64,000 nucleotides of DNA from Thermomonas sp. (lineage in GTDB: Bacteria > Pseudomonadota > Gammaproteobacteria > Xanthomonadales > Xanthomonadaceae): assembly GCA_047602125.1 (NCBI GenBank), contig JASGIB010000001.1, positions 911,284-975,283 on the forward strand, in the 5' to 3' direction. The notes beneath the pieces were generated by a model. The model saw nothing but the letters and a program-made list of their open reading frames with translations. It was not told the DNA's origin and searched no databases. Positions within the stretch are counted from its first letter, which is position 1; each line of letters starts with the position of its first letter. The position numbers and the translations under genes are program-made. This document shows, piece after piece, positions 1-64,000 of the stretch.

Positions 1-961
1 CATACAGGACGATGATCAGCGGCTTGGCGACCAGCGCGATGCCGGCCATGCACGGCGCGAACACGAAGATGGCCAGCCTCAACGACAACCGCATCGCCCC
101 GGCGAGCTTCGCCGGCTGGTCCGCGACGGTCGAGAACACGGGCAGGCCGACGCGGTTGAGTAGGCCGCCCATGAACTGCGCCGGCGCCTGCTGGGTGTCC
201 TGCGCGAGGGAATAGAACCCGAGCGACCTCGCGTCCAGCACGCGCCCGATCAGCAGCGATTGCAGGCGCACCGAGACGGTGTTCAACGCATTGGCCAGCA
301 GCATGTAGCCGCCGAAGCGGAACAAGCCGCGGAACGCCGACATGTCGAAGCGCCCACGCGGGCGCCAGCCCGAGAACATCCACAGCAGCAGCGCACGCAT
401 GGCCGCTCCCGCCACCGATTGCCACACCAGGCTCCAGACGCCGAAGCCGCGCCATGCCAGCGCCACGGCGAGCACCCCGGAACACAACGATGCGATGAAT
501 TCGGCGGCGGCGCGGGTCCGGAAATCGAGCCGCAGCGTCAGTACCGCGTTCGGCACGGCCGCGATCGCGCCCATGGGCAGCGTCAGGACCAGCAGGCGCA
601 TCAGCCGGGTCAGTTCGGGTTGCGAATAAAAACCGGCGATCGCGGGCGCGGCCAGCCATAGCGCCAAAGCAAGCGCGATGCCGGCGGCCAGGCTGGTCAG
701 GAAGGCCGTGGTTTCGTCGTTTTCGGTGGGAACCTGCTTCTGCACCAGGGCGATGCCGAAGCCACCGTCCACCATCAGGGCCGCGAACAGGGTGAACACG
801 AGCAGCATGGCGACCATGCCGAAGTCCGCCGGATGCAGCAGGCGCGCAAGGACGATGGTGACGACGAACTGCACGCCGTAACGCGAAGCGATTTCGAGCG
901 CGCTCCACCAGGCGGCATGCGTGGCGCGGTGGGTCAGCGTCGGAATATCCTGCTTTTGCAC
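1..961 (-). CDS. Wzx-type oligosaccharide flippase / lipopolysaccharide biosynthesis protein (3' end runs off the window)
   Basis: Manual translation of the minus strand (absent from the ORF track because there is no stop in the window): VQKQDIPTLTHRATHAAWWSALEIASRYGVQFVVTIVLARLLHPADFGMVAMLLVF..., multi-TM with the typical 'LARLL-P-DFG' Wzx N-terminus. The GTG start at 961 is tentative. Confidence 0.85.
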   Translation of the reverse strand, partial: MQKQDIPTLTHRATHAAWWSALEIASRYGVQFVVTIVLARLLHPADFGMVAMLLVFTLFAALMVDGGFGIALVQKQVPTENDETTAFLTSLAAGIALALALWLAAPAIAGFYSQPELTRLMRLLVLTLPMGAIAAVPNAVLTLRLDFRTRAAAEFIASLCSGVLAVALAWRGFGVWSLVWQSVAGAAMRALLLWMFSGWRPRGRFDMSAFRGLFRFGGYMLLANALNTVSVRLQSLLIGRVLDARSLGFYSLAQDTQQAPAQFMGGLLNRVGLPVFSTVADQPAKLAGAMRLSLRLAIFVFAPCMAGIALVAKPLIIVLY

Positions 962-1046
962 AATGGGGATGTTCCCGCAAATCAGGGGCGTTACTCGCCC
1001 TGGACGGAGTTTGCCGAGATCCGGCGGAAACGAATGGCCTCCAGGC

Positions 1047-1763
1047 TCAGGGCAGCGTACCGATGCACATCAGGCGCTCGCTGCTTTCAAGGTACTTCAA
1101 ACCGCTTTCCACCAAGCATGCACGCAGCGCGGCCGGATCCGTCACCCCGTCCCTGATCAACTGGTCTTCGTGGAACTGCTTGCCCTTGCCCACTGGAACG
1201 ACGGCCACATCGCTGCAGACCTTACGCATCAACGCGGTTATTTCGTCCATGTGGAAAAAACGGATGTCATACAGCGGGTCATCCACTTTCTTCCGGTCGA
1301 AATAGTCGACGAATTGGACATTATGCGCATTGTGTACCGTCACGATCATCCGGCGCTTGCTGATCCTTGCCTGTTCCGCCGCCAGCGACAGGATTTGATC
1401 ATCCGAGAACAGTATCCAGAATCCATTGTGGTAGGTGACGTCGAAGGCGCCATCTGCGAATGGCATGTCGAATGCGCTCATGTGGTGGATGGCGCTTGCG
1501 AAATCCGGAAACTGGCGCCTGGCCCGCGCGACGGCTTCGGCCGAGAAATCCATGCCTTCGCAATCGATGCCGCGCCTGCGCAACTCGCCCATGTCGCGGA
1601 AGCTACCTGCGGCGACCTCGAGCACGTGGCGTTCGTCGCCTTCAAGCATGGCGTGAATGTAATAGGCGTGCCGGAGGTCGTTCTGGTAGTGGTCGAAAAT
1701 ATCGACCCACTTCCGGTCCCAGTCGCCACTGCTTGATGACGGGTCGAGGTTGCGAAGTTGCAT
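1047..1763 (-). CDS. Class I SAM-dependent methyltransferase
   Basis: VLEVAAGS motif I-like, 'GMDFSAEAVARARR', 'MPFADGAFDV' segments. Confidence 0.85.
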   Translation of the reverse strand: MQLRNLDPSSSSGDWDRKWVDIFDHYQNDLRHAYYIHAMLEGDERHVLEVAAGSFRDMGELRRRGIDCEGMDFSAEAVARARRQFPDFASAIHHMSAFDMPFADGAFDVTYHNGFWILFSDDQILSLAAEQARISKRRMIVTVHNAHNVQFVDYFDRKKVDDPLYDIRFFHMDEITALMRKVCSDVAVVPVGKGKQFHEDQLIRDGVTDPAALRACLVESGLKYLESSERLMCIGTLP

Positions 1764-1766
1764 GAT

Positions 1767-2726
1767 CTAATCCTGCATTGGGTATTCAACGAGGCCGCGT
1801 GCGTACACCTTGTCCCGGGGTTCCATGCATGGCTCGATTTGGCCACCCTCGAAACAACGCAAGTGGTTGGACACCATGTCATAGCCGGACATGATGCTGA
1901 ATGCCACGCCTGCGGAAAAACGCGGATTCACGTCCATCAGCAACGGCATGCCGTCTACGACCAGGAATTCCATGTTGACGCAGCCGTACAGGCCCAAGAT
2001 TTCCGCGGCTTCGATGGCCAATGCGTCGCATGCATGCCCGGGCTGCATTCGGACGCTCATGCCCGCCCCATTCGGAGTGCGCAGCAGTTCCCGCCGCGTT
2101 ATCGCAGCCGACCTGCGGCCATCGGGCTGGCGCACCACGTCGACCACCAGCACCTCGCCGGCGCGATACGGCTGGAGGACATAATCCTGGCCGGAAAGCC
2201 GGGCGCGCCAAAAGCGCAATGCGTCGGCATCCGGGATGTTCAATTGCCCTTCGCTACTTCTGCCCCGGCGCGGCTTGGCCAGCAGTGGATAGGGAAAGCC
2301 CGGATTCCCTTCATCCTGAAGGTCGGCAGTCCGGATCGGGTGGATGCGCGGGTGATCAGCGAAGCATAGATGGGTGGCCAGCTTGTCGCGCGAAAGGCTG
2401 ATGGCTGCTTGCGGAGAAATGCAGAGCGTCACGCCCGCGTCGTCGAAACGATGGCGATCCTGCGAGAGGACATCCACTTCGGGATCGGTCAAGGGAATGA
2501 CGTGGCTGATCCCTTCGCTCTTGCAAATATCGATGACACGGGAAAGGTAGGCGGCCGAATCCCGCGCCGACGGAACCTGGTGGAAGCGTTCAACCAGCCG
2601 CGATGCCGCGGTCCATTCCCTCGGATGCATGTTGCAACCGATCACCATTGCGCCCGCACGGCTGGCAATTGCCCGAATGACGGATTCGGCAGCCATTGCC
2701 CCGATGGCGGTGACCAGGCATCTCAT
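1767..2726 (-). CDS. ATP-grasp domain protein (carbamoyl-phosphate synthase-like / amino acid ligase-type)
   Basis: PLLAKPRRGRSSEG, VLQPY, NMEFL..LLMDVNPRFSAG motifs. Start re-set to ATG 2726 (MRCLVTAIG), which overlaps the upstream stop as ATGA. Confidence 0.85.
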   Translation of the reverse strand: MRCLVTAIGAMAAESVIRAIASRAGAMVIGCNMHPREWTAASRLVERFHQVPSARDSAAYLSRVIDICKSEGISHVIPLTDPEVDVLSQDRHRFDDAGVTLCISPQAAISLSRDKLATHLCFADHPRIHPIRTADLQDEGNPGFPYPLLAKPRRGRSSEGQLNIPDADALRFWRARLSGQDYVLQPYRAGEVLVVDVVRQPDGRRSAAITRRELLRTPNGAGMSVRMQPGHACDALAIEAAEILGLYGCVNMEFLVVDGMPLLMDVNPRFSAGVAFSIMSGYDMVSNHLRCFEGGQIEPCMEPRDKVYARGLVEYPMQD

Positions 2727-3556
2727 GGGGATTGGGCAATCGCCGGATTCGCATCCGCTCGAAGCGTTTCGATTTCCTGATACATCTGTCGAATACGCTG
2801 CGCACGCGAATTGCGGAAAATCTGGTCTGGCGTCATGTTCATCCGCCACTTCGTGTCGCGAGTACCGCACACGGGGATGCTTGCCGTGGGTTCGTTCAAG
2901 TGCTGGATGTTGATCTCGAGGTAAACCCGATCGCGCAAAGTGGAATTGGGTGGCGACTGATGCCATATCGCCGAATGCATGATCAGAATATCGCCGGGAG
3001 CGACGCTGGTTTTCAGGCGGGGATAATCGTCGGGCAGGATGTTAATGATCTCACCGACATCACCGAGATAGCCGAAATGATGGGTGCCCGGGAAAAGCAC
3101 CAGACCTCCGTTGTGGTAATCGCAGGCCGTGAGCGGAATGAACAGGGAGTAGCGCTCGAATCCACCCACTTGGTAGCCGGTATCCTGATGGAGAAACACG
3201 GGCTTGGTGTCGTCCCCGTCCTTCTTCACCACGCGAATGTAACTGGCCCCGACATTGCCACCGAAAAAACCTTCTGAAACGTCGATCAGCTCTTTTTCCC
3301 TGGTGATCTGACGCAGCGGGTGTTCTTCAGGCAGCTTTATCTCCGTCAGGTGGAATGGCGTGCGCCTGAGCTTGGCTTCTCTCAAGTCTTCGAAATACCT
3401 CTGGGCATACTTGTCGATCGTTTCGGCCCGGAAGGCGCCCTTGACGACGAACACGCCCAGGTACTCCAGTACATCTCGATCGATTTTTTCCGCCACATGC
3501 CTTCCGGAGGCCATCATGGCAAGCAGATCGTCGACGGGGGCGGCAATCTTATCCAT
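2723..3556 (-). CDS. Phytanoyl-CoA dioxygenase (PhyH)-family Fe(II)/2OG dioxygenase
   Basis: FLHQDTGY (HxD), SLFIPLT...NGGLVLFPGTH, GDILIMHSAIWHQSPPNST.RDR (distal His and Arg). Confidence 0.85.
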   Translation of the reverse strand: MDKIAAPVDDLLAMMASGRHVAEKIDRDVLEYLGVFVVKGAFRAETIDKYAQRYFEDLREAKLRRTPFHLTEIKLPEEHPLRQITREKELIDVSEGFFGGNVGASYIRVVKKDGDDTKPVFLHQDTGYQVGGFERYSLFIPLTACDYHNGGLVLFPGTHHFGYLGDVGEIINILPDDYPRLKTSVAPGDILIMHSAIWHQSPPNSTLRDRVYLEINIQHLNEPTASIPVCGTRDTKWRMNMTPDQIFRNSRAQRIRQMYQEIETLRADANPAIAQSP

Positions 3557-4259
3557 GCGGATCTCCCGGGTTGCCTTGCGTCATTCCGTAATAACTCTGC
3601 CCCTCGTAATCACAGGGCGTGAAATCGAAGCCGAACTGCAATGAATATCGTTCGACCCGATTCGCATGATCGCTTTCCTGCGCGACGCGGTTCTCGATCC
3701 CGTGGTAAGTCCGGCTGCCGAAAAAGACAAGCCCGGTATTCGTTCGAGGCTCGATCACGTACCGATCCGCCGTGCTGATGTCGAACGGCTCTTTCCCGCC
3801 CGCCATGAGCGGGTCGCGTCGCACGTTCGGATATGCGATCAAGGGCATAGATGGGGCATCGTTGAGGTAAACGATGGCCGTCAATTGGTGCCTGTCGAAA
3901 TGCATCCTGAATTTATCGTTTCCGCCACGCAGGTAATTTGCACTGACGGCGATGGGCTTGACCGAAATTTCGTGCAAATCGGGCATTTCGCGACGAAGCG
4001 ACTGAAGCGTGTATTGATAAATATGGCCAACGCTCGGGCATAGCCCAAGCAACGCGGCACCATTCAATGTTCGCATCGTGATGCCGTCTGCATCCACGTC
4101 GATGTGCCGCTTCGAGGACTCGAAGGCATTTGCGAGCTCGACTAACGCATCCCGGGCGCATGACGGGTCGGCGTAAGGATCCAGTTCGACCAGGCCAACG
4201 CGGCTGAGCCGATCAGAAAATCCCGAGTCGAATAGCGATATCTTCATGTTTCCAGTCAA
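3549..4259 (-). CDS. Fe(II)/2OG-dependent oxygenase (prolyl-hydroxylase-like fold)
   Basis: FRMHFDRHQLTAIVYLN (HxD) and GLVFFGSRTYHGI (distal His). Start is TTG 4259 or ATG 4247. Confidence 0.7.
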   Translation of the reverse strand: MTGNMKISLFDSGFSDRLSRVGLVELDPYADPSCARDALVELANAFESSKRHIDVDADGITMRTLNGAALLGLCPSVGHIYQYTLQSLRREMPDLHEISVKPIAVSANYLRGGNDKFRMHFDRHQLTAIVYLNDAPSMPLIAYPNVRRDPLMAGGKEPFDISTADRYVIEPRTNTGLVFFGSRTYHGIENRVAQESDHANRVERYSLQFGFDFTPCDYEGQSYYGMTQGNPGDPHG

Positions 4260-4840
4260 GCCAGCCTCTCGAACTTCAGGCTCTTGATCGGGACATTCTT
4301 CGGCTGTTCGGGTTTTCGCCAGACACCGAAGTACTGGAGCGGGAACAGGTTCCGGTCCGGGCTCTCGAATTTCTCGAAAACGACATTATCGAAATTGCGG
4401 AAGAGAACCTGGAGCCCGAACTCCGTGAATCTCCAGCAGTCCGGTACGGGCCCATGGATTCTGCAGTTGAGCGGGGACGAGAAGAAAAGAAGGCCACCGG
4501 GCGCGAGCATGCGCTCTACCTCTTCGACTGCCGAAAAAGGTTGGCAGACGTGCTCCAGGACTTCAATCAACAGGATTGCGTCGAACGTTCCGTCCAGGAT
4601 CAGCGCGGAATTGTTGTCGCAGATGTCGCATACGTAATTTGCGTTCCTGCTTCCGTCGATATCGAGCGTCTTGATTTCAGCGCCTTCGGGAAAAGGCCTG
4701 GGGAATTTCTTGCCCTGGTCGCCTATGTCGAGGATGAGGGGATTTTTCGCGAGCAAGGAGAGCGCCGCGGCGAGCTGGTTCTCGATGAAGAGCCGGGCTT
4801 GGGGGAAGAAATAATTGTCATATGCTGAAGGTAGCGGCAT
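4256..4840 (-). CDS. SAM-dependent methyltransferase (type common in glycan loci)
   Basis: ILDIG, FDAILLIEVLEHV, RMLAPGGLL and H-P-DCWRFT-FGL segments. Confidence 0.8.
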   Translation of the reverse strand: MPLPSAYDNYFFPQARLFIENQLAAALSLLAKNPLILDIGDQGKKFPRPFPEGAEIKTLDIDGSRNANYVCDICDNNSALILDGTFDAILLIEVLEHVCQPFSAVEEVERMLAPGGLLFFSSPLNCRIHGPVPDCWRFTEFGLQVLFRNFDNVVFEKFESPDRNLFPLQYFGVWRKPEQPKNVPIKSLKFERLA

Positions 4841-4912
4841 TTCCTTACTCCGGGCTGGAGCACATGGACATTTGGCATACGGCTCTTGGCAGGCGACGAG
4901 GCTAGAAGCTGG

Positions 4913-6097
4913 CTAGACTTCTTGTTCCCGGTCGCCAACGGCAACCCGGACGACATCGGCGATGGTCTGGATATCCGCGTGGGAGATATTGACCCCCGTA
5001 GGCAGTACCAGCACGCGCTCCGCCACGGCAATCGTATTGGGCAACACCAGGTCCGCGTGGGGGAAGAGTTGCCGGTACGGTTTCATCTTGTGGCACCCGG
5101 GCCAGAAATACTTGCGGGCGAGCACGTTCTCCGCATGTAGCGCGGCCAGGATCTCGTCGCGCGTCGATGGGCAGCCTTCGCCCACCTCGACCACCACGTA
5201 ATGGTGGCTGTTGCGTTCGGATGGGTCGTAGTCCAGCACGGCGATGCCGGGGGTGCCGGACAACGCCTGCTCGTAGGCCCCGTGGTTGCGCCGGTTGGCG
5301 GCGACGATGGCATCGAACCCTCCGAGATTGGCCAGCCCCATCGCCGCGCACACCTCGATCATCTTGCCGTTGGTGCCCGGGTGGATGACGTTGTCGTAAC
5401 CCTTGAACCCGAAGTTGCGCATCAGCCGCATGGCTTCGGCCAGCTCGTCGTCGTCGGTGACGACCGCGCCGCCCTCCATCGTGTTGAAGGACTTGGTCGC
5501 ATGGAAACTCAACACCTCGCATGCGCCGAAGCGGCCGATGGTTCGGCCCTTGTAGCTGCTTCCGAACGCATGCGCCGCGTCGAACATCAGTTTCAGCCCG
5601 TATTCGTCCGCGAGCGCTTGCAACTCGTCGACCGGCGCGGCGCGGCCCCACAGGTGTACGCCGATGATGCCGGTGGTGCGCGGCGTGACCATCCGCCGCA
5701 CGGCACCGGGATCCAGGTTGTGGGTGGCCGGGTCGATGTCGGCGAACACCGGGGTGATGCCCTGCCAGTACAAGGCATGCGCCGTCGCGATGAAGGTCCA
5801 TGACGGCACGATGACCTCGCCGGACAGGCCGAGCGCGCGAATCGCGATTTCCAGCGCGATGGTGCCGTTGCACATCGCGACGCAGTGCTTCACGCCCAGG
5901 AACGCGGCGATGCGCCGCTCGAATTCATTCACCATCGGGCCGTTGTTTGTCAGCCACTGGTTGTCGAGGATCCGGCCAACGCCTTCGAGGAAGGCCGCGC
6001 GGTCGCCGATGTTCGGGCGGCCGACGTGCAGCGGCTGTTCGAATGCCGGCGGCGCGCCGTTGACGGCGAGGTCGGCGCGGGAATGGATGGCTTTCAT
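4913..6097 (-). CDS. DegT/DnrJ/EryC1/StrS family PLP-dependent sugar aminotransferase
   Basis: NGTIALEIA, DAAHAFG, SFHATKSFNTMEGGA (catalytic Lys). Resembles NDP-4-keto-6-deoxyhexose 4-aminotransferases. Confidence 0.92.
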   Translation of the reverse strand: MKAIHSRADLAVNGAPPAFEQPLHVGRPNIGDRAAFLEGVGRILDNQWLTNNGPMVNEFERRIAAFLGVKHCVAMCNGTIALEIAIRALGLSGEVIVPSWTFIATAHALYWQGITPVFADIDPATHNLDPGAVRRMVTPRTTGIIGVHLWGRAAPVDELQALADEYGLKLMFDAAHAFGSSYKGRTIGRFGACEVLSFHATKSFNTMEGGAVVTDDDELAEAMRLMRNFGFKGYDNVIHPGTNGKMIEVCAAMGLANLGGFDAIVAANRRNHGAYEQALSGTPGIAVLDYDPSERNSHHYVVVEVGEGCPSTRDEILAALHAENVLARKYFWPGCHKMKPYRQLFPHADLVLPNTIAVAERVLVLPTGVNISHADIQTIADVVRVAVGDREQEV

Positions 6098-6101
6098 GCG
6101 C

Positions 6102-6956
6102 TCAGCCTTCGCGCCGGTAGATGAGCGAGGTGATCTGCTCCGACACCAGCCCGATCAGGAACACGATCACCGAGGCGCTGAAGAGCAGCATGCTCATGTT
6201 GGTCAGGCGGTGCTGGTGGACGAAGGTCCATGCGTAGTACCCAAGGCCCAGCAGGAAGAACCCGAACGCCGTCGGCGCGAACAGCTTCAGCGGCGAATAC
6301 AGCGTGGCGATCTTGAAGATGATCAGCAGGAAGCGGATGCCGTCCTTGAACGGGCGTATGTGGCTGCTGGTGCCGACCCTGCGCGCCACCGGCACCGGCA
6401 CGTAGGCCACCGGATAGGCGCTGCGGAAGAAGGCCATGGTGCTGGTGGTGGGATAGCTGAAGCCGTTCGGCAGCAGGTGCAGGAACTCGCGGAATCTTTC
6501 GGCGCGGACCGCGCGGAAACCGGAAGTGAGGTCCAGCACCTTGTGCCCGGTCATCCAGCTGGCGAGCCGGTTGTAGAACGCATTGGCGAGGCCGCGGCCG
6601 GCATTGGCCTGGCCGTCGCGACCGCGCGCGCCGACCGCCATGTCGAAGCCTTCGTCGAGCCTGGCCAGCAACTGGTCGATGCAGGCGGGGTCGTGCTGGC
6701 CGTCGGCGTCCATGAAAACCAGAGTGTCGCCGCTCGCGGCGCGGGCACCGCGCTTGATCGCGGCGCCATTGCCCAAGGCATAGGGATTGGACAGCACCCG
6801 GGCGCCGTGGGCCGCGGCGACCTCGGCGGTGGCGTCGGTCGAGCCATCGTCGACCACGATGACCTCGGCCCCGGGCAGGATCGCCCGCAGGGCAGGCAGC
6901 GTGCGCCGCAGCCCCTCGGCTTCGTTCCTGGCCGGCAACACCACTGTGACGTCCAT
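6102..6956 (-). CDS. Family 2 glycosyltransferase (DPM-synthase-like, C-terminal TM helices)
   Basis: VVLPARNE, VVDDGSTD, FMDADGQHDP, DLTSGFRA; two C-terminal hydrophobic helices. Confidence 0.9.
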   Translation of the reverse strand: MDVTVVLPARNEAEGLRRTLPALRAILPGAEVIVVDDGSTDATAEVAAAHGARVLSNPYALGNGAAIKRGARAASGDTLVFMDADGQHDPACIDQLLARLDEGFDMAVGARGRDGQANAGRGLANAFYNRLASWMTGHKVLDLTSGFRAVRAERFREFLHLLPNGFSYPTTSTMAFFRSAYPVAYVPVPVARRVGTSSHIRPFKDGIRFLLIIFKIATLYSPLKLFAPTAFGFFLLGLGYYAWTFVHQHRLTNMSMLLFSASVIVFLIGLVSEQITSLIYRREG

Positions 6957-7076
6957 CGCACCCACCGCATGTTCCCCCGGCAGAGACTAGCCGGAAACGG
7001 GTCCCGCCGGCAGATTGTGTTCGTGCCGCACGGGTTTGCGGTAAAGTCCGGAAGGGGAATCTGAAGAGGCGGAGCG

Positions 7077-8804
<1,728 letters not shown>

Positions 8805-8808
8805 ACCC

Positions 8809-10059
8809 ATGGCCGTGACCCGAAACGCCGCCAAGACCGCCACCCGTCGCGCGGAAGCGACGCCGATCTTCGTCTGGGAAGGCACCGACAAGCGCGGCGT
8901 GAAGATGAAGGGCGAACAGTCCGGCAGGAACGCCAACCTGATCCGCGCCGAGCTGCGCCGCCAGGGCATCACCCCGACCGTCGTCAAGCCCAAGGGCAAG
9001 CCCCTGTTCGGCAGCGCCGGCCGGACCATCAACGCCAAGGACATCGCCTTCTTCAGCCGCCAGCTGGCGACGATGATGAAGTCCGGCGTGCCGATCGTGG
9101 CCTCGCTCGAGATCATCGCCGGCGGGCAGAAGAACCCGAAGTTCAAGGACCTGATCAACACCCTGCGCAGCGACATCGAGGGCGGTTCCTCGATCTACGA
9201 GGCGCTGTCCAAGCACCCGGTGCAGTTCGACGAGCTGTACCGCAACCTGGTCAAGGCCGGCGAATCGGCGGGCGTGCTCGACACCGTGCTCGACACCATC
9301 GCCACCTACAAGGAAAACATCGAGGCCCTGAAGGGCAAGATCAAGAAGGCGCTGTTCTATCCGGCGATGGTCATCGCCGCGGCGATCCTGGTCAGCGCGA
9401 TCCTGCTGGTGTTCGTCGTGCCCCAGTTCGAGGAAGTGTTCCGCGGCTTCGGCGCAGACCTGCCCGCCTTCACCAAGTTCATCATCGGCATCAGCAACTT
9501 CATGGTGAAGTTCTGGTGGCTGATCGCGCTGATCGTCGGCGGCACCATCGCGGCCTTCATCTTCTTCAAGAAGCGCTCGCCCGCGTTCTCGCACTTCCTC
9601 GACCGCATGATCCTGCGCGTGCCAGTGATCGGGAAGATCATGCACGAGGCCGCGCTGGCGCGCTTCGCCCGCACCCTAGCGGTGACCTTCGCCGCCGGCG
9701 TGCCGCTGGTCGAAGCGCTGGATTCGGTCGCCGGCGCCACCGGCAACACGGTGTACGAGAACGCCGTGAAGCGCGTCCGCGACGACGTGTCGGTCGGCTA
9801 CCCGGTCAACATGGCGATGAAGCAGACCGGCCTGTTCCCGCACATGGTCATCCAGATGACCGCGATCGGCGAAGAGGCCGGCGCGCTCGACACCATGCTG
9901 TACAAGGTCGCCGAGTTCTACGAGCAGGAAGTCAACAACGCGGTGGACGCGCTGGCGAGCCTGATCGAGCCGATCATCGTGGTCATCCTCGGCGTCATCG
10001 TCGGCAGCATGGTGATCGCCATGTACCTGCCGATCTTCAAACTCGCCGCGGTGGTCTGA
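8809..10059 (+). CDS. pilC: Type IV pilus platform protein PilC
   Basis: FSRQLATMMKSGVP, GESAGVLD, GEEAGALD; GspF family, directly after pilB. Confidence 0.97.
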   Translation: MAVTRNAAKTATRRAEATPIFVWEGTDKRGVKMKGEQSGRNANLIRAELRRQGITPTVVKPKGKPLFGSAGRTINAKDIAFFSRQLATMMKSGVPIVASLEIIAGGQKNPKFKDLINTLRSDIEGGSSIYEALSKHPVQFDELYRNLVKAGESAGVLDTVLDTIATYKENIEALKGKIKKALFYPAMVIAAAILVSAILLVFVVPQFEEVFRGFGADLPAFTKFIIGISNFMVKFWWLIALIVGGTIAAFIFFKKRSPAFSHFLDRMILRVPVIGKIMHEAALARFARTLAVTFAAGVPLVEALDSVAGATGNTVYENAVKRVRDDVSVGYPVNMAMKQTGLFPHMVIQMTAIGEEAGALDTMLYKVAEFYEQEVNNAVDALASLIEPIIVVILGVIVGSMVIAMYLPIFKLAAVV

Positions 10060-10065
10060 GGCCGC

Positions 10066-10929
10066 ATGGCGTTCCTCGACGCGCACCCCGGCCTCGGCTA
10101 TCCCGCCGCGGCCGGACTGGGGCTGGCGCTCGGCAGTTTCCTCAACGTCGTCATCCTGCGCCTGCCGCGCCGGCTGGAATGGCAGTGGAAGCGCGACAGC
10201 CGCGAACTCCTCGGCGAACCGGAACTCTACGATCCGCCGCCGCCCGGGATCGTGGTCGAACGCTCGCATTGCCCGCACTGCAAGGCGCCGCTGCGCTGGT
10301 ACGAGAACATCCCCCTGCTCAGCTGGCTGGCGTTGCGCGGGCGCTGCGGGCATTGCGGCGCGCCGATCTCGATGCAATACCCGCTGGTGGAATTCGTCAC
10401 CATGCTGCTGGTGCTGGCCAGCGTCTGGCGCTTCGGTTTCGGCTGGCAGGGCTTCGGCGCGATCCTGCTCAGTTGTTTCCTGGTCGCGCTCGCGGGCATC
10501 GACCTGCGCACGCAACTGCTGCCCGACCAGCTGACCCTGCCGCTGCTGTGGCTGGGGCTGATCGCGGCGCACGAACAGTTGTACGTCGATCCCAAGCCGG
10601 CGATCGAGGGCGCCGTGGTCGGCTACCTGAGCCTGTGGTCGGTGTGGTGGCTGTACAAGCAACTCACCGGCAAGGAAGGCATGGGCCACGGCGATTTCAA
10701 GCTGCTCGCCGCGCTTGGCGCATGGACCGGGCTCAAGGGCATCCTGCCGACAATCCTGGTGTCCTCACTGGTCGGCGCGATCATCGGTTCGATCTGGTTG
10801 CTGGCGAAGGGCAAGGATCGCGCCACGCCGATCCCGTTCGGCCCCTACCTCGCCGTCGCCGGCTGGATCGCGTTCTTCTGGGGACAGCCGCTGATCGACG
10901 CGTACATGCGCCTCAGCGGCTTGCGCTGA
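10066..10929 (+). CDS. pilD: Prepilin peptidase/N-methyltransferase PilD
   Basis: RSHCPHC..RGRCGHC zinc motif, GIDL, GMGHGDFKL, IPFGPYL. Confidence 0.97.
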   Translation: MAFLDAHPGLGYPAAAGLGLALGSFLNVVILRLPRRLEWQWKRDSRELLGEPELYDPPPPGIVVERSHCPHCKAPLRWYENIPLLSWLALRGRCGHCGAPISMQYPLVEFVTMLLVLASVWRFGFGWQGFGAILLSCFLVALAGIDLRTQLLPDQLTLPLLWLGLIAAHEQLYVDPKPAIEGAVVGYLSLWSVWWLYKQLTGKEGMGHGDFKLLAALGAWTGLKGILPTILVSSLVGAIIGSIWLLAKGKDRATPIPFGPYLAVAGWIAFFWGQPLIDAYMRLSGLR

Positions 10930-10939
10930 AGGATCGGCC

Positions 10940-11545
10940 TTGTACGCGGTTGGCCTGACCGGCGGCGTCGCTTCGGGAAAAAGCGAAATATCGCGGCGCT
11001 TCGAGGCGCTCGGCATCGTCGTTGCCGACGCCGACGTCGCCGCGCGCGAGGCGCTTGCGCCGGGCAGCGAAGGCCTTGCAGAAGCCGTTTCGGCATTCGG
11101 CACAGACATCCTCGCCGCCGACGGCAGCCTCGACCGCGCGGCGATGCGCCGTCGCGTGTTCGCCGACTCCGACGTGCGCCGCCGGCTCGAAGCCATCGTG
11201 CACCCGCGCGTGCGCGCCATGCTCGAAGCGCAATGCCGCGCGGCGGATTCGCCCTACGCCATCGCCGCGATCCCGCTGCTGGCGGAAGGCGGCGGGCGCG
11301 GCGCGTATCCGTGGCTGTCGCGGATCCTCGTCGTCGACGTTCCCGAAGCGGTCCAGCTCGAACGCCTGCAACGCCGCGACGGCATCGACGCAAGACTCGC
11401 CGATGGCATGCTCGCGGCACAGGCGAGCCGGCGCGACCGGCTGGCCATCGCCGACGACATCGTCGCCAACGACGGCCCGCTGGACGCACTCGCCGCGCAG
11501 GTCGCGGCGCTGGACCGGCGTTACCGGGCGCTCGCCGCCGGCTGA
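10940..11545 (+). CDS. coaE: Dephospho-CoA kinase
   Basis: VGLTGGVASGKS P-loop, LEAIVHPRV; canonical position after pilD; TTG start. Confidence 0.96.
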   Translation: MYAVGLTGGVASGKSEISRRFEALGIVVADADVAAREALAPGSEGLAEAVSAFGTDILAADGSLDRAAMRRRVFADSDVRRRLEAIVHPRVRAMLEAQCRAADSPYAIAAIPLLAEGGGRGAYPWLSRILVVDVPEAVQLERLQRRDGIDARLADGMLAAQASRRDRLAIADDIVANDGPLDALAAQVAALDRRYRALAAG

Positions 11546-14028
11546 TCCTTCGCCGGCGCGTTCTTCACGTAGGTGTCGAACCAGTCGAGCATGTCGTGCA
11601 CGACCTGCTCGTTGGATTCGAGCGCGGTGTACCAATGCGGTTCATGCGGGAGCATGACCAGCTTGGTCGTCCCGCCGTTGCCGCGGATCGCCTGGAACAG
11701 CTTGCGCGACTGGATCGGTTCGGTGCCCGGGTTGGCGTCGTCGGCGCCGTGCACAAGCAGCAGCGGCAGCTTGATCTTGTCGGCGTAGAAGAACGGCGAA
11801 GCCTTGATGTAGACGTCGCGCGCCTCCCACACCGAACGGCGTTCGCTCTGGAACCCGAATGGCGTCAACGTCTTGTTGTAGGAACCGCTGGTCGCCACGC
11901 CGGCCTTGAACAGGTCGGTGTGCGCGATCAGGTTGGCGGTCATCAGCGCCCCGTGGCTGTGCCCGGTGACGCCGATGCGGTCGCGGTCCACCACGCCCAT
12001 GTCCACGGCCTTGTCGACCGCCGCCTTGGCATCGGCCTCGAGTTGTTCGAGGTAGGTGTCGTACGCGGTCTTGGGATCGCCGACGATGGGGAAGCTGGCG
12101 TCGTCGATGATCGCGTAGCCGGCGAGCAGCAGCAGGCGGTAGTACGGCAGGCTGGTGAAGGTCTGCTGCGAACCCGAGACCTGCCCGGCCTGTTCGCTGT
12201 TGGCGTAATCCAGGGGATAGGCGTAGAGGATCGCGGGCAGGCGCGTGCCAGCCTTGTAGCCGGGCGGCGTGTACAGGGTGAACGACAGGTCGACGCCGTC
12301 GGCACGCTTGTAGCCCACCAGTTGCTTCTTGATCTGGCGCACTTCCGGGGTCGGATCCGGCACGCGGGTGAACTGGGTACCGTCGGATGCGAACCGTGCC
12401 TCGCCCTGTGCCGCATCCGCCTTCGCCGCGCCGAGCGTGCGCAGGAACGCATTCGGCGGATCCATCACCGACTGGTGCCAGGTCACGTACCGGGTCGGCG
12501 CGCCTGTGCCCACGTCGCCGGCGAAATCGAGGAACTGGTCGTATTCGTCCGCGCCGCTGCGGAACAGGCGCTCGCTCTCCAGCGAGGCAAGGTCGAGGCG
12601 GTCGAGGAACGGGCGGTCACCCTGCGGCGAAGCGCCCTGCCCGCTCAGGAACACGTCGTTGCCGTCCATGCGCACGACATAGACTCCATTGGGTTGGGCT
12701 TCGAACACGAAGCTGCCCGGGTTCTTGTACAACTCGTCGCTGGACATGTCCCAGAGCACGCGCCCGGCGTCGCCGGGCTTGTCCACGTCGACGATGCGCG
12801 TGGTGATCCAGTGGCGGTTCTCGTCGTATTCGTAGAGGAAGGCCGTGTCCGCCTTCGGACTCCAGGCAAAGCCCGAGAAGCGCTGCTTCGTGCGCCCGAC
12901 TTCGGTCGGCTTGGCGGTGAACGGCGCCTTGAGCATCATCAGCTTGTCGCGCGCGGGCACCTCGACGTTCCAGTCGCCCTTGTCCAGCGCTTCGGACCAC
13001 ACCAGCGTGGCCGGCTCCGTGGCGCGCCAGTCGAAATTGAGCGGGCCTTCCGGCACGCCGGCCACCGGCACGCGGTCGGCCAGCGGCAGGCTGGCGATGG
13101 CCGTCGACGTTCCATTCGACACATCCAGCACCGCGACGTCGTGGGCGAAGCGCTGGTAGGTGACCGCGTGCGAGAACGGCGGCTTCAGCGCCTGCGTCAG
13201 CACATGCACGCCGTCGGGCGCGCCATTGACCTGGTAGTAGATCGCCGGCGCGCCGACGTTGCGCACGCTGCCACTGGCGGCATCGACCAGCGCCAACTGC
13301 GAGGCGCCGTACCAGGCGAAGCGTTTTTCGTCGAGCTCGCTGGCGAGCGTGTCGCGCGATTCGTACGTGCTGCTTTCGCCCTGCCCGCCCAGCGCCTGCT
13401 GGATGTCCGGGCCGATGCTGCCGGCGTCCTCGGCCGGCGGCGCGCCCTGTCCCTCCGGCACGCGCTTGACCAGCAGCGACTTGCTGCCGCCGAGCCACTG
13501 CACGGTGTAGCCGAAGATGGGGTTCAGGCGCAGGCCTTCGACCTTGCGCACCTTGCCGCTCGCGGCGTCGCCCAGCCACAACTCGACCGCAGTCGCGGTG
13601 ACGTTCTGGAACGCGAAGCGGTTGCCGTCCGGCGACCACAGCGCGCCGCCCGGACACGCGCCCGCGGGCAACACGACCTTGGTTTCCTTGCCGCCAACGA
13701 TGTCGACCAGGGTGAAATCGGCGACGCAGCTCGGGATGCCGTAACCGCCGGAAGTGTCGTGGCGGCTGCGGTTCTGCGGCTCGAGGCGCACGCCCGCGAG
13801 CTTGTAGTAGGTCCGCGCCACGCGTTCGATCGACGGATAGGTCTGTGCGGTCGTCAGCAGCAGGCGCCGCCCGGTGGGATCGACGTCCGGCGATGGCGGC
13901 GGCGGCGCCTTCAACACCTTCAGCAATTCCGGCGGTGGCACGTCGTAGCCGGCGAAGGCCGGCGCGACGAACAGGAGCGAAACAGCCGCGGCGGCGATCG
14001 CCTTGGTCCAGGAGTGCGGATGCGTCAT
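11521..14028 (-). CDS. Secreted S9 (prolyl oligopeptidase/acylaminoacyl peptidase) family peptidase
   Basis: Signal peptide ending A-F-A; GHSHG nucleophile elbow, HGADD and HEPH at the C-terminus. The stop overlaps the coaE 3' end by 25 bp. Confidence 0.9.
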   Translation of the reverse strand: MTHPHSWTKAIAAAAVSLLFVAPAFAGYDVPPPELLKVLKAPPPPSPDVDPTGRRLLLTTAQTYPSIERVARTYYKLAGVRLEPQNRSRHDTSGGYGIPSCVADFTLVDIVGGKETKVVLPAGACPGGALWSPDGNRFAFQNVTATAVELWLGDAASGKVRKVEGLRLNPIFGYTVQWLGGSKSLLVKRVPEGQGAPPAEDAGSIGPDIQQALGGQGESSTYESRDTLASELDEKRFAWYGASQLALVDAASGSVRNVGAPAIYYQVNGAPDGVHVLTQALKPPFSHAVTYQRFAHDVAVLDVSNGTSTAIASLPLADRVPVAGVPEGPLNFDWRATEPATLVWSEALDKGDWNVEVPARDKLMMLKAPFTAKPTEVGRTKQRFSGFAWSPKADTAFLYEYDENRHWITTRIVDVDKPGDAGRVLWDMSSDELYKNPGSFVFEAQPNGVYVVRMDGNDVFLSGQGASPQGDRPFLDRLDLASLESERLFRSGADEYDQFLDFAGDVGTGAPTRYVTWHQSVMDPPNAFLRTLGAAKADAAQGEARFASDGTQFTRVPDPTPEVRQIKKQLVGYKRADGVDLSFTLYTPPGYKAGTRLPAILYAYPLDYANSEQAGQVSGSQQTFTSLPYYRLLLLAGYAIIDDASFPIVGDPKTAYDTYLEQLEADAKAAVDKAVDMGVVDRDRIGVTGHSHGALMTANLIAHTDLFKAGVATSGSYNKTLTPFGFQSERRSVWEARDVYIKASPFFYADKIKLPLLLVHGADDANPGTEPIQSRKLFQAIRGNGGTTKLVMLPHEPHWYTALESNEQVVHDMLDWFDTYVKNAPAKDQPAASAR

Positions 14029-14149
14029 GGTCGATCCCCGATGGAAGCGCAGTTCCACCGGAATTTACCCAAGCGCGGAACCGCCAGCCCCGGCCATTGG
14101 TCAGGGTGCATGTCCGTGGAACGAGCGACCGGGCGCGATTCCGCCGCGC

Positions 14150-15094
14150 CTACGGCGACGATGCCCACAGGCCGCGGATCGCGGCGATGCCCTGCGCCCC
14201 GTGCGCGCGCGCGAGCGCGAGGTCGGCGCGGTCGAGCCCGCCGATGGCGTAGATCGGCAGGTCGCTGCCTTCGCGCAGCGCGGCGAATCCGTCCCAGCCG
14301 ATCCCGGCGATCCCGGGATGGCTTGGCGTCGGCTTCACCGCGCCGAGCACGACGAAATCGCAGCCCAGCGCCTTCGCCCGCTGCAGGTCGCCGGCATCGT
14401 GGCAGGAAGCGCCGAACGGTTTTCCGGCAACGCGCGATTCCGGTTCGAACGCGGGCAACTGGTGCGCGCGCAGATGCAGGCCGAGGCCATGTTCGCGTGC
14501 GAGGCCGGCATCGCCGTTAAGCAACGCTTCCACGCCGGATTCGCGGCAGAGCGCCGCCGCGTTCGCGACCAGCGACCGCCAGCGCGCGGCATCGAGCCCC
14601 GCCGCGCGCAATTGCACGAGGCGCACGCCGGCTTCGATCGATTTCCGCAATCCCGCCAACCACGCTGCATCGTCGTCGCCGGGCATGGGCGTGACGAGAT
14701 AGCAATCCGGCTGCAGCAACGCGGCGACCACGGGCCGATCCGCCGGCGGCATCGGGTAGTCGATCAATTTTTGCGGCGGCACCCAGGCCAGCGCCTGGCC
14801 GTCGAGCCCGCGCGGCGTGCCCGCCCACGATGCGATTTCGCGCACGTCCAGGCGCAGGCGCTTGTGCGGATAGCGCTGCGGCACGTCGATGACCGCCGCG
14901 CCGATGACCGCCCCGATGCCGAGTTCTTCGCGCAGTTCGCGCGCGAGCGCGGCTTCGGGCGTTTCGCCCGGCTCGACCTTGCCGCCGGGGAATTCCCACA
15001 GCCCGGACAGATCGCGTCCCTCGGTGCGCCGCGCCAGCAGCACGCGTCCGCGCGCATCGCGGATGACGCCGGCGACGACGTGGATCTGTTTCAT
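14150..15094 (-). CDS. Nudix hydrolase (MutT-like) fused to a thiamine-phosphate synthase/TenI-like domain
   Basis: Nudix box WEFPGGKVEPGETPEAALARELREELG; C-terminal GASCH, PTPSHPG, PIYAIGG, GIAAIRG. Confidence 0.92.
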   Translation of the reverse strand: MKQIHVVAGVIRDARGRVLLARRTEGRDLSGLWEFPGGKVEPGETPEAALARELREELGIGAVIGAAVIDVPQRYPHKRLRLDVREIASWAGTPRGLDGQALAWVPPQKLIDYPMPPADRPVVAALLQPDCYLVTPMPGDDDAAWLAGLRKSIEAGVRLVQLRAAGLDAARWRSLVANAAALCRESGVEALLNGDAGLAREHGLGLHLRAHQLPAFEPESRVAGKPFGASCHDAGDLQRAKALGCDFVVLGAVKPTPSHPGIAGIGWDGFAALREGSDLPIYAIGGLDRADLALARAHGAQGIAAIRGLWASSP

Positions 15095-15105
15095 CGATGC
15101 GCGGC

Positions 15106-15245
15106 GCCTGATCGATTCCAAACCGTCGCGAGCGAAGGCAGTTCGGCCGCGGCCGGAGCGCAGCAACCGCAGTTGACGTGAGGGTCAATGAGGATTGCGA
15201 GCACCGTACGCGGCCGGAATGCCGAGCGCAGCAGGTTTGGGACGA

Positions 15246-15251
<6 letters not shown>
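15106..15251. repeat. About 145-bp element with imperfect 18-19 bp terminal inverted repeats and an internal hairpin (MITE/REP-like)
   Basis: 15106-15124 gcctgatcgattccaaacc versus 15234-15251 (revcomp gcctgatcgtcccaaacc); internal hairpin ttgac-gtgagg-gtcaa 15173-15188; direct repeat gagcgcagca at 15156 and 15224. Confidence 0.55.
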
Positions 15252-17978
<2,727 letters not shown>

Positions 17979-18119
17979 GGGGAAACCGGTTCCGGGAAGG
18001 GCCGCGGCGGCGGCGGTGCGGGCGGGGCCCGAGACGACGACAGGGCGCATGGGCGCCCTGTCGGTTGGCGGTGCGGATTGTAACGTGGGGGCGCCGGAGC
18101 GCCTACAAAAGCCCCGGGA

Positions 18120-19040
18120 TCAGCCGCGGCTGCGGCTTTCGCCGAGGGCGAGGAACGGGGCCGGGTTCACCACGTGGCCGTTGTCCCACACCTCCAGGTG
18201 CACGTGCGCGCCGGTGGAACGACCGGTCGAGCCGGCCTTGGCGATCACGCCGCCGGCATGCACCAGGTCGCCGACCCGGACCAGCAGCCGCGAGTTGTGC
18301 GCGTAGCGGGTGACGTAGCCGTTGCCGTGGTCGATCTCGACCACGTTGCCGTAGCCCGAACGCACGCCGGCGAAGCTGACCACGCCGTCGGCCACCGCCA
18401 GCACCGGATCGCCGGTATTGGCCTTGAAATCGATGCCCTTGTGGAATTCGCCGCCGCCGCCCATGGGATCGGCGCGGCCGCCGAAGCCGGAGGTGATGTA
18501 GCTGTTCGCGACCGGCATGCCCGAAGGCACCGCGTCCTGTTCGAGCTTGTGGCTGAACAGCAGCGATTCCAGCACCGAGAGCTGGTCGCCGGACTGCTTG
18601 AATTGCGCGGCCAGGGTGGCGATGCCGCGGTCGAGTTCGCCCGCGCCGATGTCGTGCACCGGGCCGACGCCGCCGACCGGAACCGGCTTGTCGAAATCGA
18701 ATTCGCCATCGCCGAGCTGGCCCGCGCGGGTCAGGCGGTCGCCGAGCGCATTCAGGCGGTTGGCTTCGGCCTGCAGTTCGCCCAGGCGCGCGGCCATGGC
18801 GTTCAGCTCGCGCTGCATCGACGCCGATTGCGCCTTCTGCGCGGCCAGCTGCGATTCCAGTGACGCCTGGTGCAACGAACCGGCGGCGACGCTGAGGCCG
18901 AGGCCAAGCGCCAGCCCGGCACCGACCAGCGCCAGGCGCGCGGCGAACGGGCGACGCACCGCGAGCGCGCCGGCATCGGCGGCGAGGCGTGCGAAGCGCT
19001 GGCGCTGCGAGGTGAGAATGCGGTGGAAAGCGTCCATCAT
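18120..19040 (-). CDS. M23 family metallopeptidase with N-terminal TM helix and coiled coil
   Basis: FHKGIDF (HxxxD) and STGAHVHLEV (HxH) zinc motifs; usual position upstream of secA. Confidence 0.92.
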   Translation of the reverse strand: MMDAFHRILTSQRQRFARLAADAGALAVRRPFAARLALVGAGLALGLGLSVAAGSLHQASLESQLAAQKAQSASMQRELNAMAARLGELQAEANRLNALGDRLTRAGQLGDGEFDFDKPVPVGGVGPVHDIGAGELDRGIATLAAQFKQSGDQLSVLESLLFSHKLEQDAVPSGMPVANSYITSGFGGRADPMGGGGEFHKGIDFKANTGDPVLAVADGVVSFAGVRSGYGNVVEIDHGNGYVTRYAHNSRLLVRVGDLVHAGGVIAKAGSTGRSTGAHVHLEVWDNGHVVNPAPFLALGESRSRG

Positions 19041-19046
19041 GGTTCC

Positions 19047-19490
19047 ATGTCGAAATCGGCAACCCGCAACCCGCGTGCCTCGTCCCCCGTCGCGGCGCTG
19101 GACGCGCTGCTCGAAGGCCCCGGCGGCGATCCGATCCGTCGCGCGCTCTGGCTCGACGCATTGGACCGGCAGTTGCGTCCCCACCTGCCGCTGGCACTGG
19201 CCGCGCACGCGCGGCTGGGAAACGTGCACGACGGCAGGCTCGTCTATCTCGTCGATGCCCCGGCCTGGCACGCGCGCTTGCGCCTGGCCGGACCGGGATT
19301 GCTCGACGCCGCCCGTTCCATCGGGCTAGAGGTCTCCTCGCTCGTCGTGAAGACGAGCCACGCCGCCCTGGCCGCGCCATCCGCGCCGCCACATCGCCGG
19401 GAACCGGATTCCGTTGCCGCGCGCAAGGCTGCCGCGGCGCTCGACCTGTGCAAGGCCGACCGTTCCGGTCCTTCGAGGAAACCTTCCTGA
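19047..19490 (+). CDS. DUF721 / DciA-like helicase-loader protein
   Basis: 'LDALDRQLRPHLP..LAAHARLGNVHDGRLVYLVDAPAWHARLRL' matches the DUF721 pattern; antisense position between lpxC and M23-secA as known in Pseudomonas. Confidence 0.8.
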   Translation: MSKSATRNPRASSPVAALDALLEGPGGDPIRRALWLDALDRQLRPHLPLALAAHARLGNVHDGRLVYLVDAPAWHARLRLAGPGLLDAARSIGLEVSSLVVKTSHAALAAPSAPPHRREPDSVAARKAAAALDLCKADRSGPSRKPS

Positions 19491-19629
19491 CCCACCGGCG
19501 GACCGGAGGGGACGCGGCATGCTACCGGCCACCCCCTCACGGCGCGTTAACAGAAAGCTAGGCTTTCGCTAACCGAAAGTTAAATTTCTGTAAAATTCGG
19601 GAAAGGTTCACATTCCCGGGGAAGACGCC

Positions 19630-20550
19630 TCAGGACTGCGGCACCGGGGACATCGGCGGCATGTAGGCGACGGGCACCGTCGCGCCCTCGGGATAAGTCG
19701 CTTCTTCCCAGCTTTCCCGTTCCTCGAGCAGCGCACGCACGAGCTTGTTGTTGAGCGCGTGCCCGGACTTGAAGGCGACGTAGGCGCCGACGATCGGATG
19801 GCCGGCAAGGTACAGGTCGCCGACCGCGTCGAGGATCTTGTGGCGCACGAACTCGTCGGCGTAGCGCAGGCCGTCCTCGTTCAGTACCCGGTATTCGTCG
19901 AGGACGATCGCGTTGTCCATCGAACCGCCGAGGCCCAGGTTGCGTTCGCGCATGAACTCGAGGTCGCGCATGAAGCCGAAGGTGCGCGCGCGGCTGACTT
20001 CCTTGACGTAGGTCGTGGTCGAGAAATCCACCACCGCGCGCGAAGCCGAGGCCGGGATCGCCGGATGGTCGAACTGCACGGTGAAATCGAGCTTGAAGCC
20101 GTCGTAGGGTTCGAAGCGCGCGATCTTGTCGCCATCGCGCACTTCCACCGGATGCTTGATGCGGATGAAGCGCTTGGGCGCGTCCTGCTCGACGATGCCC
20201 GCCGATTGCAGCAGGAACACGAACGGCCCGGAGGAGCCATCCATGATCGGCACCTCCGGCGCGGACAATTCGATGCTGGCGTTGTCGATGCCCAGGCCAG
20301 CGAGCGCCGACAGGAGGTGTTCGACCGTCATCACCGATCCGTTCGCGCGCGACAGGCCGGTGCAGAGCATGGTTTCGGTCACGAGGTCCGCGCGCGCCGG
20401 GATTTCGACTTCCGGATCGAGGTCGGTGCGGCGGAACACGATGCCGTGGTCGACCGGCGCCGGGCGCATGGTCATGTACACCTTTTCCCCGCTGTGCAAT
20501 CCCACGCCGGTGGCGCGGATCACGTTGCGGAGGGTGCGCTGCAGCGGCAT
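19630..20550 (-). CDS. lpxC: UDP-3-O-acyl-N-acetylglucosamine deacetylase
   Basis: QRTL...[26 protein letters not shown]. Confidence 0.99.
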
Positions 20551-20657
20551 TCGGCGGGTCCGTCGGGGGCCGTGCACTGCGCGCACGGCGGGAAACGCGG
20601 GGAGGTTAGCACGCAGGTCGATGAACCAGAACGCACTGGCGCGGGAGGCGTTGACCG

Positions 20658-20686
20658 GAGAAACGGCCTGCCGAAGCCGGCAGGCC
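20658..20686 (-). terminator. Probable rho-independent terminator downstream of ftsZ
   Basis: 9-bp stem GGCCTGCCG/CGGCAGGCC (20665-20686) followed on the minus strand by GTTTCTC. Confidence 0.55.
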
Positions 20687-20775
20687 CTGGAAGCCCGCCG
20701 GGCTGGCGACCCGGCGGGAAGGACATGGCATTCGACCCATTCCCCTTCGCAACGCGAAGGGTGATGGGGACATCG

Positions 20776-22020
20776 TCAATCGGCCTGGCGGCGCAGGAAA
20801 GCAGGAATGTCGAGGTAGTTGCCTTCGCCGCCGAAATCGGCAGCCGCGGGCGCCGGTGCCGATTCCCCGCCGCGTCCCCGCAGGTTGGCGGCGATGCCGG
20901 CGTTCGGGCGGAACGGATCGGCGACCTCGTCGATCATCATGCCGGTGGTGCCGTCGCGCTTGCCCTGGGTGTTCACCAGTTGCACCTGCGGGCGGCGCTG
21001 CTGCTCGCGACCATGGTTGTAGCCGAAGTCGTCGCGCGGCAACGGCTGGCGCGCGACCGCGCGGTTCAACCCGGTCGCGACCACGGTCACCTTCACCTCG
21101 TCCTGCATGTCCGGATCGAGCACGGTACCGATGACGACGGTCGCGTCCTCGGAAGCGAAGTTCTCGATGGTACGGCCGACTTCGTCGAACTCGGCCATGG
21201 TGAAGTCCGGGCCGGCGGTGATGTTGACCAGGATGCCGTTCGCACCCGACAGGTTGACGTCGTCGAGCAGCGGATTCTGGATCGCGCTTTCGGCCGCGGC
21301 CTGCGCGCGGTCGTCGCCGCGGGCGGTGCCGGTGCCCATCATCGCCAGGCCCATCTCGGCCATGACCGTGCGCACGTCGGCGAAGTCGACGTTGATCAGG
21401 CCCGGGCGCACGATCAGGTCGGCGATGCCCTGCACCGCGCCCTGCAGCACGTCGTTGGCGGCGCGGAACGCCTGGATCATGGTCGCGTTGCGGCCGAGCA
21501 CGGTGATCAGCTTCTCGTTCGGGATCGTGATCAGCGAATCGCAATGCTGGCTCAGTTCCTCGATGCCCTTCAGCGCCACCTGCATGCGGCGGCGACCTTC
21601 GAACGGGAACGGCTTGGTCACGACCGCGACGGTGAGGATGCCCATTTCCTTGGCGAGCTGCGCCACGACCGGCGCCGCGCCGGTGCCGGTGCCGCCGCCC
21701 ATGCCGGCGGTGATGAACACCATGTCCGCGCCCTGCAGCGCATCCATGATGCGTTCGCGGTCTTCCAGCGCGGCCTGGCGGCCGACTTCCGGATTCGCGC
21801 CCGCACCCAGGCCTTTCGTCACGTTGCTGCCGAGCTGCAGCTGCAGCTTCGCACCGCAGTTCTTGATCGCCTGCGCGTCGGTGTTCGCGGTGATGAATTC
21901 CACGCCGTCCACGCTGCTGTTGACCATGTGCGCGACCGCGTTGCCGCCGCCGCCGCCCACGCCGACCACCTTGATGACCGCGTTCGGGGCCATCTTTTCA
22001 ACCAGTTCGAAATGCGCCAT
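20776..22020 (-). CDS. ftsZ: Cell division protein FtsZ
   Basis: GGGTGTG tubulin motif, INVDFADV, C-terminal [13 protein letters not shown]. Confidence 0.99.
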
Positions 22021-22045
22021 GACCTTGTCCTCTCTTGTAAGTGCC

Positions 22046-22197
22046 GGGACTGGGGACTCGGGACTCTGGACTCGGGAACACACCCGAGAGCGAGACCGGC
22101 CTTCGTGCCGACGTTTCTAGTTGTGTGTCGCCGTAACGCCTGCCTACCGCCTACCGCCGTTCACTTCCATCTCCCGCTCTTGCGAGTCCCGAGTCCC
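22046..22197. repeat. Inverted heptamer tandem arrays in the ftsA-ftsZ spacer
   Basis: gggactg-gggactc-gggactc-tggactc-ggga at 22046-22077; the reverse-complement unit gagtccc x2 at 22184-22197; gcctacc x2 at 22142-22155. Confidence 0.8.
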
Positions 22198-22203
22198 GTA
22201 TTT

Positions 22204-23439
22204 CTAGAATTCGCCGCGGTACCAGTCCTTCAACTTGTTGAAGAGGCTGCCGGCGCGCCCGGTCGGGATCACCGGCCGGCGCGGATGCTCGATCTGGCTG
22301 CCCATCAGCAACAGGCCCACGCCGGTGGCGTGCACCGGGTTGTTGACCACCTCGCCGAGGCCGGTGACGTGCTGCGGAACGCCGACGCGCACCGGCATCT
22401 GCAGCATTTCCTCGGCGAGCTCGACCACGCCTTCCATCTTCGAAGCGCCGCCGGTGAGCACCATGCCGGCGCGAACGAGTTCCTCGAAGCCGCTGCGGCG
22501 CAGTTCCGCCTGCACCATTTCGAAGATTTCCTCGTAGCGGCCCTGCACCGCCTGCGCCAGCGCATGCCGCGGCAGGCGGCGCGGCGGACGGTCGCCGACG
22601 CTCGGCACCTGGATCGATTCCTCCGCCGTCGCCATCTGCGCCAGCGCGCAGGCGTAGCGCACCTTGATTTGCTCGGCTTCCGGCGTCGGCGTGCGCAGCA
22701 TGTGCGCGATGTCGTTGGTGACGTGGTCGCCGGCGATCGGCAGCGACGCGGTGTGGCAGATCGCGCCCTGCACGAACACCGCGAGGTCGGTGGTGCCGGC
22801 GCCGATGTCGACCAGCACCACGCCGAGTTCGCGTTCGTCGCCGGTCAGCACCGCGGTCGCCGAGGCGAGCGGCGCGAGGATCAGGTCGTCGACCTGCAGC
22901 CCGCAGCGCTGCACGCACTTGCTGATGTTGGCCGCGGCCGACTGCGCGCACACGACGAGGTGCGCGTGCACTTCCAGGCGCACGCCGGTCATGCCGACCG
23001 GGTTGCGGATGCCTTCCTGCGAATCGTCGAGCACGTATTCGCGCGGGATCGCGTGCAGGATCTTCTGGTCGGCCGGGATCGCCACCGCCTTGGCCGCGTC
23101 CAGCACGCGGTCGAGGTCGGCCCACGTCACCTCGCCGTCGCGGATCGGGACGATGCCCGGCGAATTCTTGCACTGCACGTGGTTGCCGGAAATCGAGGCG
23201 TACACACTGCGGATCTCGCAGCCGGCCATCAGCTCGGCCTCCTCCACCGCGCGCTGGATCGACTGCACGGTCGATTCGATGTCCACCACCACGCCGCGCT
23301 TCAGGCCGCGCGATTCGTGGGTGCCGATGCCGATCACTTCGATCGGGTTGCCCGGCGCGTACTCGCCGACCAGCGCCACCACCTTGGAGGTGCCGATGTC
23401 GAGCCCGACGATGAGGGCCTTGTCGCCTTTGCGGTTCAT
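22204..23439 (-). CDS. ftsA: Cell division protein FtsA
   Basis: VGLDIGTSKV, VDIGAGTTD, VLTGGASKM. Confidence 0.99.
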   Translation of the reverse strand: MNRKGDKALIVGLDIGTSKVVALVGEYAPGNPIEVIGIGTHESRGLKRGVVVDIESTVQSIQRAVEEAELMAGCEIRSVYASISGNHVQCKNSPGIVPIRDGEVTWADLDRVLDAAKAVAIPADQKILHAIPREYVLDDSQEGIRNPVGMTGVRLEVHAHLVVCAQSAAANISKCVQRCGLQVDDLILAPLASATAVLTGDERELGVVLVDIGAGTTDLAVFVQGAICHTASLPIAGDHVTNDIAHMLRTPTPEAEQIKVRYACALAQMATAEESIQVPSVGDRPPRRLPRHALAQAVQGRYEEIFEMVQAELRRSGFEELVRAGMVLTGGASKMEGVVELAEEMLQMPVRVGVPQHVTGLGEVVNNPVHATGVGLLLMGSQIEHPRRPVIPTGRAGSLFNKLKDWYRGEF

Positions 23440-24170
23440 GTCCTTCCCTGCGTTGCCGGCGCCGTCGCGGCCGACGGCGTCGACCAGCTGAGCGCGAAAC
23501 CATTGGTGTAGCGGAGATCCGCGCGTTGCAGCGGCAACTGCTTCTGCGAGAGCAGTTGCGGCAACAGCCCGGCGAAACGGGTCAGGCGCAGGCGCGCCTC
23601 GCGGCTGCCGATCTCGACCTGCACGCCGCTGGACAGCGTCAGCGACCAGCTGCCGCGCGCGTCGAGTTCGAGCGAACGCACGTCGAACCCGGTCGGCGCG
23701 AACAGTTCGCGCGATTCGTTGTACATCGCGACCACGTCGGCGACGCGCGCGTCCGGGCCGTCGAGCAGCGGCAGGTTCGCCGGCGGCTTCACGTTGGCGG
23801 CCGGGAACAGCTCGCCCTCCTCCGACAGCAACCGGTCGTCGCCCCAGCGCGCGAACGGGCGGTGTTCGACGATGCGCACCTCGAGCACGTCCGGCCAGCG
23901 CTTGTGCACTTCGGCGCGTTCCACCCACGGCACCGCGGCGACCGCCGCCTGCGCGCGGTCCAGGCGCACGGCGAAGAAGCCCTGGCGCGCGTACGGGATC
24001 AATGCCGCGCGCACCGCCGCCGGATCCACGCGTTCCACGTGGCCCTGCAGGCGCAGCGTCTTCAGCGGCCAGCGCTCGGCGCCGATCCAGCCGTTGACCA
24101 GCGCGACCACCGGCAACGCGACCAGCGCCACCGCGAGCAACCAGGCCAGCGCGCGCAACAGGCCGCTCAT
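23436..24170 (-). CDS. ftsQ: Cell division protein FtsQ
   Basis: Single TM, POTRA domain ([15 protein letters not shown]), DLRYTNGFA; lies between ddl and ftsA. Confidence 0.95.
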
Positions 24171-25126
24171 GCGCGCGGCTCCAGCGATTGTTCGAGGATG
24201 CGCCAGCACAGCTCGTCGAATTCCACGCCGAGCTGGCGCGCGGCCTTCGGCACCAGCGAATGGCTGGTCATGCCCGGCGCGGTGTTCACTTCGAGCAGGA
24301 ACAGGTTGCCGGCGCCATCGCGCATCACGTCGACGCGGCCCCATCCATCGCAGCCGGCGGCGCGGAACGCGGCCAGCGCGAGCGCGCGGATCGCGTCTTC
24401 CTGCGCACCTTCGAGGCCCGGGCAGAGGTACTGCGTGTCGTCCGCGACGTACTTGGCGTTGTAGTCGTACCAGCCCTGCCTGGGCACGATGCGGATCGAG
24501 GGCAGCGCGATGTCGCCGAGCACGCCGACCGTGAGCTCGTCGCCGACGATCATCTGTTCCATCAGCATCTCGCCGCCGTAGTCGCGGGCGACGCGGATCG
24601 CCTCGTCGATGCCGGCTTCGTCGACGACGCGGGCGACGCCGACGCTGGAACCCTCGCTCGACGGCTTCACGAACACCGGCAGGCCGAGGCGTAATGCCGC
24701 AGCGCGCACGTCCGTGCCCGGCGCGAGTCGTTCGAAGCGCGGGGTCGGCAAGCCCGCGCTCATCCACACCTGCTTGGTGCGGATCTTGTCCATGGTCAGC
24801 GCGCTGCCGAGCACGCCGGGACCGGTGTACGGGACTTCCAGCGCTTCGAGCAGCCCCTGCAGCACGCCGTCCTCGCCGCCGCCGCGGTTGCCGTGCAGGA
24901 TGTTGAACACGCGGTCGAACTTGCCGTGCACCAGCGCGTCGACCAGCGCCGGGATGCCGTCCACCGCATGCGCATCGACGCCGCGCGAACGCAACGCCTC
25001 GAGCACGTTGCGCCCGGAATCGAGCGAAACCTCGCGCTCGGCGCTGCTGCCGCCCATCAGCACGGCGACGCGGCCGAACGCATTCGCGTCGGTGCTGCGC
25101 AACGGCGGGAAGGCATGTGCGCTCAC
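24167..25126 (-). CDS. ddl: D-alanine--D-alanine ligase
   Basis: [40 protein letters not shown]. Confidence 0.97.
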
Positions 25127-26568
25127 GTGCCCTCCCCCGCGAAACCCTGCGTCGCCAGCGCCTGCGCCGCGGCGCCGATGTCGCCCGCGCCCATCAGCAG
25201 CACCAGGTCGCCGTCCTGCAGCACGTCGGGCAGCACCGTGGCGAGTTCGGAGGCGGCGTTCACCACGACCGGATCGACGCGGCCGCGGGTGCGGATCGCG
25301 CGCGCCAGCGACTTCGCGTCCGCGCCGGCGATCGGCGCTTCACCGGCCGGGTACACCTCGGTCAGCACCAGCGCGTCGGCTTCCGACAGCACCGCGGCGA
25401 AGTCGTCGAACAGGTCGCGGGTGCGCGAATAACGATGCGGCTGGAACGCGACCACGAGGCGGCGCTGCGGCCAACCGCCGCGCGCGGCCGCGAACACCGC
25501 CGCGAGTTCGCGCGGATGGTGGCCGTAGTCGTCGACCAGCGTCGCGGTGCCGCCGCGCGGCAGCGTCGCGTCCGCGAGCACGTTGAAGCGGCGGCCGATG
25601 CCGGCGAACTGGCGGAATGCGTTCGCGATTTTTTCCGGCGCGACGCCGAGCTGCCAGCCGACCGCGGCCGCGGCCAGCGCGTTCTGCACGTTGTGCAGGC
25701 CCGGCAGCGCGAGCTCGACCTCGCTGCGCGTGCCGTCGGGCAGGCACAGTTCGAAGCGCATCGCGGCACCGGCCTGGCGCACGTTTTCCGCGCGCACATC
25801 GGCTTCGGGCGACAGGCCGTACGTGGTGACGTGGCGCGGCATGTCCGCCGCGAGCTTCGCCACTTCCGCATCGTCGATGCACAACACCGCGAGGCCGTAG
25901 AACGGCAAGCGGTGCAGGAATTCGGAGAACGCGGCCTGCACTCGGGCGAAATCGCCGCCGTAGTTCTCCAGGTGGTCGGCGTCGATGTTGGTAACGATCG
26001 CGACCAACGGGTTCAGGCGCAGGAAACTGCCGTCGCTTTCGTCGGCTTCGGCCACGAGCCACTGGCCCTGGCCGAGCCTGGCGTTGGCGCCGGCCGCAAG
26101 CAATTGCCCGCCGATCACGAAGGTCGGGTCGAGGCCGCCTTCGCCGAGCACGCTGGCGGTGAGCGATGTGGTGGTGGTCTTGCCGTGCGTCCCCGCGACC
26201 GCGATGCCGCGGCGGAAACGCATCAGCTCGGCCAGCATCTCCGCGCGCGGCACGATCGGGATGCGTTGCGCGCGCGCTTCCATCAGTTCCGGGTTGTCCG
26301 GCCGGATCGCGCTCGACACCACGATGCAGTCGGCGCCGAGCACGTTCGCCGCGGCGTGGCCGCGCAGCACGCGTGCGCCGAGCGCGGCCAGCCGCCGGGT
26401 CGCCGCGTTGTCGGCGTTGTCCGAACCGGAGACCTCGTAGCCGAGCGTGCACAGCACTTCGGCGATGCCGCTCATGCCGACGCCGCCGATGCCGACGAAA
26501 TGCACGCGCCGGTGCTGGCTGGCGAGATCGCCCTGGTGCTGCAGGCGGCCGTGCAGGTTGCGCTTCAC
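25123..26568 (-). CDS. murC: UDP-N-acetylmuramate--L-alanine ligase
   Basis: [32 protein letters not shown]; GTG start overlapping the murG stop. Confidence 0.98.
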
Positions 26569-27665
26569 GCGGCCTCCTGCAACACGATGTCCGCGACGCG
26601 TTCCGCGGCGTCCGGCAAGGCGATGGCGCGCGCGGCTTCGGCCATGGCGAGCCGGCGGCGCGGGTCGGCGGCGAGTTCGCGCAAGGCCCGGGCGAGGTTC
26701 GAGGCGAGGCGTTCGTCCTGCGCGAACAGCAACGCGGCGCCGCGTTCGACCAGGTATTCGGCGTTGCGGGTCTGGTGGTCGTCCACCGCCTGCGGGAACG
26801 GCACCAGCACGCTGCCGACGCCGGCGGCGCACAGCTCGGCCAGGGTCAGCGCACCGGCGCGGCAGACCACGAGGTCGGCCCATGCGTAGGCCGCGGCCAT
26901 GTCCGCGATGAACGGTTCCACCGATGCGGCGACGTTCGCATCGGCGTAGGCGCGACGCGCATCGTCGAGCATCTTCTCGCCGCACTGGTGGCGGATGTCG
27001 AATGCGATGTCCGCGAGCGAAGCCGCTGCCTGCGGCAATGCGGCGTTCAAGGCGCGCGCGCCCTGGCTGCCGCCGAGCACGAGCAGGCGCAACGCGCCGG
27101 TGCGACCGGCGAAGCGTTCGGCCGGTGGTGCGATCGCGGCGATTTCGCTGCGCACCGGGTTTCCGACGACCTCCTCGCGGGCGAAAGTCTGCGGGAAACC
27201 GACCAGCACGCGGCGCGCGACCTTGGACAGCACGCGATTGGTCAGGCCGGGCGCGCGGTTCTGTTCGTGCACCAGCAGCGGCAGGCCCGCGAGGCGCGCG
27301 GCGATGCCGCCCGGCCCCGACGCGTAACCGCCGAAACTCAGCACCGCGCGCGGCTGCTTCGCGCGCAACACCCGCGCCGCGGCGCGTACCGCCGCGAGCA
27401 CGCGCACCGGCGCGCCGAGCAGCGTGGCGAAGCCCTTTCCGCGCAGGCCCTTCACCGCGATGGTTTCGAGTTCGATGCCGTGCTGCGGCACGAGGCGGGT
27501 TTCCATCGCGCCGTTGGCGCCGAGCCAGGCGACCGGCACGCCGCGCGCGCGCAGCGCCGCGGCCACGGCGAGGCCGGGGAAAATGTGCCCGCCGGTGCCG
27601 CCGGCGAGGATGATGACTGGAGCCGAATCGCCAAGTCGATTCGTCGCGGGCCCGTTTCCGCTCAC
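26565..27665 (-). CDS. murG: Lipid II N-acetylglucosaminyltransferase
   Basis: [33 protein letters not shown]. Confidence 0.98.
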
Positions 27666-28957
27666 GTTCCCTTCCTCAGGCCGAGGGTGGGCTCGACGCG
27701 CTGGCGCAGGCGGCTGGTGCCGCGCACCGGCGCGACGTCCGCCGGCGCGGGTTGCGCGGTCGCGGGCGTGCCCGCGGACGTGCGCTGCGCTTCGCCACGC
27801 AGCAGCGCGACCTGGCGTTGCGCGCGCTCGTATTCGTAGGACACGCGCAGCAGCAGGCCAAGCGCGGCGCAGGTCATCAGCACGCTCGAACCGCCCGAGG
27901 AAATCAGCGGCAGGGTCAGGCCCTTGGTCGGCAGCAGGCCGAAGTTCACGCCGATCGACACGAAGCTCTGCAGGCTCATCCACAGCGCGATGCCGAAGGC
28001 GATGTATCCGGCGAAATGCCGCCGCATCTCCACGCACTTGTAGCCGAGCCAGAACGCGCGGCCTGCGAGCAGCGCGTACATCGCCACGACCAGGCACACG
28101 CCGAAGAACCCGAGCTCCTCGGCGATCACCGCCATGATGAAGTCGGTGTGCGCCTCGGGCAGGTACGAGAGCTTCTGCACCGATCCGCCGAGGCCCACGC
28201 CCCAGAATTCGCCGCGGCCCACCGCCATCAGCGCATTAGTGAGCTGGTAGCCGCTGTCGAACGGATCCGACCACGGGTTCCAGAACGAGGTGAAGCGGCG
28301 GATGCGGTACGGCTCGGCGATCGCGATCGCGGCGAGCACCGGCAGACCGATCACCACCGGCGCCGCCATCTTCGGCAGGTGCACGCCGCCGAGGATCAGC
28401 ATGCCCGCGGTGATGGCCAGGATCAGCGACAGCGAACCGAAGTCCGGTTGCAGGATCAGCAACGCGACCAGCGCGGTCGCGACGCCGAGCGGCTTGAGCA
28501 TCGCGCCCCAGGTCGCGTTGACCTCGTCGCGGAAGCGCACCAGGTAGCTCGCCAGCCACACGATGTACATCACCTTCACCGCTTCCACCACCTGGAAGCG
28601 CAGCACTACCAGGTTGATCCAGCGGCGCGCGCCGTTGACGCGCACGCCCAGGCCCGGCACGAACACCAGCAGCAGCAGCGCGAAGCAGGCCAGCAGCAGC
28701 AACTGGTTGTACTTCTCGACCAGCTTGAGCTCGGTGCGCATCGCCACCACCGCCAGCGCCACGCCGCCGGCGAGGAACATCAGGTGCTTCTCGAGGAAGT
28801 AGAACGGGCCGACGTGCAGGCCCTCGCCGATCGCGATGGAACTGGAGGCGACCATCACCACGCCGAAGCATGCCAGCGCGATCGACACGCCCAGCAGCCA
28901 CGGGTCGAAGCGCCCTTCGATCGCGTCCAGCCTCGTCGCCTGGCGGATTTCTTCCAT
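27662..28957 (-). CDS. ftsW: Peptidoglycan polymerase FtsW
   Basis: [35 protein letters not shown]. Confidence 0.98.
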
Positions 28958-30039
28958 CAGCGCACCTTCAGCGTGGCGAGGCCGACGAGGACGAGCACCA
29001 CCGAGATGATCCAGAAGCGTACGATCACGCGCGGCTCGGGCCAGCCCTTGAGCTCGAAGTGGTGGTGGATCGGCGCCATCCGGAACACGCGCTTGCCGGT
29101 GAGCTTGAACGAGGCCACCTGGATCATCACCGACAGCGTTTCGATGACGAAGATGCCGCCCATGATCACCAGCACCAGTTCCTGGCGCACGATCACCGCG
29201 ACGGTTCCGAGCACCGCACCCAGCGCGAGCGCGCCGATGTCGCCCATGAACACCATCGCCGGATAGGTGTTGAACCAGAGGAAGCCGAGGCCGGCGCCGG
29301 CGATCGCGGCGCAGATCACCACCAGTTCGCCCGCGCCCGGCACCTGCGGGATTTGCAGGTACTTCGAGAACTCGGCGTGGCCCGAGGCGTAGGCGAAGAT
29401 GCCGAGCGCGCAGGCGACCAGCACCGCCGGCATGATCGCGAGGCCATCGAGGCCGTCGGTGAGGTTCACCGCGTTGGAGAAACCGACGATCCAGAAGTAG
29501 GCGATGGCGACGAAGCCGATGCCGGCCAGCGGCAGCGCGATCGACTTGAACAACGGCACGTAGAACGTGGTCGCGGCCGGCACGTCGGCGTAGGCGTAGA
29601 GGTAGATGCCGGCGGCGAGGCCGAGCAGCGACTGGCACAGGTACTTCCAGCGCGACTTCATCCCGTTCGGGTCGCGCCTGACGATCTTCACCCAGTCGTC
29701 GTACCACCCGATCGCGCCGAAGCCGATCATCACCGCGAGCACGACCCACACGTACTTGTTGCGCAGGTCGGCCCACAGCAGCACCGAGGCCAGCACCGTG
29801 AGCAGGATCAGCGCGCCGCCCATGGTCGGCGTGCCGGCCTTGGTGAAATGCGTCTGCGGGCCGTCGGTGCGGATCGGCTGGCCCTTGAATTCGGCCAGCT
29901 TGCGGATCATCGCCGGGCCCCACCACAACGACAGCGACAGCGCGGTGAGCGCGCTGAGGATGCCGCGGAAGGTGAGGTAGTTGAACAGCCCGAACAGGCG
30001 CTGCAACTGTTCCAGCCAACGGGTCAGTTCAAGCAGCAT
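28957..30039 (-). CDS. mraY: Phospho-N-acetylmuramoyl-pentapeptide transferase
   Basis: [35 protein letters not shown]. Confidence 0.99.
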
Positions 30040-31455
30040 GCTGCGATTCCCCCTCGAGCAGGGCCGCGACCACGCGGTCCATCGCGCTGCCGCGCGAGCC
30101 CTTCACCAGGATGCGCACGTCGCCGCGCATGTCGGCGTGCAGCGCATCGGCGAGCGCTTCGTGCGAATCGAAATGGCGCGCCCCCGCGCCGAAGCCTTCC
30201 ACCGTCGCCGCGCTGAGTTCGCCGAGCGCGTACAACCGCGCGATGCCCGCGGCCTTCGCGCGCCGGCCGGCGGCCGCGTGCAGGGCGCGCGCGTCGTCGC
30301 CGAGTTCGCGCATGTCGCCGAGCACCAGCCACGCTTCCCCGCCCGACGACGCGAGCGTGTCGATGGCGGCATCGAGCGAACCGGGATTGGCGTTGTAGCT
30401 GTCGTCGATCAGCAGCGCGCCGTTGCCGAGGCGGTGGCGCACGAGGCGACCGGCGACCGCGCGCGCTTCGCCGAGGCCGGCGCGGATCGCGTCCAGCGAT
30501 ACGCCGGCGCCCAGCGACATGGCCGCGGCGGCCAGCGCGTTGCGCATGTTGTGGCGTCCGGCGAGCGCGAGTTCGACCCGCACCTCGCCCTGCGGCGTGG
30601 CCAGGACGAAACGGGATCCGTCCGCGTTCGCGGCGATGTCGCGCGCGGTGACGTTGGCGCTGGCGTCGAGGCCGAAGCACAGCACGCGGCGATCCTTCGC
30701 GCGTTCGATGAAATACGGGGAAAACGCATCGTCGGCGTTGACCACCGCGACGCCGTCCGCCGGCAATGCGTCGTAGATCGCGGCCTTGGTGTCGGCGACG
30801 CCGAGCAGGCTGCCCATGCGCTCGAGGTGCGCGGGCGCGATGTTGTTGACCAGCGCGACGTTGGGTCGCGCGATGGCGGTGAGATAAGCGATGTCGCCGG
30901 GCTTGCCCGCGCCCATTTCGTACACTGCGAAATCGGCATCGTCCGGCGCGTCGATCACCGCCAGCGGCAGGCCGATCTCGTTGTTGCGGTTGCCGGGATT
31001 CGCGTAGGCCTTGCCTGCATGCGCGAGGATCGCCAGCAGCAGCGACTTCACGCTGGTCTTGCCGTTGCTGCCGGTGACCGCGAGCACCTTGCCGACGCGC
31101 CGTTCCTGCAAGGTGCGGGCGATATCGCCCAGCGCGCGTTCGGTGTCGGCGACGATGACCTGAGGAAGATCGATGTCGAGCGTGCGCGACACGAGGGCAG
31201 CGACCGGTGCCCTTGTGGGAGGGGCTTCAGTCCCGACACGTTTCTCCGCGGATTCCGTCGGGGCTGAAGCCCCTCCCACGAATGCCACAAGCGAATCGTG
31301 GCCGTCGAAGTTTTCGCCCTTCAGCGCGACGAACAGCACGCGGCGGCCGTCGGCGGCGAGCGTGCGGGTGTCGGTCGACACCGCGTCGACCTCGGCATCG
31401 TCGCCGTGGAGGCGACCGCCGCACCACTGCGCGATCCGTGCGAGCCGCAACGCCT

Positions 31456-31459
<4 letters not shown>
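30029..31459 (-). CDS. murF: UDP-MurNAc-tripeptide--D-Ala-D-Ala ligase, carrying an in-frame REP-derived insertion
   Basis: [33 protein letters not shown]. The insertion encodes ...[24 protein letters not shown]... Confidence 0.97.
31215..31279. repeat. GTGG/GTAG-type REP inverted doublet inside murF
   Basis: 23-nt arms 31215-31237 gtgggaggggcttcagtcccgac and 31257-31279 (revcomp gtgggaggggcttcagccccgac), one mismatch, 19-nt spacer. Confidence 0.9.
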
Positions 31460-32936
<1,477 letters not shown>

Positions 32937-32940
<4 letters not shown>

Positions 32941-34808
32941 GGCGTCACCGCCTGCACGTCGTCGTTGCCCGGTTCGTCCGCGCCGTCGACGACGTTCGCG
33001 AACTTGGGCACGGGCTTGCCGCCACGTGCCTTCGCCTCGGCGGCGGCCTGCGCGGCGAGCCAGGCGTCGATGTCGTCCGGCGGAACGTCCATCAGTCGCA
33101 GCGCGCCTTCCATCACGTTGTGGAAGACCGGACCCGCGACCAGGCCGCCGTAATACGAACCGATGGTGGGATCGTAGATCACCACCGCCATCGCGAAGCG
33201 CGGCTTGTCGACCGGCACCACGCCGGCGAAGAACGAGGTGTACTTGCGCGTATAGCCGCCGCGGCCGGAGATGCGCGACGTGCCGGTCTTGCCGGCGACG
33301 TGGTAGCCGAGGATCGCGGCCTGCGTGGCGGTGCCGCCCGGTTCGGTCACCGTCTGCATCATCTTCATCACCTCGTCCGCGATCTTCGGGTCGAGGACTT
33401 GCTGCGGCGGATTGCGTTCGCCCTTGACGAAGGTCGGCTGGATCGCGCGCCCGCCGTTGGCGATGGCCGCGTACGCGCGCGCGACCTGCAACGGCGTGGC
33501 CGAGAATCCGTAGCCGTAGGACATGGTCTGCTTGCTGGTTCCGCTCCAGCGCGCCGGCACCGGAAGCGAAGCGGGCGATTCGCCGGGGAACCCGCTATGC
33601 GTGCTCGTGCCGTAGCCCATCTTGTGGAAGAAATCGTAGAACTGCTGGTCGCTCAATCGCCGCGCGATCAGCGATGCGCCGACGTTCGAACTCTTGCGGA
33701 TCACGCCGGTGGTATCGAGCGTGCCGTAGTTGTGCGTATCGGTGGTGCGGTACTTGCCGTTCGGAATCCAGCCCGGGCTGGTGTTGAACATCGTGCGCGG
33801 GGTAATCACGCCCGCTTCCAGCGCCGCCGCCACGGTCAGCGGCTTGGCGGTCGAACCCGGCTCGAACGTGTCGGTCACCGCGCGGTTGCGGTGCGCGTCG
33901 CGGTTGCCGGTTTCCACGGCGTTCGGGTTGAACGAGGGCACGTTCGCCATCGCCAGCACTTCGCCGGTGGCGATGTCGAGCACCACCGCGGAACCGCTGC
34001 TCGCGCCGCTTTCCAGCAACTGCCGCTTGAGTTCGCGATAGGTCAGGTACTGGATGCGCCGGTCGATGCTCAGGGTCAGGTCGCGGCCGGGCGTCGCCGG
34101 TTGCACCAGGTCCACGTTTTCGACGATGCGCCCGCGGCGGTCGCGGATCACCTTCTCCAGGCCGGGCTTGCCGCGCAGCCAGTCGTCGAACGCGAGCTCG
34201 ACGCCTTCCTGGCCTTCGTCGTCGATGTTGGTGAAGCCGAGCACGTGCGCCAGCGCATCGCCCTGCGGGTAGAAGCGGCGGAATTCCCGCTGCGAAAACA
34301 CGCCGGGGATGTCGAGCGCCAGGATTTCCTTCGCCCGCGCGGGGTTCATGCGCCGCTGCAGCCACATGAATTCCTTGTCCGAGCGCTGCAGCACCTTGCG
34401 GGTGAGGTAGTCGGCAGGAACGCCGAGTGCGCGCGCCAGCTGCGGCAGGCGATCGGGGGTGCGCGAGAGTTCCTGCGGATTCGCCCAGATCGATTCGACC
34501 GGCGTCGACACCGCCAGGGGTTCGCCGTTGCGGTCGGTGATCATGCCGCGCGTGGTCGGGATCTCGAGTTCGCGCAGGAAGCGCTCGTCGCCCTGCTTGC
34601 GGTAGAACTCGTTGTCGACCAGCTGCAGGTCGACCGCGCGCCCGATCAGCGCCAGCGAGCACAGGCCGAGGCCGCCGCAGACGATCGCCAGCCGGCCGCG
34701 CAGGTTGAAGCCGCCGCGTTGCGGGCGCGGGCGCACCGGCGCCGCGGTGCGCGCGGGGTTCTGCTTCTGGCGGCGCTTGCCGAACATGTCCTTGGGGAAG
34801 ATGTTCAC
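32937..34808 (-). CDS. ftsI: Penicillin-binding protein 3 (septal transpeptidase)
   Basis: EPGSTAKP (SxxK), KSSN (SxN), KTG; GTG start overlapping the ftsL stop. Confidence 0.97.
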
Positions 34809-35074
34809 GGGCGTACCACCTCGATCTCCGCGCCCTCGGGGAACTTCATCCCGAGCTTGGTGCGCGCGATCTGGTCGACGCGGTTGCTTTCCGCCCAGGT
34901 CGCCTGCTCCAGCTGCAGGCGGCCGAAATCGATGTTGAGCTCGTCGCGCGCCTTCTCCAGCCCGCTGAGCTGGACGAACAGCTGGCGGTGTTCGTGGCGG
35001 TCGTACACCACGCCGATCGCGCTGGCGATGTTCACCAGCAGCAGCACCGCGAGCAGGAGGTAGGCCGGCTTCAT
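34805..35074 (-). CDS. ftsL: Cell division protein FtsL
   Basis: TM helix then coiled coil (LQLEQATW...ARTKLGM); position between rsmH and ftsI. Confidence 0.95.
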
Positions 35075-36021
35075 GCGGCGCGCTCCGTCGGCAGGCGTTC
35101 GGCCACGCGCAGCACCGCGCTGCGAGCGCGCGGGTTCGCCGCGGTTTCCGCCTCGTCCGCGCGCTGCGCGCCATCGACCAGGCGCAGCGTCGGCGTGAAC
35201 GCGATTTCCACCGGCATGCGCCGGTTGGCCGGCGGCGCCTTCGCATGCTTCGCCATGAACTGCTTGACGATGCGGTCTTCCAGCGAATGGAAGCTGATCA
35301 CCGCCAGCCGACCGCCGGCCTTGAGGCGCGCGTGCGCGGCTTCGAGCCCCGCCTCGAGGTCCGCCAGCTCGCGGTTGATGAAGATGCGGATCGCCTGGAA
35401 CGAGCGCGTGGCGGGATGGATCCTGGATTCGCCGCGCGGCATGACGGATGCGACCAGGTCGGCGAGCTGCGCGGTGCGCAGCAACGGCGTTTCGACGCGC
35501 CGGGCGACGATGGCCCGCGCGATCCGCCGCGACTGGCGTTCCTCGCCGTAGGTCCAGAGCACGTCCGCGATCTCGCGTTCGTCGGCGCGCGCCAGCCATT
35601 CGGCCGCGCTCTCGCCCGCATCCGGATCCATGCGCATGTCCAGCGGGCCGTCCTTGCCGAAGCTGAAGCCGCGTTCGGCGACATCGAGCTGCGGCGACGA
35701 AACGCCGAGGTCGAACAGCACGCCGTCGAGGCCCGCGTCGGTGGCGTTCCACTGCGCGAGTTCGGCGAAGCTGCCGCGACGGATCGCGACGCGCGCATCG
35801 CCGCCGAACTCGTGGCCGGCCACGGCGATCGCCTCGGGATCCTTGTCCATCAGCAGCAACCGGCCTCCAGGCCCCAAGCGTTGCAGCACGCCCCGGGCGT
35901 GTCCGCCGCGCCCGAACGTGCCATCGAGGTAGGTTCCTTCCGTCTTCACCGCCAGGCCCTCCATGACCTGCGCGAACAACACCGGCACGTGCGCAGGCGC
36001 ATTGCCCGCGTCGCTCGTCAC
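35071..36021 (-). CDS. rsmH: 16S rRNA m4C1402 methyltransferase
   Basis: [39 protein letters not shown]. Confidence 0.98.
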
Positions 36022-36461
36022 AACTGCAAATCCAGCAATCCGTCGTCGAGGTCGTCGTCGCCGAGCGTTCTGCGGATCTGCTCGTGATGCGCCGCCTCGC
36101 CCCACAACTCGAACTTGTCGCCCATGCCGAGCAGCACCGCGCGCTTTTCCAGCCCGCAGGCGCTGCGCTGCGAAGCCGGGATCGAAATGCGCCCGCTGCC
36201 GTCGAGTTCGACGAAGCTCGCCGCACCGACCAGCTTCAATTGCAGGTTGCGATTCACGCTGCGCGTGCGCGGCAGCGCGTTGACCTGGTCGCGGACCTTT
36301 TCCCAGACCGGTTGCGGGTACAGGTACAGGCAGCCCGACTCGAACGGGTTGTAGGTCAGGACGAGCTGGTTCCCGGCCTTGGCCACGGCGTCGCGGAACG
36401 CGGTCGGGATCGCCAGCCGGCCCTTGTCGTCGATGGTGATGGCGGTTTCGCCCTGGAACAT
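36018..36461 (-). CDS. mraZ: Transcriptional repressor MraZ
   Basis: [10 protein letters not shown] and [10 protein letters not shown] twin SpoVT-AbrB repeats. Confidence 0.97.
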
Positions 36462-36513
36462 TGCCCGATCCGTCTCCGGCCGTCGTGAGACGGTCATTAT
36501 TTGGCAACGGAAA

Positions 36514-36547
36514 CCACGGATTCCCCGGATTTCCCACTAGTCGCCAC
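36514..36547 (-). promoter_or_regulatory. MraZ operator (GTGG repeats at 10-bp period)
   Basis: Minus strand GTGG-GTGG-CGGG-GTGG; plus-strand ccac/cccg units start at 36544, 36534, 36524 and 36514; matches the known MraZ binding pattern. Confidence 0.8.
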
Positions 36548-36574
36548 ATTAGGCACGGTTCCGGGGCTTGTCAA
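36546..36574 (-). promoter_or_regulatory. sigma70 promoter of the dcw operon
   Basis: -35 TTGACA (36569-36574), 17-bp spacer, -10 TAATGT (36546-36551) overlapping the first MraZ box. Confidence 0.75.
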
Positions 36575-36644
36575 CAAAGGCTTTCGGGGAATTTCGCTTG
36601 GCCGGTCAAGGACTTGCGCAATACTTCAGAGACTTGTTCAAGCT

Positions 36645-36653
36645 TTATCCACA
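36645..36653 (+). promoter_or_regulatory. Consensus DnaA box
   Basis: Exact TTATCCACA about 70 bp upstream of the dcw -35 element. Confidence 0.6.
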
Positions 36654-36787
36654 AGCTGCTGTTTCGTCTCATTTTTTGAGAATCGATGATTTTTGGCGGA
36701 TCGCCTCCCCGGCCGATCGGGACGGAAATCGAGACATGTTGCGGCGCAATAAAATGAATGCGTCGCTCGCGGGCGGCACAATGGGCC

Positions 36788-37546
36788 ATGTGCGTCGTTG
36801 CCCTCGCCTGGAACGCCCACCCGCGCTGGCGCCTGCTGCTGGCCGGCAACCGCGACGAATTCCACGGCCGCCCCACCGCCGGGCTGGCGAAATGGGCCGA
36901 TTCGGGCCTGATCGCCGGGCGCGACCTGCAGTCCGGCGGCACCTGGGTCGGGCTCGACCGCCGTGGCCGGGTCGCGGTGGTCACCAATGTCCGCGACGGA
37001 TTCGCGCGACCGCACGAAGGCCCTTCGCGCGGCGCCCTGCCCGTCGCCTTCCTCGATGGCTCGATTGATGCCGCGGCCACGACCGCCGATCTGTTCGCGA
37101 ACGCGGACGCATACGCGCCGTTCAACCTGATGCTCGCCGATGGCGGAGGCTGCTGGCACCTCGGCAATCATCCGCTGCGGCGCGAAGCCTTGTCGGCGGG
37201 CGTGCACGGCATCTCCAACGGCCGCCTCGATGCGCCATGGCCCAAGACCCGGCACCTGCACGATGCGTTGCGAACGTGGATCGACGCAGGCAGCGACGAC
37301 CTGCAACCGCTGTGGAACGCACTCGCGGACGAACGCATCGCGGCGGATGCGGAATTGCCCGATACCGGCGTCGGCATCGAACTCGAACGCAGGCTCTCGC
37401 CCGCCTTCATCCGCGGCGAAACCTACGGCACGCGCGCGAGCACGATCATCGCGGTGGATCGGGACGGTCGCGGTTTCATCGTCGAACGCCGCTTCGGCCC
37501 GAACGGCGCGTTCGAAGGCGAGACGCTGCTGCGCAACGACGGCTGA
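36788..37546 (+). CDS. NRDE family (TANGO2/DUF833) protein
   Basis: N-terminal MC, GNRDEF motif, GGTW.G, HGISNG.LD..WPK, YGTRAST. Confidence 0.9.
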   Translation: MCVVALAWNAHPRWRLLLAGNRDEFHGRPTAGLAKWADSGLIAGRDLQSGGTWVGLDRRGRVAVVTNVRDGFARPHEGPSRGALPVAFLDGSIDAAATTADLFANADAYAPFNLMLADGGGCWHLGNHPLRREALSAGVHGISNGRLDAPWPKTRHLHDALRTWIDAGSDDLQPLWNALADERIAADAELPDTGVGIELERRLSPAFIRGETYGTRASTIIAVDRDGRGFIVERRFGPNGAFEGETLLRNDG

Positions 37547-37562
37547 TGTATCTGTTTTTTCC

Positions 37563-37648
37563 CGTCATTCCCGCGAAAGCGGGAATCTCATCGTGGCATT
37601 TGCTTTTGAAGATCAAAAGACTGGATTCCCGCTTTCGCGGGAATGACG
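37563..37648. repeat. CGTC-tagged REP inverted doublet A
   Basis: Perfect 25-bp inverted arms cgtcattcccgcgaaagcgggaatc (37563-37587 and 37624-37648); 36-nt AT-rich spacer. Confidence 0.95.
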
Positions 37649-37660
37649 AGCGAGAAACGA

Positions 37661-38011
37661 GGGGCGGAGCCGGCCGATAAGCCGGGTTCTGTCGTGGACA
37701 GTCATTCCTCTAGGCGCATCGTCGCCGATACGCTCGAGCAGCCTACCCGGAAGCGTCGCGGGCCACGACATCGCTTCCCTATTTGGCCTTGCTCCCGGTG
37801 GGGTTTGCCGTGCCGGTCCGTTGCCGGACTCGCGGTGCGCTCTTACCGCACCATTTCACCCTTACCCGCATCCCGAAGGACCGCTGGCGGTATCTTTCTG
37901 TTGCACTTTCCGTCGGCTCGCGCCGCCCAGGCGTTACCTGGCACCGTGCCCTGTGGAGCCCGGACTTTCCTCGGCACCCTTGCGAGTGACGCGACTGTCT
38001 GGCCGGCTCCG
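37661..38011 (-). ncRNA. rnpB: RNase P RNA (type A)
   Basis: Minus strand contains GAGGAAAGTCCGGGCTCC, GCCAGGTAACGCCTGG, GTGCAACAGAAAG, GGTGCGGTAAGAGCGCACC, GAGCAAGGCCAAATAGGG, ACAGAACCCGGCTTAT. The ends pair (GGAGCCGGCC/GGCCGGCTCC); exact ends are approximate. Confidence 0.97.
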
Positions 38012-38044
38012 CCGCGGGCATTGTCGCACGACGGTCGGACCCCC

Positions 38045-38890
38045 TCACTCAGGGAGCTGATCCTGTGCATCGCCGCCATACAGCGCCTTCCTCGGTGCGC
38101 CGGACAGTTCCGCCGCGAGCTTGGCCGCCTGCGAGGGCTTGAGGACTTCGCACAGCTTCGCGTACAGGCGCCGGCCTTCGGCGATCTTCGCATCGGCATC
38201 CTCGCCCGCGCCCTGCACCAGCAGCACGAATTCGCCCTTGCGCTGGTGTTCGTCGGCTTCGACCGTGGAACGGATTTCGCCGAGGGTTCCATCAAGCACG
38301 GTTTCGAACAGCTTGGTCAGTTCGCGCGCGAGAACGGCCGGGCGTTCGCCGCCGAACGCGACGACGCAATCGGCCAGCGCGTCGGCGATGCGATGCGCGG
38401 ATTCGTAGAACACCAGGGTGCGCGGTTCCGAAGCGAGCGCGGCGAGGCGTTCGCGACGTGCGGATGCCTTCGCCGGCAGGAAGCCCTCGAACACGAAGCG
38501 ATCGCTGGCGAGGCCCGCGACCGAGAGCGCGGCGACGAACGCGCACGCGCCCGGCACCGGGCTGACCCGGATCCCCGCTTCCCTCGCGGCACGCACGAGG
38601 CGGAAACCGGGATCGCTGACCAGCGGCGTGCCCGCGTCGGAGACCAGCGCCAGCGATTCGCCGGCCAGCAGGCGTTCGACCAGTTTTGCCGCGATGTCGC
38701 CCTCGTTGTGCTCGTGCACCGCCAGCAGGGGCCGTTCGATGCCGAAATGCGCCAGCAGGCGCCGGCTGTGGCGGGTGTCCTCGGCGCAGACGGCATCGAC
38801 CGCGCGCAGCACCTCCAGCGCCCGCGGCGAAAGGTCGCCGAGGTTGCCGATCGGGGTCGCGACGACGTGCAGCGTGCCTGGGCCGGGCAT
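38045..38890 (-). CDS. rsmI: 16S rRNA Cm1402 2'-O-methyltransferase
   Basis: VATPIGNLGD, AEDTR, SDAGTPLVSDPG, RELTKLFE. Confidence 0.97.
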   Translation of the reverse strand: MPGPGTLHVVATPIGNLGDLSPRALEVLRAVDAVCAEDTRHSRRLLAHFGIERPLLAVHEHNEGDIAAKLVERLLAGESLALVSDAGTPLVSDPGFRLVRAAREAGIRVSPVPGACAFVAALSVAGLASDRFVFEGFLPAKASARRERLAALASEPRTLVFYESAHRIADALADCVVAFGGERPAVLARELTKLFETVLDGTLGEIRSTVEADEHQRKGEFVLLVQGAGEDADAKIAEGRRLYAKLCEVLKPSQAAKLAAELSGAPRKALYGGDAQDQLPE

Positions 38891-38954
38891 GGGTCCGCGG
38901 GAATCGTGGGGGCGCTAGAATCCTAACCGGAAGCACTCGGGAGCCGGTGGACAC

Positions 38955-40298
38955 ATGAAACGGACGTTGCTCACAAGGATGTTCCTTGTCGCACTGCTTG
39001 CGCTGCTGGCCGCCGGCTGCGCCACGGTGCAGACCTCCGGCCCCAAGACGCACGTCCGCAGCCCGGCGATGGCCGAGGCGGCGCAACGCGCGGCGCAGGA
39101 CGCCACCCTGGCCGGGCAGGCGCGGCGCGACAACGTCGATGCGATTTCGCGCCTGTTGGCGACGCTTGACGATGCGGGCCTGTCCGCCGAAGCCGCGGCC
39201 ACGCCGGCGGAGGATCCGCTGTACAACTTCCTCGGCCGCGCATTGATCGCGCGCGGCCTGCCCTTGCCGCATCCGTTCGCGCGCGGCAACTGGCGCTTCG
39301 ACGCCGGCGATCGCCCGCCCGCGGATCGCGACGGCTACCGCCCGCCGCAACGACTCGCGGTGCTGCTGCCGCTGAGCGGCTCCCTCGCCATCGCGGCCTC
39401 GCCGGTGCGCGATGGTTTCCTCACCGCCTACTACGGCGAAACGCGCCGGCGCCCGGAACTGCGCTTCTACGACACCGCCGCCGGCGTGCAGGCCGCGTAC
39501 GACAGGGCCGTGGCCGAAGGCAACGATTTCGTGGTCGGCCCGCTCGGCCGCGACGAAGTGACGACGCTGTTTTCGCGCGCTTCGTTGCCGGTGCCCGTGC
39601 TGGCCCTCAATCGCGGCGAATCGCGCCCGCCGGCCGGCAATGCGAGTTTCTCGCTTTCGCCCGAGGACGAAGGCGCGGCCGCGGCCGACAGCCTCTACGA
39701 CAGCGGCGCGCGCCACGTGCTGGTGGTCGCCAGCGCCGAGGAAAGCCAGCGCCGCGCGGCGGAGGCATTCCGCGAAAGCTTCGCCGCGCGCGGCGGAAGC
39801 GTCGCCGGCACGGTGAACGAGGCCACGGCGGATTTCGCCGCGTTCATGGCCAAGCCGGGCGGCGTCGATGCGATGTTCATCGCGCTCAAGGGCAGCAGCG
39901 CACGCACGGTGATGCCGAAGCTCGCGCTGGCGGGCATGGCGATGCTGCCGAAGGTGGCGACCTCGCAGATCGTCTCCGGCACCGGCAAGGACGCGGGCGA
40001 TTCCGCGCTCGACGGCATCCGCTACCCGACCGAAGCCTGGGTCGCCACCGGCGCACCGGGCCTGCCGCCGGCATCGATGGTCGCGGCGAACCTGCCGACC
40101 GCGCGCGGCGCGGCGGCCAGGCTGTTCGCGTTCGGCTACGACGCCTGGCGCGTATGCGCGTGGCTGGAATACCTCGCCACCGCCAACGGCGCGAGCCTGC
40201 CCGGCGCGACCGGCACGTTGCGCATCGACGGCTTCGGCAACGTGCTGCGCACGCCGGCGTGGGCCGTGTTCCATGCCAACGCGAACGACGGCGGCTGA
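38955..40298 (+). CDS. lpoA: Penicillin-binding protein activator lipoprotein (LppC/LpoA family)
   Basis: Lipobox LAAGC; [27 protein letters not shown]; divergent from rsmI and upstream of yraN. Confidence 0.85.
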
Positions 40299-40686
40299 CG
40301 GCATCGACCGCGGCGCGATCGGCGCCCGGGTCGAGCGTGCCGCGGCGGCGTTCCTGCAAGAACGTGGCTTGGTCGAAATCGCGGCGAACGCGCGCTACCG
40401 CGACGGCGAGATCGACCTCGTCATGCTCGACAAGGCTTCGCGCGACGGCGATACGTTGGTATTCGTCGAAGTGCGGCATCGCCGCAGCGCCGGGCACGGC
40501 GGCGGCGCGGCGTCGGTGGACACAGCGAAACGGCGTCGCCTCGTGCGCGCGGCGCAGCGTTTCCTGCTCGCGCATCCGCAATTCGCCGAAGCGCCCTGCC
40601 GCTTCGATGTGGTCGAGGCCAGCGGCGATCCGCAATCGCCCCGGTTGAACTGGTTGCGCGACGCCTTCCGCGCCGACGAAACCTGA
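40273..40686 (+). CDS. yraN: YraN family (UPF0102) putative nuclease
   Basis: [20 protein letters not shown]. Confidence 0.93.
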
Positions 40687-40692
40687 TCGGCT

Positions 40693-40821
40693 TCAGTCGC
40701 GCTGCGCGGTCGCTTCGGCGCGTCCGTGGTGCTTGAGGTATTTCCCGAACTGGTAACCGGTGGCGCCGACCGCGCACAGGATCGCCACGAGGGCCATTCC
40801 GACCAGGATCTTCCGCATCAT
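40693..40821 (-). CDS. 42-aa putative single-pass membrane microprotein
   Basis: MMRKILVGMALVAILCAVGATGYQFGKYLKHHGRAEATAQRD; GGAG about 11 nt upstream; below the ORF-track cutoff. Confidence 0.55.
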   Translation of the reverse strand: MMRKILVGMALVAILCAVGATGYQFGKYLKHHGRAEATAQRD

Positions 40822-40911
40822 CGCCGCCACGCTCCGCTTGGGGTTTCGCGCATCCTGCTCGCGCGGCGGCAGGCACGGCAGTGCCCCTCGGCATCGTGAC
40901 CAACGACAGGC

Positions 40912-41865
40912 TCAGGCGAAGTGCGCGTAGCCGGCGCGCGTCGGCGTCCATGGCCTGCCGTGTTCGTCCATCGCGACCACGGATTCGCCCGCGACGATGC
41001 GGCCGATGCGGGCGACATCGACGCCGGCCTCGCGCGCGGCATGTTCGACATCGCTTCGCATCGCTTCCGGCGCGGTGAAGCAAAGTTCGTAATCGTCCCC
41101 ACCCGTGGCCTGTAGGGTGCGGCGCGATGGCGCGTCGAACGCGGATCGCAATCGGGCGGACACGGGAAGCGAAGCGATTTCGATTCGCGCGCCGAGGCGG
41201 CTTTCCTCGCAGACATGGCCAAGGTCGGCGAGCAGGCCGTCGGAGACATCGATGCAGGCGTTCGCGATGCCGAGCAGCGCGCGACCAAGCGCCACACGCG
41301 GAATCGGTCGATCGAGGCGCGCGCGCAATTCCGCGTCGATCGCGCCGCCTGCCTGCATCTGCGCCAGCGCACCCGCCGCATCGCCGAGCGTGCCGCTGGT
41401 CCAGACCTCGTCGCCGACGCGCGCGCCCGAACGCCGCAGCGCGGATCCGGCTTCGACGAAACCGTGCGCGGCCACGCACACCGACAGCGGCCCGCGAGTG
41501 GTGTCGCCGCCGACCAGTGCGACGTCGTGCACCTCGGCCAGTTCGAGGAAGCCATCGAGGAAAGCGTCGATCCAGGCCGCGTCGGCTTCGGGCAGGGACA
41601 GCGACAATGTGCACCACGCGGGTGCCGCACCCATCGCGGCGAGGTCCGAAAGGTTCACCGCCAGCGCCTTCCAGCCGATGTCGGCGGGCGACGTCGTTTC
41701 GGGGAAATGCACGCCGGCATTGAGCGTGTCCATCGCGACCGCGAGTTGCATGTCCGGCGGAACCTGCAACAGCGCCGCATCGTCGCCAATGCCGAGCAAG
41801 ACATCGTGGCGCGTCGCGCAACGTGCGCGGATGCGCGCGATCAGGTCGAATTCGCCGGCACTCAC
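40912..41865 (-). CDS. thiL: Thiamine-monophosphate kinase
   Basis: GIGDDAA, VNLSDLAAMGA, GGDT, DVSDGL, GGDDYELCF. Confidence 0.97.
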   Translation of the reverse strand: MSAGEFDLIARIRARCATRHDVLLGIGDDAALLQVPPDMQLAVAMDTLNAGVHFPETTSPADIGWKALAVNLSDLAAMGAAPAWCTLSLSLPEADAAWIDAFLDGFLELAEVHDVALVGGDTTRGPLSVCVAAHGFVEAGSALRRSGARVGDEVWTSGTLGDAAGALAQMQAGGAIDAELRARLDRPIPRVALGRALLGIANACIDVSDGLLADLGHVCEESRLGARIEIASLPVSARLRSAFDAPSRRTLQATGGDDYELCFTAPEAMRSDVEHAAREAGVDVARIGRIVAGESVVAMDEHGRPWTPTRAGYAHFA

Positions 41866-41873
41866 CGGTTCAC

Positions 41874-41938
41874 CGCTTGTCGTGAACGCGTCGAACCACG
41901 AACGGCTCGTTCATCGTTCGACGGACTCAGGGCGAACG
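41874..41938. repeat. Degenerate inverted doublet overlapping the nusB stop
   Basis: 23-nt arms 41874-41896 and 41916-41938 with a perfect 8-bp core cgtcgaac/gttcgacg. Confidence 0.45.
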
Positions 41939-42388
41939 TGCGCTCGATTCCGCGCTTCGCCATTCCGCCGCGGCGCGATCGAGCACGCCGTTGACGTAGG
42001 TATGGCCGTGCTCGGAACCGAAGCGCTTGGTCGAATCGATGGCTTCGTTGAGCACGACGCGATACGGCACGTCGGGGCGATGCAGCAGTTCGTAGGCGGC
42101 GATGCGCAGCGCCGCGCGTTCGATCGGATCGACCTGCGCGACCTCGCGGTCGAGGTAAGGGACGAGCGCATCGTCGAGCTGCGCCACGCGACCGATCGTG
42201 CCGCGCACGAGGTCCTCGAAATATTCGAGGTCGGCGACTTCGCGCGCCTGCTCGTGCGCGAACTGGGCGACGACCTGGCGCGCATCGCCGCCCGCCAGCT
42301 GCCAGGCATAGATCGCCTGCAGGGCGCGGCGACGCGCGCGGGCGCGCAATACGGGATCGATGCCGTCGGTGCGGCGCGGGCGATTCAT
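41927..42388 (-). CDS. nusB: Transcription antitermination factor NusB
   Basis: [20 protein letters not shown]...KRFG, YVNGVLD. Confidence 0.97.
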
Positions 42389-42852
42389 GCCAGTCGCTCC
42401 AGCAGGTTCGCCATCTCGATCGCCACCAGCGCGGCTTCCTCGCCCTTGTTGCCGTGGCTGCCGCCGGCGCGCTTTTCGGCGTCCTCGTGCACTTCCACCG
42501 CAAGCACGCCGTTGGCGACCGGCACGCCGTGGTCGAGCGCCACGCGCATCAAACCGTCGGAACAGCCGTCGGCGACCTGTTCGTAGTGGCGGGTGTCGCC
42601 ACGCACCACGCAGCCGAGCGCGACGATGGCGACGTGCGAACGCGCCGCGGCGAGCTGGGCCGCAGCCTGCGGCAATTCCCAGGCGCCGGGCACGCGCACC
42701 ACGTCGACGACGCTCTCGGCCACGCCGTGGTCGGCGAAGGCCTTGCGCGCGCCGGCGACCAGCGCATCGGTGATGCGCGGGTTCCAGCGGCTGGCGAGGA
42801 TCGCGAAGCGCGCGCCGTCGCGGGCACGCAGATCGCCTTCGTAGTGCGGCAT
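42385..42852 (-). CDS. ribH: 6,7-dimethyl-8-ribityllumazine synthase
   Basis: [28 protein letters not shown]. Confidence 0.98.
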
Positions 42853-42889
42853 CGGGTCGAATCGTTCGTCGAATCGGCGGGGCGACAGT

Positions 42890-43999
42890 TTAGCGCGGCG
42901 GCAGTTCGAGGTATTCGACCACCTCGAGCCCGAAGCCGCCCAGCCCGACCTGGCGCCGTGGCGTGCCGATCACGCGCAGCCGGCCGAGGCCGAGGTCGGC
43001 GAGGATCTGGCTGCCGGCGCCATTGCGCCGCCAATCGGCCAGCGCCCCGCGCGGCGCGGCGGGCGGCTCCGGCTTCGATTCATGCAATCGCGCAAGCAGC
43101 GCCTCCGCGCCCTGCTCCGCGCCGAGCACGACCAGCGCGCCGCGGCCCTCGCGCGCGATCGCCGCGAGCACTTCGTCGGTGGCCGGGCCGAAATCCGCGC
43201 GCCGCCAGTGCAGCGCGTCCGACAACAGGTTCTGCACGTGCACGCGCACCAGCGTCGGCACCGACGCATCCGCTTCACCGCGCAGCAGCGCGAAATGCAG
43301 GCCGTGGCCGATGCGGTCGCGATAGGTCCGCAGCGTGAACGGCCCGTGCGCAGTCTCGACTTCGCGTTCGTCGATGCGTTCGACCGTGTGCTCGGTGGCA
43401 AGGCGATGGCGGATCAGGTCCTCGATCGAACCGATCTTCAGGCCGTGCTCGCGCGCGAATTCCTCGAGCTGCGGGCGCCGCGCCATCGATCCGTCGGGGT
43501 TGAGGATTTCCACCAGCACGCCGGCCGGTTCGAAGCCCGCGAGCAGCGCGAGGTCGCTCGCGGCCTCGGTGTGTCCCGCGCGATTCAGCACGCCGCCGGG
43601 CTGCGCCTGCAACGGGAAGATGTGGCCGGGCTGCGACAGGTCGGACGGCTTCGCGTCCGGCCGCACCGCGGTGCGGATGGTGTGCGCGCGGTCATAGGCG
43701 CTGATGCCGGTGGTGACGCCTTCGGCCGCCTCGATCGACACGGTGAAGTTGGTGCCGTGCGGCGAGGTGTTGTCGCGCACCATCGGCGGCAGGCCGAGCT
43801 GGCGGCAGCGCTCGCGCGCCAGCGACAGGCAGACCAGGCCGCGCGCATGCGTGACCATGAAGTTGATGTCGGAGGGCTTGGCCAGTTCGGCGACCATGAT
43901 CAGGTCGCCCTCGTTCTCGCGATCCTCGTCGTCGACGATGACGACCATGCGCCCGGCGCGCAGTTCGTCGAGGAGTTCGGGGATGGGTGAAAACGCCAT
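42890..43999 (-). CDS. ribB: DHBP synthase fused to a degenerate GTP cyclohydrolase II domain (RibBX-like)
   Basis: N-terminal [16 protein letters not shown]; the C-terminal domain reads [10 protein letters not shown] with none of the zinc Cys of RVHSECLTGD..RCDC. Confidence 0.9.
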
Positions 44000-44021
44000 G
44001 AGTCCTCGCTTTTGCCTTGTC

Positions 44022-44104
44022 CGTCATTCCCGCGAAAGCGGGAATCCAGTTTTTGATTTTTCAATAACAGAAAGAGCTGGATGCCCGCCTTCGCGGGCAT
44101 GACG
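44022..44104. repeat. CGTC-tagged REP inverted doublet B
   Basis: 28-nt arms 44022-44049 cgtcattcccgcgaaagcgggaatccag and 44077-44104 (revcomp cgtcatgcccgcgaaggcgggcatccag); AT-rich spacer. Confidence 0.92.
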
Positions 44105-44105
44105 A

Positions 44106-44699
44106 CTACCTGTTTTCCAGCAATCGTTCCACGTAGCGCGCGACCAGGTCGACTTCAAGGTTGACGGCATCACCGACGCTCGTTTCGCCGAACGCGGTGT
44201 GCGCCAGCGTGTGCGGCACCAGCGCGACTTCGAAGCCTTCGTCGTCCACCGCGTTCACGGTCAGGCTGACGCCATCCACGCAGATCGAACCCTTGGCCGC
44301 GATGTAGCGCCGCAACGGCGCCGGCGCGGCGAACGACCAGCGCTGCGCGCGCGCATCGTCCCACGTCGCGCGTACCGTGCCGACGCCATCGACATGGCCG
44401 CTGACGAGGTGCCCGCCGAGGCGGTCGGTCGGGCGCATCGCGCGCTCGAGGTTCAGCGCGCGGCCGAGCGGCATCGCGCCGAGCGTGGTCAGCGCCAGCG
44501 TTTCGTTCGAAGCGTCGGCTTCGAAGCTTTCGCCATCGAACGCGACCACGGTCAGGCACGTGCCGTTGACCGAAATGCTTTCGCCCAGTTGCACGCCTTC
44601 GAACGGCAGCGTGCCGACGCCGATGCGCAGGCGCGCGTCGCCGCCGCGCATCCCGCGCGCGGCCAGCGTGCCGACACCTTCGACCAGGCCGGTGAACAT
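44106..44699 (-). CDS. ribE: Riboflavin synthase (alpha chain)
   Basis: MFTGLV N-terminus, SVNGTCLTV, GGHLVSGHVD, VNLEVD. Confidence 0.97.
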   Translation of the reverse strand: MFTGLVEGVGTLAARGMRGGDARLRIGVGTLPFEGVQLGESISVNGTCLTVVAFDGESFEADASNETLALTTLGAMPLGRALNLERAMRPTDRLGGHLVSGHVDGVGTVRATWDDARAQRWSFAAPAPLRRYIAAKGSICVDGVSLTVNAVDDEGFEVALVPHTLAHTAFGETSVGDAVNLEVDLVARYVERLLENR

Positions 44700-45460
44700 C
44701 AGCGCGCTTCCTTTGGCGCCGGCTTCCTGCGCGCATGCACGAACATCGGCCAGCGCACCGTGCGCGGGCGCTGCGGGTCGCCCCAGGCCGCGGCCAGCGC
44801 GTCGGCGTGCAGCGCGACGACGTCCTCGCCGGTGCGCTCGCGATGGCGCTTGGTCGCGGAATAGCTGGAGAAATAGCCGAGCAGCCGCGGAAGCGTCCAT
44901 TCCGCCCGCAATTCGAACGCCGGCGTCTCGACGGCCTGAAACGGGAACCCGAACGAGGCGTACGCCTCGTCGATGAAATCGCGCTGCGGCGGCCAATCGC
45001 CGCGGATGCGCGCCTGCAACGCGGCATTGGCGGCGGCGATGTCGTCGTCGACTTCGATGTCGAGGTAGCCCCAGGCGATGAGCATGCCACCGGGCTTGAG
45101 CACGCGCTCGCATTCGGCGAAGAACGCCGGCAGGTCGAACCAGTGCAACGCCTGCGCGACGCAGACCGCATCGGCGGACGCATCGGCCAGCGAACAGGCT
45201 TCGCCCGGCTCGACCGCGAACGTGATGTTCCCGGGACCGGACGCGTTGGCGATCTGCGCCGCGCTGGGATCGGTCGCGTGGACATGCTCGAACACGCGCG
45301 CAAGGTCGCGGCTCGCCTGCCCGCTGCCGCAACCGGGTTCCCAGCACGACTCGCGCGCTGGCACGACCGAAGCGATCCAGTCGAACAGGGCTCGTGGGTA
45401 TTCCGGCCGTGCCTGCGCATACTGCGCGGCGGCCGCGGAAAAATGATCATGGAAACTCAT
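44699..45460 (-). CDS. Class I SAM-dependent methyltransferase within the rib operon
   Basis: MSFHDHFS..YAQARPEYP, EPGCGSGQ, AQALHWFD, LKPGG. Confidence 0.88.
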   Translation of the reverse strand: MSFHDHFSAAAAQYAQARPEYPRALFDWIASVVPARESCWEPGCGSGQASRDLARVFEHVHATDPSAAQIANASGPGNITFAVEPGEACSLADASADAVCVAQALHWFDLPAFFAECERVLKPGGMLIAWGYLDIEVDDDIAAANAALQARIRGDWPPQRDFIDEAYASFGFPFQAVETPAFELRAEWTLPRLLGYFSSYSATKRHRERTGEDVVALHADALAAAWGDPQRPRTVRWPMFVHARRKPAPKEAR

Positions 45461-46563
45461 GCCGCCAAGGCCCCGGGCCGTTCCGGGCGCAACAGCACGC
45501 GCACGTCCTCGCCGATGCGCCGGCTTTCGACGATGCGCATCTTCAGGCGCTCGGTCATGGCATCGATGTGCAGGCCCTCGAACAGCGGCCGCGCGCGTTC
45601 GCCCAGCACCACCGGCGCGACGTACAACAGGAGTTCGTCGACCAGGCCGTCGGCGAGGAAGGCGCCGGCGAGCGTGGCGCCGGTCTCGACCTGCACCTCG
45701 TTGATGCCGCGCTCGCCGAGCAGGCGCAGCACCGCATGCAGGTCGAAACGCCCGCCCTGCACCGGCACCGCGACGCGCTCCGCCCCCATTTCTCGTGGCG
45801 GCTTCACGTCCGGCGCGTGCATGTACAGAGTCGGCGCATCGCCTTCGCGCACATGGCCGCGCGCGACGGTGGCGAGGCCCGGGTCCAGCACCACGCGCAA
45901 GGGCGGCACGAACGCGGTGTCGTCGCCGAGGCGCACGGTCAGGTGCGGATCGTCCACCAGCACGGTCCCGGCGCCGGTGAGGATGGCGCCGGCGCGCGCG
46001 CGCCAGTGCTGCACGTCGCGGCGCGAGGCTTCGCCGCTGATCCATTTCGAATCGCCGCTGGCCATCGCGCTGCGGCCGTCGAGGCTGGTGGCGAGCTTGA
46101 CCCGCAGCCACGGCCGCCCACGTTCGATGCGGGAGAGGAAGCCGCGGTTGAGCTCGCGCGCCTGTTTTTCCATCAGCCCGGGTTCGACCGCGATGCCTGC
46201 GGCCTGCAGTTTCGCGAAACCGGCGCCATCGACTTGCGGATTCGGATCGCGCATCGCCGCGACCACGCGCGCGATGCCGGCGGCGACCAGCGCATCCACG
46301 CACGGCGGCGTGCTGCCGACGTGCGAGCACGGTTCGAGGGTGACGTAGGCGGTCGCCCCCTTTGCTCGTTCGCCAGCGGATTCGAGCGCGAAGACCTCCG
46401 CGTGCGGCCCGCCCTTGCGCTGGTGCCAGCCTTCGCCGACGACCTCGTCGCCGTGGGCGACCACGCAGCCGACCATCGGGTTCGGGCGCGTGGTGTAGGC
46501 GCCGCGTTCGGCAAGGCGCAACGCGCGCGCCATCAGCGCGTGGTCGGTGGCGGTGAAACTCAC
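45457..46563 (-). CDS. ribD: Bifunctional riboflavin deaminase/reductase
   Basis: PNPMVGCV, HAEV, TLEPCSH...PPC, KLATSLDG; GTG start. Confidence 0.97.
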   Translation of the reverse strand: MSFTATDHALMARALRLAERGAYTTRPNPMVGCVVAHGDEVVGEGWHQRKGGPHAEVFALESAGERAKGATAYVTLEPCSHVGSTPPCVDALVAAGIARVVAAMRDPNPQVDGAGFAKLQAAGIAVEPGLMEKQARELNRGFLSRIERGRPWLRVKLATSLDGRSAMASGDSKWISGEASRRDVQHWRARAGAILTGAGTVLVDDPHLTVRLGDDTAFVPPLRVVLDPGLATVARGHVREGDAPTLYMHAPDVKPPREMGAERVAVPVQGGRFDLHAVLRLLGERGINEVQVETGATLAGAFLADGLVDELLLYVAPVVLGERARPLFEGLHIDAMTERLKMRIVESRRIGEDVRVLLRPERPGALAA

Positions 46564-46976
46564 GGTTCGACGCGCTCGTAGCGGCCGAGCTCGGCGCCGG
46601 CGCGGAACGCATCCATGTCCCACGGCCACGATGGCACCAGCGCGCCTTCGTCGCTGCGCAGGGACATGCGCTCGAACTTGGTTTCCGGCATCTGCGGCGG
46701 GAACCCCATGTCCTCGACCACGAGCGTGATGCCGTTCGCGCCCGGTTCCCAGCGCCCCCGCGCACCGAGGTCGAGCGCGCCGTAGCTGAAATACCATTCG
46801 AAGCCGCAATCCGCGCGCAGCAGCAGCCCGGAACCGGTTTCCATCACGCCGTCGAGCCGGTATTCGCCCGCCAGCGCGGCCGGGCATGCCGCCGTCGCGG
46901 GTTTCGGCGTCTCCGCGAACGCAGGCAACGCGAGGCACGCGAGAAAGATCGCCGGCAGGATCGCGCGCAGGTTCAT
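46560..46976 (-). CDS. Hypothetical exported protein (138 aa)
   Basis: Signal peptide [21 protein letters not shown]; start and stop overlap nrdR and ribD by 4 nt each. Confidence 0.7.
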
Positions 46977-47494
46977 CGCTTGCGGTTCTTGTCGATCGGC
47001 ACCACGTCCGCGCCGAGCAGCGGCAACTGGCCCTCGCCGGGCAGGTCGCGCTCGAGCATCTCGATTTCCTCGCGGAAATCGGCGACGTCCTCGAACGCGC
47101 GATACACCGAGGCGAAGCGCACATAGCCGACATGGTCGAGCTTGCGCATCTCCGCCATCACGAAATCGCCGATCCGGCGCGACGGCAGTTCGCGCTCGCC
47201 GCTCATCCGCACCTGGTGCACGACCAGGCGGATCGCGGCTTCCAGCTGTTCCTCGGACACCGGGCGCTTGTGCAGCGCGCGCTCCATGCTCAGGCGCAGC
47301 TTGCGCGTGTCGAAGTTCTCGCGCCGGCCGTCGCCCTTGATGATCGCCGGCAGCTTGAGCTCGACCGTTTCCAGCGTCGAGAAACGCTCGCCGCAGGCTT
47401 CGCATTCGCGGCGGCGGCGGATCGTCGCGCCGTCTTCCGACGCGCGCGAGTCGATGACCTTCGTATCTACGTGCTGGCAGAAGGGGCAATGCAT
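46973..47494 (-). CDS. nrdR: Transcriptional repressor NrdR
   Basis: MHCPFC...RRRRECEAC zinc ribbon, ATP cone, YVRFASVY. Confidence 0.98.
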
Positions 47495-47497
47495 TTC

Positions 47498-47566
47498 GTA
47501 GGGTGGGCTTCAGCCCACCATGGCTCCATCAGGGTTTTCGTTGTGGTGGGCCAAGGCTCACCCTAC
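47498..47566. repeat. GTAG-type REP inverted doublet between glyA and nrdR
   Basis: 23-nt arms gtagggtgggcttcagcccacca (47498-47520) and 47544-47566 (revcomp gtagggtgagccttggcccacca). Confidence 0.88.
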
Positions 47567-47570
47567 GGCG

Positions 47571-48839
47571 TCAACCATAAACCGGAAACTGCTTGCACTG
47601 CTTGGTCACGTTCTCGCGCACGCCGGCGATGACGTTTTCATCATTCGGCGCATCGAGCACGTCGCAGATCCAGTTCGCCAGCGCCACGCAATCGGCTTCC
47701 TTGTAGCCGCGGGTGGTGACCGCGGGCGTGCCGATGCGCAGGCCGCTGGTGACGAAGGGCTTGCGCGGATCGTTCGGCACCGCGTTCTTGTTCACGGTGA
47801 TGTGCGCCTTGCCCAGCGCTTCCTCCGCGTCCTTGCCCGACACCGGCTTGCCGATCATGTCGACCAGCATCAAATGGTTCTGCGTCCCGCCGGAGACGAT
47901 CTTGTAGCCGCGCGCGATGATCGCGTTCGCCATCGCCTGCGCGTTCCTGACCACCTGCCGCTGGTAAGCCTTGAACTCCGGCTGCAACGCTTCCTTGAAC
48001 GCCACCGCCTTCGCCGCGATCACGTGCATCAGCGGACCGCCCTGGATGCCGGGGAACACGATGCTCTGCAGCTTCTTGCAGATGTCGTCGAACTGTTCGC
48101 CCGCGCCTTCCTTGCTGGCGACGATGATGCCGCCGCGCGGGCCGCGCAGGGTCTTGTGCGTGGTCGAGGTGACGACGTGCGCGTGCGGCACCGGGTTCGG
48201 GTATTCGCCCGCGGCGACGAGGCCGGCGACGTGCGCCATGTCGACGAACAGGTAGGCGCCGACCTTGTCGGCGATGGCGCGGAAGCGCGCCCAGTCGACG
48301 ACCTGCGAATACGCGGAGAACCCGGCGACGACCATCTTCGGCTTGTGTTCCAGCGCAAGGCGCTCGACTGCGTCGTAGTCGATCAGGCCGGCATCGTCCA
48401 CGCCGTACTGCGCGGCGTCGAACAGCTTGCCGCTGGCGTTCACCTTGGCGCCGTGGGTGAGGTGGCCGCCGTGCGCTAGCGACATGCCGAGGATCTTGTC
48501 GCCTGGCTCCAGCAGCGCGAAGTACACCGCCTGGTTGGCCTGCGAACCGGAGTGCGGCTGCACGTTCGCGTAGTCCGCGCCGAACAGCTGCCTGCAGCGG
48601 TCGATCGCGAGTTGCTCGGCGATGTCGACGAATTCGCAACCGCCGTAGTAGCGCTTGCCTGGGTAGCCTTCCGCGTACTTGTTGGTGAGTTGCGATCCCT
48701 GCACCTCCATCACCCGCGGGCTGGCGTAGTTCTCCGACGCGATCAGCTCGACGTGGTCTTCCTGGCGGCGGTTCTCGCCGGCGATGGCCGCCGCGAGTTC
48801 GGGGTCGAAGCCTGCGATCAGGTCGGCGCGGGAGTACAT
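47571..48839 (-). CDS. glyA: Serine hydroxymethyltransferase
   Basis: [31 protein letters not shown] (PLP Lys). Confidence 0.99.
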
Positions 48840-48985
48840 GCGTGCGGTTCCGGGCGGCGTGGGCCCCCAAGTTTAGCGTTTAGGCCCCTGCCCCGGGCCG
48901 CCGAAGCTATAATTCGCCCCATTCCCGTAACCCTTTCGCGGCCCTGCCCGGCGCAGGCGCCGCCGTGCGCCTCGACGGAGCCCCG

Positions 48986-50644
<1,659 letters not shown>

Positions 50645-50649
50645 CGACG

Positions 50650-50675
50650 AAACGCCCACGGCAACGTGGGCGTTT
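50650..50675 (+). terminator. Stem-loop after ettA, possible terminator
   Basis: 11-bp stem aaacgcccacg/cgtgggcgttt with a GCAA loop. Confidence 0.6.
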
Positions 50676-50700
50676 CCGCATACGGGAGTAGGATTCGCGC

Positions 50701-51516
50701 ATGACCTTCATCGAAAGACTCCGCAACCGCTGGCAGGCCGCGAACTCACTGGTCTGCGTCGGCCTCGATCCCGATCCGGCGAAGTTCCCCGACGCCTTCG
50801 TCGACGACGAGGACGCATTGTTCGCATTCTGCCGCGACATCGCCGATGCCACCGCCGAGTTCGCCTGCGCGTTCAAGCCGCAGATCGCCTACTTCGCCGC
50901 GCGCAACGACGGCGAAGCCGCGCTACAGCGGCTGGTCGCGCACATCAACGGGACGCATCCGGAAATCCCGGTGATCCTCGACGCCAAGCGCGGCGATATC
51001 GGCAGCACCGCCGAACAGTACGCGACCGAGGCCTTCGAGCGCTTCGGCGCCGACGCGGTGACGCTGAACCCGTACATGGGCCGCGATTCGGCCGCGCCGT
51101 TCCTGCAATACAACGACCGCGGCTGCGTGTTCCTGTGCCACACCTCCAATCCCGGCGCGCGCGATTTCCAGGAACTCGACGTCGGCGGCGAGCCGCTCTA
51201 CCAGCGCATCGCCCGCACCATCGCCGGCGAATGGAACGCGGGCGGCAATTGCGCGTTGGTCGTCGGCGCCACGTTCCCCGAAGAGTTGAAAACGATCCGC
51301 GGCATCGTCGGCGACATGCCGCTGCTGATCCCCGGCGTCGGCGCGCAGGGCGGCGACGTGGAGGCCGTGGTGCGCAACGGCAAGGCCGCCGACGGCACCG
51401 GGCTGGTGATCAATTCCTCGCGCGGGATCCTGTACGCCTCGAATGGCGCGGATTACGCCGACGCCGCCGCGAACGCAGCGAAATCGCTGCGCGACGAAAT
51501 CAACCGCTACCGCTGA
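50701..51516 (+). CDS. pyrF: Orotidine-5'-phosphate decarboxylase (long form)
   Basis: CVGLDP, FKPQIAYF, DAKRGDIGST, LIPGVGAQGG, NSSRGI. Confidence 0.96.
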   Translation: MTFIERLRNRWQAANSLVCVGLDPDPAKFPDAFVDDEDALFAFCRDIADATAEFACAFKPQIAYFAARNDGEAALQRLVAHINGTHPEIPVILDAKRGDIGSTAEQYATEAFERFGADAVTLNPYMGRDSAAPFLQYNDRGCVFLCHTSNPGARDFQELDVGGEPLYQRIARTIAGEWNAGGNCALVVGATFPEELKTIRGIVGDMPLLIPGVGAQGGDVEAVVRNGKAADGTGLVINSSRGILYASNGADYADAAANAAKSLRDEINRYR

Positions 51517-52343
51517 CGCGACGCCGCGCGCAACGCCGCGAACGGGAACCTGCCCCAGATCATCGCGAACACGCCGATGCGCGTGGCGATGCCGCGCCGC
51601 GGCGCTTCGAACTTCGAGAACCAGCGCCACAGGCCGCGGTGCTTGTGCCATTCCACGAACAGCGGGCGCGAACGCGAGGACACGCCGCGCACGTGCACGA
51701 CCGGCACGTCGTTGGCGCAGGCCACCACGCCGCCGGCATCACGCACGCGCCGGCACAGGTCGAGGTCCTCGGCGTGCAGGCGATAGCCTTCGTCGAAACC
51801 GCCGACGCGCTGGAACAACGCGCGCGGCAACAGCATCAGAGCGCCGGAGACGTTCTCGACCGCTTGAACCGCCTGCGACGCATCCATCGCAATGCCGAGT
51901 TTCGCGCGCGAAGGATCGCGCAGGATCGCCGCGAAATCCGGGTCGCGGCGGCGCGCGGCGGCATCGCGCACGCCGTCCTCGCCGACCAGGTCGGCGCCGA
52001 GCAGCGCATCGCCGATCGAGGCCGCATGGTCGCGCAGGCGCGAGAGCGAATCGGCCGCGACGAAGCAATCCGGGTTCACGAACGCCAGCCACGGCGATTG
52101 CGAACCGGCCGCGCCCTGGTTGCAGGCCACGGCAAAGCCGGGATTGTCCGGGTTGGCGATGAAACGGACGCGCGGATCGGCGAGCGCCTGCCGCTGCACG
52201 AAATCGAGCGTGCCGTCGGTCGAAGCGTTGTCGACCACGCGGATTTCGGCGACGCCGTCCGCCGCGCGCAGGCGCGACAGGCATTCGCCGATGGTTTCGG
52301 CGCTCTGGTGCGCGACCACGACCGCGACGATGCCGGCATTCAT
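51507..52343 (-). CDS. Family 2 glycosyltransferase
   Basis: VVDNASTDG, NPGFAVACNQG, FVNPD, GGFDEGY.LHAED.D. Confidence 0.92.
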   Translation of the reverse strand: MNAGIVAVVVAHQSAETIGECLSRLRAADGVAEIRVVDNASTDGTLDFVQRQALADPRVRFIANPDNPGFAVACNQGAAGSQSPWLAFVNPDCFVAADSLSRLRDHAASIGDALLGADLVGEDGVRDAAARRRDPDFAAILRDPSRAKLGIAMDASQAVQAVENVSGALMLLPRALFQRVGGFDEGYRLHAEDLDLCRRVRDAGGVVACANDVPVVHVRGVSSRSRPLFVEWHKHRGLWRWFSKFEAPRRGIATRIGVFAMIWGRFPFAALRAASRQR

Positions 52344-52347
52344 GCCC

Positions 52348-53223
52348 TCACCCGCCTTCCGCACCCTCTCCCACAAGCGGAAGAGGGAAGAGTTGTTGCT
52401 GCGGCGCGTCGCCGTCCTGCGCCTGCAGGCGCCGCCCGAGTTCGTCGCGCAGTTCGCGCAAGGGATCGTGCATCAGGAAGCCGGCGATGCGTGCGTTCCA
52501 GTCCGGCCAGCGCACCGCCAGCGCGTCCATGTCGCCTTCGGCCGGCGCGCCTTCGCGCAGGCGCGCGACGTAGGCGGTTTCGCACAGCGCGTTGCGCCAG
52601 CCGAGCCCGGACATGCGCAGCGACAGGTCGGTGAGCGCGGCATACCAGGAAGCGTAGCTCGCGGCATCGAGCCCGCCCGCCTTCGCGCGCGCGCTGCCAC
52701 GCAGCAGCACGGCGTGTTCCACCGCGGCGGGCAGTTCCGGATGCGTCGGCGGCATCGTCGCGGCGGCGCGCGCAATCGACGCAGCATCGTCGGGCGCCGG
52801 CTGCGGGTCGACGCGCGGCCAGCCGGCCGATTCCCCGGCGTTGCACCACGGCGTGGCGCTGGCGATGGAGGCATCGCGGGCGAAACATGCGACGAGCTGC
52901 GACAGCCACCCCGGCGCGGGAACCGCATCGCCGGCGAGCACGGCGACATCGGCATCGCCGCAGGCGCGCAGGGCTTCGTCCAGGTGCTGGACCTCGCCCG
53001 CCATGCGCGCGCGCCGTGTGTAGTCCGCCTGCAGCGGCGTACTTCGCAGCCAGCGTTGCACGATCTCGACGCCGCGCGGGCCCGCCTGTGCGTCGTCGAT
53101 CAGCCAGACCCGCGTTCCGCGCGGTGTCGCCGCGTCGAGCGCGGCGAGGCAGGCATCCAGCGCCGCGTCGTCCACGCCGACCGGCATCAGCACAACCGGC
53201 AGCGAACCACCGCCGCCCGTCAT
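52348..53223 (-). CDS. Family 2 glycosyltransferase-like protein
   Basis: VVLMPV, WLIDDA, GDAVPAPGWL, ASATPWCN, DLSLR..GLGWRN. Confidence 0.75.
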   Translation of the reverse strand: MTGGGGSLPVVLMPVGVDDAALDACLAALDAATPRGTRVWLIDDAQAGPRGVEIVQRWLRSTPLQADYTRRARMAGEVQHLDEALRACGDADVAVLAGDAVPAPGWLSQLVACFARDASIASATPWCNAGESAGWPRVDPQPAPDDAASIARAAATMPPTHPELPAAVEHAVLLRGSARAKAGGLDAASYASWYAALTDLSLRMSGLGWRNALCETAYVARLREGAPAEGDMDALAVRWPDWNARIAGFLMHDPLRELRDELGRRLQAQDGDAPQQQLFPLPLVGEGAEGG

Positions 53224-53227
53224 GCGC

Positions 53228-55465
53228 TCACTTCCGGTTGGAAGGCGGCTGCTGCAACGGCTCCATCGCGCGGAAGCGGCGGCTGTATTCGTCGGTCAGG
53301 TCGGCCGCTTCCTGCGCATCGCGCACGATCGTGGGCGTGATCAGGATGATGGTTTCGGTGCGGCTCTTGTTGCTCTTCTGCGTGCCGAACAAGCCACCGA
53401 TCACCGGGATGCGGCTCAGGCCCGGGATTCCGCTGGAGCCTCGCTCGACCTGGTCGTCGATCAGGCCGGCGAGCATCACGGTCTGCCCGCTCTGCACTGC
53501 CGCCTCGGTCTTGAGCTTGCTGACGTTGATGCGCGGATTGCACGCGGTGCTCTGGCAGTTGCTCGCGACGCTTTCTGCGGAACTGACTTCCTGCACGATG
53601 TCCAGGAAGACCATGCCGTCCTTGGTCACGCGCGGGCGCACCTTGAGGATCTTGCCGGTCTGCAGGTACTGGACCTGGCTGATGGTGCCAGTCGTGTTCG
53701 TGTCGGTATTGAAGGTCGTCGACTGGATCGGAATGTTGGTGCCGACATTCAAATCGGCTTCGCTGTTGTTGCGCACGAAGACCGAAGGCGTCGACAGGAT
53801 ATGCACGTCGGTCACCTTGTCGAGCGCACTGATGACGGCCACGGCGCTGCCGCTGAAGATCGTGTAGTTCGCGCCTCCGTCGGTTGCCGCGCGCAGGCCC
53901 GCGATCGGCGCTGTCGATCCCGTGGGCAGATTGAGGCCGCCACCGAAGGCATTGTTGAAATACCAGTTCACGCCGTAATTGAGGTCGCCGCTGAGCTGGA
54001 CCTGCGCGATCTGCGCCTCGATGTGCACCTGCATCGGCATCACGTCGAGGCGGTCGATGACCTCGCGGATCGATTTCCACGCCTGTGGCGTGGAACGCAC
54101 CAGCAGGCTGTTGGTCTCGTCCACCGCGGACACGCCCACCTTGTCGCCCTGCACCTGCAGCGTCACCGAACCGTTGCCGTTGCCGCGCTGGTCCAGCGAC
54201 AGCGAACCCGATCCCAGCCCGCCGGAACCGCTGGAATCGCCGCCCATGCCGCTGCTGCTTCCGCCCATGTCGGGGGTGCCGGAGTCGCGGCTGTCGTCGC
54301 CGAGCCCGGTATCGCCGATCTGGGTCGGCTGGGTGCCGGGCATCAGGCTCGGCGTGCCGTTGGTGTCGCCGCCCTGCCCACCGGACCCGCCGAACACTTC
54401 CGACAGGCGCTGCGCGAGGTCCTTGGCGCGGATGTACTTGAGTTCGTAGGAATACAGGCGCACGCCGCCGCCGGCGCTGTCGATGCGGTCCAGCCATTGC
54501 TGGATCTGGTCGAGGTAGGCCGGCTGCGGGGTGATCACCAGCACCGCGTTCGCGCCTTCCAGCGGCATGAAGCGGAACATGCCCGCGACCGGCGACTTGC
54601 CCTGTTCGCCGAACACCTTCTCCAGGTCGGAAACCACGTCGGCGGCCTTGCCCGATTGCAGCGGGAACACGCCGACCGACATCGACGACATCCAGTCGAC
54701 GTCGAAGATCTGCACCGTGCGGAGGTAGTTCTCGAGTTCGGTATTGGTGCCGGCGAGTGTGATGACGTTGCGGCCCGGGTCGACGCTGACGATGGCGTTC
54801 GGCCGCGCATAGGGCTTGAGCAGCTTTTCCATCTCCGTCGCGGAGATGTAGCGCAGCGGCACCGCGCGCACCTCGAAGCCGCGGGTCATGGTCGGCGCGC
54901 CGGTGCGCGGCGCGACCGTGCCGGCCAGCGCCTGGTCGTTCGGCACGATGTTGTAGATGCCGTTGGTGTAGACCATGCGCGCGTTGTTCCAGCTCAGCAC
55001 TTGCTCGAGCAGGGTGAACGCGGCGGCGGGACTGACCTTCTGCACGTTCAGCGTGACCGTCCCGGACACGCCGGGCGCGATGGTGAAGTTCTGCCCGAGC
55101 ATGTCGCCGAGGATCGCCTTCACCACGACCTGCAGCGATTCGCCCTCGAAGTTGAACGCCGCGGCGCCGGTGGAAGCGGCGAAACCCGGCGGCGGCGCGT
55201 TCGCCGCGTCGGTGTTGATGGTGCGGCCGGTGCCGCGATGGATCACCGCGCGCGGGCCGACGTCCTGTTCCGGGATGGGTTCCGCGCCGTTGACGATGCC
55301 GCCGTCGGCGGTCGTGGTCGCGGCGGATGCGCTGCCCACGCCAGCGGCCGAGGCGCCCGGCGCACCGTTGCGCTGCACGATCGGCGGCGGCATGGATGCG
55401 CAGGCCGCGAGCAGGGCCAGGAGGCAAGCCGCGAGGGCCGTGGCGAAAGGCTGGCGAAGTTTCAT
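53228..55465 (-). CDS. gspD: Type II secretion secretin (lipoprotein, XpsD-type)
   Basis: Lipobox LAAC; N0-N3 repeats, QVHIEAQI, secretin C-terminus IPGLSRIPVIGGLFG. Confidence 0.95.
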   Translation of the reverse strand: MKLRQPFATALAACLLALLAACASMPPPIVQRNGAPGASAAGVGSASAATTTADGGIVNGAEPIPEQDVGPRAVIHRGTGRTINTDAANAPPPGFAASTGAAAFNFEGESLQVVVKAILGDMLGQNFTIAPGVSGTVTLNVQKVSPAAAFTLLEQVLSWNNARMVYTNGIYNIVPNDQALAGTVAPRTGAPTMTRGFEVRAVPLRYISATEMEKLLKPYARPNAIVSVDPGRNVITLAGTNTELENYLRTVQIFDVDWMSSMSVGVFPLQSGKAADVVSDLEKVFGEQGKSPVAGMFRFMPLEGANAVLVITPQPAYLDQIQQWLDRIDSAGGGVRLYSYELKYIRAKDLAQRLSEVFGGSGGQGGDTNGTPSLMPGTQPTQIGDTGLGDDSRDSGTPDMGGSSSGMGGDSSGSGGLGSGSLSLDQRGNGNGSVTLQVQGDKVGVSAVDETNSLLVRSTPQAWKSIREVIDRLDVMPMQVHIEAQIAQVQLSGDLNYGVNWYFNNAFGGGLNLPTGSTAPIAGLRAATDGGANYTIFSGSAVAVISALDKVTDVHILSTPSVFVRNNSEADLNVGTNIPIQSTTFNTDTNTTGTISQVQYLQTGKILKVRPRVTKDGMVFLDIVQEVSSAESVASNCQSTACNPRINVSKLKTEAAVQSGQTVMLAGLIDDQVERGSSGIPGLSRIPVIGGLFGTQKSNKSRTETIILITPTIVRDAQEAADLTDEYSRRFRAMEPLQQPPSNRK

Positions 55466-55474
55466 TGCGTCACT

Positions 55475-56257
55475 CTACGGGTTATCGGTTTTGCCCGCCG
55501 GGTCAGCGGTCTGGCGGGCCTGCTGCGCGCGCAACTGCGCGCGCCGCTGCTCAATGCGCTTGCGCAGCTCTTCCATCTGCTGTTCGGTGTTGTCCGGCGG
55601 CGGCACGGGCACCGCGGAAGCGTCCGCCTTCTGCATGCCCTGCCCGCTGGCGATTCCCGCGCCCGGCGCGCGCTGCACGGCGCCGGTGCTAGGCGGCGGC
55701 TGCAGGGGTTGGTTGGCCTGCGCGTCGGTGGCGGCGTCGGGCGTGGGCGGTTCGCCGCCGGTGCCATCGAACACGCGCAGTTCCAGCGTCTTCTGGCCGC
55801 CGGGGCCTTCGAACACCGCGCTGCGCGGATTGAGCGCGACCAGCCGCCAGGCCGGCGCATCCTTGACGCTGTCGCCCAGCTTGACCCGCAGCGAGTCGCC
55901 GCCGTCCGTGGGTTCGATCATAGCCAGCTTCACCTGCGGCACCAGCAGCACGCCGCTCAGGGCGTAATCGAAATCGTTGGAGTTGTCTTCGTCATCGCCG
56001 CCGAGCGAGAACGGCTGCAGGCGGCGATCCTGCGAGAACAGCGGGCGCGCCGAGATTTCCGCGTATTGCCCGAACGGCCCGAGCCGTTCAGGCGGCGCCT
56101 TGTTCGGCTTGGGCAACGACTGCAGCAACGACGGATCGTCGTGCAGCGGCGTCACCCGCCCGCCCATGCCGGCGAGCGCGAGCACCCAGGCGACCAGCGC
56201 CCAACCGGCGACGGCGCCGAGCAGCCAGGTACGCGGGCTGACGTCTTCAAGGCGCAC
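55475..56257 (-). CDS. gspN: T2SS XpsN (GspC-analogous) protein
   Basis: N-terminal TM; RPLFSQDRR; position between gspM and gspD in Xps-type operons. Confidence 0.75.
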   Translation of the reverse strand: MRLEDVSPRTWLLGAVAGWALVAWVLALAGMGGRVTPLHDDPSLLQSLPKPNKAPPERLGPFGQYAEISARPLFSQDRRLQPFSLGGDDEDNSNDFDYALSGVLLVPQVKLAMIEPTDGGDSLRVKLGDSVKDAPAWRLVALNPRSAVFEGPGGQKTLELRVFDGTGGEPPTPDAATDAQANQPLQPPPSTGAVQRAPGAGIASGQGMQKADASAVPVPPPDNTEQQMEELRKRIEQRRAQLRAQQARQTADPAGKTDNP

Positions 56258-56888
56258 TGTCGTTCGCTCCCGTCTTCGGCACCGCCTTCTGCTGCCCCGG
56301 CGGCGGGCGCAGGTAGCCGTACAGGTCGAAGCTCACGTCGAGGCCGCCGCTCTGGTTGCCGCCCTGCCCCGGCGCGAAGAAATAGCGCTGCGCGAGGATG
56401 TTGAGGTTGTCGACGAACAGCCGCGGCGTGCCGCTTTCCAGTTCGTGCAGCACCGCGGCCATTTCGCCGGCGCCGCAACGCAGGCGCACCTGCACGGTGA
56501 CGCGCGGGAACCGGCCCGGATGCGCGTCGTCGATCGGAGACCGGTTGGTGATCGCGCAACTGCGGTTGCCCGGGCTCGCCTGCGCGACCACGGTCTGCAG
56601 CCGCTGCACCAGACCGGCGGTGGCGAGTTCGGCGGTGCTTTCGGGCAGGAAACCCGGGACATGCGCCTGTTCGGCCTGGGCCTCGGCCAGCGCGCGCGCG
56701 ATTTGCGGCGCCTGCTTCAGCTGCATGCGCGCGCGCAGTTCGCGTTCGCGCAGGTCGTGGATGCGGTCGTTCTCCGCCAGCATCGGCGCGGTCCACCACG
56801 GATGCACCAGCACGAAATAGGCGAGCACCACCGCGCCCAGCAGCAGGCCCAGCGCCAGCCAGCGATCGCGCTCAGCGACCGTTCGCAT
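56247..56888 (-). CDS. gspM: T2SS protein GspM
   Basis: TM then coiled coil, LHELESGTPRLFVDNL; GGAGG RBS before ATG 56888. Confidence 0.88.
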   Translation of the reverse strand: MRTVAERDRWLALGLLLGAVVLAYFVLVHPWWTAPMLAENDRIHDLRERELRARMQLKQAPQIARALAEAQAEQAHVPGFLPESTAELATAGLVQRLQTVVAQASPGNRSCAITNRSPIDDAHPGRFPRVTVQVRLRCGAGEMAAVLHELESGTPRLFVDNLNILAQRYFFAPGQGGNQSGGLDVSFDLYGYLRPPPGQQKAVPKTGANDSAP

Positions 56889-58020
56889 CGTCGCCTCCGT
56901 TCGCATTCGCATCCTCGGCGTCGGGACCGGTATCGACCAGCACGGCGATCAGGGTGAATCGGTCGCGGTGCGTGCGCGGATCGGGCACCAGAGCACCCGT
57001 CAGCGCCGGCGCGCGCCAGAGCTTGCTGCCCTCGAGCTTGCCGATCAGCGCGGAAGCCTCGGTGCTCAGGCCGATCAGGGTCATGCGATCGCCTTCCAGC
57101 GCGAATTTCTCGAGGTAGGTGTCGTCGGGCAGGCGCCGGCTGAGTTCGTCCAGCACTTCCACCGTGGTCGCGCGGCCGCTGCGGCTCTGGTCGAGGAAGG
57201 CCTGTCCCTGCACCAGGTCGACCAGGCGCTGGCGCTGCAGCGAGACCTTGCGCGCGGCCTCGGCCTGGCGGCCGGCGACGGCGGCGAAGGCATCGGCCGC
57301 GGCGCGGCGGTTGTCGAGCATCTGCCACATCGCGGCGGCGAGCGCGAGCACGGCGACGCCGGCGAGCGCGAGGTTCCACGCGCGCCACGGATCGGGCGGC
57401 GCGAAGCGCGCGGATGGCGGCAGCAGGTTCACGCCCAGGGGTTGGCCGTTCGCATCCGCGACGTCCGCGCCGGCGAGCCGTTGCGCCTGCGCACCGAGCG
57501 CATTGCGCTGCGCGTCCAGCACCGCGCGCGGCACCACCACCAGTTCGACGTCGAGCTGGCCGTCGCCGTCGCGGCGCGACAGCAGGCGCGCGTCGTAGGC
57601 GGCGTCTTCGGCCGCGAACGGCGTCTGCCGGTCGATTTCGAAACCGACCACGTCGCGCAGCCGTTCGGCCGCGGCGGCGGGCAACACCAGCCTGCGGCGC
57701 AGGCATGCGCCCGCGGGCAGCAACAGCCAGCGCGGCAATTCCGCCATCGATGGCGACATCACCGCGGCGAGTACGTCGTTGCCGTCGACCTCGAGTTCGG
57801 CCGGCGGCGGCATGTGGCCGAGGTCGCGCAGGCCGTCGCCGTCCTGCAGGCGCAGGCGCAGGCCGTCGCCTTCGGCGCCGAGCAGCAGCCGGCCGCGGTC
57901 GAAGCCCAGCGCCGACCGCCAGGAACGCGGCAGCCACGCCGCGAGGCTGCGTCCCCACCAGGAGAAAAAGCCGCCCGCGCGCAGGCTCTGCACGCCGAGG
58001 CGTTCGCGTAGGGCGGTCAT
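56872..58020 (-). CDS. gspL: T2SS protein GspL (PilN-domain)
   Basis: FFSWW...LAAWLP, FEIDRQTPF, GVNLLP, LDELSRRLPDDT. Confidence 0.9.
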   Translation of the reverse strand: MTALRERLGVQSLRAGGFFSWWGRSLAAWLPRSWRSALGFDRGRLLLGAEGDGLRLRLQDGDGLRDLGHMPPPAELEVDGNDVLAAVMSPSMAELPRWLLLPAGACLRRRLVLPAAAAERLRDVVGFEIDRQTPFAAEDAAYDARLLSRRDGDGQLDVELVVVPRAVLDAQRNALGAQAQRLAGADVADANGQPLGVNLLPPSARFAPPDPWRAWNLALAGVAVLALAAAMWQMLDNRRAAADAFAAVAGRQAEAARKVSLQRQRLVDLVQGQAFLDQSRSGRATTVEVLDELSRRLPDDTYLEKFALEGDRMTLIGLSTEASALIGKLEGSKLWRAPALTGALVPDPRTHRDRFTLIAVLVDTGPDAEDANANGGDDANGR

Positions 58021-58904
58021 TGCGGCGATGTTCCTTCCTCCCACTGCAGCGCCGTGTACGCCGACCCCGGCAATCCGTTCCCGCCGCTGCGCACGATCGC
58101 GTGCAGCACCGTTTCGCGGCCGTTCCGTAGCCGTGCGCGGCTCCAAATACTATACGTGCCGGTGCCGCCATCGCTCAGCGGCTGGCCATCGGGCAGCACC
58201 GGCGGCGGCTGGCCGCTGGCCGGATCCCAGCGCCTGCGCTGGGCGACGATGCCGTTCGCGTCCAACCCCATCGCCGCCAGTACTTCCGGCGCGGCATAGG
58301 AGGCATCGGGCGTGTCGTTGCCGCTGAATACGGTCAGGAACGGCTCGACCCTGGCGTAGATCGCGGGCGTCATCCCCAGTACCTGCTCGACCTCGGCGAT
58401 GCTTTCGAACGGCGCGTCCTTGGCGCCGTAGGGCCGCCCGGCCGCGGCGTAGTCGTCGTCCTCGGCGCCGCCGGAGGGCTGGATCAACGAATCCGGATCG
58501 CGCCAGTCGAGGATCGCGCCGGCGATGCGGTCGGCGTCGCCGGGCGGCACGCCGACCTGGCGGAACAGCGCCGCCAGCAACGGCGACTGCGCGGCATTGA
58601 GGTCCACCTTGCCCATCTCGTCCACGATGCGAACGCTCACGTCGGCATCGCCGAAATACCAGGCGTTGTCGCGGCCATCCGGTACCCAGCGCAGGCGTCG
58701 ATCGTCGGCGTTGACCCGGACCAGCGCGTATTCGAGGCCGGCGCGCGCGGCCTCGCCCGCGACCACGCCGTCGCGCAGCACGCTGCCCTGCAGGCGTTCC
58801 ATCTGCGCGGTGCGCGCGAAACCGCCGACCAGCGCGGCGAACAGCGCCACCAACCACAGCACCAGCAGCAGGGCCACGCCGCGCGATGTCCGCATCCCGT
58901 TCAC
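58017..58904 (-). CDS. gspK: T2SS minor pseudopilin GspK
   Basis: RG|VALLLVLW cleavage site, GKVDLN, ILDWRDPD. Start is GTG 58904 or ATG 58895. Confidence 0.9.
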   Translation of the reverse strand: MNGMRTSRGVALLLVLWLVALFAALVGGFARTAQMERLQGSVLRDGVVAGEAARAGLEYALVRVNADDRRLRWVPDGRDNAWYFGDADVSVRIVDEMGKVDLNAAQSPLLAALFRQVGVPPGDADRIAGAILDWRDPDSLIQPSGGAEDDDYAAAGRPYGAKDAPFESIAEVEQVLGMTPAIYARVEPFLTVFSGNDTPDASYAAPEVLAAMGLDANGIVAQRRRWDPASGQPPPVLPDGQPLSDGGTGTYSIWSRARLRNGRETVLHAIVRSGGNGLPGSAYTALQWEEGTSPQ

Positions 58905-59569
58905 AGGCGGTCGTGGGCCTGCAGCACGTCGCCCTGGTCGCTGCCCTCGCCGCCGGCCAGCGGCAAGGCCACGACCAGCGACGGCCACGCGCGCCCGTCC
59001 TTGTCGACGAGGTCGATCGACACCTGCAGCGGCAACAGGTCCGCGCTGGCCCAGGAATCGCTCCAGCCGCCGAGTTCCCCGTCCGCGGTCATGCCACGGT
59101 AGCGGAAGCGCACGTCGCCGAGGCCATCGACCAGCACGTCCGGCGGGCGTGGCGGCGATTCGACGATGGTTTCCCCGCCGAGCGCCATCGCCAGCCCGAC
59201 TTCGATGCGTTCGGTGGAATCGGCATTGCGGACCACGTGCAGCGTATGCACGTACGGACCGCCGCGACCGAGGTAATCCGGCAGGTCGGCGACGAAGCGC
59301 ATCTGTTCGCCGTCGCCGCTGAAGCGCAGTTGCTGGCCGCTGGTCTCGTCCAGCGCATACGCGATCGGGCGCGCCGAGCTCAACCGCCGGCGCAGGAAAT
59401 TGCTCACCGCGCGCATGCGCTCGTCGCGCTGCGCGACCTGTTCGCCGCGGGTCGCGGTCGCGCTGGCGGCGCGCAGGCTGGCGAAGGCGAGCGCAAGCCC
59501 GCTGGCGAGCAGCACGGTGGCGAGGATCACCTCGATCAAGGTGAAGCCGCGTGCACGTCGCGCGTTCAC
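58901..59569 (-). CDS. gspJ: T2SS minor pseudopilin GspJ
   Basis: RG|FTLIEVILA prepilin motif. Confidence 0.9.
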   Translation of the reverse strand: MNARRARGFTLIEVILATVLLASGLALAFASLRAASATATRGEQVAQRDERMRAVSNFLRRRLSSARPIAYALDETSGQQLRFSGDGEQMRFVADLPDYLGRGGPYVHTLHVVRNADSTERIEVGLAMALGGETIVESPPRPPDVLVDGLGDVRFRYRGMTADGELGGWSDSWASADLLPLQVSIDLVDKDGRAWPSLVVALPLAGGEGSDQGDVLQAHDRL

Positions 59570-60003
59570 GGTTCCGCCCCCGCCGGTTCGGGCTGTACCA
59601 GCCGCAGGGTCGAAACCTGCAACTGCTGGCTCGCCGCATCGCCCCATGCGACGCGCAGCGACACCGCCAGCAGCGATGGCGCGAACATGTCCTGCGGCTG
59701 GTCCGTCGGCGGCGGTTGCGCCGGATCGCGCCATGGCGCGATGTCGAGCTGCCAACGGAAACGCCCGTTCTCGAAATCGCCGCGCCGTTGTCCCGGCGCC
59801 AGCGCCTCGCCGACGCCGAGCTGGTCGAGCAGCGATTGCGCATGCAGCGCCGCGCGGCCGGCATCATCGGCCCAGCGCACCTGCTTGCTCGCGCCCGACA
59901 GCGTGCCGAGCAGCAGGGTGAGCGCGAGCGCCAGCACCGCGAAGGCGACGATCACCTCGATCAGGGTGTAGCCGCGCACGCGATGCATCGCAGGCAGGTT
60001 CAT
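59566..60003 (-). CDS. gspI: T2SS minor pseudopilin GspI
   Basis: RG|YTLIEVIVAF prepilin motif. Confidence 0.9.
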   Translation of the reverse strand: MNLPAMHRVRGYTLIEVIVAFAVLALALTLLLGTLSGASKQVRWADDAGRAALHAQSLLDQLGVGEALAPGQRRGDFENGRFRWQLDIAPWRDPAQPPPTDQPQDMFAPSLLAVSLRVAWGDAASQQLQVSTLRLVQPEPAGAEP

Positions 60004-60452
60004 GGCGAACGCGCGTCCACGCGCTTCACCCGCACTTCGCCGGTGAGCCAGGCCACGTCGATGTCGCGCGCCGCGTCCTTCGCGCTCAGGCGGATGCGCC
60101 CGCCCGTGGAGGCGCCGTCGGGGAAGAAGGCGATGCCGCCCTCGCTCGCGCTCGGCTGCACTTCACGCGCGCCGTAGAACGCGATGCCGAGCTGCTTCGG
60201 CAAGCTGCCGTGGCGCTCCTTCGGCGCCTTCCACGCGTGCGCGCGTGGGTCGATGCTGAAGTCCTGGCGCTTGCCGGTGGCGAGCGCCTGCGCCCGGGTG
60301 AAGCGCAGTTGCGCGGCGATTTCGCTGCTCGCCGAACGCAGGCGGATGCCGTCGAAGCCGCCGGTCATCGCCGATGCCGCGAGCAGGCCGGCGAAGGCGA
60401 TGATCGCCATCACCAGCAGCATTTCCAGCAGCGAGAATCCCCGCGCGCGCAT
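60000..60452 (-). CDS. gspH: T2SS minor pseudopilin GspH
   Basis: RG|FSLLEMLLVM; IAFFPDGASTGG. Confidence 0.9.
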   Translation of the reverse strand: MRARGFSLLEMLLVMAIIAFAGLLAASAMTGGFDGIRLRSASSEIAAQLRFTRAQALATGKRQDFSIDPRAHAWKAPKERHGSLPKQLGIAFYGAREVQPSASEGGIAFFPDGASTGGRIRLSAKDAARDIDVAWLTGEVRVKRVDARSP

Positions 60453-60471
60453 CGCCCGCGCCCCCGGCGCG

Positions 60472-60903
60472 TTATTCGAACGCGATGTCGGCGTCGACGC
60501 TTTCGCCACCGGGCTTGCCGTCCTTGCCCAGGCAGATCAGGTCGAAGGGCTTGCCGTCGCCCGGCACGCGGTACTCGAAGGGATGGTTCCACGGATCCTT
60601 GAGTTCGCCCGGCTTCGCGTACGGGCCGAGCCAGCCGCTGGCATTGCCGGGCGCGGTGACGAGGTCGTCGAGCGAATTGGGCAGCGTGCCGGTGTCGTTC
60701 TCGTACTGCTGCACCTTCTCGGCCAGCGTCTGCACCTGCGACTTGGCGAGGTTGTAGCGCGCGCGGTCGCCGCCGCCGAGGATGCGGCTCGCGGCGAACG
60801 CGACGATGCCGCCGATCAGCACCACGACGAGGATGATTTCGATCAGGCTGAAGCCGGACTGCGAAGCGCGGCGCTGAAGCTGGATGTTGCGGCGGTTCAT
60901 CAT
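60472..60903 (-). CDS. gspG: T2SS major pseudopilin GspG
   Basis: SG|FSLIEIILVV, WLGPY, DPWNHPFEY, GKDGKPGG; GAGG RBS before ATG 60903. Confidence 0.95.
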   Translation of the reverse strand: MMNRRNIQLQRRASQSGFSLIEIILVVVLIGGIVAFAASRILGGGDRARYNLAKSQVQTLAEKVQQYENDTGTLPNSLDDLVTAPGNASGWLGPYAKPGELKDPWNHPFEYRVPGDGKPFDLICLGKDGKPGGESVDADIAFE

Positions 60904-60953
60904 GCGTTTCCTCGGGAATCCATTGCTCATTGTGGCCGATAACGCCGTGCGCC

Positions 60954-62171
60954 TCAGCCGATCACGTTGGTGAGGTCGTAGATCGGGCTGAGCACCGCGA
61001 GGATGACCATGCCCACCACCGCCGCCAGCACCATGGTCACCACCGGCACCAGCGCGGCCAGCATGCGGTCCAGCGCCAGCCCGGTTTCCTGCTCGAAGGT
61101 GTCGGCGGTCTTCAGCAACATGCCGTCGAGCGCGCCGGACTCCTCGCCCACCTGGATCATCTGCAACGCCAGCCGCGGGAAGCGCTTGCTGCGCCCCAGC
61201 GCGGCGGACAGGCCGACGCCGTTCTTCACTTCGTCCGCTGCGGCTTCGACCGCGTCGACGAGGGTGCGGTTCCCGAGCACGTTGCGGCCGATGCCCAGCG
61301 CGGTCAGCAACGGCACGCCGTTCCTGAGCAGGGTACCGAGCGTGCGCGCCAGCCGCGCGGTCTCGAGCTTGGCCACCAGCGGCCCGGCGAAGCGGCGTTC
61401 CAGCAGCCAGGCATCGAGCTTCGCGCGGAACACGGGGTCGCGGCGCTTGCGGTCCAGCCACACCAGCGCCAGCACCGGCACCGCCAGCAGCGCCCACCAC
61501 CAGCCGCGCACGAACATGCCCAGCCCGAGCACCAGCCGCGAGAACCACGGCAGCGGCGCATCGAGGCTGTCGTACATCGCCGCGAACTGCGGCACCACGT
61601 AGCCGAGCAGGAACATCAGGCTGAGCGTGACCATCACCAGCAGGATCGCCGGGTAGATCAGCGCGTTGATCACGCGCGAACGCAGCGCGCGGCTGCGTTC
61701 GAGGTATTCGGCGAGGCGTTGCAGGGTGTCGTGCAGGCTGCCGCCGGCCTCGCCGGCGCGGACCATGTTCACGTACAGGCGCGAGAACGTGCCGTGCTGG
61801 CGTTCCAGCGCCGTCGACAGCGACGCGCCGCCGCGCACCGCGTCGCGGATGTCGGTGATGGTGCGTTTCGCCAATGCGTCTTCGGGCAGTTCGAGCAGGA
61901 TGCCGAGCGCGCGGTCCAGCGGCTGCCCGGCGCCGAGCAGGGTCGCGAGCTGCTGGGTGAACTGCACCAGGCGTTCGCCGGCGAAGGGCTTGGGCTTGAA
62001 CAGCGCGCGCCAGGCGGATTCGCCGCCGCCTTCGCTGGCGAGCCTGGCCTCGATCGGCAAATGGCCCTGTTCCTGCAACCGCGCCGCGACTTCGGTGCCG
62101 CTCGCGGCTTCCATCTGGCCGTCGAGGGTTTCGCCGCGGGAATTCAGGGCTTTGTAGCGATAGAGGGGCAT
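60954..62171 (-). CDS. gspF: T2SS inner-membrane platform protein GspF
   Basis: FTQQLATLL.AG.PL, GEAGGSL, GEESGALD. Confidence 0.96.
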   Translation of the reverse strand: MPLYRYKALNSRGETLDGQMEAASGTEVAARLQEQGHLPIEARLASEGGGESAWRALFKPKPFAGERLVQFTQQLATLLGAGQPLDRALGILLELPEDALAKRTITDIRDAVRGGASLSTALERQHGTFSRLYVNMVRAGEAGGSLHDTLQRLAEYLERSRALRSRVINALIYPAILLVMVTLSLMFLLGYVVPQFAAMYDSLDAPLPWFSRLVLGLGMFVRGWWWALLAVPVLALVWLDRKRRDPVFRAKLDAWLLERRFAGPLVAKLETARLARTLGTLLRNGVPLLTALGIGRNVLGNRTLVDAVEAAADEVKNGVGLSAALGRSKRFPRLALQMIQVGEESGALDGMLLKTADTFEQETGLALDRMLAALVPVVTMVLAAVVGMVILAVLSPIYDLTNVIG

Positions 62172-62193
62172 GGTTCAGCGTGTCTGTTTTGCT

Positions 62194-62607
62194 CGTCATT
62201 CCAGCGAAGCGGCGCTACTTTCCAGCCATCATTCCCGCGAAAGCGGGAATCTCGCCTTTCAAGCCTCCGTACCGACGATCTTGCCCCAAAGATCGATCCA
62301 TTCCGGGTTCTCCTTTTCGATCAACTCGACCTTCCATTCGCGTCGCCATTTCTTGATCTGCTTCTCTCGGGTGATGGCCGAATGCATGGTGCCGTGGATT
62401 TCGTACCAAACCAGCATTGCGACATTGAATTTCTTGGTGAACCCGTCGACCGCATGCGTTCTGTGCTGCCAAGTCCTCGCGATCAAATCACTGGTGACAC
62501 CGATATACAGCACTCCGTAACGACGATGGGCAAGAATGTAGACGGCTGGCTGCTTTTCCATGCAAGCGATCTCAAAAAGACCAGATTCCCGCTTTCGCGG
62601 GAATGAC
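62194..62607. mobile_element. Putative REP-flanked GIY-YIG nuclease cassette inserted between gspE and gspF
   Basis: Perfect 24-bp inverted arms 62229-62252 and 62583-62606 (tcattcccgcgaaagcgggaatct); extra degenerate arm cgtcattccagcgaagcgg at 62194-62212; the interior is about 50% GC (61/120 counted at 62401-62520). Mobility itself is inferred. Confidence 0.65.
62259..62561 (-). CDS. Stand-alone GIY-YIG nuclease (100 aa)
   Basis: AVYIL..., LYIGVTSDL.AR..QH, GFTKKF, REKQIK.W.REWK..LIE..NPEW: conserved Tyr, Gly, Arg, His, Glu and Asn all present. Confidence 0.93.
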   Translation of the reverse strand: MEKQPAVYILAHRRYGVLYIGVTSDLIARTWQHRTHAVDGFTKKFNVAMLVWYEIHGTMHSAITREKQIKKWRREWKVELIEKENPEWIDLWGKIVGTEA

Positions 62608-62611
62608 AGAT

Positions 62612-64000
62612 CTAGGCATCCTCCGTCACGCGCAGCACTTCCTCGATCGTGGTCTCGCCCTGCATGGCCTTGGCGATGCCGTCCTCGTACATGGTGCGCA
62701 TGCCGGCGTTGCGCGCGAGCTGTTCCAGTTCGCCCATGCCTGCATGGCGCATCACCGCGCGGCGCAGTTCGTCGTCCATCACCAGGAATTCCATGATCGT
62801 GGTGCGTCCGAGGTAGCCGGTCGGGGCGATCGCGGAACCGCGCGGCCGGTACAGGAAGATCTCGCCCTCGGGCTGGAAGCGGCGCAGACCGAACTTCTCG
62901 ATTTCCTCGGGCGACGCCGGGTATTTCTCCGCGTGCGTCGGTTCCAGCCGACGCACCAGGCGCTGGGCGAGGATGCCGTTCACGGTGGACGTGAGCAGGT
63001 AGTCCTCGACGCCCATGTCGAGCATGCGGGTGATGCCGCCGGCGGCGTTGTTGGTATGCAGCGTCGACAGCACCAGGTGGCCGGTGAGCGCGGACTGAAT
63101 CGCGATGCGCGCGGTCTCGAGGTCGCGCATTTCGCCGATCATGATGATGTCCGGGTCCTGGCGGACGATGCTGCGCAGGGCGTTGGCGAAATCCAGCCCG
63201 ATCTGCGGCTTGGCCTGGATCTGGTTGATGCCCTCGATCTGGTATTCGACCGGATCCTCGACCGTGATGATCTTGACGTCCGGCGTGTTGAGCTTGCTCA
63301 GCGCGGTGTACAGCGTGGTGGTCTTGCCCGAACCGGTCGGGCCGGTGACCAGCAGGATGCCGTGCGGCTGGTCGAGCACGTGCTGGAACTGCGGCAGGAA
63401 CGCGTCGGTGAAGCCGAGGCGCTTGAAGTCGAACACCACGGTTTCGCGGTCGAGCAGTCGCATCACCACGCTCTCGCCGTGCGCGGTCGGCACGGTGGAG
63501 ACGCGCAGGTCGAGTTCCTTGCCCTGCACGCGCAGCATGATGCGGCCGTCCTGCGGCAGGCGGCGCTCGGCGATGTTGAGCCGCGCCATGATCTTGACGC
63601 GCGAGATCACCGCGGCGGTGAGGTTCTGCGGCGGCGATTCGCCTTCCTCGAGCACGCCGTCGATGCGGTAGCGCACCTTCAGGCGGTTCTCGAACGGCTC
63701 GATGTGGATGTCCGAGGCGCGCAGTTCAACCGCGCGCTGGATGATGAGGTTGACGAGGCGGATCACCGGCGCCTCGGAGGCGAGGTCGCGCAGGTGCTCG
63801 ACGTCGTCGATGTCGCCGGACGATTCGCCGTCGGCGGTTTCGACGATCGCACCCATCGCGCTGCGGCCCTGCCCGTGCCAGCGTTCGATCAGGTCGTCGA
63901 TTTCCGAACGCAGCGCGATGCGCGGGCGCACCGCGCGCCCGGTGGCGAGCCGCACCGCGTCCAGCGCGTAGGCGTCCTGCGGATCGGCGACGAGCAGGTC
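62612..64000 (-). CDS. gspE: T2SS ATPase GspE (5' part lies beyond the window)
   Basis: GPTGSGKTT, EDPVEY, RQDPD.IMIGEMRD, HTNNAAG; the frame stays open to 64000. Confidence 0.97.
   Translation of the reverse strand, partial: DLLVADPQDAYALDAVRLATGRAVRPRIALRSEIDDLIERWHGQGRSAMGAIVETADGESSGDIDDVEHLRDLASEAPVIRLVNLIIQRAVELRASDIHIEPFENRLKVRYRIDGVLEEGESPPQNLTAAVISRVKIMARLNIAERRLPQDGRIMLRVQGKELDLRVSTVPTAHGESVVMRLLDRETVVFDFKRLGFTDAFLPQFQHVLDQPHGILLVTGPTGSGKTTTLYTALSKLNTPDVKIITVEDPVEYQIEGINQIQAKPQIGLDFANALRSIVRQDPDIIMIGEMRDLETARIAIQSALTGHLVLSTLHTNNAAGGITRMLDMGVEDYLLTSTVNGILAQRLVRRLEPTHAEKYPASPEEIEKFGLRRFQPEGEIFLYRPRGSAIAPTGYLGRTTIMEFLVMDDELRRAVMRHAGMGELEQLARNAGMRTMYEDGIAKAMQGETTIEEVLRVTEDA

Follow-up and report, generated by a model that had tools for sequence, protein, structure and literature searches.

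Several species, among them members of Xanthomonas and Stenotrophomonas, have REPs with a GTAG head within known genes; over half of these intragenic REPs are dimers or groups that encode 20-30 residues, and the recB genes of two Xanthomonas species have an intragenic REP site in common (Di Nocera, De Gregorio and Rocco 2013, BMC Genomics 14:522, PMC3733652). In the REPIN-RAYT systems (Bertels and Rainey 2011, PMC3116915; later persistence work, bioRxiv 10.1101/2021.07.10.451892) two inverted REPs separated by a short spacer form one long hairpin, the RAYT gene is flanked by repeats, and there is a genome-specific master sequence. The Rickettsia palindromic elements, or RPEs (Ogata et al. 2000; reviewed in PMC10969869), are in-frame palindromic mobile DNA in housekeeping genes, predicted at fold-neutral places. 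They form unrelated families of about 100-150 bp in an alphaproteobacterial parasite, and the intragenic RPE-4 and RPE-6 of R. conorii were classed as CGTC-tagged REPs, a group for which no dedicated transposase was found (PMC3733652).

The insert in the murF gene analysed here resembles each of these systems in part. It has the GTAG/GTRG head, the short palindrome, the unpaired bases after the head and the 3-nt tail of the GTAG-1 and GTAG-2 types, and it shares with the REPIN-RAYT systems the two inverted REPs around a short spacer that make one long hairpin, the RAYT gene flanked by repeats and the genome-specific master sequence. Like the RPEs it is palindromic mobile DNA lying in frame in a housekeeping gene, and the Rickettsia precedent, which had been invoked in an earlier reading of this DNA made without database searches (the sequence-only reading), is an apt analogy as a way of working. 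Judged by length and head, however, the insert is not an RPE member: its head is GTRG whereas RPE-4 and RPE-6 are CGTC-tagged, its length (65-77 nt) is below that of the RPEs, and RPEs sit in dozens of genes per genome, whereas the 58 copies of the murF family account for one such case. REPINs are reportedly extragenic in the earlier as well as in the later (persistence) studies, whereas the murF REPIN is translated within an essential enzyme. Inversions of a hairpin loop flanked by short inverted repeats are known from plastid non-coding DNA; similarly, the 19-nt spacer of the murF element occurs in either orientation among close relatives, but in murF six codons of a protein loop are changed by the flip.

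In-frame intragenic REP dimers are already known, and the present case is not a new kind of system. murF is absent from the target lists and supplements of PMC3733652, and our literature search returned no paper linking murF with REPs. In comparison with the intragenic GTAG REPs of that survey, the murF copy could be followed over two genera, and it adds arm and spacer rates and three murF sites; what is new is the time depth, the contrast of arms and spacer against the clock of the host gene, the spacer flip and the series of in-frame decay products.

The window, i.e. the whole stretch of 64,000 nucleotides that was analysed, corresponds to C1:911284-975283 of the host genome (G000), which is a single contig of 2.69 Mb with 67.5% GC and is placed in the Lysobacteraceae by the named relatives of its MurF. 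The features are collected in Table 1. The start of murF overlaps the stop of murE in the sequence ATGA, and related contigs keep the order murE-murF-mraY with their Pfam labels, Glycos_transf_4 standing at the place of mraY. The murF product matched Mur_ligase_M (5.6e-44) and Mur_ligase_C (1e-16) in Pfam, its top PDB sequence match was E. coli MurF (1gg4, 1.6e-100), and its AlphaFold2 model superimposed on A. baumannii MurF (4qf5) with a TM of 0.89 and an rmsd of 2.1. Mur ligase middle and C-terminal domains, P-loop, MurF-type N-terminal domain and the placement between murE and mraY are all present. Every invariant column of a 48-sequence MurF alignment is kept, including the P-loop T129-G130-S131-x-G133-K134-T135, which agrees with the former statement that the catalytic motifs downstream of the insert are intact. 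A second intact murF, which would have left room for a non-functional copy here, was searched for in the genome and not found: the remaining matches are Mur-ligase paralogues of 30-33% identity, and the single murF is intact.

Table 1. Position of the murF insert, its parts, the neighbouring genes and the candidate transposase gene (window coordinates unless marked as genome)
Feature	Position	Strand	Product, composition or reading	Basis
murF	30029..31459	minus	UDP-MurNAc-tripeptide--D-Ala-D-Ala ligase, 476 aa	ORF and translation
murE (dcw cluster, upstream of murF)	31456..32940	minus		ORF list
mraY (dcw cluster, downstream of murF)	28957..30039	minus		ORF list
Full REPIN	31209..31285	minus	77 nt: 6-nt flank, arm, 19-nt spacer, arm, 6-nt flank	flank consensus of the family
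Arm 1 (gene orientation)	31257..31279	minus	GTGGGAGGGGCTTCAGCCCCGAC, read V61-G-G-A-S-A-P-T68	
Spacer, 19 nt	31238..31256	minus	gene strand GGAATCCGCGGAGAAACGT, read E69-S-A-E-K-R74; free to vary, invertible	
Arm 2 (gene orientation)	31215..31237	minus	GTCGGGACTGAAGCCCCTCCCAC, reverse-oriented REP with one G-to-A change, read V75-G-T-E-A-P-P-T82	
Candidate RAYT (Y1, IS200-like transposase gene)	genome 1740303-1740917			PF01797, 35 bits against a cut-off of 23

The insert had been described as a 65-bp inverted doublet with 23-nt arms and one mismatch, lying in frame within murF. Arms, mismatch and core positions (31215-31279) hold, and the in-frame position is confirmed by the ORF and its translation, but the boundaries had to be moved: the murF copy carries the 6-nt flanks of its family on both sides (GCATTC...AAGGGC on the gene strand), so the element is 77 nt long. 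At the positions of arm 2 and arm 1 the window reads GTGGGAGGGGCTTCAGTCCCGAC and the reverse complement of GTGGGAGGGGCTTCAGCCCCGAC, respectively, which are 96% complementary. A search with the 23-mer allowing up to 3 mismatches found only these two sites in the window, and any match at all in 0/100 shuffles. The REPIN encodes A59 to A84 of MurF and, according to the alignment of relatives that had been proposed for fixing its boundaries, stands in place of 17 nt of the ancestral gene, a net gain of 60 nt and 20 residues; the replaced 17 nt were defined by codon-level comparison with the closest uninserted genes, those of G001/P0007 and, from another genus, G192. The earlier figure of 11 residues in this segment against 31 here was correct: of 30 comparison MurF genes drawn from the genus, the family and the order, 28 show a stretch of 11 residues from DGH[DE] to A[AL]LV (e.g. 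HVAAAAAAGVA).

The arms belong to a dispersed family with the pattern GTRGGAG - stem - loop - stem - CGAC, of which the host genome contains 58 well-formed copies, many of them inverted doublets. The stems are 5-7 bp and the loops 2-4 nt long, and the stem variants (CGGC/GCCG, GGGC/GCCC, GGCC/GGCC, CGAC/GTCG) arise by compensating changes, all of them being paired. The head tetranucleotide is GTGG in murF and GTRG over the 58 copies, hence GTAG-like, and the consensus of the 58 copies has a 6-nt 5' extension GC-YYYT (G, C, four pyrimidines), while 12 intergenic doublets from a second genus, g56, have GCYYTT...AARAGC around their arms. Inverted doublets with a short spacer, foldable as one hairpin, occur in murF and further in the host genome and in g56; the relatives G002 and G158 contain 41 and 70 pattern matches, respectively. 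The copy count rests on a head-plus-tail filter, used in place of a genome scan for GTRGG plus a hairpin, which was uninformative (1161 matches against 2083 in the reversed-sequence control). The candidate RAYT gene is flanked by three copies of the family, GTGGGAGCGACGGAAGTCGCGAC at 1740351(+), 1740929(-) and 1740980(+), with a stem variant other than that of the murF arms. Judged by its sequence, the murF insert can be assigned to a GTRG-headed family as a REP doublet (REPIN) with one locus of the cognate RAYT type, which substantiates the REP doublet of the sequence-only reading as a member of a dispersed, RAYT-associated family.

Two more Y1 genes were recognized in the genome, at C1:2639064-2639774 with inverted CTAACGGGGTCAGGT-type repeats on its flanks and at C1:1313688-1314218 with GTAGGATGGGTTGAGCGCAGCGATACCCATC-type repeats. 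Since the three Y1 genes have different flanking repeats, several pairs of repeat and transposase seem to exist in this genome.

A core shared with an intergenic REP at 47498 had also been reported. The 12-mer GGGCTTCAGCCC is indeed present there, but that copy belongs to another REP family (GTAGGGTGGGC...GCCCACC), therefore the shared 12-mer does not imply the same element. The locus at 47498-47567 of the window is itself an intergenic inverted doublet of this second family, with arms at 47498-47519 and 47546-47567 that read GTAGGGTGGGCTTCAGCCCACC and the reverse complement of GTAGGGTGAGCCTTGGCCCACC; in a raw scan the GTAGGG[TC]GGGC type had many copies elsewhere in the genome.

The genome-wide scan for further intragenic copies, suggested earlier, was carried out with an ORF and GC3 screen, a heuristic and not a gene annotation, by which 56 of the 58 copies lie outside genes and the murF pair are the sole intragenic ones. 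Two other intragenic candidates were rejected. The frame of 163 aa around 1655026-1655092 matched nothing in Pfam and appears to be non-coding, and the single REP at C1:1234835-1234859 stands upstream of the dtd start, thus not inside the gene. The latter copy, just before a D-tyrosyl-tRNA deacylase-like gene (MLALIQRVTEARV...) and within a longer open frame, could mislead gene callers.

The former reading took the insertion to be recent. The comparison with relatives did not support this, as the insert, at identical junctions, is also present in another species of the host genus (g1) and in six further sequences, over two genera. Identical junctions were found in eight distinct murF sequences from separate assemblies. 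In a scan of 401 genomes of the family, true matches were confined to two genomes of genus g1 (G000, G002) and two of genus g56 (G158, G221), both genera belonging to Lysobacteraceae; other species of g56 are uninserted, and the pattern-scan matches in G096, G192 and G213 were discarded as uninserted genes in which GGGCGGGG or GGGGCGGGG stands at the end by chance. Residues 40-105 of MurF, used in a word search, added six MurF clusters (P0002-P0007), of which P0002, P0003, P0004 and P0005 have the full element at the same junctions, P0006 has arm 1 alone after an in-frame loss of 48 nt (spacer and one arm), and P0007 lacks the element. The murF of G221 is identical to P0004, P0006 is closely related, and G158, G221 and P0006 represent genus g56. 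Outside the insert the inserted genes differ from the murF of the window at 13-26% of nucleotides. In G002, the other complete genome of genus g1 (MurF 85% identical), the left junction is the same and arm 1 is identical, and arm 2, which has the CGGC type of stem, is interrupted by 27 additional bases. An equally long but non-palindromic loop in relatives had been named as evidence against the insertion; the loop of G002 is longer still, but it holds the same element with a decayed arm 2.

On this ground it is likely that a REPIN of the RAYT-paired GTRG family entered murF long ago, 77 nt taking the place of 17 nt with the frame kept and 20 residues gained, and that the resulting disordered loop was tolerated and the insert has since decayed in relatives by frame-keeping events. 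The element would have become part of the gene in the region of the N-terminal domain where a helix comes after the conserved FDGH motif, at the C-terminal end of this helix. Its tolerance may be explained by read-through without a stop codon and by a disordered loop at the surface, after helix 53-61 and before strand 87-90, by which the catalytic parts would stay placed. As murF is an essential single-copy gene, the insert could be lost or eroded only through frame-preserving events, and the relatives suggest the modes of such a decay: loss of 48 nt comprising the spacer and an arm, addition of 27 nt in an arm, shrinkage of a doublet elsewhere in the gene to a palindrome of 26 nt, and inversion of the spacer. 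RAYT-mediated insertion alone would not predict the replacement of 17 nt, which counts against this reading.

The structural side of this reading rests on an AlphaFold2 model built from 48 sequences, which is confident (mean pLDDT 91.5) apart from the insert. The helix 53-61 is followed by coil at residues 62-86, with a pLDDT below 50 at 67-78, and by the strand 87-90; when MurF of E. coli is aligned, the insert corresponds to a gap after HDFA, the element having taken over the C-terminal end of the helix. The new loop that the sequence-only reading had placed in the MurF N-terminal domain thus appears in the model as a low-confidence coil, and the structure prediction it had recommended puts the insert between helix and strand, where a surface loop would probably be tolerated.

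How the element came to be in two genera can be read in two ways. In a maximum likelihood tree of MurF, with the insert columns dropped, the inserted genes form two clades, supported at 99/97 and 100/100, each of which lies nested among uninserted sisters (100/100 and 100/99), and a single change was allowed in 0/200 bootstrap trees. The tree consequently needs two changes, which is what two independent insertions at one spot would give, either because this site is a hot spot for this REPIN family or because it is one of very few places of the gene where an insert is tolerated. The family with its GGGG variant is present in both genera, and the C-terminal site of murF (see below) was also struck in separate lineages by different REP variants (P0006/G158 against P0007). 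The spacers of the two genera agree at 10-12 of 19 positions, which is not above unrelated intergenic copies (best 13/19), so they have no clear homology, and a sliding-window comparison of G000 with P0004 detected no raised identity beyond the element, which weakens the idea of a transferred patch. Against two hits stands that both genera have the same 17 nt replaced and that three codons beside the element have changed alike in both (CAY GTY GCC to TCG CTN GNG), these codons being outside the element as its ends are defined by the intergenic copies; furthermore the spacer is 19 nt long in both, whereas it ranges from about 8 to 36 nt in intergenic copies. The common 17 nt, spacer length and codon changes point to one origin, and we favour a single insertion followed by short-patch transfer between the genera over two independent hits, which we regard as possible but on balance improbable.

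The synonymous sites of murF can be compared directly with arms and spacer, thus the host gene serves as an internal clock for the element. Among six full-length copies, variable sites amount to 9/48 in the arms and 15/18 in the spacer, against 273/449 (61%) at third codon positions and 250/898 at first and second positions of murF (Fisher p for arms against third positions 2e-8, against spacer 2e-6). Even the third positions within the arms are variable in only about 3 of 16 cases, and arm codons such as GGA, GCT and TCA end in A or T, which is atypical where coding-frame third positions are about 80-90% GC. That the third positions of the arms are as fixed as the others, together with these AT-ending codons, argues for a constraint on DNA or RNA and not on the peptide. 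G000 and P0004 differ at 1/48 arm positions while their genes are only 74% identical, and arm 1 is identical in G000, G002, P0004, P0005, P0006 and G158. As the arms stayed near the REP master, synonymous positions included, while the spacer drifted, some factor other than the protein would constrain or restore them.

The spacer has, by comparison of its sequences, apparently flipped in orientation at least once. The spacer of P0005 agrees at 12-15 of 19 positions with those of its nearest relatives (clade A) taken in reverse complement (compared with random 19-mers, p is about 0.002 or less), and six loop residues have thereby been rewritten, ESAEKR-type against RIAADS-type. The corresponding flip between G158 and P0004 (13/19) is borderline, since unrelated intergenic copies also reach 13/19.

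For the stasis of the arms, hairpin-templated correction or conversion from other copies may be the cause, and we place it ahead of a selected function. It draws support from two observations: in P0002 both arm loops have changed together (CTTCAG to CTTTAG and CTGAAG to CTAAAG), and arm 2 of G002 has switched to the CGGC stem that dominates in its genus. In G000, however, the GGGGCTTCAGCCCC arm variant is almost absent outside murF and almost perfect within it, so conversion from the genome's own pool cannot explain the stasis there. RAYT might also target old REP sites within murF again and so renew the copies in place.

Alternatively, the hairpin might have been co-opted and its arms kept by selection, as an internal RNA structure of the dcw transcript or as a protein-bound DNA site; the RNA structure could block 3'-5' decay and so protect ftsI-murE, serve for processing, or slow the translation of murF. 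The earlier expectation of a strong hairpin in dcw mRNA is met by the predicted fold, with a 22-bp stem and -57.9 kcal/mol over 105 nt (z = -4.8). Co-option would agree with arms at least as conserved as the non-synonymous sites of the enzyme and with the low variability of their third positions, with the near-extinction of the G000 arm variant elsewhere in a genome whose murF keeps it almost perfect, and with P0004, where the arms at this site are perfect while the C-terminal insert of the same gene has lost all REP likeness. Uncompensated decay in P0003 (four unpaired changes in arm 1), in G002 with its split arm 2 and in P0006 with one arm lost speaks against a strict requirement for the hairpin, and the sister species and all other genera manage without the insert. 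Covariation is weak, with 2 pairs changed on both sides, a count matched by 45/500 shuffles, since the arms vary so little. No terminator-like site was detected in 30900-31600, the stem being followed by AAGGGCACCGG with no U tail, and in Rfam no family reached its gathering score, the matches below it being to generic microRNA hairpin models that scored 29 bits or less where the cut-offs are 52-168. Co-option in general is accordingly doubtful, and it is rather unlikely that nucleotide-level selection keeps the hairpin at this first site in particular, with a translated REPIN doubling as a working RNA or DNA element of the dcw cluster. If true, such selection would explain why the arms outlasted synonymous sites in two genera, and it would fit a short-patch crossing between them.

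The two remaining explanations have almost no chance of being correct. Misplacement of a REP doublet into murF during assembly is contradicted by a host genome in one contig, by the same insert and junction in independent genome and metagenome assemblies of relatives (JGI, ENA, NCBI) and by an open frame with net length differences that are always multiples of three; a native, lineage-specific loop that is REP-like by chance could appeal to the variable-length loops elsewhere in the MurF of this family, but is excluded by sequence identity to dispersed copies, the arms being letter for letter the master REP of genus g56 (about 70 pattern matches in G158), while the fit of the 6-nt flanks, the AT-ending codons in a GC-rich genome and the empty shuffles point the same way.

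An ancient insertion of a REPIN into murF, read as above, would provide a clean and datable REPIN inside an essential enzyme and would show how a protein loop can arise, be rewritten when the spacer inverts, and be shortened by in-frame deletions that the hairpin mediates. It bears on the question whether REPINs persist through usefulness to the cell. For annotation it is a warning, as REP masking may wrongly split or flag murF in these bacteria.

On sequence comparison murF appears to be a repeated target of palindromes in this group, at three sites. A second in-frame site of REP doublets is located near the MurF C-terminus, before the codons of VLVKGSRG (L114/P0006, L127/G158, L115/P0004, L119/P0007). 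P0006 has a perfect doublet there in the same frame, in G158 the doublet has collapsed to the 26-nt palindrome GTGGGAGGGGCTGAAGCCCCTCCCAC, P0004/G221 contain a scrambled version of the same length without any REP likeness, P0007 has a doublet of another stem variant, and short remnants are seen in G059, G192 and G117. At the third site, between TDTRTLA and VLFVALKG, a different palindrome, CCCTCCCCCGCAGGCGGGGGAGGG, lies in frame and reads NPPPQAGEGGER; it is carried by P0002 (L116, ~700-770), P0003 (L117) and G001 (L004, ~1440-1500). In G001, a metagenome-assembled genome of genus g1 (G001:C16, L004 ~1425-1500), the murF frame changes after MKPLRLAQLAQWC and about 20 codons are missing just before the NPPPQAGEGGER insert, which a deletion at the repeat could explain, or else an error of the assembly. 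At the first site G117 (L129) has kept the ancestral DHVA and is longer by seven residues, VFAKSSSTTSGAAI, which do not resemble a REP.

What the first reader, a model, noticed from the sequence alone, without database searches (positions are those of the whole stretch)
62194..62607. GIY-YIG nuclease bracketed by CGTC-tagged palindromes: a candidate autonomous partner for a REP family
Seen: a 100-aa GIY-YIG gene with all catalytic motif residues is enclosed by perfect 24-bp inverted arms, each an 8-bp hairpin ATTCCCGC-GAAA-GCGGGAAT with a CGTC-like tag (CATC, TGTC) on the outer side, plus a third degenerate arm at 62194. The cassette is about 50% GC against visibly GC-richer gsp genes and fills the 440-bp gap between gspE and gspF. 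The same arm forms nuclease-free doublets at 37563 and 44022. Established: GTAG-type REPs are maintained by RAYT (HUH) transposases whose genes are flanked by their own REPs, whereas CGTC-tagged REPs were, as I recall, reported without a dedicated transposase. Inference: this GIY-YIG may be the cognate enzyme that nicks or propagates CGTC REP doublets, a RAYT/REPIN-like system built on a different nuclease fold.
Basis: partly seen in the sequence, partly recalled or inferred. Interest (0 to 1): 0.85.

Follow-up and report, generated by a model that had tools for sequence, protein, structure and literature searches.

The report
Known Ssn nuclease with NTS hairpins

Summary
A 100-aa GIY-YIG ORF (62259-62561, minus strand) lies inside a heads-outward pair of 28-nt hairpin arms. 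The arms share a 24-bp perfect inverted repeat. The cassette is 52.6% GC and fills the 440-bp gspF|gspE gap.

Chenal et al. 2025 (Nat Commun 16:2388) showed that single-domain GIY-YIG "Ssn" nucleases bind and cut ssDNA beside exactly this repeat (NTS, CGTCATTCCCGCGMAVGCGGGAATCYRG). They also showed that ssn genes are usually flanked by it, and they drew the REP/RAYT analogy.

Supporting results here:
- The window protein is 64.5% identical (E=7e-35) to the N. gonorrhoeae SsnA orthologue and keeps the catalytic Tyr/Tyr/Glu.
- This genome's consensus arm equals the Neisseria NTS consensus.
- In 80 homologous loci, arms are 54-fold enriched next to the gene.
- Arm counts track ssn presence among 31 relatives (Fisher p=2e-4).

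Beyond the paper: the doublets are gained and lost between congeners. The cassette is interleaved with empty gspF|gspE junctions on the host tree. A second arm pair carries an AbiJ-like gene. These results show turnover, but not that Ssn is the mobilising enzyme.

The parts
62259..62561 (-). ssn gene: 100-aa single-domain GIY-YIG nuclease of the Ssn family, co-oriented with the gsp operon
   Evidence: ORF. Pfam PF01541 E=5e-13. 64.5% identity, E=7e-35, to the 94-aa N. gonorrhoeae SsnA orthologue. Y8, Y19 and E66 align with the Y6, Y17 and E64 mutated in the paper. It is the only copy in the genome.
62581..62608 (-). NTS arm upstream of the ssn start codon, head outward (TGTCATTCCCGCGAAAGCGGGAATCTGG); the hairpin followed by a T-run is terminator-like on the gene strand
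   Evidence: Matches the paper's NTS consensus except for the first base. Terminator-like call.
62227..62254 (+). NTS arm downstream of the ssn stop codon, head outward, with a decayed tag (CATC instead of CGTC)
   Evidence: The G-to-A change lies in the 3 nt upstream of the palindrome that the paper found to govern cleavage.
62187..62226 (+).
   Evidence: Comparison with the intact orthologous cassette in congener G002, which reads ttttgctCGTCATTCCCGCGAAAGCGGGAAT without the 33 nt; sequence.
37563..37648 (.). Doublet A: 86-bp nuclease-free heads-outward NTS doublet, 14 nt beyond the 3' end of RNase P RNA
   Evidence: Folds into one long hairpin, dG -36.6. The site holds an unrelated 57-nt hairpin in G002 and an 870-nt ORF in G001. 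rnpB lies at 37662-38010 (-).
44022..44104 (.). Doublet B: 83-bp NTS doublet whose second arm has a compensated stem variant (ATGCCCGC...GCGGGCAT)
   Evidence: Cleanly absent from both congeners, where the flanking genes abut.
60954..62171 (-). gspF (T2SS protein F), downstream neighbour; context only
   Evidence: Pfam PF00482 E=1e-59.
62612..64000 (-). gspE (T2SS ATPase), upstream neighbour, runs off the window; context only
   Evidence: Pfam PF00437 E=5e-146.

Best explanation
This is a canonical NTS-ssn-NTS unit. It holds a gene for an Ssn-family, single-domain GIY-YIG, site-specific single-stranded-DNA endonuclease, nested inside a heads-outward pair of its own recognition hairpins (NTS/SRM, the CGTC-1/dRS3 class of REPs).

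By homology with the characterised Neisseria and Wolbachia enzymes, the protein should bind the arm only when it is extruded as ssDNA, on the strand that reads 5'-CGTCATTCCCGCGAAAGCGGGAATC. It should then hydrolyse that strand a few nucleotides 5' of the CGTC tag. It should not act on dsDNA or RNA.

About 20 other loci in the genome carry the same arms, mostly as 83-122-bp doublets, and are further substrates. The unit and the doublets are evolutionarily unstable. They are gained and lost between congeners and across genera, and the unit has spread across phyla.

Shown here: family membership, repeat identity, gene-repeat association and turnover. Inferred from published homologues: ssDNA binding and cleavage. 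Unknown: the biological role in this organism (restriction of NTS-bearing transforming ssDNA, as in Neisseria, or repeat mobilisation).
For: Protein:
- PF01541 only, 100 aa.
- Best hit in PLSDB is a mislabelled N. gonorrhoeae chromosome: 64.5% identity over 93 aa, E=7e-35, a 94-aa ORF sitting among 16 NTS in 3.3 kb.
- The catalytic Y/Y/E are invariant.
- 4,026 clusters at 50% identity are related at E<=1e-10.

Repeat:
- The genome consensus arm CGTCATTCCCGCGAAAGCGGGAATCCAG equals the published NTS consensus.
- 11 exact matches and 27 within 2 mismatches in 2.69 Mb.

Association:
- In 80 named homologous loci from many phyla, 63 have the paper's SRM pattern within 150 nt and 39 have it on both sides.
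- Density is 5.07/kb proximally against 0.095/kb distally.
- 24 of the 39 two-sided loci share the window's architecture.
- Other ssn copies in congeners carry their own stem variants.

Correlation: among 31 relatives, 12 of 15 ssn-positive genomes have at least 5 arms and 14 of 16 ssn-negative genomes have fewer than 5. Fisher p=2.4e-4, or 1.6e-3 with one genome per genus. The reversed-pattern control gives 0.

Biochemistry and function of homologues: Chenal et al. 2025.
Against: - No biochemical test of this particular protein exists.
- CDD cd10448 assignment could not be run. There is no solved structure and no NCBIfam model.
- The left arm of this copy has a mutated tag (CATC) and a 33-nt disruption, so one end may be cleavage-dead.
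- Two relatives (G010, G013) have 34 and 85 arms without a detectable ssn. Three distant ssn homologues have no arms of this pattern.
- Competence of this organism, and hence the transformation-restriction role, is untested.
Confidence: 0.87

Rival explanations
1. One reading: Ssn is the mobilising enzyme. The NTS-ssn-NTS unit would be an autonomous element and the doublets its non-autonomous (REPIN/MITE-like) derivatives, moved through ssDNA hairpin intermediates. This would be functionally analogous to RAYT/REP but with a GIY-YIG fold. It extends the best explanation rather than contradicting it.
For: - IS-like architecture: the gene sits 10-40 nt inside 28-nt inverted ends in 24 of 39 two-sided loci.
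- Doublets share the arm plus about 8 further inner nucleotides (GGGAATC YSG TCTTTTG) with the cassette ends.
- Doublets are present or absent between congeners at 90% genome identity: 955305, 2218228, 301309 and 1537347.
- Arm number correlates with ssn presence.
- Identities of 58-74% across phyla, with near-identical arms, imply horizontal spread.
- The paper raises the same hypothesis.
Against: - GIY-YIG enzymes hydrolyse DNA and are not known to form covalent intermediates or to catalyse strand transfer.
- The published enzyme only cleaves, and in heads-outward doublets the two cuts fall on opposite strands.
- No target-site duplication or conserved target could be defined.
- G000 has a single ssn copy with a decayed end.
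- G010 and G013 keep many arms without ssn.
- Turnover of intergenic palindromes can also come from recombination and deletion.
Confidence: 0.22
2. The cassette at gspF|gspE is one old insertion that moves between Lysobacteraceae by homologous recombination through the highly conserved gspE/gspF flanks (for example by transformation), and is lost by deletion. Its patchiness then reflects recombination, not transposition.
For: - Seven gsp-junction copies from at least six genera are compatible with a single clade (AU p=0.88; the constrained tree has the higher likelihood).
- Occupied and empty junctions are interleaved on the GspE+GspF tree: 4-5 changes, 0 of 200 bootstrap trees with a single change.
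- The flanks are 82-95% identical in nucleotides across genera.
- G001's gspE 3' end resembles empty-site genomes more than its sister G002 does.
Against: - This does not explain the roughly 20 dispersed doublets, or the many different contexts of ssn in other taxa.
- The ssn tree (97 columns) has little power.
- The GspE+GspF tree may itself be affected by recombination.
Confidence: 0.2
3. Homing-type invasion: the doublets are older, and the ssn ORF is a selfish gene that inserts into the centre of pre-existing doublets, as free-standing homing endonuclease genes do.
For: The gene lies inside a doublet in most loci. Doublets without the gene are much more numerous.
Against: - The published cleavage site is outside the heads, not in the doublet centre.
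- Ssn lacks the DNA-binding domain of GIY-YIG homing enzymes.
- There is only one ssn copy despite about 12 available doublets in G000.
- In Neisseria the gene lies between doublets, not inside one.
Confidence: 0.07
4. Coincidence: the gspF|gspE spacer is simply a hotspot where palindromic repeats and a stray gene accumulated independently.
For: The same junction holds unrelated REP-like palindromes in G001, G007, G010, G012, G013 and G014.
Against: There is 54-fold enrichment of arms next to ssn in 80 unrelated contexts, zero motif hits in shuffles, and published biochemistry linking the enzyme to the repeat.
Confidence: 0.01

Closest known systems
Ssn / NTS (SRM) system: SsnA of Neisseria meningitidis and its family (CDD cd10448); Chenal et al., Nat Commun 2025, PMC11893778
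   Same: A single-domain GIY-YIG protein of about 94-100 aa, 64.5% identical to the gonococcal orthologue, with identical catalytic residues. The repeat consensus is the same 28 nt (CGTCATTCCCGCGAAAGCGGGAATCCAG). The gene is flanked by its repeats, which also occur as dispersed inverted doublets and as NTS-gene-NTS units.
   Different: Here the gene lies inside one heads-outward doublet, which is the majority architecture across phyla. In Neisseria it lies between doublets, with the nearest heads facing the gene. There are only about 30 arms per genome, against hundreds in pathogenic Neisseria. The host is an environmental Lysobacteraceae, and the unit is inserted in a T2SS operon. Activity and role are untested here.
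CGTC-tagged REPs, family CGTC-1 = dRS3 (Di Nocera et al., BMC Genomics 2013, PMC3733652)
   Same: The same tag, the same ATTCCC-N8-GGGAAT core, and predominantly dimer organisation in intergenic positions downstream of genes.
   Different: That paper found no associated enzyme. The association with the GIY-YIG gene is what the 2025 paper added.
REP/REPIN-RAYT systems (IS200/IS605-related HUH Y1 transposases; Nunvar 2010, Bertels & Rainey 2011; from my own knowledge)
   Same: A small nuclease gene flanked by its own hairpin repeats. The repeats form inverted doublets dispersed in intergenic regions, are recognised as ssDNA hairpins, and carry a conserved 4-nt tag beside the stem.
   Different: The fold and chemistry differ: a GIY-YIG hydrolase against an HUH tyrosine enzyme with a covalent intermediate. 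The tag is CGTC rather than GTAG. Cuts are predicted on opposite strands of a doublet. Transposition has not been demonstrated.
Free-standing GIY-YIG homing endonucleases (I-TevI type; from my own knowledge)
   Same: GIY-YIG catalytic domain, a selfish-looking small gene, low GC relative to the host, and patchy distribution.
   Different: There is no DNA-binding domain, the substrate is ssDNA rather than dsDNA, and the recognition sequence is kept intact on both sides of the gene instead of being disrupted.

Membership tests
Ssn nuclease family (Chenal et al. 2025) | Single-domain GIY-YIG protein of about 90-100 aa without an accessory DNA-binding domain | tested here: met
   100 aa; PF01541 covers residues 6-77 and is the only Pfam hit.
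Ssn nuclease family (Chenal et al. 2025) | Homology to Neisseria SsnA at E < 1e-10 (the paper's criterion) | tested here: met
   tblastn E=7e-35 with 64.5% identity over 93 aa to the 94-aa ORF of N. gonorrhoeae. The same ORF is found in N. gonorrhoeae DSM 9188, locus L074. The gonococcal orthologue stood in for N. meningitidis NMV_0044, which was not available.
Ssn nuclease family (Chenal et al. 2025) | Catalytic residues equivalent to Y6, Y17 and E64 of SsnA | tested here: met
   Y8, Y19 and E66 are invariant in the 15-sequence alignment that includes the gonococcal protein; the mutants are described.
Ssn nuclease family (Chenal et al. 2025) | Gene flanked by NTS/SRM hairpin repeats | tested here: met
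   Arms on both sides, 4 and 19 nt from the ORF. Canonical arms match the paper's SRM regular expression.
Ssn nuclease family (Chenal et al. 2025) | Assignment to CDD cd10448 (GIY-YIG_unchar_3) | not testable with these tools
   CDD is not among the libraries; NCBIfam gave no hit.
Ssn nuclease family (Chenal et al. 2025) | Binds and cleaves only ssDNA, upstream of the oriented NTS | not testable with these tools
   This requires purified protein; it is inferred from homologues.
REP/REPIN-RAYT system | HUH / Y1 (IS200/IS605-like) transposase | tested here: not met
   The enclosed protein is GIY-YIG only.
REP/REPIN-RAYT system | GTAG tag at the REP head | tested here: not met
   The tag is CGTC in 30 of 38 arms.
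REP/REPIN-RAYT system | Nuclease gene flanked by its own REPs, which also occur as dispersed inverted doublets | tested here: met
   This is an analogy of architecture only.
Autonomous insertion sequence / MITE pair | Several near-identical full-length copies per genome | tested here: not met
   One ssn copy in G000. Congeners have 3-5 copies, but these are divergent (49-91% identity to the window protein) and carry different arm variants.
Autonomous insertion sequence / MITE pair | Target-site duplication or a defined target sequence at filled versus empty sites | tested here: inconclusive
   Empty sites were found, but the flanks are too diverged to define the ends. One outer flank is usually TTTTGCT, and no clear duplication is visible.
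Autonomous insertion sequence / MITE pair | Presence/absence polymorphism among close relatives | tested here: met
   Doublets at 955305, 2218228, 301309 and 1537347, and the cassette itself, are polymorphic.
GIY-YIG homing endonuclease | Nuclease domain tethered to a sequence-specific DNA-binding domain | tested here: not met
   No second domain is present; the protein is 100 aa.

The most novel reading that the evidence does not exclude
The NTS-ssn-NTS unit is a genuine autonomous mobile element, and the roughly 100-aa GIY-YIG nuclease is its only enzyme. It would excise and re-insert the unit and its gene-less doublets through ssDNA hairpin intermediates, with host repair completing the reaction. 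That would be a transposition mechanism outside all recognised transposase classes. The repeated gain and loss at the gspF|gspE junction in Lysobacteraceae would then be its footprint.
Probability: 0.2. Interest if true: 0.75.

Novelty: already known. Interest (0 to 1): 0.27.

Why it matters
The finding closes the loop on the 2013 puzzle of the transposase-less CGTC REPs, but the literature closed it in 2025. The value of this case is confirmatory, and it supplies material for the question that remains open.

It confirms that the canonical Neisseria NTS, base for base, and its nuclease also live in environmental Lysobacteraceae and in many other phyla. It also shows that the dominant architecture is a roughly 380-bp IS-like unit.

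For the open question, one conserved operon junction (gspF|gspE) is alternately empty, occupied by ssn, or occupied by other palindromes across sister genera. Doublets also turn over between congeners. This is a convenient natural system for testing whether Ssn mobilises its repeats or whether recombination explains their spread. For annotation, such ORFs should be named Ssn-family ssDNA endonucleases rather than 'GIY-YIG nuclease family protein'.

Tried and rejected
- Solved structures: no PDB relative at E<=0.01.
- NCBIfam: no model matched.
- The paper's supplementary tables are not held, so I could not check whether this genus is in its lists or obtain NMV_0044.
- The 14 named control genomes of the genome search do not include Neisseria. 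The link to Neisseria came instead from two gonococcal chromosomes mislabelled as plasmids in PLSDB.
- A 15-sequence alignment was too diverse for the search for related loci; a 4-sequence one worked.
- MAFFT alignment of filled against empty loci misaligned three of four cases, so I replaced it with flank anchoring.
- I searched for target-site duplications at the gsp junction and at doublet B. The left flank (catggttcagcgtgtctg) loosely resembles the empty site (catggggtcaggcgtcctc), but other occupied genomes show nothing comparable. I judged this inconclusive.
- The CGTC in the empty site is simply the Asp-Ala codons at the end of gspE, so I do not treat it as a target.
- The Ssn protein tree (97 columns) is unresolved. 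It cannot separate one insertion from several, and the AU test does not reject one clade.
- Chance co-location is rejected.

Full report
**What is there.**
The window carries a 100-aa ORF on the minus strand (62259-62561) whose only Pfam match is the GIY-YIG catalytic domain (E=5e-13). It fills the 440-bp spacer between gspF (60954-62171) and gspE (62612 onward). Both are on the same strand as the ORF. The ORF is bracketed by two 28-nt arms:
- 62227-62254 (+): CATCATTCCCGCGAAAGCGGGAATCTCG
- 62581-62608 (-): TGTCATTCCCGCGAAAGCGGGAATCTGG

The arms share a 24-bp perfect inverted stretch. Each folds into an 8-bp stem with a GAAA loop (DNA dG -9.0). The cassette is 52.6% GC against 67-70% for the gsp genes. 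The hairpin occurs six times in the window and never in 100 shuffles. The other four copies form two nuclease-free doublets at 37563-37648 and 44022-44104.

The 'third arm' at 62194 is not an extra arm. In the orthologous cassette of a congener (G002) the left end reads ttttgctCGTCATTCCCGCGAAAGCGGGAAT. The window copy has 33 additional nucleotides that separate the original CGTC head from its hairpin and create the secondary CATC head.

**The whole genome.**
The genome is one 2.69-Mb contig at 67.5% GC. It holds about 20 genuine loci with this arm. Eleven arms match the published NTS consensus exactly and 27 lie within two mismatches. Most loci are 83-122-bp doublets with the CGTC heads facing outward. 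About half of the arms carry TTTTGCT outside the head. Conservation continues about 8 nt inside the arm (GGGAATC-YSG-TCTTTTG), and the cassette ends share this with the doublets. The genome has only one copy of this nuclease. The only other GIY-YIG gene lies in a 632-aa open frame, probably uvrC. A second arm pair (genome 590214-591479) encloses a 56%-GC, 353-aa ORF with an AbiJ_NTD4 domain (E=7e-19).

**Literature.**
A full-text search found Chenal et al., Nat Commun 2025 (PMC11893778). They define the Neisseria Transformation Sequence as CGTCATTCCCGCGMAVGCGGGAATCYRG, an oriented subset of dRS3. Their main results:
- The 94-aa single-domain GIY-YIG protein SsnA binds the NTS only as ssDNA and cuts a few nucleotides upstream.
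- The three nucleotides before the palindrome govern cleavage, and the C after it governs binding.
- Y6A, Y17A and E64A abolish cutting.
- SsnA lowers transformation by NTS-bearing DNA.
- 71% of homologues have an SRM nearby and 42% have one on both sides.
- 81% of genomes with more than 200 SRMs encode a homologue.

Their discussion notes that NTS-ssnA-NTS looks like an insertion sequence and compares it with IS200/IS605 and REP/BIME systems. I found no later paper showing mobility.

**Membership.**
A tblastn search of PLSDB happened to hit two N. gonorrhoeae chromosomes filed as plasmids. The window protein is 64.5% identical over 93 residues (E=7e-35) to a 94-aa ORF that sits among 16 NTS copies within 3.3 kb. 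In an alignment with that protein and 13 diverse representatives, Y8, Y19 and E66 are invariant; these are the equivalents of the mutated residues. The consensus of this genome's 38 arms is CGTCATTCCCGCGAAAGCGGGAATCCAG, which is identical to the Neisseria consensus. The family is very large, with 4,026 clusters at 50% identity at E<=1e-10. CDD assignment and enzymology could not be tested. No PDB or NCBIfam relative exists.

**Independent tests of the association.**
A scan of one genome per species returned 80 named loci from many phyla, at 58-74% identity to the window protein. These include Pseudomonadota, Thermodesulfobacteriota, Chloroflexota, Nitrospirota and Planctomycetota, and four Neisseria loci. 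I applied the paper's degenerate SRM pattern:
- 63 of 80 loci have an arm within 150 nt of the gene, and 39 of 80 have one on both sides.
- Arm density is 5.07 per kb proximally against 0.095 per kb more than 400 nt away, a 54-fold difference.
- The most common two-sided architecture (24 of 39) is the window's: gene inside a heads-outward doublet, arms 10-40 nt upstream and 1-35 nt downstream.
- Neisseria belongs to the minority in which the nearest heads face the gene.

Other ssn copies in the two congeners carry their own compensated stem variants (ATGCCTGC, ATCCCAGC, ATCCCGGC). Among 31 relatives, 12 of 15 ssn-positive genomes have at least 5 arms, and 14 of 16 ssn-negative genomes have fewer than 5. 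Fisher p=2.4e-4, or 1.6e-3 with one genome per genus, and the reversed-pattern control is zero everywhere. The exceptions are G010 and G013, with 34 and 85 arms but no ssn, and three distant homologues without arms of this pattern.

**Turnover.**
Flanks of all 20 loci were searched in the two congeners, which share roughly 75-96% nucleotide identity with G000 over the matched flanks.
- Doublet B is absent from both, and there the neighbouring genes abut.
- The doublets at 2218228 and 301309 are replaced by 16 and 25 nt of unrelated spacer in G002. The doublet at 1537347 is replaced by 29 nt in G001.
- Doublet A's site holds an unrelated hairpin in G002 and an 870-nt ORF in G001.
- The NTS-AbiJ-NTS unit is unique to G000.

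At the gspF|gspE junction the picture is as follows:
- G002 has the same cassette at 90% identity.
- G001 has a different 110-nt palindromic doublet.
- Five other genera have the two genes 4-6 nt apart.
- Five genera carry unrelated REP-like palindromes.
- Five further genomes carry an ssn cassette at the same junction: G004, G006, an uncultured gammaproteobacterium, Lysobacter sp. TAF61 and a Pseudoxanthomonas MAG.

The Ssn tree is unresolved. An AU test does not reject monophyly of the seven junction copies (p=0.88). On a GspE+GspF tree the occupied and empty states are interleaved. The tree needs 4-5 changes, none of 200 bootstrap trees allows a single change, and well-supported branches force at least two. 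The cassette has therefore been lost or gained repeatedly at one site. This could arise by precise excision, by repeated insertion, or by homologous exchange through the conserved flanks. The data do not discriminate between these. No target-site duplication could be defined.

**How it most likely works.**
By homology, the protein recognises each arm when it is extruded as ssDNA, on the strand reading 5'-CGTC..., and hydrolyses a few nucleotides 5' of the tag. In a heads-outward doublet the two cleavable strands are opposite, so the predicted cuts bracket the unit on opposite strands.

In this copy the upstream arm (TGTC) keeps the GTC that the paper found critical for cleavage. The downstream arm (CATC) has lost it, and its original head is displaced. 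That end is probably bound but poorly cut.

The gene is co-oriented with gspE and gspF. The upstream arm followed by CTGGTCTTTT scores as terminator-like on the gene strand, so some polarity on gspF is possible. The arrangement is nevertheless retained in G002.

The role in this organism is not known. It may restrict NTS-bearing incoming ssDNA, modulate recombination, or mobilise the repeats.

**Verdict.**
The locus is an ordinary, canonical member of the Ssn/NTS system. The claim that the nuclease propagates the repeats remains a hypothesis. I put it at about 0.2, because GIY-YIG chemistry offers no known strand-transfer route and the turnover seen here has other possible causes. Earlier notes of this scan on other genomes name the same closest known system. 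They are unchecked leads and were not used as evidence.

Noticed in passing
genome C1:590214-591479 (outside the window): A second heads-outward NTS arm pair encloses a 353-aa, 56%-GC ORF with an AbiJ_NTD4 domain (E=7e-19). This is an NTS-gene-NTS unit carrying a putative abortive-infection gene. It is absent from both congeners, which hold other sequences at that site.
   Followed up: partly
window 37563-37648 and 37662-38010: Doublet A lies 14 nt beyond the 3' end of RNase P RNA (Rfam RF00010, 322 bits). In congener G002 the same position holds an unrelated GC-rich hairpin, so the doublet seems to have replaced the rnpB terminator hairpin.
   Followed up: partly
gspF|gspE junction in relatives (L013, L018, L019, L023, L024, L026): The same 4-6-nt junction is occupied in other genera by unrelated palindromic elements. 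Some have tandem GGGAATC/GGGACCC-type arms. G001 has a 110-nt doublet of the GTCATCCTGAGGCGCAGCCGAAGGACCTGC type, and a copy of that type also sits beside an NTS arm at genome position 2328380. The junction is a general hotspot for hairpin repeats.
   Followed up: partly
L066 (Lysobacter sp. TAF61) 1250-1930 and L017 (G006): At the same gsp junction the arms flanking ssn are amplified into tandem arrays: seven direct 33-nt units upstream and five downstream in L066, and four arms plus other tandem repeats in G006.
   Followed up: no
relatives G010 and G013: Two draft genomes have 34 and 85 arms of the NTS pattern but no detectable ssn homologue at E<=1e-10. These are 'orphan' repeat populations, or the gene is missing from the assemblies.
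   Followed up: no
genome-wide arms: Doublets are asymmetric. One head is usually preceded by TTTTGCT and its inner side reads CCAG-TCTTT. The partner head is preceded by nGC and its inner side reads CTCG-TYTTT. This suggests two arm subtypes, or a longer conserved end than the published 28-nt NTS.
   Followed up: partly
PLSDB records NZ_CP119140.1 and NZ_CP119142.1: Two 2.17-Mb Neisseria gonorrhoeae chromosomes are filed as plasmids in the plasmid collection.
   Followed up: no
protein representatives: Many database gene calls for this family are 120-150 aa, with the homology starting at about residue 35-55. The N-terminal extensions probably come from reading through the upstream arm (the SFPRKRES / IPAKAGI type peptides).
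   Followed up: no
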